This document shows positions 1 through 18,845 of a DNA stretch of 18,845 nt, in pieces (within the stretch, counting starts at the first letter, position 1; each line of letters starts with the position of its first letter). The notes beneath the pieces were generated by a model that saw nothing but the letters and a program-made list of their open reading frames with translations, had not been told where the DNA came from and ran no database searches. The DNA is from Paramicrosporidium saccamoebae KSL3 (taxonomy: Eukaryota; Fungi; Cryptomycota), in contig MTSL01000087.1 in assembly GCA_002794465.1 (NCBI GenBank), positions 4,119-22,963 on the forward strand, in the 5' to 3' direction. The translations under genes and the position numbers were made by a program.

Positions 1-224
1 AGGTCCCACTGTCCTCGAGTACTCAGCTAATCGACTCACTCTATTACATCACCTACCAATCTCACTCCGACCGCACCATGATACAAGTCTAGTCAAATAC
101 ATGGGCCTCGTGCCGGTCTTTAGTATTTTTATAAAAATATAATTCATTTTACGCAGATGGCTGGCTGATCAACCTACCCAATAGTAATGGATAAACTTAT
201 AAGATCTAATCTACCAAATGATCG
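1..224 (+). repeat. Partial copy (A) of dispersed intergenic element upstream of ORF 237
   Basis: CACTGTCCTCGAGTACTCAGCTAATC (7-32) versus CACTGTCCTCAAATACCCGACTAATC (16933-16958). TACCAAATGATCG (212-224) is identical to 12268-12280. 16-bp AT palindrome TATTTTTATAAAAATA at 124-139. Confidence 0.7.
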
Positions 225-236
225 GCTGGTCGCACG

Positions 237-950
237 ATGAGGCTTTCTGGTGTATTCCATAACATACTATGGCCCACAGTAATTTCAGTAATGCTATTCC
301 TGAATCGAGGGACAGCCTCTCGCATGGCCAGTTTGGACAAGCCCGCCGTGCCAACTTTGGAAGGACCTGGCCAGGCTAATACAAGTATGCAGTCTCGGAA
401 TAATGCCCCTGCGCAGGATGAAGACTTTGCTGTGACAAGCTACTGCGAGCCATGTAACAACCCTGAAGCTGGTGATTATACGTGCCAAAAGTATCCCAGT
501 AAAGTCCCAGGCGACTTTGATGTCTGGCAGTGCGGCAAGGTAACAGGTGAGCCCACCAACCACGTAATCTTGTTGACTAGCCCGATTGAGTATCGGACTG
601 CTGAGCCCTTTAAAGAAGCGTGCACATTGGCCTCTACATTGCAATGTGTCGTCTATCTGATTCAGTATCGTTTACCGCAAGAGTACAGCGATCTCGACAG
701 CTCCTCATCGGAAGAGGCCGTTAAAAGATCACTCGTCTCGTTATCCAAAGTACACAGCGCCTTTGATAAGAATATTGCCAATGACATGGCATTGTTGGCT
801 GTGGCTATAAAAACTGATTCATCGAGGTGGAATGACAGCAGCAAGCTGATTCTGATGAGCACTCATATTAACAATCACATCGGCGATAGAGTGGCAAGAA
901 GCTTTCCAAACCTATTTGATTCATTTATCCTCGGCGGGAGATTCCAATAA
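237..950 (+). CDS. Secreted orphan protein (237 aa) with probable degenerate HSL-family alpha/beta-hydrolase fold
   Basis: Intact ORF with hydrophobic N-terminus (ILWPTVISVMLFL) resembling a signal peptide. VVYLIQYRLPQEY resembles the HSL/Abhydrolase_3 VVSVDYRLAPEH motif, but HGGG and GDSAG are absent. The fold call is inference. Confidence 0.65.
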   Translation: MRLSGVFHNILWPTVISVMLFLNRGTASRMASLDKPAVPTLEGPGQANTSMQSRNNAPAQDEDFAVTSYCEPCNNPEAGDYTCQKYPSKVPGDFDVWQCGKVTGEPTNHVILLTSPIEYRTAEPFKEACTLASTLQCVVYLIQYRLPQEYSDLDSSSSEEAVKRSLVSLSKVHSAFDKNIANDMALLAVAIKTDSSRWNDSSKLILMSTHINNHIGDRVARSFPNLFDSFILGGRFQ

Positions 951-975
951 AGGGCTTGTTGACGAGCGAATTGTC

Positions 976-1402
976 CTATTAAAGTATATGGCATATAGGC
1001 AGCCATCGTTAAATCATCGGATTGTGGGGCCGCTATCTGGGTGAAACCCGCAAGTCACAAGCAAATGCTATCCAACAAATCGGATCATTAACCTCACAGT
1101 TCTATTAAAGTATATGGCATATAGGCAGCCATCGTTAAATCATCGGATTGTGGGGCCGCTATTTGGGTTGGATTTACCATTAGCCAGCGGATACTGCTTA
1201 ACAGAGTTGTATCACTAACCTCACAGTTTTATTAGAGTATATGGCATATAGGCAGCCATCATTAAATCGCCGGGTTGTGAGGCCGCTATATGGGTGAAAT
1301 CCGCAAGCCACAAGCGAATACTATTCAACAAATCAGATCACCAACCTCACAGTGTTATTAGAGTATATGGCATACAGGCAGCCATCATTAAATCACCGGA
1401 TT
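976..1402. repeat. Tandem array of ~126-bp units (3 full copies + 1 partial)
   Basis: Units start at about 976, 1102, 1229 and 1355 (periods 126/127/126). Shared core TATTARAGTATATGGCATAYAGGCAGCCATCRTTAAATC; full units end in AACCTCACAGT. Unit 1 has stops in all six frames. Confidence 0.95.
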
Positions 1403-1450
1403 ACTAGCCTTTCTCCAAAGTCATATCGACGGAAAAATTCTCTACGTCGC

Positions 1451-1515
1451 GGGCGAAAAGAAAACTCATTCACTGCTAATCTTAAAATCGCAGGTCCCTA
1501 CTGTCCTCAAATGAT
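1451..1515 (+). repeat. Partial copy (F) of dispersed intergenic element
   Basis: GGCGAAAAGAAAACTCATTCACTGCTAATCTTA matches 16879-16911. AGGTCCCTACTGTCCTC matches window positions 1-16 (AGGTCCC-ACTGTCCTC) and 16933-16945. Confidence 0.75.
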
Positions 1516-1579
1516 CAAGATGAAACGTCTCGACCTACTTTGCGCTCGCTCAACTACAGTCCCGCCCATGACACATTTA

Positions 1580-2762
1580 TTACACAATCGCAAGTTGCTC
1601 GGTGAGCTGAATAAATCTCTTGTACCGTTCAAATGCAGAAGTGATATAGTCGAATCCTTTATATCCATCATCGACCATGTCCACAGCCTTGATCAGGCAC
1701 CAATGCCCCCAAAACAGCTGCACAGCTGCTGCAAAGACACTAATCTCGTCCATAATTTTGTAAACATCTTCAGGGGGACTCTCCCCGAGGTAGTTTTGGA
1801 GAATCCGGACAATAGTGTCTCTTGATGGATAGTTGGACCAATCGGGTACTTCTGGGGTGGGTGAGTTGTAGTCGTAGCAAAACTCGCTCAAAAAATTGGC
1901 CAAATCGAACCCTCTGAATGTCGGCATCCCATACTCAAAGTCAATGGCAATGACCCCATCTTTTGCATGAAACCTCAGCACATTGCCATGGTGCAAATCA
2001 CAATGAGCAAAGACGACGGGAGAGTCAACTTGTGCAATCCTGCATCTAAGCGTGGGGATAAATTCAGGAGAAAATGCATCCCACAGTTCAATCTTCCTTA
2101 GAATTTCAGCATGATCACTGCTCAACTTTCGTTGCAAGAGGTTCGACATTGAGAGACAAGCCGCAAGACGCCAGGACTCTAAGCGCTCGAGCATGTAATC
2201 CCGATTCTCCCACGTCGTGGCCTCGACGACGTTTGGCAGCATGTTGTGAATTCTCCCCAGACACTTTGAGATCTCTGCACATAGTTCCGGGGACTGAAAC
2301 TCTCGGGCCGACACTGAAGTGCTCGGGATATAGTCCTCGAAACGGCCATTTCCAAACACCCCATACCATTGCGGAATTATGCCGTGCTCGGTTAGCACTA
2401 ACGCCGTCGACTCTTCCAAGTCGCGCTGAAACATCCAATTTGAATTTCCATAGACTCGTAAGAGCAGCCTCTCGGGATGCCAAGTGGCAGATTCTGTATC
2501 CTCCTCAGAGGGCCCGGCACACGAAAGCGTCACAGAAAACACCATGTTAGTCATTGCCGAGCTGATGCGATAGACTTGAATGTCTTGGGCACTTGAATGG
2601 AGCCAAATCCCCAACACGCTCTGAACGAGCGAGAGCACAGCTTCAGCGACCTCGCAGGCGTTTTCAGACTGTAGGACACTAAAAATCATGAGCACCTCAA
2701 ACTAGCAAATACCGAACGTCGGCTGTTATGCAGTCGTTACGGACTATCCCGCTCACTCCCAT
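1580..2762 (-). CDS. Choline/ethanolamine kinase
   Basis: ORF 1580-2695 has SAMTNMVF, LLRVYG, Brenner motif HCDLHHGNVL and IDFEYG. The 5' end is tentative: ATG at 2762 plus a 55-nt GTGAGC..TAG intron (2756-2702), or the in-exon ATG near 2689. Confidence 0.92.
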
Positions 2763-2785
2763 TTTGGGCGCCAGGGCGCGCGCCC

Positions 2786-3092
2786 TCATGCTAAATGTGC
2801 AATTCGACACTTTTCAGAATGCTCCAGAAGGGTATACTCTGCCAGCGATAGCACCCGTATAACAAGCGCAGAGGGGGCATTACCAGATGGATTTGTGCAC
2901 CACATCTCTACCAGCTCCCCCATCATATACTGTCGTCTCACAGATGTGGCAACGTGGAATTGCACCGTTTCGTCTCCCGAAATGATAGTCAGCATCTCAT
3001 CCTGCGCACTGTATTTAACGACTCTAACGTTCCAGTAAACCATGTCACAAGTACTTTCCGTAAACTTTTGGGCACGGGTCGGGTACTGGCAT
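2786..3092 (-). CDS. TEN1: Ten1-like (CST complex) small OB-fold protein, ~91 aa
   Basis: Exon 3092-3055, 31-nt GT-AG intron 3054-3024, exon 3023-2786 give MPVPDPCPKVYGKVVKYSAQDEMLTIISGDETVQFHV..GELVEMW..ALVIRVLSLAEYTLLE..R. This follows the Ten1 pattern recalled from S. pombe and human (alignment by eye). Confidence 0.6.
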
Positions 3093-3128
3093 GGCGATAA
3101 GAGATTCAGACCGCTGTCCCTGGACAGA

Positions 3129-5297
3129 ATGAGCGAAGGGGCAGGTCGAATTCCAAAACTTGTCATTCCACGGCTTGTCATCAAAACTGCGCATGATGAC
3201 ATTGGGTCCACTATTCAGAGCCACCTAACTGCGTCTGACCATTCTCGACGACTGAGCACGGCCGCACCCAGAGGCACATCGGACTGCATCCCCGTGCGAG
3301 AGCTCTTGTCTAGCATTTGCCAAAAGTGCTACCACGATTTTGAAAATCTCCTGGAAGTGTCGTCTCGAATGAACATTGTAGAAAAGAAGCGTGATGTTTT
3401 GCGCTTGCTTCGTGAACAAAGTGAGCGGTTTGTAAAGCTAGTCTCTCTGACGCGCTGGATTTCTTGGACTGGTGAATTGTCCTCTGCCGAGGCGGTCTGC
3501 GACAAGCTCTTGCTGGTGCAACAGGAGCTACTTGCCATTGCCGATTCCCTTGTACATTCCTCCACCGACGCTCGGCTGATAAAGTACAATTTTGTGTGAT
3601 TACTGGTGCTATTGCTAGACTCCCCCCGCCCGATGTGTCGCAAGTGTTTAATCTTGTCTTTAAACGCCCACTACCCAGCCCTCGCAGCTTGCAGGTACAT
3701 TTTTAGCTATACACCATAACCTACAGCGGCTCTTGTCAGAGACTGACACGCCAGTGAGAGACAAGGAGCTGGAGACTGTGGCGAAATATTACTCTCACAA
3801 AATCAAGGGTGCAGACCAATATTCTTTGACGTTTGGTAACATCGTCCTGCCTTTTTAACGCCTTTAGAAAATGCGACGCTGGTGGCGGAGGATACAACTG
3901 GATGGAAAGTTACCTTGCGTCTGTATCCCACCAACGCTGAGCCTCAATGGTTTGTTGGATCAATCGTGGGACCATGTACTGCCAGTCTATTGATTCTCAC
4001 TTTTTAGCTCAATCTCTTGCCCAGGCTCTGTATCGGCGTTTTTCCTTGGCGTGGGATCCCTCAAATCCAAATCTCCAGCGGCTCTTCAAAGTTATTCGTA
4101 CCATTCCCACCCGCTCTCATCATTACAGGATCGGCCGTAATCGGTAACTATAAGCATGAAATTACATCTGCCATTGACAGGCTCGCAAAAGTCATCGTAG
4201 TGCCAATAAGCACCACTTTGTGTGGGACAATTGTGACCGTGTCCACTGCATGCAATACTTTTCAAAAGCTCTCCTCAGAGATTGATTTGAACACTGGGGA
4301 ATCGGGTTCTCCGTCTTCCGCTGGCTTCCTTTATCAATTTTCACAGCGCCATCTCGCAGATTCTTTGGAAAAACTGGAAGCAATAGCCCTCGACAAGATC
4401 CGCAGCGAAGCATTGCTGGAAAATGTCGTCTGTTGCCAGCAAGAGGGGCATGTAAAGTGTTCATTCTTGGGGTCAGAGTCATTTTTCAGCTTTGATGGCG
4501 ACCATTTAAGATTCACTAGCGGCTCCGAGGCAACTTTAATGAGCACCCGGTCCAGCGAGGGTGATATGGCTGACTATATTTCCCAGTCTTTGATGAAATT
4601 CAGCCGCCAGTGCATGGGTGAGCGTGTTTCCGAATGCTGTCGACCTCTTTTGAAATTGGGCGTTTCTGAACGCTCTGTAGGCCAAGAAATCTTGGCTATG
4701 ACTCTGAGCGACTTTCCTCGGTGCTTTCTCCTGTTTGAGTCTCTCGATAACGGCTCTATTGGGATCCGCTCTCTCTCATACGATTTCTCCCTTGATGGTT
4801 TGAATGACCAACCCATTCCGCTTGGCACAATGGAAAAGGCCGAGTTTTTGCGTGCCTTGTACGAACAAACCTAAAACTGACATTGTAGAGTTGAACAGGA
4901 CATTGCGCCCTTTGAAGGCATTATTTCTCCAGTCTTAAACATACAAATGCTGCGAGCGCTTCAAGAATCAAAGCTCGTGACCAAAGCAGTCGGAACCAAG
5001 TTGGATGTCCTGAATGCGCCAATCTTGTTTCCCGTGGAGCGGTGTCAGATCTCGGCTATATCTGGTGAAATGACAGTACACTCCCTGCCGCTCTTACTGT
5101 AGATTGAACTGTGCCTTGATCCCGAATTTGTGCCGCGAGAATCAGATTTTCCGAGTGGTCCTAACGTAGTTATAGAAACAGATCGAGCTGTGATCCGGCT
5201 CTGCTCTCTCTCAGTCTCGGATGCAATCCAAAAGACTGAAAGAATATCGCTCGAACTTTATGAAGCCACGAGGCAACGATTTACGCTAAAAGTGTAA
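3129..5297 (+). CDS. MED14: Mediator subunit 14 (Rgr1), ~649 aa, 8 exons
   Basis: IPVRELLSSICQKCYHDFENL..EKKRDVLRLL..RFVKLVSLTRW is the Med14 N-terminal signature. Introns 3584-3618, 3695-3726, 3836-3867, 3976-4007, 4098-4128, 4859-4888 and 5076-5102 give one open frame of 1950 nt. Confidence 0.85.
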
Positions 5298-5360
5298 CCA
5301 TTACGAGAGCGTATCAACCTCCCTATTGCAAGTACAAGCATAAACCTCGGCTATCCCGTA

Positions 5361-5770
5361 TTATTCATTGTCGGATACTAGTCCTATGAGTTTTGCTAGA
5401 AATTATGTGAATATACAAAGACCTTTACAGTAAGAGTACGAGTAGGCAAAACAAATGCCCGAAATAAATCCCGACGTCGCACCCACGAGAAACGGCACGC
5501 TTCGCAACGACCCTAAAAGTTATAATGCAGAAGGGTCAGCATACTTCCTCCCGTATATCCAAAATATGACGGAACAGCTGTAGTAATAGCTATCAAGCCG
5601 TACTCATAGCGGCCAAAGCTGGACACGCATCGCCGAAAAGACGGGTCGGCATCTTGAATTTCATATGGACGCCGACCATTTTCAAACACAATTCCCTTAT
5701 AAATTGGGTGCCTATTCAAGTGGGTTGGGAGAACATCGCCTTTCTGTAGCTTCTCCGCCAGCGGTTCCAT
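5361..5770 (-). CDS. NUXM: NADH:ubiquinone oxidoreductase 20.9/21-kDa accessory subunit (NUXM-like), ~114 aa
   Basis: PYEIQDADPSFRRCVSSFGRYEY matches the family YP(I/V)(I/V)DxxPxFxxVV..F motif. Introns 5544-5513 and 5428-5396 add GFISGICFAYSYSYSKLIGLVSDNE, matching GGFxxAYQxSxxRLxG..N. An alternative start lies at 5791. Confidence 0.8.
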
Positions 5771-5803
5771 TATTCCCTTGGCCAGGGCCATGGAGTTATA
5801 TAG

Positions 5804-5891
5804 CTGTAAAACCATAAAACTATAGGACTGTAAAACTATAGGACTATAGAAATATAGAACTACAGAAGTATAGAACTATAGAACTATGGAA
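5804..5891. repeat. Degenerate 8-bp tandem repeat, 11 units (consensus CTATAGAA)
   Basis: ctgtaaaa ccataaaa ctatagga ctgtaaaa ctatagga ctatagaa atatagaa ctacagaa gtatagaa ctatagaa ctatggaa. Confidence 0.9.
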
Positions 5892-6439
5892 AGGGCTACC
5901 ACTAGGCAACTCTTTGGCGGTTGTGCTACGATCGACATTCCAGAGTCCTATCTTGACGCAAGGTATTTTGCATGACTTGTGTGTGAATCAATCCACTAGT
6001 GAGCTTCGTCAGATACCAGACAATCAAGAAGCTTTTGTTGATAGGTTAAGCGACGCATCTATAATTATAGAGATTGTTGAGCCACCAACAGACGAGAGCG
6101 AGTTATCAAGTCATGTCGAGTACTCTACAAGCCACTACTAACATCCAATCTAGGTACTACATGCAGGATTTGCTCTCAGAGGATAATATCAGCCAAAATA
6201 TGGTATCTAGTGACCTGAAGAGCCCCGTAATGCATACCTTGGGGCCCGTAGGCTCTACCCAAAGCTCTCTACTATCTTTTACACACGCCCTAACACCCGC
6301 TACCTGCATTCAGATGGCGTTAATCCGCATATCCTCTGTAGAAGCTGACATTTTAGTCACAATGAACGGGTCTTCTTCCCGCAATTTCGCCTGTATTGTA
6401 AAATCATTCAACATGCTGGACTGGGCTTTATTTACATAA
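5886..6439 (+). CDS. MOG1: Ran guanine nucleotide release factor Mog1, ~160 aa
   Basis: Introns 5963-5999 and 6120-6153 (the latter with a TACTAAC branch site) give RQLFGG..IPESYLDASELRQIPDNQEAF..SIIIEIVE..MALIRI..DILVTMN..KSFNMLDWALF, the Mog1 signature motifs. Confidence 0.9.
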
Positions 6440-6700
6440 ATAAAGATCATGGTGACAAGTGCAAGATTTGTAGTGATGGTGTGGGTATGTCAATAATCCA
6501 TCATTGGGCGGCTTTTATCCACAGACAGTTTGTGTTGGTAATAAAAACCCTTTATTTCGTATACCCTCTCGGACCGTGTCTTTTGGAACAGCCAGTTTGG
6601 GTCTGGCCAACGCGTGCTAACCAACACTGCATGACCAGGGTCGGCCTCGATTTTCAAGCCTAGAAAGGTAGGTATCATTCAGTCATTCCCTTGTCCATCC

Positions 6701-6897
6701 GTCATATTCTGGGTCTCTTTTGTGTAGATATGCTATGCTATGATGTGTTCTAGTGTGGTATAGTCTGGTATGGTGTATTTTGGTGGCTTTATGTAATGTG
6801 TTCTGGTGTGGCATGCTGTACTGTGCGCTCCCCACTATAGCATACATCCTTATTACACCCCTTACACCCTCCCCCACTCTGTGGCCCAGAATATGAC
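6701..6897. repeat. 13-bp perfect inverted repeat enclosing a degenerate pentamer-period tract
   Basis: GTCATATTCTGGG (6701-6713) and CCCAGAATATGAC (6885-6897). The interior is G/T-rich then C/A-rich with ~5-bp periodicity (tgcta tgcta tgatg tgttc tagtg tggta..). Confidence 0.75.
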
Positions 6898-6935
6898 CCT
6901 CTTTACGAGTCGTACCAACACGCTTACTTTTAGAC

Positions 6936-7328
6936 ATGGTTAGAATCAGCGTGTTGAACGATACTCTTAAGAGCATTTACAATGCCGAGAAGCGCGGAAA
7001 GCGCCAGGTTCTTGTCCGCCCCGTCTCCAAGGTCGTCATCAAGTTCTTGTCTGTCATGCAAAAGCACGGCTACATTGACGAGTTTGAAATTATTGATGAC
7101 CACCGTGCCGGTAAAATTGTAGTCCACCTGAACGGTCGCCTGAACAAGTGTGGTGTCATCTCTCCCCGCTTTGACGTAAAGCTCCCTGAATTGGAAAACT
7201 GGATCAACAACTTGTTGCCATCTCGCCAGTTTGGATTCATTGTCTTGACCACATCTGCTGGTATTATGGATCATGAAGAGGCTCGCCGCAAGCACACTGG
7301 TGGCAAGATTCTCGGATACTTTTACTAA
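6936..7328 (+). CDS. RPS15A: 40S ribosomal protein uS8 (S15A/S22)
   Basis: 130-aa [50 protein letters not shown], near-identical to eukaryotic S15A/S22. Confidence 0.99.
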
Positions 7329-7632
7329 GTGGTGTCGAGATTCTTGAATATTACAGCCGCAATCATTAAATATACTACTATTGTGAACAATGTCCGCCCC
7401 CTATCAGCGGTCAACGATCCAGAGGTCAATGATCGGCGGGTCCAATCCAGATAGTAATCTTGCGGATGATGCTCTATAAAGCGCTTTTAATCAAAAACGA
7501 CTTTACTACACACTACGCACTATACACTACACACAGAGCAGAATAAAGTCAGAATCCAAATGCGGTAATTTCGGAAAGAATATAAACAAAGTGTTTTTCC
7601 ATAAATTATCGATACTTTCCAGAGGGTGCACC

Positions 7633-10600
7633 ATGCTCCTGGACTGGATAGATAGTTTGGGGCTCTTGGAGCATGATCCAGGTAGCTTCATCCACATAGC
7701 TCATTAATTATTAGAATCAAATGTGCTACTCTGTTTTCCGCCACCCATTCGCAAGGTCATTATCACCGAGGTAACAAACTACCTGTACCAGTCGAGCACG
7801 GTGGCCGGCATGAACACCAACTCTTCGAGTGCTGCTAGCACCCCTACTGCGCTCGCTACATCACTGGCAGCGGGAAACTTTGGTGGGGCTGCATATGCAG
7901 TCTCGGCAACGACTCCTACCGGACTGGGCTCGGACGGGCTGCAATGCCTCAACAGTCTATTCCATGTGCGTTGGATGATGGAGATTGTCGGACAGGCATT
8001 CACCCTCCCGCTGGAAGACATTAATGTTGCAAGCAATGCGGCTGCCATCTACATTCAGTGGCTAGTCGAGCCAAACAAGAGACCGCTTGCAATTCAAAAG
8101 GCCGACTATGAAACTCGCCAGTGGTTCCTGCAAACCCTCTTTCGCCACATTTCGCTAGTTTTCCAAGCAAAAAAGGTTGACGGGGTGGGTGCCGCAAAGC
8201 CACTGTTGGCTACTCTGGCTAGTAAGCATGTCGAGCTGTGCAAGCTAATGCTGCGTACCCTCTCGCAAACGGCAATGTCGTCCTCTCTTATCACAGATCA
8301 CGAGAGTGGCTCGGCGTTGTCGGGCACTTCCTGGAAGGTCTTGCTACGAGTTCTTCTCGGAGTCACCGATTTTCTCCTCCAAAAACCCAGCCAGCCCTAT
8401 TGCTATCTGTCCGAGGAACTCGGAGAACAGCTCTTGTCCATTCTAATGGAGCTTTGGATGAGATCGCAAATCTTTTCGTCCGAACTTTGGACTCTGCTCA
8501 AGACTCTATATCCACGATGGACCCATCGGATGACCGCCATCACTCAATGGAGTGCCGTGTCTCTGGCCTTGACGCAGCGGGTCACAAAGATTCTGTATGG
8601 ACAGGGCACCTCGGCTGTTGTTTACACTGTGCACTCCAATCTCGTCACATTGGATCTTTCGGATCAATATGCCGTCTATGCTTGGCACCAAGTTTTGCAT
8701 ATTATTGGCAGTCCGAATGGCATGAACCCGCAAATCTTCTTCCGCAGTGTTCTAGGCATGGAAAAGCTCGTGCAAGTGTTCCACTCTATCGGAAACGTTG
8801 AAAATGCCGGAGCCTTGCAGCGCTGTTTCCCCGACGGCAATACCATTCTTCATCTCTTTGGGTCTTGGCTATTTGAAGCCGTCAATCGAGACGCTCTTGA
8901 CTGCGCAGAGGGCCGTGCACAGGCATTTGGTGTACTCTGTCGCATCTTTTCCCACCCCCAACGACGCAACCCATTCTTATCAACGTATCTGCATCAATTC
9001 TATGCCGCTGTCATTGAAGGCCTCAAGGGAGACCTGCTTTCCCTAGTGTTCATCGTTGTCAACTGCGAGGACATTTTCGCGCTCCAGATTCCCGGTGTCC
9101 GCATCCTTGTTGCTCCGTTTGTAAAGTCCCTTCGACGGATCATTCCAAAACTGGAAAAGCCTCTTCGAGTCAGCCTAAACTTGGATGATTTGCGCCGTGC
9201 CTGTTACAAACTCCTCTGCACCATCTTTGGCTTCTGTGATCATTTCGGTAATGCTCTGGTGAGGTGCCTGAGCCCCTCTTTGGAAGGGCTTACTGTCCAA
9301 TCCATCGAGGATGCAGAGACCCCTCGTACCCCTCAGAAGCCTGGAGACGAAGAGTTTGCTGCTCAACTAAAGGCACTATATCGGCCAATTCTCGGGAATT
9401 TGGAGATGGAATCTGGCTCGTTGAGCCATGCCAGATACTGGATTTTCGAAATGTTAGTTTCATCATTCCTAGATGAAAAAGATTCGGGAAATCTTCGCTA
9501 TCTCATCAACTCTCTCACCTCTTTCACCATTGACGATGCGCATCAAACTCCTGGCATAGTTGCAATGGTTGTCGATTTATTGAGGGTGCAGCTTGGGGCT
9601 GGAAAGTGGACCGTGGACGTCTGTCTTGTCGCAATAGAATCTCTTTGTCAATTTTCCGCCTTGGAATCCGTCGTCTCCGAACAAGACCCCAAGGCAGTTC
9701 GTCGACTGGTGCTTTCCTTATGCGAATATTCCCACGCTTTAATCTCGCGGAATAATCTTTCCGTCTTTTTGAAGCCAATCATCTGCACTCTCGATTGTCT
9801 ACTGGACTGGATTATTGGCACCGATTCGTGTTCCCTGTGGTTCTCATCTGACGCAGAATGCCAATCGGCAGTCATCAACCTGTTCACACGAGCCCTCCTC
9901 TATGGAAGAGAATCTGGGAAGCGTAACGAAGGCCAAGAAGTCCACACCTCTCCGGTTGCAAAGTCGGCTGGCGATTCGCGCATTCAGAGTCCCAGCTATT
10001 CGCTTGCTACAAGTCCGTCAATGTCCAGTGTCATGGCGATGCCGATAAAGTCTCTCGAAGGGCAACTTGTCAGCACTGCTGAGATTGCACTTGCCAGACT
10101 CTTACAACATTATGGCTGTGGTCTTTCCAACCCCTTCTTCCCTGTCCACACTTCGTCCCTTTTGAACGAGTGTCTGCTGTTGAATAAGAAATCCGACAGC
10201 GCTTTGGACTTTGTTTCCGGAGGCCCCAGAAAGATTTCTAGCTTGACTAGGGAAGAGCTGCAGGACATGCGATACTTTATTCTCAATGGGAGTACCATTG
10301 TGTGCTTTATCGAGAGGCCCGCGGAAGCTAATCTCAGAGTGGGGCACATGAAGGAAAGCCCAGTGACAGAGTTGGTCGCTCTGCTGCGATCATTCAGTGG
10401 CAAGTCGGCTTGGGAGAGCTCTCTTGTATATACCACAGATTCAGAAAAGTACCGCCAGCTCTTGTCTGTAAGCTCCTTACAAGGCGAAGATCCCACCGGA
10501 AAAGTAGAATTTGATTCCATCAACTCTATCAACGCAACCGTTGACGCAGCCATCGACACAGCCATCAACACTGACCTCTTTGCATGCACAAATCATTTGG

Positions 10601-11919
10601 CCGACTCGTTAAAGGACCAACTTGCCTTGATAGAAGCACACCCAGAGCTCGAGTCGGTATCATTGCAGCTAAATGAGATTGGCCCCGTTTTTAACTCTGA
10701 TGCAGCCGACTCTCGCTTTGCCCGTGATGACAAGCGTGCTCTCAATTATACCTGCATTGAAGGCCTAGCTAGGGAGCAAATCAAAAAGACCAAGAGCGTA
10801 CTTATTCAGGAAGGGGACGCCCTGCGTAGTTACGGGGCAAGACCAACCCCAGCCTTGACTGCTGACTCTCAATACGCTCGTCTGCTGCTGTCACAGCTTG
10901 GCATGGCATCTTTAAAGGCACGCGACTCGGCTTTGAAGCTTCCCAGCTGCATTGAACTGTTGTCTGATTTGGAGATACTCGATTCATTGCCGGAAAGAGA
11001 GACTCTGAGCTGTTCCGTGTTTTACATCAAATCTGGCCGGCTCAGTCTACAGGATATCCTCGATGAGGAAATAGTAAGCAAAGATTATGCCCAGTTTGTT
11101 CGCACGCTTGGCTGGCCCGCAGATCTCAAAAAACATCCCGGCTGGTCGGGCAGTCTGACAAGCAACATTTCCTCTACCATGCCCTACTTTTCCAACAATG
11201 ACATTGAGATTGTCTTTCATGTTCCCTCACTGATGAATCGCAAAGCACTTGAAGATCTGGGTAGCGATTGCAATTCTTCTTGTCGCAGCCACAATTCACC
11301 TCCAGGCAACCATAATCCGCCTCTGGGTAGCCATAATCCGCCTCTGGGTAGCCATAATCCGCCTCCAGGTAGTCATAATCCGTCTCTGGGTAATCAACCT
11401 CCTTGTTGTGTGCATCCGCTTGCGGGCCATGCTTCGGGGCTCTACAAAACTATTGCAAACGACATGGTGAGCATTCTTTGGATTGAAGACTTGGAGGAAA
11501 TGCTTACCCTGCCGAGCAAGTTGCAAACCCGCTCCATTGTCTACATTTGCGTCAGTCCGCTCTCAGACCCCGAGTCTACTGGGTTGTACCGGATTCGCAT
11601 AATGGTCACCAGCGCGGCATCAGTGGCCATGTCCTCTGGAAACGGGCAGAATTCGGTAGCAGGCCAGAGAGGCGATGAGGCTGCTTTTCTGTTCGGTCCA
11701 CTCTTGGATGGAATGATTATCCGGCGTGAATCTTTGGGACGCCTTGTTCGAGAGACAGTCATCTCCAGCTGCCTCTTTTGTCTCTACGGCATCCAAAGCC
11801 AACAAAAGCCACTGGCAAAACGTGCCCAATTTATCCATCACGTGGCAAACAAGTATCGTCTAATGAATCTCACTCCGGCCAAATACTACAACGAGCTAAT
11901 CTACAATGCCGTCTTGTGA
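7633..11919 (+). CDS. RALGAPB: Ral GTPase-activating protein beta subunit-like, ~1417 aa
   Basis: Exon 7633-7681 plus a 33-nt intron (7682-7714) gives MLLDWIDSLG..ESNVLLCFP, similar to the RalGAPB N-terminus. VRWMMEIVGQAFTLPL, ILHLFGSWLFEA and a C-terminal RapGAP-like region (FVRTLGWP..HPGWSG..PYF..EIVFHVPSLM) are also present. Confidence 0.85.
11290..11394 (+). repeat. Coding 21-bp tandem repeat x5 (HNPP[L/P]G[S/N]) inside RalGAP-beta
   Basis: cacaattcacctccaggcaac / cataatccgcctctgggtagc x2 / cataatccgcctccaggtagt / cataatccgtctctgggtaat. Confidence 0.95.
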
Positions 11920-12280
11920 TATGGAAAGTATGATACGTAGATGTACTGTTTTGTAATAGTAAAGACTGTGATTATGAGATATAGGCTGGGGGCTATGAAA
12001 TGTAGGTTGGGACTGTTACGTGGTGTGGTGGGGTGAGAGTATTACCACGGCGGGTCTAAATGTGCGGCAGGGAACTACCAATCAATTGGTATGGATTCGC
12101 CAGCATAGTCTTCAAACGTTAGAGTCAATTTTCCCATCCCATCCCTTGCCTCTGATTCTCATTTCTATATATTGGCACTAACACCCAGCACCCAACACCT
12201 AGGTAAATATTTCATTACCTCACATGACCATGGTGCCAATATAAGTGGGCGACAGAAAATTATTTATTACCAAATGATCG
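11915..12280 (+). repeat. Degenerate pentamer tract plus partial copy (D) of dispersed element
   Basis: G/T-rich tract with ~5-bp period at 11915-12035. GTGGTGGGGTGAGAGTATTACCACGG (12025-12050) resembles GTAGTGGGGATAATACCACGG. TACCAAATGATCG (12268-12280) is identical to 212-224. Confidence 0.6.
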
Positions 12281-12323
12281 CCAGCGTAGTGTGTCAGTCT
12301 TCTGTTTCTCCCCCCTATTGGTA

Positions 12324-12867
12324 TTAGTCAGCCTTGTCTTGTTCTAAAAATTTCCTAAAAATTAAAATCCCATCCCGACGCACCTTCGGGCGCGTAGCAG
12401 CATCTCTTGCTTTCGCTGCACCAAAAGTTTTTCCCTCACACTTTGGTCTTTGGTCCAAGTCTCCGAGTCTACTTTGATTGGGGGCTCTTCAACGAGATCC
12501 GGCAGCAACTTTATCTGGCTCAGGGTGCTCTGAACACGTGAAAAAGTCGCGTTAGATTTACCTGTGCAGTCGGATTTGCGCGCGGCGCCGGTGCTCTGGA
12601 GGGATAACTTGGGCTTATTGTGAGGAGCCTCTCTATTGCAGCCTGTACAGAGCCGCCGCGAACCAGCTCGGACCGAATTACAGATGTTGGAACGTTGGGA
12701 AACATGGTTGATAATTGATTAATGGCTTCGGTCGGTGGAGCGCGAGGCTGCTCAAGCATACGATTATCTAAGCGGTTAACGGAGCACCGTCAGCGGTTAC
12801 TAAATATCCAACGTACAAGGACAATAGTGAGGGCGAGCCCGACAACAACCGGAATAGTCTCGCTCAT
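12324..12867 (-). CDS. CUE1: Cue1-like ERAD factor (N-terminal TM, CUE domain, Ubc7/G2-binding helix), ~149 aa
   Basis: Introns 12800-12768, 12561-12530 and 12383-12355 join the TM segment (IPVVVGLALTIVLVRWIF), the CUE domain (MFPNVP..IRSEL..GSVQAAIERLL) and the U7BR-like W..REKLLVQRKQEMLLRARRKF. Confidence 0.88.
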
Positions 12868-12967
12868 GCTCAACTGTCCAATAGAATTCCAGCCATTGAA
12901 TAGATCCTAAAATGGACACTTGCAAGCCAAACCGAACCATCCACGACTACAGCCACTGTCGTTATCC

Positions 12968-14957
12968 ATGGCATCAGTGCGCATAGTCTTTAGATGCTGG
13001 ATTAGGGAGATTCGGCGCCTAAAGCGCGTCTTTTTACTCGTCTGCACCATCATGCTCGTCTCCTGGCTATACACTTGCACTACTACTCCTCCCCGCCTTC
13101 GATTACTGCAATTTTTGTCACACCGAGGCGCACTGAACCAGACGATCGAAAATTATCAGGCTACAAGCCAGAACAAGTATGCGTATGCAACCCTTCTTTG
13201 CGATGATGTCATGACAGACGCAATTAAGGTGCTCATATACTCCCTGAAGAAGAATACCGATTTGCCCTTTCTGCTGCTGGTCCTCCCAGGCGTACAACAG
13301 AGAGAGGAGCTCGTCCAGCTCGGCGCTGAGATTCACGAGATCAGCATGCTCGATTACCCTTTTCGCGTGACTGCAGAGAAAACGGCCATCAACAAAATGT
13401 GTCGTTACAGTAAACTGCACATTTGGAAGTTTATCGAGTACAAGCGAATCATCTACATTGATGTCGACTGTCTTGTGATGCAAAGTTTAGATGGCGCCTT
13501 CAAGTGGCCCGAGTTCAGCGCAGTACGAGATGCTGGAGACACATTCAATACTGGGCTGTTCGTCCTGGAGCCATCTCTGCAGACTTGGGAAAGCATGCGT
13601 GACTCTTACTTTACCGCCCCATCCTATAATCAGGGAGATCAAGGTTTTATTAATTGGTTCTTTCGAAATGCAACAAAAACTGCCCTTCCCGTTCGCTACA
13701 ACACGGTGTGTAAGAATAAAGGCCATGCCACCTGGCCGCTAATGAAGCGCCAGGCCAAGATGATCCATTACACGAGCGAGACGAAACCGTGGAATTTCTT
13801 TGCTTCGCCCCATAAATACTGGCGCCAGAATTTTGACGCCCCCATGTATTACTTGTGGACCCGCACGTTTCGGCACATTTGCCAAAAATTACGAATCGGT
13901 ATGCAAACTGGACCGTGTCTAACACCACATAGATGTGCATGATCCCAAAAAGCCAATGTGGCTCAACATTAAACGGTCGGCGGAGGTTTGTGATCGGTTT
14001 TATGCATCGATTGAAAATAGCGACCTACTTGACGGGCGACGAAATGACAAGATTAGCGTCATATTTACAAAGTGGCGGAACATTAAAACTTTGACAAATG
14101 CGATTCACCATTATCGATTTATTTTGGAGCCGGTCGTGTGTAAGCTGTACATTAGCTGGAATCCCAGCCTTGGAAAGCCGGGAATCGAGCTGACTCGACT
14201 AAAGTTTCTCAAAGAAGGCCCTCCGGTGGAAATAGTCTACCACCGCTACGAATCCACTAGCAATATTTGGAGCCCAATAGCGGGACTGGCTACCAAGGCC
14301 GTCTTCCTTGCTGATGATGAGCACTTGCCGGATCTCGAAAAAATGGAAATTGCATTTGAAACGTGGAAGAATAATCCACAGTCGCTGGTGGGATTCTTTG
14401 CCCGGTATCACACACGACAGAAATTGGTTGACCCATTCCAGGCCGACATGTCCGGGATGGATCCAGCACTGCCATCTGTAAACGTTACCGACGTCCCGAT
14501 ATTACACCAGCCCGTGTCAGTTGTAGACGAACATCATCTATGGATTTACAACATTACCAGTGCTCGAAGACCGCGTCCATACTCGCTGCTTGCTTCACAA
14601 ATGCTCATGATCAATACCGAATATCTCTTTGTCTACTCCTGCCTCCTCCCCGAGAGGATCCATCGTCATATCGATGAGCAAGGAGAGGATTCGGCCGATC
14701 TGGCAATGAATGTAATGATCGCCGGAATGACTGGTTCACGGCCAGTTCTGGTCAAGTCAGACTTTGTCGATCCTGAGAGCGGAAGATTTGTTGGAGAATC
14801 CTGGGCTCTGAATCGAGGACAAATACTGAAAGATCTTGTCCGAATATTCACTGGTGGTACCCGTGACCCTCTACAGTACAACAGTGTTTCAGTGGCACAA
14901 TTTAACAAGATTCCATTCAAGAAACGATCCGTCAAACAATGGAACAAGTATACGTAA
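12968..14957 (+). CDS. Type II membrane GT8-GT64 fusion glycosyltransferase, ~651 aa
   Basis: A 34-nt intron at 13899-13932 (GTATGC..CTAAC..TAG) joins the two ORFs in frame. TM anchor at the N-terminus. GT8 motifs YATLL, YSKLHIW, YIDVD, FNTG, GDQGFIN, HYT..KPW. GT64 motifs FLADDE, AFETW..P..LVGFFARYH, DLAMN. Confidence 0.9.
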
Positions 14958-15014
14958 TAAAAAAGTGTTAACAATAATAAGCCCTATATCCTGGCCAATA
15001 TATAAAGCGGATCA

Positions 15015-15330
15015 AGACTGTCGCGTAGTGGGGATAATACCACGGATTTTGTCAGGCGGAAAAAGGAGATGGGACGAGAGGAGAATTTCCTCAGTCAATC
15101 CAGCGACCCATTTATAGTCTCACAAATAACATAATCCTTCATCGATTGTTTTGATTATCCCTTCTCCAAACACCCAACTAATCAGTCTTCTACGTCACAC
15201 AGCATATCATTGATTAATTCGGCTCAAATGGCGATCCCACAAGCCATTCCAACCACATTAAGGGTGGCTACCTATAAAGAAGCCACATACTTTAATAAAA
15301 GAGTGTTTCACCCACCAACAGGGTGAAAGA
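15015..15330 (+). repeat. Most complete copy (B) of dispersed intergenic element
   Basis: 15019-15045 matches 16843-16869 at 26/27. 15164-15197 matches 16939-16972 at 26/34. 15215-15297 resembles the reverse complement of the 126-bp tandem unit. It ends in an 8-bp hairpin, TTTCACCC-accaaca-GGGTGAAA (15306-15328). Confidence 0.8.
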
Positions 15331-15386
15331 TGGGGCCATTACTACTACAAATTTCACGACCCCCCGGCTAAACCGAAAGTGCAAGT

Positions 15387-15671
15387 ATGGGTGAAAGTAA
15401 ATTTACTGACAGTGTTCATTATCTTTTAGAGGGCAAAGTACCATACAAAAAAGCTCCCAAGAAGGAAGCAAAGGAACTTGACGAGGTAAATTGCAGCATT
15501 ACAATACCAAAAGTTTATCCTTAGAGCGACATTGAATTCAAGAAAAAGCAGGCCGAGGAAGCCAAAAAGATTAAAGAACTGGCAGAAAAGGCCAAGAAGG
15601 GACCATTAGGTATGCTGCTGTAACATTTGCAAGACTTTGTAGGTGGAAGTGGGATGAAAAAGAGCAAGTAG
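15387..15671 (+). CDS. TMA7: Translation machinery-associated protein 7, 59 aa, 4 exons (missed by ORF track)
   Basis: Introns 15397-15429, 15486-15524 and 15610-15642 give MGEKGKVPYKKAPKKEAKELDESDIEFKKKQAEEAKKIKELAEKAKKGPLGGSGMKKSK. Confidence 0.92.
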
Positions 15672-15742
15672 ACTAAATCTGAATAAATCCGCCATCTCTT
15701 TTGTCGGTTTGATAATAAACATGATTGGGCCGCCTGGCAAGG

Positions 15743-16808
15743 ATGGAACACCCAAAGGATGCCGTGCAGGTCAGATCACCCACCACCCATTCCGCCATGG
15801 TTTTCTACAAAAATTTCATCGCCGGTGGAATCGCTGGTGCACTGTCACGAACAGTCGTGTCGCCGCTAGAGCGTGCAAAGATTTTGTTCCAAGTTCCTCT
15901 AGCCAAGCTGCTAACAATTATATAGGTGCAGAACAGTGCCAGCGTGTCAAATGTTGGCCGAGGGGGCCTTGACAGCATCATTAGAAGCGGCGTTGGCCAA
16001 GAGGGACTCGATTCTTTGGGTAGGACGGCCAGAAACGGCGTCGGTCGGGAGGGGTTTGACTCTCTTGGGAGCACATTTAGAAAGATCCTTCGACAGGATG
16101 GTGTCGTCGGGCTGTTCAAGGGGAACGGGACCAACATTCTCAGAATAGTTCCCTACTCATCCATGCAGTTTGCATCGTACGAGCTCTACTTGAAGGTAAG
16201 CCTAATATCAAGTCCATATAATGTAGCTCCTTTCGCGTAGAGCCGAAGAAATTTCCACACTGCAGAGGCTTTCTGCTGGGGCGTGCGCAGGAATTACCGC
16301 GGCGACATTTACCTATCCATTGGATTTGATCCGAACAAGACTGAGTCTCGTCACCACTTCCAAGTTTGGTGTAGTAGACGGACTGCTAAATGTATATCGC
16401 AACGAAGGCGGAGTCTTTGCTCTATATCGGGGCCTCACGCCCACATTATTGGGGATCGCTCCGCTAGTTGCTGTCAATTTCACCGTGTATGAGCATTTGA
16501 AGCAAAAAGCTCGAGTTATTACGAGATGCAAAGATGTCTCTATACCCGCTCGTCTTGCTTGTGGGGGCATTGCTGGTGCAGTTGCACAGACCATTACATA
16601 CCCCTTAGATGTTTTGCGCCGTAGATTACAGTCAAGCGGACTCTTGGGTTTTAATTACACTGGCATGACTGAAGCAATCGTTCGAATGTACCGAGAAGAG
16701 GGGATATCGTCTTTCTATCGGGGATTGCTACCAAATTATCTAAAGATGGTCCCGGCCATAAGTGTGAGCTTTGTTGTATATGAAACTGTACAGAATTTTT
16801 TGACATAA
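15743..16808 (+). CDS. Mitochondrial carrier (SLC25), YPR011C/SLC25A42/Leu5-like group
   Basis: Introns 15893-15925 and 16196-16226. Three carrier motifs ([30 protein letters not shown]), plus [17 protein letters not shown] and [17 protein letters not shown]. Start at 15743 or 15797. Confidence 0.93.
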
Positions 16809-16839
16809 ACTGCCGTTATTTCTGTGAGGTTTATTCTCG

Positions 16840-16990
16840 TCGTGTCGCGTAGTGGAGATAATACCACGGCCTAGTTTAGGCGAGAAGAGAAGCTGTTCAC
16901 TGCTAACCCTAGTATAGTATGGATACACATCTCACTGTCCTCAAATACCCGACTAATCCATCCTCTACGCCATAGTCTCATGATCGTTTT
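16840..16990 (+). repeat. Copy (C) of dispersed intergenic element
   Basis: Carries block 1 (16843-16869), block 2 (16878-16911) and block 3 (16933-16958), shared with the copies at 15019, 1451 and 7. Confidence 0.8.
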
Positions 16991-17143
16991 ATAGCCGAAT
17001 CTTTCCATAAAATCTCCAATCTCCTCAACAAAGATCCTGCCCATCATCCAATGAACGCATTGTTTACACACAAGTCGGCGATTGGCCAATGATGACAGAA
17101 TAGTATACGAGGGCACTTTTGATGCCTGGTATATTGCTCAAAT

Positions 17144-18685
17144 ATGCATCTTGTCGTTGCTATATGTATTTTATCGGCTGTTTGGATCAGAGACACAGCT
17201 GCTAGCGTGCCCTCCCGTAGTGCAAAGTCACATCACAGTGGACTGGCTGCAGAGGCTGCGAAAAAGGGAAAAGTGCAAAAGACCCTTGGATATCCATTCA
17301 AGGTGCTAGATGCCAGCCTGGAAATGTCACACAGTAGGGGAAAAGTTGCAGCAAGGTTTTTTTTGAAATTGCTAGAACAGCAAAGGTGGTACGAGGCGAG
17401 TCTCGCGTATCGAGTAGCCGACTGGAATCTCATCTGGGAAAAACTCAAGCCTTACAAAGAAAAAGCTGATGTACATTTGGACAAACATCCAAAAATAGAT
17501 TTTAGCGTGCTTGGATTTGGCTGGCGGACCGAATATCGTATTCTCCGACACAATTATTACGTCAAACGCGAAAAAATTATCCAAAAGTTGCGCAGCGGAG
17601 CCAATATGGAGCTCAAAGAGATACTCAAATCGATCCACGATCCAAGTCTTACTGATCCTCGGCCCGATTGTGTAAAATTGTGGGATGCTGGAGAGGTGCT
17701 AGCCGAAGCTGGACTCTTCAGATTAGCCGTTACCTCAATGGTCGATGCCTGCGGAAAAAGCATGGAGCTAAAACATTTCGCCGTCTTATTAGGCGGCTTT
17801 TCGGTGGGTTTGGAAGATTCGCTTACCCCAAAAAACAAGGATGAGGCACTGTATGCTTTGGGATTGATCACTCAGCTGTTTGGAAAGGAATACCAAGCTT
17901 CATCGGCTCTCCCAGTGGCCCTTTCCAGCTTTCGGGAAGCCCTGAAGCGCGTTCTATCTGATAAACGTCCCAAGCCCCATCCGATCGAAAAGGCTATTTC
18001 TAAATTCCCATACTACCGCAATGGAGATGACATTGATCGAGCACTTGCGGAGGAAGCGAGCGAAATTTTGTGGCAGTCTCGCTCAGAATTTGTTCATTAT
18101 CTACCCCTGATTGAAGATATGTACAAGTCTCAATACCAAAAGGGCGGCTTTGCATTCTACATGGTAACATATTTTCAGAGACAACTAACTTTATAGCACG
18201 CCCGTTTGCTTTCTCAATATTATCATCGTCGGGGCGATCTTTGGAATTCACGGCGATGGGGAGGTGAAGCATTACTGACGCGTCCAAATAAAGCCGAGGA
18301 TGAATGGATGAAACAGTGTGCTCATAAAATTTGCCAGACCGGTGCCATTGAGAGCTATAACTATATTGATTCTGTCAAGGGCCAGAATGCATTTGTTCAA
18401 TTAGAAGCCGATTTAAAGAAATGGAAAGGGTCTCCAAGCTTTACTCCCTTGACAACTAAACATTATGGTCCAACTATACAACTAGATGCTCCTACTGCTC
18501 GCAGTGAAGGCAAGGCATATACCTGGGCAAGAAAGCGTGATCCAAAGGAAAAGGTCCGCAAGCATACTGATGAGAATGAATGGAGAACTCGAGAGAAACG
18601 TGAGCTGCAAGTACTGCCCTTTCCTTCTCCAAAAAATCGACAGAGTCAGAAATTTTCCAACTTGAAAAACATGTTTGGAGGCTAG
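17144..18685 (+). CDS. Secreted orphan protein, ~502 aa, predicted helical, basic C-terminus
   Basis: Signal-peptide-like MHLVVAICILSAVWIRDTAA. A 33-nt phase-0 intron at 18164-18196 (GTAACA..CTAAC..TAG) joins ORFs 17144-18196 and 18206-18685. No family recognised. Confidence 0.7.
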
Positions 18686-18787
18686 GTGTCGATCTAAGCA
18701 ATTATTGTAAATAAAACACTTTTGGCGTGAAAGTTACAAGATTATAGTCCCTAGCCAGTTTAAAAGAGCGCTTTAAGTTGTCGTGTA

Positions 18788-18845
18788 ATGGGTGATGGGA
18801 TGGGATGGGATGGGATGGGATGGGATGGGATGGGATGGGATGGGA
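18788..18845 (+). repeat. (TGGGA)n pentanucleotide tract running to the end of the window
   Basis: 10 perfect TGGGA units at 18796-18845, preceded by a degenerate ATGGGTGA. Confidence 0.97.

What the first reader, a model, noticed from the sequence alone, without database searches (positions are those of the whole stretch)
12968..14957. GT8-GT64 fusion: candidate single-chain, two-step plant-type GIPC sphingolipid glycosyltransferase
Seen: one TM anchor, a GT8 domain and, after a 34-nt intron, a GT64 domain. The GT8 part (AYATLL..YSKLHIW..FNTGLFVLEPS..SYNQGDQGFIN..HYT..KPW) resembles, as recalled, Arabidopsis IPUT1/PGSIP6. Established: in plants IPUT1 (GT8) adds GlcA to inositol phosphorylceramide, then GT64 enzymes (GMT1, GINT1) add Man or GlcN(Ac), whereas yeasts mannosylate IPC with Sur1/Csg1 (GT32). 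Inference: the fusion couples two consecutive steps and would make glucuronic-acid-containing GIPCs in a fungus-like organism. Homologous fusions may already exist in databases, but I know of no assigned function.
Basis: partly seen in the sequence, partly recalled or inferred. Interest (0 to 1): 0.7.

Follow-up and report, generated by a model that had tools for sequence, protein, structure and literature searches.

The report
Two-enzyme sugar-transferase fusion, function untested
This gene encodes one membrane-anchored protein that joins two different sugar-adding enzymes (GT8 and GT64); the fusion is real and widespread in early fungi, red algae and protists, but nobody has shown what it makes, and the proposed role in plant-type membrane sphingolipids is plausible but unproven.

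Summary
Window 12968-14957 (+) encodes a 651-aa type II membrane protein: an N-terminal anchor, a glycogenin-like GT8 domain and an EXTL2-like GT64 domain, joined across a 34-nt intron. Relatives carry an intron at the same position and phase (36-38 nt, diverged interior), and more distant relatives have one uninterrupted ORF. Separate genes are therefore very unlikely. Both catalytic centres are conserved across 38 fusion homologues.

The fusion is not new. It occurs in chytrids, Mucoromycota, Microbotryomycetes, a lipomycete yeast, a metchnikovellid, red algae and many metagenome lineages. It is already annotated "GT8 + GT64", with no assigned function.

The specific IPUT1 resemblance is not supported. 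The quoted motifs are generic to glycogenin-like GT8. The IPUT1 C-terminal membrane domain is absent and the DxD-His spacing differs. No IPUT1 sequence could be fetched for a tree.

The sphingolipid (GIPC) idea remains a reasonable inference: every characterised GT64 enzyme acts on a glucuronic-acid acceptor, and the domain scores closer to plant than to animal GT64. Against it, Mucorales carry the fusion while Rhizopus delemar had no detectable IPC.

Best reading: a bifunctional Golgi enzyme that makes a Hex(NAc)-alpha-GlcA-alpha unit on an undetermined acceptor.

The parts
12968..13898 (+). Exon 1: start codon, cytoplasmic tail, TM anchor, stem and GT8 domain (residues 1-310 plus the first base of codon 311)
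   Evidence: the N-terminus is conserved with P0001
13019..13075 (+). Signal-anchor / transmembrane segment (residues 18-36), preceded by an Arg/Lys-rich tail
   Evidence: hydropathy scan; AF2 helix 2-38; a single N-terminal TM is the rule across the fusion family
13169..13897 (+). GT8 (glycogenin-like GT-A) catalytic domain, residues 68-310
   Evidence: Pfam PF01501; glycogenin E 2e-23; Foldseek glycogenin TM 0.75-0.80
13460..13468 (+). GT8 DxD motif, D165-V-D167 (Mn2+/UDP-sugar binding)
   Evidence: D165 in 38/38 and D167 in 37/38 fusion homologues; aligns with the glycogenin DAD
13766..13768 (+). GT8 His267, third Mn2+ ligand (equivalent of glycogenin His211/212)
   Evidence: 38/38 conserved; ligand assignment from PMC5888932
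13899..13932 (+). 34-nt phase-1 intron, GTATGC...TCTAAC...TAG, lying in the linker between the two domains
   Evidence: an intron at the same position in L001 (38 nt), L002 (38 nt) and L004 (36 nt) with diverged interiors; absent in P0002/3/5/8
13933..14957 (+). Exon 2: linker helix, GT64 domain and TAA stop
14037..14948 (+). GT64 (EXTL2-like GT-A) catalytic domain, residues 346-649
   Evidence: Pfam PF09258; EXTL2 E 5e-10; family HMM envelope 346-649; Foldseek 1on8 TM 0.80
14313..14321 (+). GT64 DXD motif, D438-D439-E440; aligns with the EXTL2 DDD
   Evidence: alignment to EXTL2; D 32/38, D 32/38, D/E 30/38
14697..14699 (+). GT64 Asp566 in the (C/S)xD(I/L)AMN motif; aligns with the second Asp of EXTL2 CDDIAMN
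   Evidence: 36/38 conserved
14424..14591 (+). Insertion of about 55 residues in the GT64 domain (residues ~475-530), specific to the window's own clade and partly disordered
   Evidence: family HMM positions ~133-165 are covered only in the closest relatives; pLDDT below 50 at 490-502; unaligned against EXTL2

Best explanation
The gene encodes one type II, Golgi-lumen-facing, bifunctional retaining glycosyltransferase. A short basic tail and a single N-terminal anchor hold a flexible stem. On that stem sit two Mn2+-dependent GT-A catalytic domains packed into one compact unit.

Shown:
- It is a single chain.
- Both folds are present.
- Both metal and nucleotide-sugar motifs are intact and conserved across the family.

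Inferred: the two domains act one after the other on the same glycan.
- The GT8 module adds an alpha-linked sugar, most likely glucuronic acid from UDP-GlcA.
- The GT64 module then adds an alpha-1,4-linked GlcNAc (or mannose) onto that GlcA.
- The product is a Hex(NAc)-alpha-GlcA-alpha-R unit.

The reasoning is that every characterised GT64 enzyme uses a GlcA residue as acceptor (EXT1/2, EXTL1-3, plant GINT1 and GMT1). In the exostosins, the fused partner domain is the one that supplies that GlcA.

The acceptor R is not determined. A repeating acidic polysaccharide or a glycoprotein glycan is about equally likely.
For: Single chain:
- Intron position and phase are conserved while length and sequence diverge.
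- More distant homologues have one continuous ORF.
- A separate GT64 gene would start 13 nt after the GT8 stop and would have no anchor.

Both domains look active:
- D165/D167/H267 are conserved in 37-38 of 38 homologues; D438/D439/E440 in 30-32 of 38; D566 in 36 of 38.
- AF2 gives pLDDT 86.9 and pTM 0.82.
- Folds match glycogenin (TM 0.75-0.80) and EXTL2 (TM 0.80).

Lumenal type II topology: one N-terminal hydrophobic segment here and across the family.

A functional link between GT8 and GT64:
- The same pair is fused in dozens of deep lineages.
- It is fused in the reverse order in streptophytes.

GT64 acts on GlcA acceptors: the EXTL2 acceptor analogue is GlcA-beta1,3-Gal (PMC9178029); GMT1 and GINT1 act on GlcA-IPC (PMC9113257).

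The GT64 domain scores closer to streptophyte GT64 (58-90 bits) than to EXT/EXTL (34-48 bits).
Against: - No biochemical or genetic data exist for any member of this fusion family.
- Donor sugars cannot be read from sequence. Glycogenin-like GT8 enzymes use UDP-Glc, UDP-Gal, UDP-GlcA, UDP-Xyl or UDP-GlcNAc.
- The GT8 domain is nearer to glycogenin than to the PGSIP7/8 plant proteins I could obtain. This does not favour a glucuronosyltransferase.
- The GT64 DXD is less strictly conserved (about 32/38) than the GT8 one.
- The compact two-domain packing is a prediction only.
Confidence: 0.5

Rival explanations
1. The fusion is a single-chain GIPC head-group synthase: the GT8 domain makes GlcA-alpha1,2-inositol-P-ceramide, as plant IPUT1 does, and the GT64 domain adds Man or GlcN(Ac), as GMT1 and GINT1 do. 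Plant-type GlcA-GIPCs would then exist in this organism. This is a special case of the best explanation, with the acceptor fixed as IPC.
For: - In plants, these same two CAZy families catalyse consecutive GIPC steps (PMC9113257).
- The only non-animal GT64 enzymes with a known function are GIPC enzymes.
- The GT64 domain scores closer to streptophyte than to animal GT64.
- Mucoromycota have AUR1 homologues but lack SUR1/CSH1/CSG2/IPT1, which leaves an unfilled IPC-glycosylation step (PMC10629195).
- A second GT8-type enzyme, A. fumigatus GntA, adds GlcNAc alpha1,2 to IPC (PMC5954224). Its GT8 family assignment is from my memory.
- The fungi whose GIPC structures are known are not those found here to carry the fusion.
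Against: - Rhizopus delemar had no detectable IPC or MIPC and is aureobasidin A-resistant, as are other Mucorales, yet Mucorales encode the fusion (PMC11595932).
- Microsporidia are reported to have lost complex sphingolipid metabolism, yet Amphiamblys keeps the fusion.
- There is no IPUT1-type C-terminal membrane domain, and the DxD-His spacing is 102 against 134.
- GlcA-IPC is regarded as plant-specific.
- IPUT1 orthology could not be tested.
Confidence: 0.3
2. The fusion is a co-polymerase like the exostosins (GT47-GT64) or LARGE (GT8-GT49). The two domains alternate to build a repeating disaccharide polymer, for example an acidic GlcA/GlcNAc or GlcA/Man chain, for the cell wall, capsule or a glycoprotein.
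For: - The bi-domain Golgi glycosyltransferases listed in PMC9178029 (exostosins, chondroitin synthases, LARGE) are all thought to make alternating polysaccharides.
- Foldseek also recovers EXT1/2, EXTL3 and LARGE1 as two-domain matches.
- Authors of fungal and red-algal genome papers have guessed at acidic or sulfated polysaccharide roles for GT64 and GT8-GT64.
- This reading is compatible with Mucorales that had no detectable IPC.
- From memory, and untested: several carrier lineages (Mucorales, Lipomycetaceae, Rhodotorula, red algae) make GlcA-rich heteropolysaccharides.
Against: - No polymer with an all-alpha GlcA/HexNAc repeat is known to me in these organisms.
- No direct evidence exists.
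- Both domains are retaining GT-A. The known co-polymerases pair a retaining with an inverting domain.
Confidence: 0.25
3. The two domains do unrelated jobs, or the GT8 domain transfers a neutral sugar (Glc, Gal or Xyl) rather than GlcA. In that case the product is not a GlcA-containing unit.
For: - The GT8 domain is closest to glycogenin (UDP-Glc) and to the Skp1 alpha-galactosyltransferase Gat1 (UDP-Gal) among solved structures.
- It is nearer to glycogenin than to PGSIP7/8 in distance terms.
Against: - The recurrent and ancient fusion of just these two families, in both orders, argues for coupled steps.
- All characterised GT64 enzymes need a GlcA acceptor.
- Self-glucosylating glycogenin function is excluded by the membrane anchor, and no Tyr aligns with the glycogenin acceptor Tyr195.
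Confidence: 0.2
4. There are two separate genes or transcripts: a GT8 protein ending at the stop at 13940-13942, and an independent GT64 protein starting at ATG 13956.
For: - No RNA evidence was available.
- Prokaryote-style gene callers split the locus in metagenome records.
Against: - The gap would be 13 nt.
- The GT64 product would have no anchor or signal.
- The intron has canonical GT...CTAAC...AG signals, and its position is conserved while its length varies (34, 36, 38, 38 nt).
- Relatives have continuous ORFs.
- Named full-length fusions exist in many sequenced genomes.
Confidence: 0.03

Closest known systems
Uncharacterised GT8-GT64 bi-domain glycosyltransferases. Examples: Amphiamblys 'glycosyl transferase, families GT8 + GT64' (P0041); Rhizophlyctis rosea 'Exostoses (Multiple)-like 3' (P0014, P0016, P0020); Jimgerdemannia and Endogone; Rhodotorula; Mucorales; Batrachochytrium; Galdieria; Delisea 'GT8-GT64 double module enzymes'
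   Same: Same architecture: N-terminal anchor, GT8, then GT64. Alignable end to end at 31-38% identity over 80-92% of the query. Same conserved catalytic residues.
   Different: The window's own clade is known only from metagenome and Logan contigs (49-94% identity). It has a GT64 insertion of about 55 residues and a linker intron. No member has a demonstrated function.
Plant GIPC pathway: IPUT1/PGSIP6 (GT8), then GMT1 or GINT1 (GT64)
   Same: The same two CAZy families; retaining GT-A chemistry; lumenal orientation. The GT64 domain scores closer to streptophyte GT64 than to animal EXT/EXTL.
   Different: In plants these are separate polypeptides. IPUT1 has a C-terminal multi-pass membrane domain and a longer DxD-His spacing (134 against 102), both absent here. 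Orthology was not tested. The plant relatives I could retrieve (PGSIP7/8) are only 26-30% identical over about 175 residues.
Glycogenin-1/2 (GT8) and the Skp1 alpha-galactosyltransferase Gat1
   Same: Best sequence and fold matches for residues 70-282 (E 2e-23, 26-30% identity, TM 0.75-0.80). DxD, His, Lys and DQG motifs are shared.
   Different: Those enzymes are cytosolic and soluble. Glycogenin self-glucosylates Tyr195. The window protein is membrane-anchored and lumenal, with no aligned Tyr, and it carries a second catalytic domain.
EXTL2 and the GT64 domains of EXT1/2 and EXTL3 (heparan sulfate alpha-1,4-GlcNAc transferases)
   Same: GT64 fold (TM 0.80 to 1on8); the DXD and the D(I/L)AMN motifs align. 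The principle of a bi-domain type II Golgi enzyme, whose partner domain supplies the GlcA acceptor, is the same.
   Different: The partner domain here is a retaining GT-A GT8, not an inverting GT-B GT47. Sequence similarity is low (20% identity, 34-42 bits). Heparan sulfate is not known outside animals.
LARGE1/2 (GT8-GT49 xylosyl/glucuronosyl co-polymerase)
   Same: A type II bi-domain enzyme with an N-terminal GT8 module, recovered by Foldseek (rank 45).
   Different: The second domain is GT49, and the GT8 module belongs to a different subfamily (TM only 0.25-0.27 over the whole chain).
Streptophyte long GT64 proteins with C-terminal GT8-like domains (P0219 Diphasiastrum, P0231 Riccia, P0253 Chara). 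These may be the GINT1 class; this is unverified.
   Same: GT64 and glycogenin-like GT8 modules in one chain.
   Different: The order is reversed (GT64 first). The GT8-like modules are divergent (DVE and DLC in place of DxD) and barely reach Pfam GT8. Their GT8 domains are not the nearest relatives of the fusion GT8.

Membership tests
CAZy GT8, glycogenin-like clade | Match to the family profile above the curated threshold | tested here: met
   PF01501 59.1 bits against a cut-off of 24.3; glycogenin E 2e-23
CAZy GT8, glycogenin-like clade | DxD plus downstream His as Mn2+ ligands, on a GT-A fold | tested here: met
   D165, D167 and H267 are conserved in 37-38 of 38 homologues; Foldseek glycogenin TM 0.75-0.80
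Glycogenin proper (self-glucosylating primer) | Cytosolic soluble protein with an acceptor Tyr (Tyr195) | tested here: not met
   N-terminal membrane anchor; no Tyr at the aligned position
IPUT1 / PGSIP6 | N-terminal GT domain followed by a C-terminal transmembrane domain (PMC5888932) | tested here: not met
   Only one hydrophobic segment, at residues 18-36; the C-terminal half is a GT64 domain
IPUT1 / PGSIP6 | Mn ligand spacing D114/D116...H248 (134 residues) | tested here: not met
   Spacing is 102 in the window, 110 in glycogenin and 120 in PGSIP7/8
IPUT1 / PGSIP6 | Phylogenetic grouping with IPUT1 rather than glycogenin, GUX or GolS | not testable with these tools
   No IPUT1, GUX or GolS sequence could be retrieved. 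The mixed-seed search list was cut at 120 rows and filled with PGSIP7/8. No solved structure exists.
IPUT1 / PGSIP6 | UDP-GlcA:IPC alpha-glucuronosyltransferase activity | not testable with these tools
   Needs enzyme assay or lipid mass spectrometry
CAZy GT64 | Match to the family profile above the curated threshold, with an EXTL2-like fold | tested here: met
   PF09258 79.5 bits against a cut-off of 21.3; EXTL2 E 5e-10; 1on8 TM 0.80
CAZy GT64 | DXD motif and conserved Asp in the D(I/L)AMN motif | tested here: met
   D438-D439-E440 and D566 align with EXTL2 DDD and CDDIAMN; conserved in 30-36 of 38
Plant GMT1 / GINT1 (GIPC GT64 enzymes) | Grouping with plant GIPC GT64 enzymes | tested here: inconclusive
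   phmmer bits are higher against streptophyte GT64 (58-90) than against EXT/EXTL (34-48). In the NJ tree the fusions form their own deep lineages.
Plant GMT1 / GINT1 (GIPC GT64 enzymes) | Transfer of Man or GlcNAc onto GlcA-IPC | not testable with these tools
   Needs assay
GT8-GT64 bi-domain family (uncharacterised) | One chain with an N-terminal anchor, GT8, then GT64, alignable end to end with other members | tested here: met
   36 further GT8+GT64 representatives were found among the 137 new hits in the top 150 of the exhaustive GT64 search.
Bi-domain Golgi co-polymerases (EXT, LARGE, CHSY) | Two glycosyltransferase domains in one type II chain | tested here: met
Bi-domain Golgi co-polymerases (EXT, LARGE, CHSY) | Processive alternating polymerisation | not testable with these tools
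   Needs in vitro elongation assay

The most novel reading that the evidence does not exclude
The GT8-GT64 fusion is the ancestral eukaryotic single-chain synthase of the GlcA-containing GIPC core. Under this reading:
- 'Plant-specific' GlcA-IPC lipids also exist in early-diverging fungi, Pucciniomycotina, red algae and assorted protists. This would include Mucoromycota, which have AUR1 homologues but no SUR1, and in which standard lipidomics would miss such polar lipids.
- The plant IPUT1 plus GMT1/GINT1 pathway is a fissioned or rearranged version of this enzyme.
Probability: 0.25. Interest if true: 0.75.

Novelty: new member of a known kind. Interest (0 to 1): 0.5.

Why it matters
Fungal and red-algal GT64 enzymes have no known function, and the GT8-GT64 fusion is one of the few Golgi bi-domain glycosyltransferase types that has never been characterised.

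The fusion links two families that act consecutively in plant GIPC synthesis. It therefore gives a concrete, cheap-to-test prediction about what both domains do.

If the product is a GlcA-GIPC, three things would follow:
- the accepted plant/fungus divide in sphingolipid head groups would be overturned;
- the lack of SUR1/CSH1/CSG2 in Mucoromycota that have AUR1 homologues would be explained;
- the range of organisms with NLP-toxin-type GIPC receptors would widen.

If the product is a polymer, it would define a new exostosin-like co-polymerase for fungal or algal acidic polysaccharides.

As it stands, the window adds one more member from an unsequenced lineage to a catalogued but unstudied family.

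Tried and rejected
1. Separate phylogenies against IPUT1, GUX and glycogenin were not achievable. The three homologue searches returned fusions and close metagenome relatives. The mixed-seed profile search returned a list cut at 120 rows and dominated by PGSIP7/8. PMC12971971 indicates that PGSIP7/8 are not a good proxy for IPUT1, which that paper places in the GUX branch. PDB holds no IPUT1, GUX or GolS structure.

2. Rennie 2014 (IPUT1) and Ishikawa 2018 (GINT1) are not held.

3. An NJ tree of the GT64 domains, and NJ bootstraps of the GT8 domains (after a timeout), resolved no sister group for the fusion domains. Only distance and score rankings are reported.

4. Naming the exhaustive-search hits through cluster look-ups gave few names. 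That was enough for a taxonomic spread, but not enough to label GMT1 or GINT1.

5. The organism could not be identified.
   - There is no rRNA, tRNA or Rfam hit.
   - uS8 scores animal > plant > Dikarya fungi in PDB, which is uninformative.
   - The closest relatives are unnamed JGI, ENA and Logan contigs.
   - My guess is an early-diverging fungus or other opisthokont-like soil or aquatic microbe. This is a guess only.

6. Rejected readings:
   - Glycogenin function (topology, no acceptor Tyr).
   - Two separate genes (13-nt gap, no anchor on the second product, comparative intron evidence).
   - Coding antisense ORFs (no Pfam hits).

7. P0001's apparent 'no intron' turned out to be a 36-nt in-frame intron read through by the gene caller. 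It was therefore not used as evidence for an intron-less fusion.
Full report
**1. The observation**

The region 12968-14957 on the + strand reads as two long ORFs in different frames (12920-13942 and 13935-14957). Removing 13899-13932 (34 nt, GTATGCAAACTGGACCGTGTCTAACACCACATAG) joins them in frame into a 651-aa protein. Without splicing the frame ends at a TGA at 13940-13942.

Pfam places Glyco_transf_8 at residues 83-276 (59.1 bits, cut-off 24.3) and Glyco_transf_64 from residue 353 onward in two stretches (79.5 bits, cut-off 21.3). Against PDB sequences, residues 70-282 match glycogenin-1/2 (E 2e-23) and the Skp1 alpha-galactosyltransferase Gat1 (E 5e-18). The C-terminal half matches EXTL2 (E 5e-10), EXTL3 and EXT1/2.

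One hydrophobic segment lies at residues 18-36, behind an Arg/Lys-rich tail. Antisense and out-of-frame ORFs across the gene hit no family.

**2. One gene or two**

No RNA data were available, so I used relatives.

- Metagenome contigs that carry the same gene neighbourhood split the gene at the same place. The neighbourhood is uS8, a RalGAP-like gene, a CUE-domain gene on the other strand, GT8|GT64, and a mitochondrial carrier.
- The junction aligns as GAATCG|GT...TAG|ATGT in all four sequences. Intron lengths are 34 nt (window), 38 nt (L001, 93% protein identity), 38 nt (L002) and 36 nt (L004).
- Intron interiors differ far more than the flanks, and they include frame-breaking indels.
- The 36-nt intron of L004 happens to be in frame and stop-free. 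The database protein P0001 therefore carries a spurious 12-residue insert there.
- Homologues at 49-55% identity (P0002, P0003, P0005, P0008) have no insert and one continuous ORF across the junction.
- Many named genome annotations are full-length fusions.
- A separate GT64 gene would begin 13 nt after the GT8 stop and would lack any anchor.
- Candidate introns of 30-59 nt with the same GTAYG...CTRAY...YAG design lie at other ORF boundaries in the window (not verified individually).

I put the two-gene alternative at about 3%.

**3. Anatomy**

AlphaFold2, run with 38 fusion homologues, gives mean pLDDT 86.9 and pTM 0.82. The model shows:
- a helix at 2-38;
- a disordered stem at 39-67;
- a GT-A domain at 68-310;
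- a helical linker;
- a second GT-A domain at about 346-649, with one low-confidence loop at 490-502.

Foldseek matches domain 1 to glycogenins (E 3e-19, TM 0.75-0.80) and domain 2 to EXTL2 with UDP and a GlcA-Gal acceptor analogue (1on8, E 2e-15, TM 0.80). EXT1/2, EXTL3 and LARGE1 appear as two-domain matches at low whole-chain TM.

Catalytic residues across the 38 fusions:

| Domain | Residue | Conserved |
|---|---|---|
| GT8 | D165 | 38/38 |
| GT8 | D167 | 37/38 |
| GT8 | H267 | 38/38 |
| GT64 | D438 | 32/38 |
| GT64 | D439 | 32/38 |
| GT64 | E/D440 | 30/38 |
| GT64 | D566 (D(I/L)AMN motif) | 36/38 |

The K149, DQG224-226 and KPW273-275 motifs of the GT8 domain are also kept. Both domains therefore look active.

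The window's own clade has an insertion of about 55 residues in GT64 (about 475-530) that EXTL2 and most fusions lack.

**4. Distribution**

The fusion is neither rare nor new.

- The word-seeded search found 51 relatives. Nearly all carry both Pfam domains and a single N-terminal hydrophobic segment.
- Named carriers from that search are Rhizophlyctis rosea, Jimgerdemannia, Endogone, Galdieria sulphuraria, Microbotryomycetes and six Rhodotorula species. They also include Mucorales (Blakeslea, Cokeromyces, Mycotypha, Benjaminiella, Rhizopus, Thamnidium) and Amphiamblys, which is annotated 'glycosyl transferase, families GT8 + GT64'.
- An exhaustive HMMER search with the GT64 domain found 423 representatives at E<=1e-3. 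Most of the top 150 are again GT8-GT64 fusions.
- Cluster look-ups added Batrachochytrium, Irineochytrium, Bifiguratus and the yeast Dipodascopsis tothii. They also added Corallochytrium, which has another N-terminal region in place of GT8.
- A red-algal genome preprint counts '2 GT8-GT64 double module enzymes' and guesses at galactan synthesis. A lichen-yeast paper notes that fungal GT64 has no known role. I found no paper that characterises any member.
- The window's closest relatives (63-94% identity) are all unnamed JGI, ENA or Logan contigs, so the source lineage is apparently unsequenced. I could not identify the organism.

**5. Is the GT8 part IPUT1-like?**

They align equally with human glycogenin and with plant PGSIP7/8.

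| Feature | IPUT1 (PMC5888932) | Window protein |
|---|---|---|
| Membrane domain | N-terminal GT domain plus C-terminal transmembrane domain | Only an N-terminal anchor |
| Mn ligands | D114/D116/H248 | D165/D167/H267 |
| DxD-His spacing | 134 | 102 (glycogenin 110; PGSIP7/8 120) |

The only plant relatives I could retrieve are PGSIP7/8, at 26-30% identity over about 175 residues. A 2026 paper places IPUT1 in the GUX branch, apart from PGSIP7/8, so they are poor proxies.

In a trimmed alignment, the fusion GT8 domains are on average nearer to glycogenin (Kimura distance 1.63) than to PGSIP7/8 (2.17) or to the GT8-like modules of streptophyte GT64 proteins (2.32). NJ bootstraps resolve no sister group.

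The specific IPUT1 resemblance is therefore unsupported, and true orthology remains untested. Glycogenin function itself is excluded by the lumenal anchor and by the absence of the acceptor Tyr.

**6. What the GT64 part says**

phmmer bit scores of the window's GT64 domain:

| Target | Bits |
|---|---|
| Streptophyte long GT64 proteins | 64-90 |
| Angiosperm and grass short GT64 proteins | 58-62 |
| Sponge exostosin-2-like | 48 |
| EXTL2 | 42 |
| EXTL3 | 34 |

The domain is 'plant-type' in score, though not in a resolved tree.

From established knowledge, every characterised GT64 enzyme adds an alpha-linked HexNAc or Hex to a glucuronic-acid acceptor:
- EXT1/2 and EXTL1-3 act on GlcA of heparan precursors. 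The EXTL2 acceptor analogue is GlcA-beta1,3-Gal.
- GINT1 and GMT1 act on GlcA-IPC.

In the exostosins, the fused partner domain is the glucuronosyltransferase. By analogy, the fused GT8 domain most likely supplies an alpha-GlcA, as the GT8 enzymes GUX and IPUT1 do, and the GT64 domain caps it. This step is inference.

**7. The acceptor**

For IPC:
- The two families act consecutively on IPC in plants.
- A. fumigatus GntA adds GlcNAc alpha1,2 to IPC. Its GT8 assignment is from my memory.
- Mucoromycota have AUR1 homologues but none of SUR1, CSH1, CSG2 or IPT1. SUR1 is confined to Dikarya and flagellated fungi.
- The fungi with solved GIPC structures are not the ones found here to carry the fusion.

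Against IPC:
- Rhizopus delemar had no detectable IPC or MIPC and is aureobasidin-resistant, as are other Mucorales.
- Microsporidia are reported to have lost complex sphingolipid metabolism, yet Amphiamblys keeps the fusion.
- GlcA-IPC is regarded as plant-specific.

The negative lipidomics may have missed very polar GIPCs. That is my caveat and was not tested.

The main alternative is an alternating polymer. The known bi-domain Golgi glycosyltransferases are all thought to be co-polymerases.

My estimates are about 0.3 for the GIPC reading, about 0.25 for a co-polymerase, and about 0.2 for a non-GlcA or uncoupled product.

**8. Comparison and verdict**

The protein is a member of the catalogued but uncharacterised GT8-GT64 bi-domain family. 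It comes from an unsequenced lineage, and its clade has a specific GT64 insertion and a linker intron.

- It probably works like an exostosin in principle: the partner domain makes the GlcA acceptor and GT64 adds the alpha-hexosamine or hexose.
- It may work like the plant IPUT1 plus GINT1/GMT1 pair in substrate.
- It is not demonstrably a member of the IPUT1 or GMT1/GINT1 subfamilies.

Novelty: new member of a known kind. Interest 0.5: the architecture is already known, but the Rosetta-stone prediction is specific, testable, and would matter if correct.

Noticed in passing
window 18794-18845: A perfect (GGGAT)n / (GATGG)n pentamer array of about 10 copies runs to the very last base of the window, with the G-rich strand reading 5'->3' toward the end. 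It could be a telomere-like repeat at a contig end or just a microsatellite.
   Followed up: no
window 977-1402: A 126-bp tandem repeat of 3.4 copies at 81% identity, in an apparently intergenic stretch upstream of the choline/ethanolamine kinase gene.
   Followed up: no
window 7708-11916 (repeat at 11310-11392): A 1403-aa open frame encodes a RalGAP-like protein (RALGAPB_N plus Rap_GAP). It contains an in-frame 21-bp x4 repeat that encodes a GSHNPPL-type low-complexity tract between the two halves of the Rap_GAP match.
   Followed up: partly
window 6897-16805; L001, L002, L003: The gene order uS8, RalGAP-like, CUE-domain gene (minus strand), GT8|GT64, mitochondrial carrier is conserved in JGI metagenome contigs from three samples (3300042204, 3300037657, 3300037044). 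This points to a diverse, environmentally common lineage without a named genome.
   Followed up: partly
L004 1834-1869 (protein P0001): The database protein P0001 contains a false 12-residue insert (GNKPTKLNSFIL). A 36-nt, in-frame, stop-free intron (GTAATA...TACTAAG...TAG) was read through by a prokaryote-style gene caller.
   Followed up: yes
P0219 (Diphasiastrum, 913 aa), P0231 (Riccia, 985 aa), P0253 (Chara, 1095 aa), P0196, P0223, P0246: Streptophyte long GT64 proteins have the reverse architecture: an N-terminal GT64 domain followed by one or two divergent glycogenin-like GT8 modules (DVE and DLC in place of DxD). Pfam GT8 barely detects them. Plants have only one long GT64 class, so these may be GINT1 orthologues. 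That would make GINT1 itself a GT64-GT8-like fusion. Unverified.
   Followed up: partly
window 4859-4888, 12768-12816 (-), 15385-15429, 16177-16226, 16917-16975: Further candidate very short introns (30-59 nt) with GTAYG...CTRAY...YAG signals lie at or near ORF boundaries of neighbouring genes (Med14-like, CUE, mitochondrial carrier). This suggests a genome with unusually short introns. The frames were not checked individually.
   Followed up: no
window 12365-12967: The CUE-domain gene on the minus strand starts only about 100 nt or less from the ATG of the fusion gene, so the two probably share a short bidirectional promoter region.
   Followed up: no
P0178 (ENA, 446 aa): A PGSIP7/8-like GT8 protein with the C-terminal multi-pass membrane domain, found on an unnamed ENA contig and clearly divergent from the plant PGSIP7/8 sequences. 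This plant-type membrane-embedded GT8 class may therefore not be confined to plants.
   Followed up: no

Follow-up and report, generated by a model that had tools for sequence, protein, structure and literature searches.

MITEs (miniature inverted-repeat transposable elements) are reported in some microsporidia, e.g. Nosema bombycis. The repeat described here shares several traits with them, being 100-200 bp long, non-coding and intergenic, with conserved termini, a variable interior and decayed or truncated copies. It was found in Paramicrosporidium saccamoebae, a rozellid (Rozellomycota) that lives as an intranuclear parasite of amoebae and whose genome comprises 7.3 Mb with 47% GC, a gene space of 76% and a reported repeat content of 0.53% (mostly simple repeats) (PMC5701793), a picture with which a cryptic family of short degenerate repeats would contrast. 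Standard repeat finders may miss such families in the reduced genomes near the base of the Microsporidia. The repeat is real and constitutes a short, unclassified interspersed repeat that forms a small and degenerate family. Its copies are best read, at a probability of about 0.45, as relics of a lineage-specific, non-autonomous dispersed repeat that is short (about 130-190 bp) and does not code for protein.

Copies of the repeat and a second repeat family

The window, which is the whole stretch of DNA that was analysed, covers 18.8 kb (positions 4119-22963 of contig MTSL01000087.1, assembly GCA_002794465.1), and the repeat search in P. saccamoebae extended over this one 22,963-bp contig, out of 221 scaffolds in the assembly. 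All coordinates are those of the window unless the contig is named. The repeated features are as follows.

1-38, plus strand: copy A, block 3 (tail part), its left side cut by a scaffold gap
977-1402, plus strand: 126-bp unit, tandem x3.4 (Tandem Repeats Finder: period 126, 81% matches)
1444-1514, plus strand: copy B, the GTCGCG start of the head immediately adjoining block 2, which the first half of block 3 follows
12019-12152, plus strand: copy C, degenerate, full-length, blocks in the order of E, in the convergent spacer after the RalGAP gene
15019-15199, plus strand: copy D, head (block 1), weak block 2a, about 49 nt extra, second half of block 3, tail
15211-15297, minus strand: block 4, inverted partial copy of positions 1-77 of the 126-bp unit
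16843-16974, plus strand: copy E, the most complete, with blocks 1, 2 and 3 and the tail
18779-18845, plus strand: fragment F, block-1-like TGTCGTGTAATGGG, then (GGGAT)n x10 to the contig end
18794-18845: (GGGAT)n x10, G-rich strand running toward the contig end, arising from the GGGGAT of the block-1-like sequence

Copies D and E are firm. Their blocks are collinear across some 130 alignment columns (nhmmer E=1e-7; Smith-Waterman z=16 relative to shuffles). The head is identical at 26/27 positions, the tail at 27/36 and the middle at 38/69, and indels amount to 49 nt. A 27-column window of the quality of the D/E head arose in only 123 of 20000 permutations, and the head itself, block 1 at 15019 and 16843, is the sole dispersed pair to reach significance by BLAST alone (E=4.7e-6), which upholds the pairing that had been noticed from the letters. 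A sharp 5' boundary, TGTCGCG, and the tail CTACGYCAYA are common to both copies; the opening bases recur in B, in a head left of the scaffold gap and in F. Copy E begins 35 nt past the stop codon of the mitochondrial carrier gene.

The other copies are weaker. The piece of copy A that lies within the window is identical to E at 23 of 29 positions (4-32 against 16930-16958), with a Smith-Waterman z of 4.6 and an nhmmer E of 0.39 for the truncated piece alone, and local alignment of the A and B spacers with each other gives z=4.3 relative to shuffles. Since a block-1-like TATTGCGCAGTGGAGA matching the head at 13 of 16 positions is found left of the gap, outside the window at contig positions 3947-3962, A is probably a full copy that is broken by the gap. 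Copy B is related to E with an nhmmer E of 0.0035 and z=6.1 (block 2 25/34 and block 3a 14/17 identical); it lacks the rest of block 1, it sits in a convergent spacer, and the junction between GTCGCG and block 2 looks like an internal deletion. The proposed recurrence of block 2 at 1451 and 16878 and of block 3 at 7 and 16933, with half-copies of the latter at 1499 and 15172, holds. Copy C matches model positions 4-137 of E, including TATTACCACGGC at 11 of 12 positions, so that the block-1 form suspected near 12025 does belong to a degenerate collinear copy, albeit at an E of only 0.027; the GT-rich start of C could be a compositional resemblance only. For the form at 18779 in F a match of 12 of 14 nt stands, but it is not significant alone and then becomes (GGGAT)n. 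The spacer of F gives no signal in alignments against shuffles, and its membership is tentative because no nhmmer profile recovers it.

The sequence-only reading had counted at least six copies with the same blocks in the same order and orientation, and had included a fifth block at 212 and 12268. The latter is a chance exact 13-mer, one of several expected (BLAST E=4.4), and its occurrence at 12268 extends into the 3' end of a gene annotated on the minus strand. Order and orientation are as described, with collinear blocks in D, E, B, C and A, all of them sense, but the copies are fewer and weaker than claimed: four or five loci are supported, and six are reached only if the two weakest fragments are counted. 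The tally is two copies that are firm, three that are supported but partial or degenerate, and one fragment that is doubtful. An iterated profile built from A to E found no additional copies on the contig and did not recover a weak minus-strand match at contig positions 1638-1740 (E=0.31).

Mismatches between copies had also been described as mostly transitions. This is true only within the hand-delimited blocks, where transitions outnumber transversions by 35:3; in the unbiased nhmmer columns the numbers are 35:18, which equals the baseline ratio of about 2.15 for orthologous sequence. The excess is due to how the blocks were delimited, and as it vanishes in the unbiased columns a signature resembling RIP or deamination is not supported.

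The 126-bp repeat is a second family, unrelated to the repeat of copies A to F, although both families occupy the same spacers. Its head-to-tail copies at 977-1402 qualify as a tandem (mini)satellite, with one inverted solo fragment besides, and each unit bears a short ATGGC...GCCAT hairpin. The solo fragment is block 4, whose identity as the reverse complement of the unit is confirmed by nhmmer (E=4.4e-7). In block 4 the stem reads GTGGCT/AGCCAC in place of ATGGC/GCCAT, so that relative to the unit one stem pair is altered on both sides from A-T to G-C, which is a single event. The stretch 15205-15330 folds more stably than shuffles (z about -3). Block 4 is adjoined at 15305-15329 by an 8-bp hairpin, TTTCACCC(N7)GGGTGAAA, of which GGGTGAAA recurs in the tandem units; the Rfam match of this hairpin is noise, and the hairpin is absent from the orthologous spacer of the near relative L005.

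Gene map, assembly breaks and orthologous spacers

The gene map draws on Pfam matches, the GenBank gene table and homology to relatives.

Ends at -448 (window numbering), plus strand: orphan protein of 595 aa
237-950, plus strand: orphan protein of 237 aa, uninterrupted open reading frame
1580-2689, minus strand: choline kinase
3042-4874, plus strand: Med14
5455-6439, plus strand: Mog1-like protein
6936-7328, plus strand: ribosomal S8-family protein
7810-11919, plus strand: RalGAP-like protein
about 12272-12867, minus strand: CUE protein
13052-13942, plus strand: GT8
13956-14957, plus strand: GT64
15387-15670, plus strand: TMA7, three introns of 33-39 nt, absent from the GenBank annotation
about 15709-16808, plus strand: mitochondrial carrier, absent from the GenBank annotation
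17144-18685, plus strand: PSACC_01173

The plus strand carries 10 of the 12 genes. The repeat bears on the annotation in that a GenBank model of 176 aa (291-1514), which spans the 126-bp array, terminates within copy B (last exon, open frame 1392-1514); it is probably a prediction artefact, because its last exon ends inside the copy. Both genes that lie between D and E, TMA7 and the mitochondrial carrier, are unannotated, and at 15947-16570 GenBank instead places an antisense model of 136 aa. The three-intron TMA7 homologue is conserved in the relatives L005 and L001. The reading frame at 237-950 looks like the real gene here, with a start that resembles a signal peptide and with no Pfam match. 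The GT8 and GT64 frames (13052-14957) are 13 nt apart and are fused as one protein in some distant relatives (P0008, P0015-P0017). There is no paralogy among the orphan proteins flanking the repeats that would hint at a co-regulated family.

The repeat also bears on the assembly, where a scaffold gap falls inside copy A and another copy ends the contig. The left end of the window is preceded by a run of 12 G and by 133 N, which make up the gap at contig positions 3964-4118 (L006 12690-12844), and the right end is the contig end, within the (GGGAT)n microsatellite of F. The proposal that the family breaks the assembly is therefore correct insofar as both breaks lie in or beside copies, but the actual break sites are a poly-G run and a pentanucleotide microsatellite. 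The left break is a matter of the homopolymer, and the repeat family is not clearly its cause. The array at the contig end may be either a microsatellite or a telomere repeat with a 5-mer unit, and (GGGAT)n occurs, reversed, at 12132-12147 as well. Encephalitozoon telomeres consist of a 5-mer (PMC12449221).

The sequences used for comparison are metagenome and Logan contigs from a near relative (L005, L007 and L008, 84-96% amino-acid identity; seen in JGI 3300042203 and 3300042204) and from more distant ones (L001-L004 and L041). They are syntenic with most of the window, and synteny with the near relative ends at choline kinase. Neither any of the blocks nor the 126-bp unit was found in 13 kb of near-relative and 45 kb of more distant DNA, and self-comparison of L001 and L007, the largest two of these loci, revealed local tandem repeats only and no dispersed repeats of comparable strength. 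Spacers that are free of copies align with the near relative over 64-100% of their length at 80-83% identity, as against aligned fractions of 7% for the D spacer and 1% for the spacer holding the array and B. The spacer after choline kinase measures 630 bp here and 125 bp in the near relative, which lacks the 126-bp unit there; the D spacer measures 430 bp here and about 295-300 bp in L005 and L001, and a counterpart of D is absent from both of these complete orthologous spacers. Copy E has no significant match in the 421 nt upstream of the orthologue in L041, a stretch that reaches the contig start, and a protein-guided metagenome scan of the E site returned distant carriers only (at most 50% identity). 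The GT64-to-TMA7 spacer that holds D is unalignable among all three taxa, and divergence there consequently does not prove an insertion in P. saccamoebae; the flanks of D, when joined, align to L005 no better than chance, and as the spacers of the relatives cannot be aligned no clean empty site is demonstrable.

What is conserved at the E and D sites lies beside the start codons and amounts to about 96 nt (in L041) and about 30 nt, respectively. At the former this is the core promoter of PSACC_01173 (17040-17143 against L041 320-421; 77% protein identity for the orthologue), which contains two CCAAT/ATTGG motifs (CCAATGA..CATTGTTTACACA and GATTGGCCAAT). At the latter the motif CCCC(G/T)GGC(T/C)A(G)AAC precedes the start codon of TMA7 by about 25 nt (15360-15386; L005 1149-1176; L001 about 11276-11290) and is the sole part of the TMA7 spacer that is conserved across the three taxa. 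The repeat, unlike these stretches adjacent to start codons, is not conserved at orthologous positions in the relatives.

Origin and possible function of the copies

The reading as relics of a dispersed repeat accounts for several observations. There is real homology, with collinear blocks, between D, E, B, C and A; D and E have common ends, and their heads and tails are conserved to a different degree than their middles. The repeat appears to be lineage-specific and its copies appear to lie outside conserved core promoters, judging from the alignments with relatives. The two repeat families occur together in shared spacers, a clustering that mobile DNA shows in compact genomes. The repeat would have been copied several times into gene-free spacers of the contig, possibly as a non-autonomous element of a MITE-like or SINE-like kind that needs only its ends for propagation; a conserved 27-nt head and a tail of about 36 nt around a variable, indel-rich middle are expected if this is so. 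After insertion the copies would have decayed, lost parts (B) or seeded microsatellites (F), and their present role is probably none beyond making the spacers, and perhaps the 3' UTRs, longer. The 126-bp hairpin unit has been amplified in tandem at 977-1402 and has left one inverted fragment beside D. If the copies are such relics, the repeat provides a handle on whether mobile DNA is active now, or was recently, in the lineage.

Against this reading stand the lack of target-site duplications at D and E, a terminal complementarity of only 11/15 and 9/15 and the lack of a poly(A) tail and of a tRNA-like fold. Moreover, every copy lies on one 23-kb contig in one orientation, a distribution that also fits local copying or a function. 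The non-autonomous mobile element that had been proposed from the letters is substantiated as regards a dispersed repeat family at four or five loci, whereas the hallmarks of transposition are either missing (target-site duplications) or weak (terminal complementarity).

A less probable alternative is that patches of sequence spread from spacer to nearby spacer through gene conversion, slippage or templated repair, with neither transposition nor a genome-wide family. All copies fall within 23 kb, D and E being 1.8 kb and A and B 1.4 kb apart, and A and B have in common an AGGTCCC before block 3 that is not present in E or D. A short conversion tract would account for a head that is identical at 26 of 27 positions amid an alignment of 62%, and the missing target-site duplications would find their explanation as well. 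In addition, the published repeat content of only 0.53%, mostly simple, of 7.3 Mb makes a large family unlikely (PMC5701793). However, copying of random patches does not predict the 5' boundary that is shared by D, E, B and the head left of the gap, and the genes flanking the copies are unrelated, from which it follows that the copies were not carried by a segmental duplication. If the phenomenon is only local it is an ordinary curiosity.

About equally improbable is a functional, lineage-specific cis module at gene 3' ends, acting in cleavage, termination or as a roadblock for the upstream gene, perhaps also as an insulator against the next one, in which selection keeps block 1. Every copy is in sense orientation, and block-1 sites begin 35-105 nt past plus-strand stop codons, a spacing that the sequence-only reading had given and that is reproduced with both our own and the GenBank gene models. 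Block 1 is far better conserved than the remainder of the D/E alignment. Yet the D spacers of L005 and L001 lack the module, as do the 421 nt upstream of the E-site orthologue in L041. No copy follows four further plus-strand genes of the contig, and in B, C and F block 1 has either degenerated or been lost. Nor did scans with block-1 patterns yield matches in JGI metagenomes (24-mer), viral contigs (24-mer) or prokaryotic genomes (21-mer). The motif TGTCG occurs 8 times in 7 of the 12 windows downstream of stop codons, where 1.8 occurrences are expected (p=6e-4 before correction), but the enrichment is lost once 693 tests are corrected for and is not seen in the relatives (3 occurrences against 2.1 expected), and TGTCG is not upheld as a general 3' signal across the clade. 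A subset of stop codons, here and in the relatives, is trailed by GT-rich tracts. Such 16-mers (at least 14/16 G+T, e.g. GTGGTGTGGTGGGGTG and GTGGTGTGGGATGTGT) occur in the 120 nt downstream of 4 of the 12 stop codons here and of 4 of 20 in L001, L007, L041 and L005 (all four in L001 and L007), against a background of about 10%, and they may represent a GU-rich downstream element for 3'-end processing.

The terminator-plus-promoter module that had been suggested from the letters fails in its promoter half, since B and C sit in convergent (3'-to-3') spacers and have no downstream plus-strand gene; where there is such a gene, the elements lie upstream of the conserved stretches proximal to the start codon (E site about 96 nt, D site about 30 nt). 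A combination of mobility and function, in which the repeat is a mobile, reusable and lineage-specific gene-boundary module whose 27-nt head, TGTCGCGTAGTGGRGATAATACCACGG, is a putative protein- or RNA-binding site that ends upstream transcription, is improbable and more so than either of the two preceding explanations. If true, it would mean that a very compact rozellid genome has turned mobile DNA into a standard component of its gene boundaries.

The least likely explanation is that the copies are small non-coding RNA genes or pseudogenes, with the A-box-like part of block 1, TCGCGTAGTGG, followed 49 nt downstream by GTTCACTGC as the B box: D, E and the head left of the gap each have a single mismatch to the Pol III A-box consensus TRGCNNAGTGG, their differences hit non-consensus positions and a TATA-like ATATATAAAG is found about 20 nt ahead of D, but the B-box match fails at the invariant A, T-runs are present within D, and neither D nor E folds more stably than shuffles (E z=-1.4). 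Rfam lists nothing in the whole window at E<=1, and focused scans covering the spacers of D and E, the gap region and 4 kb upstream gave nothing at E<=10; no tRNA was detected by ARAGORN, and the Rfam tRNA model has no match at E<=10. U4 snRNA came into consideration through TTGCGCAGTGG and GCTAATC, the head left of the gap having an 11-nt match to the U4 5' end, but alignment to human and yeast U4 is within the range of shuffles and the focused scans gave no Rfam U4 match.

Comparison with known repeat classes

The relic reading leads to the question of which class of mobile element the repeat would come closest to. The termini of E are complementary at 11 of 15 positions (TGTCGCGTAGTGGAG against ATCCTCTACGCCATA) and those of D at 9 of 15, which by our own estimate corresponds to roughly p=0.05 when positional freedom is allowed; the window repeat search does not list this terminal inverted match. 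In the predicted fold of E, GCGTAG at the 5' end pairs with CTACGC at the 3' end, with additional flanking pairs. The flanks of D (ATCAAGAC / CAGCATAT) and of E (TCTCGTCG / GTCTCATG) contain no direct repeat, and neither copy has a poly(A) tail, both as had been stated from the letters; the (GGGAT)n of F extends from the head, not from the tail. In comparison with MITEs, the repeat thus differs in having no target-site duplication, inverted termini of about 10-15 nt that match at only 9-11 of 15 positions, one orientation throughout and no known autonomous partner.

With tRNA-derived SINEs the repeat shares a conserved A-box-like head, a variable body, one 5' boundary and the location of copies in the 3' flanks of genes. 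It departs from them in its poor B box and in that there is no tRNA-like fold, no A-rich or simple-repeat tail and no target-site duplication. As regards solo LTRs, the repeat has a size at the low end of the LTR range and D starts with TGT and ends with ACA. Copy E, however, runs from TGT to ATA, neither copy is flanked by a target-site duplication of 4-6 bp, and the contig is devoid of retroelement genes.

The mosaics of REP and BIME elements in bacteria can be compared by analogy only, as the sequences are unrelated and the host is a eukaryote, with no operons and no Rho-independent termination. What the repeat has in common with them is its architecture, that of a mosaic of short blocks located just past stop codons, next to which the adjoining repeats form hairpins.
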